A stretch of DNA of 540 nt, from the sequence record AH001321.2; one strand, 5' to 3'. The notes beneath the pieces were generated by a model, which saw nothing but the letters and a program-made list of their open reading frames with translations, ran no database searches and was not told the origin of the DNA. Below, one piece after another: positions 1 to 540 of the stretch (position 1 is the stretch's first letter; the number at the start of each line of letters is the position of its first letter). Made by a program: the position numbers and the translations under genes. Origin of the DNA: a phage.

Positions 1-13
1 TGTATTGATTCAC

Positions 14-30
14 TTGAAGTACGAAAAAAA
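14..30 (+). repeat. Copy 1 of a TTGAAR-N-ACGAAAAA direct repeat
   Basis: Seen in sequence: ttgaagtacgaaaaaaa at 14-30, matching 158-174 apart from a 1-nt indel and one substitution. TTGAAG followed by CGCGAAAG recurs at 472-485. Confidence 0.4.
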
Positions 31-79
31 CCGGGAGGACATTGGATTATTCGGGATCTGATGGGATTAGATTTGGTGG

Positions 80-91
80 GGCTTGCAAGCC
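80..91. repeat. Perfect 12-bp palindrome GGCTTGCAAGCC
   Basis: Seen in sequence: ggcttgcaagcc at 80-91 is its own reverse complement. The flanking pair 79 G / 92 T breaks the symmetry. Function unknown; it could be a dimeric protein-binding site or a short hairpin. Confidence 0.45.
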
Positions 92-121
92 TGTAGTGCA
101 AATTTTAGTCCTTAATCAATG

Positions 122-132
122 AAACGCGAAAG
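122..132 (+). promoter_or_regulatory. Isolated copy of the AAACGCGAAAG motif, identical to the reverse complement of 514-524
   Basis: Seen in sequence: aaacgcgaaag at 122-132; reverse complement of 514-524 (ctttcgcgttt) is the same 11-mer. It shares the 8-mer CGCGAAAG with 478-485. Confidence 0.35.
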
Positions 133-157
133 ATAGTAAAAAATTGCTTTTGTTTCA

Positions 158-174
158 TTGAAAATACGAAAAAC
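158..174 (+). repeat. Copy 2 of a TTGAAR-N-ACGAAAAA direct repeat
   Basis: Seen in sequence: ttgaaaatacgaaaaac at 158-174; the 8-mer acgaaaaa (166-173) is identical to 21-28 and to the reverse complement of 522-529. Confidence 0.4.
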
Positions 175-220
175 AAAAACACTGCAAATCATTTCAATAA
201 CAGCTTCAAAAAACGTTCAA

Positions 221-320
221 NNNNNNNNNNNNNNNNNNNNNNNNNNNNNNNNNNNNNNNNNNNNNNNNNNNNNNNNNNNNNNNNNNNNNNNNNNNNNNNN
301 NNNNNNNNNNNNNNNNNNNN
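221..320. other. Assembly gap: run of exactly 100 N, true length and content unknown
   Basis: Seen directly: 100 consecutive n characters. A round 100-N block is the usual placeholder for a gap of unknown size in scaffolded assemblies (established convention). Confidence 0.96.
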
Positions 321-471
321 GTGGTACACAAATTTAATCAGTATCGCTACATCAGATTCCTGAACAAACGAGCAAGGAAGCGGCTAAATACCAAACTATT
401 CAAGGTTCAGGCATACCCTAAGTGATCCCCATGTAATGAATAAAAAGCAGTAATTAATACATCTGTTTCAT

Positions 472-530
472 TTGAAGCGCGAAAGCTAAAGTTTTCGCAT
501 TTATCGTGAAACGCTTTCGCGTTTTTCGTG
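472..530. promoter_or_regulatory. Putative cis-regulatory module: dense cluster of CGCGAAA / CACGAAA / TTTCGC motifs in both orientations, including a 17-bp direct repeat
   Basis: Seen in sequence: GCGCGAAAG at 477-485 (+); TTTTCGCA at 492-499 (minus-strand TGCGAAAA); TTTCGCG at 515-521 (minus-strand CGCGAAA); TTTTTCGTG at 522-530 (minus-strand CACGAAAAA). No ORF covers the region on either strand. Function is inferred only from motif density and repetition. Confidence 0.4.
492..530 (+). repeat. Two copies of a 17-bp direct repeat (consensus YTTTCGCRTTTWTCGTG) at 492-508 and 514-530, offset by 22 bp
   Basis: Seen in sequence: ttttcgcatttatcgtg (492-508) versus ctttcgcgtttttcgtg (514-530), 14 of 17 positions identical by hand alignment. 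The second copy ends 10 bp before the window edge, so further copies downstream cannot be excluded. Confidence 0.55.
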
Positions 531-540
531 CGCCGCTTCA

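Follow-up and report, generated by a model that had tools for sequence, protein, structure and literature searches.

The 540-base window, by which we mean the whole stretch of DNA analysed here, is almost certainly composed of the two ends of the transposable bacteriophage Mu, the left (attL) and the right (attR), with a spacer of 100 N between them that replaces about 36.3 kb. On this reading, the motif shared by the two flanks is the inner core, AARYRCGAAAR, of MuA end-type sites, whose mechanism of action is taken from the literature. We found no evidence contradicting an explanation by Mu ends. These ends of Mu, with their six MuA sites, are already known and are textbook biology; since they have served as a transposition model system from the 1980s onwards, the window holds nothing biologically new. 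It does illustrate that a real protein-binding motif can be recovered from 440 bases by reading without tools.

Identity of the two flanks and the N run

Comparison with a phage collection places window bases 1–220 on bases 1–220 of phage Mu (NC_000929) and window bases 321–540 on Mu 36498–36717, i.e. its last 220 bases, with 219 of 220 positions identical in each flank. These matches to the Mu termini hold for both records of the phage, NC_000929 and AF083977 (36,717 bp). The window opens with TG and closes with CA, the terminal dinucleotides of Mu, and its run of N at 221–320 is exactly 100 long. The following parts are assigned from the sequence and its alignment to Mu and related phages:

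1–2, no strand: left terminal dinucleotide 5′-TG, on Mu genome base 1; it complements the bottom-strand 3′-CA exposed by MuA (chemistry: PMC3562280)
6–27, plus strand: L1, matched as a MuA end-type site (TGATTCACTTGAAGTACGAAAA); consensus at 11–27 with 0 mismatches; 5 bp from the left terminus
28–110, no strand: L1–L2 spacer of 83 bp, with a direct repeat (32–49 and 52–69, family D5) inside
111–132, plus strand: L2, matched as a MuA end-type site (CTTAATCAATGAAACGCGAAAG); consensus at 116–132 with 1 mismatch; the weakest match
151–172, plus strand: L3, matched as a MuA end-type site (TGTTTCATTGAAAATACGAAAA); consensus at 156–172 with 1 mismatch; same position annotated in D108
221–320, no strand: run of 100 N, standing for Mu 221–36497 (36,277 bp)
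321–425, plus strand: 3′ end of mom, the last 34 codons and the TGA stop at 423–425 (Mu mom CDS 35877–36602)
464–485, plus strand: R3, matched as a MuA end-type site (TGTTTCATTTGAAGCGCGAAAG); consensus at 469–485 with 0 mismatches; orientation opposite to R1 and R2
492–513, minus strand: R2, matched as a MuA end-type site (CGTTTCACGATAAATGCGAAAA on the minus strand); consensus at 492–508 with 1 mismatch; equivalent position annotated in D108
514–535, minus strand: R1, matched as a MuA end-type site (CGGCGCACGAAAAACGCGAAAG on the minus strand); consensus at 514–530 with 0 mismatches; equivalent position annotated in D108
539–540, no strand: right terminal dinucleotide CA-3′, ending on base 36717, the last of the 36,717-bp Mu record; the end for MuA cleavage and strand transfer

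The sole meaningful reading frame of the window is the mom 3′ end at 321–425, all others being 25–26 aa long or passing through the N run, and a scan of the window for sigma-70 promoters found none. As the mom CDS of Mu ends at 36602, its end corresponds to window base 425.

Two substitutions are private to the window. At base 111, the outer edge of L2, it has C instead of the G found in Mu and in all relatives. At base 411 it has G instead of the C of Mu; the resulting Pro-to-Ala exchange, four codons ahead of the stop, is the only departure of the translated 3′ end from Mu Mom. Exact scans of viral_contigs and genome_contigs found 111 C and 411 G in no other record searched; the reference base, used as a positive control in the same kind of scan, was recovered from 5 IMG/VR contigs. 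Likewise, no record in the phage, plasmid and E. coli collections is 100% identical to the window flanks.

Between the flanks, reference Mu carries 55 annotated phage genes. This interior contains the repressor gene c, ner, the transposase gene A, gene B, the enhancer/operator region and the central gyrase site, followed by the structural genes, the G segment, gin, com and most of mom. Genes A (Mup03, 1328–3319) and B (3358–4296) are annotated in the reference, the enhancer is not annotated there and is placed by its published position (PMC3145075), and for all of these the window has N. The layout of 220 bases, 100 N and 220 bases starts on Mu base 1, ends on the last base and cuts mom at an arbitrary codon. 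Such symmetry points to a single linear record whose two termini were joined by a spacer rather than to a sequencing gap.

The arrangement of the flanks in bacterial genomes is that of a transposon. In E. coli W, B-766, S17-1 and ST18, they span 36,717 bp end to end in the same orientation, and in E. coli W a 5-bp duplication, GCGGC, lies on each side. CP088505.1 holds an independent, SfMu-like insertion with CTTCC on each side. In both E. coli W and CP088505.1, host DNA thus adjoins the two terminal dinucleotides via 5-bp target duplications. Insertion contexts are varied, with malG, mhpC, a tetA-like gene and traX among them.

The N run would have to be understood differently if the window represented an actual mini-Mu, either an engineered one or a natural, non-autonomous one, with 220-bp left and right ends around a short unsequenced cargo and a true gap of unknown size. 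Mini-Mus with only end segments, such as mini-Mu(LR) and mini-Mu(LER), have been widely built and used (PMC3145075), and the two private substitutions might be the signature of a construct or of a divergent isolate. Yet, among 5,426 complete E. coli genomes and 72,556 plasmids, no record carries both flanks within about 770 bp, and the symmetric 220/100/220 layout with its arbitrarily cut mom frame looks more like the outcome of mechanical trimming of a full-length record than like a cloning junction. We therefore regard a mini-Mu as unlikely; were the window one, the identity of the motifs as MuA sites would be unaffected, and the gap alone would take on another meaning. Considerably less credible again is a natural non-autonomous mini-Mu in which a short segment lies between full left and right ends, the private substitutions are real and a resident Mu-like prophage mobilises the element in trans, much as for a MITE.

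The shared core and its six sites

The likeness between the flanks was first described in an earlier note, made from the letters of the window alone, which listed two 8-mers on both sides of the N run. All of its motif coordinates are correct: ACGAAAAA lies at 21–28 and 166–173 on the plus strand and at 522–529 on the minus strand, and CGCGAAAG lies at 125–132 and 478–485 on the plus strand and at 514–521 on the minus strand. Both occur far above chance, with three copies each versus 0.09 (ACGAAAAA) and 0.01 (CGCGAAAG) expected and with 0 of 200 shuffles reaching three in either case; the shuffles take in the N run and the expected counts are thus approximate, but given the size of the motif excess this makes no difference. 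The two 8-mers are the main variants of one core, AARYRCGAAAR, which is found six times (0.01 expected), at 17–27, 122–132, 162–172 and 475–485 on the plus strand and at 492–502 and 514–524 on the minus strand. The copy at 492–502 (AAATGCGAAAA), overlooked in the earlier note, constitutes the core of site R2.

Not every copy of an 8-mer stands for a core in the same register. The minus-strand ACGAAAAA at 522–529 is out of register with the copies in L1 and L3, being located in the half of R1 that faces the terminus; the inner core of R1 is the adjoining CGCGAAAG at 514–521. R1 accordingly carries two abutting 9-mers of the form RYRCGAAAR, one of which, at 523–531 on the minus strand, is the seventh RYRCGAAAR of the window.

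The hexamer TTGAAR, said in the earlier note to precede the motif, does occur at 14–19, 158–163 and 472–477, but two further minus-strand copies, at 192–197 and 204–209, have no adjoining core. Its enrichment is weak to marginal: five copies face 1.57 expected, and 3 of 200 shuffles reach five. Nor does it keep a fixed register, since L3 differs by 1 nt from L1 and R3 in the interval between hexamer and core, and since L2, R1 and R2 lack the hexamer altogether. TTGAAR was therefore rejected as a separate motif and is better described as part of the variable outer portion in three of the six sites.

A description of the site comes from the GenBank record of the Mu relative D108, which annotates at both ends a ‘transposase-binding site based upon homology to Mu consensus YMyNwRAARYRCGAAAR’. 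Scanning the window with this consensus and allowing up to two mismatches returned six sites and no others, three per flank and each with at most one mismatch. Judged by sequence, these six are the MuA end-type sites of the window. The boundaries of the 22-bp sites beyond the 17-nt consensus were set from an alignment of the six sites together with the published footprints and are taken as an assumption.

In the left flank, L1, L2 and L3 all lie on the plus strand and are separated by spacers of 83 and 18 bp. L1 includes TTGAAG as well as ACGAAAAA, and 20 of its 22 columns (91%) are invariant in Mu, D108 and SfMu. In the same three phages, 72 of the 83 columns of the L1–L2 spacer (87%) are invariant; this spacer may also contain the pac site. 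The outer half of L2 is shifted by 1 nt and fits poorly, and 77% of the L2 columns are invariant in the three phages. Its inner core at 122–132 is nevertheless the same in all six aligned sequences, window included. For L3, the invariant columns amount to 18 of 22 (82%).

In the right flank, R1 abuts R2, and 6 bp separate R2 from R3, which is inverted. The core of R3 is invariant in all relatives aligned. In R1, 21 of 22 columns are invariant across relatives, the exception being base 523, which is C in D108, PhiR68_1 and YpM_3. The two ends are consequently non-equivalent in the spacing and orientation of their sites, in agreement with the published description (PMC3562280); what they share is an offset of exactly 5 bp between the outermost site, L1 or R1, and its terminus.

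Overall identity among the left ends of Mu, D108 and SfMu is 83–84%, yet 31 of 33 core columns are invariant between them, while neighbouring stretches are less so (39% at 133–150 and 44% at 173–220). On the right, no variation is seen in the last 18 bases or in the R3, R2 and R1 cores, even though the D108 sequence upstream is entirely divergent.

Confinement to the genome ends and the proposed role

All six matches to AARYRCGAAAR in the whole 36,717-bp Mu genome fall within the terminal 220 + 220 bases. In the interior (221–36497, 36,277 bp), neither AARYRCGAAAR nor CGCGAAAG occurs, and ACGAAAAA occurs once. With a 22-nt matrix, the six sites are also the top six of the Mu genome, scoring 14.1–28.8 versus 10.7 for the next best position; the test is circular in part, since these six sites also went into building the matrix. 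R3 has the highest score of the genome, and L2, though the lowest of the six, still scores above every interior position.

This distribution bears on what the earlier note made of the N run. Its suggestion that a single module spans the gap holds insofar as the flanks are the two ends of one transposable element and share the site of one end-pairing protein; they are not parts of a repeat array. It had also expected more motif copies in the missing sequence and named a coding region without them as the finding that would speak against this. The reference interior, made up of phage genes, is such a region, and the prediction of extra copies therefore fails. The idea that repeat content had broken the assembly fares no better, given that the interior is unique coding sequence and that, wherever both flanks occur in the same orientation, they measure 36,717 bp from end to end. 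More generally, a run of N between flanks that share a motif need not be a collapsed repeat; here the termini of a single mobile element lie on either side of it.

At the right end, the same letters also offer a reading at the level of RNA, in which the copies act mainly as hairpins, i.e. as intrinsic terminators of mom, and their likeness to the left end is incidental. Two terminator-like hairpins (0.5 expected) are indeed present downstream of the mom stop at 423–425. They lie at 479–498 and 505–521, formed by the opposed cores of R3/R2 and R2/R1, respectively. An inverted repeat (I5) that pairs the R3 and R1 cores (475–486 with 513–524) would provide an alternative stem. However, hairpins leave unexplained the three copies at the left end, the identical 5-bp offset of L1 and R1 and the restriction of the motif to the genome ends, and Rfam covariance models gave 0 matches to the window at E-values up to 1. 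We have set this reading aside as the main explanation of the right end on account of the left-end copies and the motif restriction, and hold it to be very improbable; a secondary role of the hairpins in terminating mom may exist and would be compatible with the sites being MuA sites. The least tenable proposal, an iteron-like or tandem repeat array that continues through the gap and broke the assembly by repeat collapse, can draw on the strong over-representation of the motif family on both flanks but is practically discounted by the about 36.3 kb of phage genes between the flanks in every genome with both, by the irregular start-to-start spacing of the sites (105 and 40 on the left, 22 and 28 on the right) and by their mixed orientation.

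We thus return to the two ends of Mu. As described for the phage, each end has three MuA sites whose spacing and orientation differ between the ends (PMC3145075, PMC3562280). The motifs occur on both sides of the gap, with L1, L2 and L3 inverted relative to R1 and R2, because they define the extremities of one mobile element. According to the literature, each end site would be bound by one MuA monomer through its Iβ and Iγ domains, with bending of the DNA. During assembly of the transpososome, the L1–L2 spacer is bound and bent by HU (PMC3145075). An internal enhancer lies about 1 kb from the left end (PMC3145075), which in the window is inside the N run, and would bridge the ends through the Iα domain of MuA. 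The synapsed ends make up the transpososome, the stable core of which is a MuA tetramer (PMC3145075, PMC3562280).

At each end, MuA would then cut by hydrolysis directly behind the terminal CA, at a point 5 bp beyond L1 or R1. The 3′-OH groups so exposed attack the target DNA at a 5-bp stagger (PMC3145075, PMC3562280), and this staggered attack would give rise to the 5-bp target duplication. Both the duplications seen around the insertions and the 5-bp offset of L1 and R1 fit this mechanism from the literature. The sites do not contribute equally: L1, R1 and R2 are the critical ones, R3 is not needed in vivo and removal of L3 carries a cost of about tenfold (PMC3145075, PMC3562280, PMC1475752). 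In vitro, about 50 bp of the right end with R1 and R2 are enough as a donor (PMC1475752).

Comparison with known transposon ends

The closest counterpart of the window is the Mu attL/attR pair itself, whose MuA sites L1–L3 and R1–R3 go back to Craigie, Mizuuchi and Mizuuchi (1984), as cited in PMC3145075. Termini, six sites, spacing and orientation are the same, and the window differs in the G-to-C change at 111 and the C-to-G change at 411 alone. D108 and SfMu, of the genus Muvirus, have the same TG...CA termini, the same positions of L1–L3 and R1–R3 and near-invariant cores. In the D108 record, four of the sites are annotated as transposase-binding. Between mom and R3, D108 carries an additional gene, 56, and its right end therefore diverges upstream of R3.

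A shortened form of the right end is familiar from the laboratory. The 50-bp Mu end with R1 and R2, used for MuA transposition in vitro and for transposome library preparation, is exactly the segment at 491–540 of the window, and an oligonucleotide of this 50-bp sequence has been used to load the Mu transposase (PMC5517011). The natural Mu ends have L1–L3 and R3 as well, and their function in vivo depends on the enhancer, on HU and on supercoiling (PMC3145075). The final 50 bases of the window are thus a common laboratory reagent sequence, one that seems to persist untrimmed in public assemblies of unrelated organisms.

Finally, the ends of Tn7-family elements offer a parallel in function. Their site sequence differs from that of Mu, and Tn7 moves by cut-and-paste. 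As far as the descriptions in these sources go, Tn7-family ends resemble those of Mu in being asymmetric and in carrying several copies of one transposase repeat (PMC9308760, bioRxiv 10.64898/2026.07.09.737429), but they are bound by TnsB (PMC9308760), making this a functional analogy by description and not a case of shared membership.

Conserved features of the two Mu ends

The spacer between the MuA transposase sites L1 and L2 (window 28-110) is 87% invariant among Mu, D108 and SfMu, a level of conservation equal to that of the MuA sites themselves, and it contains an imperfect direct repeat:

32-49 and 52-69: imperfect direct repeat in the L1-L2 spacer, CGGGAGGACATTGGATTA and CGGGATCTGATGGGATTA

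HU binding lacks sequence specificity and would not on its own demand a conserved spacer or the repeat within it. The Mu pac site may map to this same spacer.

At the right end, the opposed cores of adjacent MuA sites give rise to two terminator-like hairpins, both downstream of the mom stop codon (423-425):

479-498: terminator-like hairpin from the opposed R3 and R2 cores
505-521: terminator-like hairpin from the opposed R2 and R1 cores

These hairpins may additionally serve as the mom terminator. Elsewhere in the Mu genome (L014), the 22-nt end-site matrix built from six sites scored highest at 31967-31988 and 35003-35024, i.e. at the inverted repeats that bound the G segment and are the sites of Gin action. 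These repeats score 10.7, compared with 14.1-28.8 at true MuA sites, and the matches are probably due to chance.

Two bases private to the window

The window departs at two positions from all of the relatives compared, namely Mu, D108, SfMu, PhiR68_1 and YpM_3 as well as the prophages of E. coli W, B-766 and HBUT-L. Position 111, at the outer edge of L2, is C instead of G, and position 411 is G instead of C, the latter replacing a conserved proline in the tail of the Mom protein by alanine (VQPYPK to VQAYPK). Both substitutions are G/C swaps, and they are spaced exactly 300 nt apart. Exact scans of viral and genome contigs returned no match for either the 111 C or the 411 G variant; with the reference version as query, an exact scan matched five IMG/VR contigs. 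The private bases may represent genuine variation, errors or changes made on purpose.

Mu ends in other sequence records

The terminal 50 bp (window 491-540), comprising R2, R1 and the terminal CA, recur with 100% identity in Proteus phage vB_PmiA_PM1, an unrelated member of the Autographiviridae:

PQ065999.1 42010-42059 (1501-1550 of the Proteus phage locus L009): 50-bp Mu end copy

Directly ahead of this copy stand ...tttgggtgtttaacc and 24 nt. The same 50 bp are also present close to record ends in plasmids of Streptomyces, Borrelia and Acinetobacter, and an oligonucleotide of this sequence is listed for loading Mu transposase (PMC5517011). The copies in public assemblies look like untrimmed sequencing adaptor from MuA transposomes.

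In the RP4-integrant donor strains E. coli S17-1 (NZ_CP040667.1) and ST18 (NZ_CP060709.1), a full Mu copy of 36,717 bp (loci L010-L013) lies between a truncated mhpC and a truncated tetA-like MFS transporter gene and lacks a simple target duplication, the arrangement expected of Mu-mediated replicon fusion (a cointegrate). In E. coli HBUT-L (NZ_CP104442.1), where the flanks occupy three places in the record, the left one, at 389,020 (+), is oriented oppositely to the right one, which lies ~559 kb away at 947,998 (-), a layout that suggests rearrangement between Mu copies.

Finally, the deposited 'complete genome' of Yersinia phage vB_YpM_3 (MT374852.1) carries 108 bp ahead of Mu base 1 (L020 1-108) and a bacterial dtd gene beyond the right terminus (L019 231-321). 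Mu-like phages take up host DNA at both ends through headful packaging (PMC5557969), and the extra DNA at the ends of this record is consistent with such packaged host DNA.

Follow-up and report, generated by a model that had tools for sequence, protein, structure and literature searches.

A tandem repeat at the edge of a phage DNA record is very probably the R2-R1 pair of MuA transposase sites at the right end of bacteriophage Mu

Close to its downstream edge, a 540-nucleotide stretch of phage DNA (sequence record AH001321.2; the whole stretch is called the window below) carries two similar 17-mers in head-to-tail order. This arrangement raises the questions of what the pair is and whether it opens a longer array that the window cuts off. 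A sequence-only reading had placed a repeat at 492-530, and we confirmed it there. The copies at 492-508 (TTTTCGCATTTATCGTG) and 514-530 (CTTTCGCGTTTTTCGTG) match at 14 of 17 positions with a start-to-start offset of 22 nt, and in the full 22-nt register (488-509 against 510-531) 17 of 22 positions match. In mononucleotide shuffles of the right arm (n = 500), a pair of 17-mers agreeing at 14 or more positions and offset by 10 to 40 appeared in 0.4%, and shuffling of the T-rich last 80 nt alone produced such a pair in 0 of 500. These shuffles reject low-complexity, T-rich composition, which the sequence-only reading had named as the way in which the repeat might be explained away.

The window consists of 220 bases, a run of 100 N (221..320), and another 220 bases. 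Bases 1-220 correspond to bacteriophage Mu 1-220 and bases 321-540 to Mu 36498-36717, each at 99.5% identity, and Mu 36717 is the final base of the genome. Over its last 80 nt, repeat included, the window is 100% identical to Mu, with the same position, orientation, spacing, and terminal CA as in that element. The N run replaces the approximately 36.3-kb phage interior, which in the reference Mu carries the transposase gene A. In E. coli W, both arms were found to span exactly 36,717 bp, i.e., a full prophage. According to the Mu annotation, the gene nearest to the repeat is mom, whose 3' end (last 34 codons and the stop codon) occupies 321..425 on the plus strand, the annotated Mom CDS ending at Mu 36602, which is window position 425.

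The window differs from Mu at one position in each arm, and neither lies within the repeat. At position 111, on the outer edge of the L2 site, the window has C and Mu has G, and at position 411, inside the mom end, the window has G and Mu has C. The latter change replaces Pro with Ala at the fifth residue from the Mom C-terminus (...VQPYPK-stop to ...VQAYPK-stop). The two differences are both G/C transversions, lie exactly 300 nt apart, and fall outside both R1 and R2. An exact-pattern scan of genome and viral contigs gave no match to the 411 variant, and a scan of genome, viral, and metagenome contigs gave none to the 111 variant; as a control, the exact 50-mer of the Mu right end was recovered from 17 viral contigs, showing that the scan works. 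BLAST searches among phages and 5,426 complete E. coli genomes returned nothing better than 99.5% identity for either arm. The differences at 111 and 411 may reflect either an unsampled natural variant or an altered sequence.

Three MuA sites are known at each Mu end, L1, L2, and L3 on the left and R3, R2, and R1 on the right (PMC3145075). We searched the window with the consensus YMYNWRAARYRCGAAAR (YMyNwRAARYRCGAAAR), as printed in the GenBank record of phage D108, where two features at homologous positions are annotated as a transposase-binding site "based upon homology to Mu consensus." At up to two mismatches, there were exactly six matches in the window against 0.13 expected, a number reached in 0 of 200 shuffles. 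They lie at 11-27, 116-132, 156-172, and 469-485 on the plus strand and at 492-508 and 514-530 on the minus strand, three per arm, and the final two coincide base for base with the two copies of the repeat. A 23-letter MuA consensus, YGTTTCAYTNNRAARYRCGAAAR, was also tried and rejected; it has one N too many and the wrong spacing, and it gave no match at up to three mismatches.

The left arm opens with the terminal 5 nt TGTAT (1..5, plus strand), whose 5'-TG complements the cleaved CA-3' of the other strand and which in E. coli W are directly preceded by the host junction. They are followed by the L1 site (6..27, plus strand; 22 nt with a 17-nt core at 11-27), which has no mismatches and is in register with the other sites, by L2 (111..132, plus strand; core 116-132), which has one mismatch and bears the window-specific C at its outer edge, and by L3 (151..172, plus strand; core 156-172), which has one mismatch and is identical to L1 at 17 of 22 positions. 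In the L1-L2 spacer, there is also an 18-nt direct repeat at 32-69 (CGGGAGGACATTGGATTA and CGGGATCTGATGGGATTA) with 72% identity and 20-nt spacing.

In the right arm, R3 (464..485, plus strand; core 469-485; no mismatches) has the opposite orientation to R1 and R2, with 6 nt separating it from R2. R2 (492..513, minus strand), whose core at 492-508 is the first copy of the repeat, has one mismatch, is identical to its Mu counterpart, and has an annotated homolog in D108. It abuts R1 (514..535, minus strand; no mismatches) in the same orientation, the core of R1 at 514-530 being the second copy. The arm closes with the terminal 5 nt CTTCA (536..540, plus strand), in which CA-3' (539-540) forms the end used for cleavage and strand transfer and position 540 equals Mu 36717. 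Both ends have one geometry, a 5-nt stub followed by the outermost 22-nt site, and the two ends are mutually inverted.

The repeat is very probably (about 97%) R2 (492-513) together with R1 (514-535), the abutting 22-bp MuA transposase sites of attR, the right end of Mu. No observation contradicting the R1/R2 identity was found in the analysis. The Mu attR R1/R2 pair is textbook knowledge, and all the sequence-level features that define it were looked for and found in the window; the repeat is regarded as already known because it appears to be that pair itself. The suggestion of tandem protein sites thereby holds in part: the sites would be bound by a single protein, share one orientation, are about two helical turns apart, and belong to a phage. 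Its other part, that the sites are those of an iteron-binding or regulatory protein, gives way to the match to MuA sites.

The sites were also followed across related phages in an alignment of six right ends (the window, SfMu, D108, Mu_3F6, PhiR68_1, and Yersinia vB_YpM_3). Invariant columns made up 21 of 22 in R1 (514-535), all 5 of the terminal 5 nt (536-540), 20 of 22 in R3 (464-485), and 16 of 22 in R2 (492-513), with 3 of 6 in the R3-R2 spacer (486-491) and 12 of 23 in the flank upstream of R3 (441-463). Because the six sequences represent approximately two lineages (Mu/SfMu and the D108 type), this conservation is supporting, not decisive. The D108-type ends (D108, Mu_3F6, PhiR68_1, and vB_YpM_3) have the same R3/R2/R1 layout as the window, and their terminal 27 nt are the same except for one base. 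In contrast, their R2 differs at 5 to 6 of 22 positions, and in D108 the flanking gene is also different, a D108-specific protein being encoded between mom and the end.

Counted from core to core, R2 and R1 are 22 nt apart in five of the six right ends; in the D108 record the distance is 21 nt, owing to a 1-nt gap within the inner (GTTT) portion of R2. The D108 record (GQ357916.1, 37188-37225; locus L004, 339-376) also has one extra T in the R3-R2 spacer. In Mu_3F6, a close relative of D108, the extra T is present with the 22-nt core spacing kept, and PhiR68_1 and vB_YpM_3 have neither the extra T nor the spacing change. The spacing change in D108 may be a genuine indel or may stem from a difference in sequencing.

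The repeat goes no further than the window edge because this is where the phage genome comes to its end. In integrated copies, homology breaks off precisely behind ...CGCCGCTTCA (window position 540), and in four independent E. coli insertions (W/B-766, ST18, S17-1, and APEC E19057) the next 300 nt show 22 to 28% identity. An in-register "third unit" downstream is identical to R1 or R2 at only 5 to 8 of 17 positions in these four contexts. The array had been suspected to run on beyond 540, and it was proposed to count further copies downstream; none was found at up to one mismatch in the four insertion contexts, which is half of the outcome that the sequence-only reading had named as speaking against it. 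The element has its last base at position 540, and what comes after is unrelated host DNA.

The insertion in E. coli W is flanked by the 5-bp sequence GCCGC at both junctions (GCCGC/TGTATTG... on the left and ...GCTTCA/GCCGC on the right). Such a duplication of the target site is what Mu strand transfer should leave behind, Mu being known to duplicate 5 bp of its target (PMC1475752). The annotation of ST18 and S17-1 shows a host gene cut short exactly at the junction (locus position 820 or 821). In these two RP4-2-Tc::Mu donors (ST18, locus L008, 820-1420; S17-1, locus L009, 821-952), the Mu right end abuts truncated host genes, an MFS transporter gene and mhpC. The flanking genes differ between the left and right ends in ST18, and there are two places per record in both ST18 and S17-1, a pattern consistent with rearranged or multiple Mu copies.

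Several other explanations of the repeat were weighed against its identity as the R2-R1 pair. A chance likeness arising from T-rich, low-complexity DNA would draw on the composition of the last 60 nt, which are T-rich on the plus strand (AT skew of -0.27). However, the rarity of such pairs in the shuffles, the excess of consensus matches, and the retention of the sites across diverged phages make chance scarcely conceivable. The iterons of a plasmid or phage origin, bound by a Rep-type initiator and continuing downstream as an array, would resemble the repeat more closely, iterons being about 17 to 22 bp long and arranged head to tail in a register near two helical turns, as are the two direct copies here with their 22-bp register. 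The region is also AT-rich, and, in a looser sense, Mu replication does begin at its ends. Mu replicates by replicative transposition, starting from its ends after strand transfer. Nevertheless, there are only two direct copies instead of at least three, the next copy upstream, R3, is inverted, and downstream the element ends and gives way to unrelated host DNA in every insertion examined. No Rep-type initiator is annotated in Mu 1-4000 or 35500-36717; the annotated left 4 kb of Mu encodes the repressor, Ner, transposase A, and B. The neighbor of the repeat, where an adjacent rep-type or regulator gene had been proposed as a check, is mom, and MuA is encoded approximately 35 kb away. Unlike iterons, moreover, the repeat occupies the extreme terminus of a genome that transposes, and its sequence is identical to characterized, transposase-bound MuA sites. 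The origin iterons of the sequence-only reading are accordingly very improbable.

That reading had also pointed to tandem response-regulator sites, and a direct-repeat phasing of about 21 to 22 bp is indeed typical of winged-helix response regulators. The repeat might then represent sites for an OmpR/PhoB-type protein or another transcription factor acting on a downstream promoter, and the Mu repressor has been reported to bind Mu ends (PMC3820752). However, we found no promoter-like site on either strand in 321-540, and the DNA downstream differs with each insertion, which leaves no constant gene for the sites to regulate. The sequence is, again, identical to that of MuA sites, and we consider a regulatory pair to be highly unlikely. 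Tandem sites of a eukaryotic kind, mentioned in the same place, were a wrong lead.

A further possibility concerns transcription of mom. The repeat region could, additionally or instead, be an intrinsic terminator of the mom (late) transcript, with hairpins formed between the CGAAA cores. On the plus strand, the segments 479-498 and 505-521 are predicted to form terminator-like hairpins, two where 0.2 would be expected, with energies of -10.1 and -9.3 kcal/mol and z-scores of -2.6 and -2.1, respectively. They lie 54 to 96 nt past the mom stop codon (425), with TTTTT after the second. However, the z-scores are modest, and the fold predicted for D108 is different, with R3 pairing with R1 instead of two local hairpins forming. 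In the D108-type ends, the run of T behind the second hairpin is interrupted (GCGCTTTTCG), whereas the protein-site consensus is kept. The hairpins arise because the sites are inverted (R3/R2) and partly palindromic. No published account of such a terminator was found in the literature searched, and an Rfam scan at an E value of up to 1 identified no RNA family in the window. We regard the terminator as unlikely, and, if real, its role is an extra function, not a rival identity. There is similarly little reason to expect either that the R3/R2/R1 block doubles as a terminator keeping the mom transcript out of host DNA or that this copy is a natural Mu variant (G111C, Mom Pro-to-Ala), and the identity of the repeat is unaffected by both readings.

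Taking the repeat as the R2-R1 pair, its function can be drawn from published work on Mu, from which we infer MuA binding at these sites and cleavage at the CA. Gene A of the reference Mu is located at 1328-3319, approximately 35 kb from the repeat at the other genome end, and the interior is masked (N) in this copy. The A protein has the Pfam domains HTH_Tnp_Mu_1, HTH_Tnp_Mu_2 (I gamma), DDE_2, and Mu-transpos_C, and its residues 77-605 match the chain in PDB 4FCY. Previous studies showed that each end site is occupied by a single MuA monomer and that a stable synaptic complex needs only L1, R1, and R2, R3 being dispensable (PMC3145075). An R-end of about 50 bp with R1 and R2, together with MuA and target DNA, suffices for transposition in vitro (PMC1475752; PMC3362531). 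In the tetrameric transpososome core, one pair of protomers sits on R1 sites and the other on R2 sites, and only two of the four are catalytic, acting in trans (PMC3362531). In 4FCY, the R1-bound chain is catalytically engaged and the R2-bound chain is noncatalytic (PMC9308760; for the role of R2, also PMC3362531).

At the end described here, each site would be bound by one MuA monomer via the I-beta and I-gamma DNA-binding subdomains. R1 and R2 would be read inward from the terminus on the minus strand, starting 5 nt from the terminal CA-3' at 540, and their head-to-tail 22-bp register would set two neighboring MuA protomers on a single end, next to the cleaved CA-3'. R1 and R2 would then synapse with sites of the other end, i.e., with L1 in vivo, aided by L2, L3, R3, the enhancer, HU, and IHF, and four protomers would make up the stable transpososome core. 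The protomers bound to R1 and L1 are expected to cut at the terminal CA and to join it to the target in trans with a 5-bp stagger, and those bound to R2 are likely to be structural.

Transposon ends of a comparable build are known from Tn7 and CAST elements. As in Mu, each of their ends carries multiple repeated sites for a DDE transposase, TnsB, which is distantly related to MuA (PMC9308760). TnsB protomers are arranged as beads on a string, like those of MuA, and catalysis in trans has been modeled for TnsB (PMC9308760). However, TnsB bends the end DNA, whereas the Mu end DNA is straight in 4FCY, and Tn7, unlike Mu, moves by cut-and-paste with TnsA (PMC9308760). The Tn7/CAST sites also differ from those of Mu in having an unrelated sequence and another number and spacing.

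The repeat adds nothing to the biology of Mu, because the Mu right end is among the best-characterized transposon termini and its 50-bp R1-R2 segment is a commercial reagent, the exact 50-mer serving as MuA cargo. The lesson is one of annotation: where a 17-bp repeat with a 22-bp register sits next to the edge of a contig or window, it may mark a transposon end, not an origin. Public phage and metagenome records also contain the Mu 50-mer as part of adapters, and these occurrences should not be taken for Mu-like elements. In the Proteus phage vB_PmiA_PM1 (T7-like, Autographiviridae; PQ065999.1, 41972-42059; locus L005, 563-650), TTGGGTGTTTAACC is followed by a 24-nt, barcode-length stretch and then by the 50-bp R1-R2 end of Mu without a mismatch. 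Since the ONT barcode flank and the 24-nt barcode precede the 50-mer, the stretch is Oxford Nanopore rapid-barcoding (MuA cargo) adapter left untrimmed, and we rejected the 100% match of the Proteus phage as a sign of cross-genus conservation. A CDS annotated as "hypothetical protein" (locus L005, 423-656) runs through the adapter stretch. Many unrelated IMG/VR contigs of metagenome 3300045125 (loci L017, 1-87, and L025, 1-87, among others) carry ...TTCGTTCAGT...TTTGGGTGTTTAACC and the Mu 50-mer approximately 40 nt from the contig end, and the record of Streptococcus phage 36L opens with 29 nt of the Mu R-end (PQ621707.1, bases 1-29; locus L006, 301-329). The contigs of 3300045125 and the start of 36L are likely to represent the same adapter artifact.
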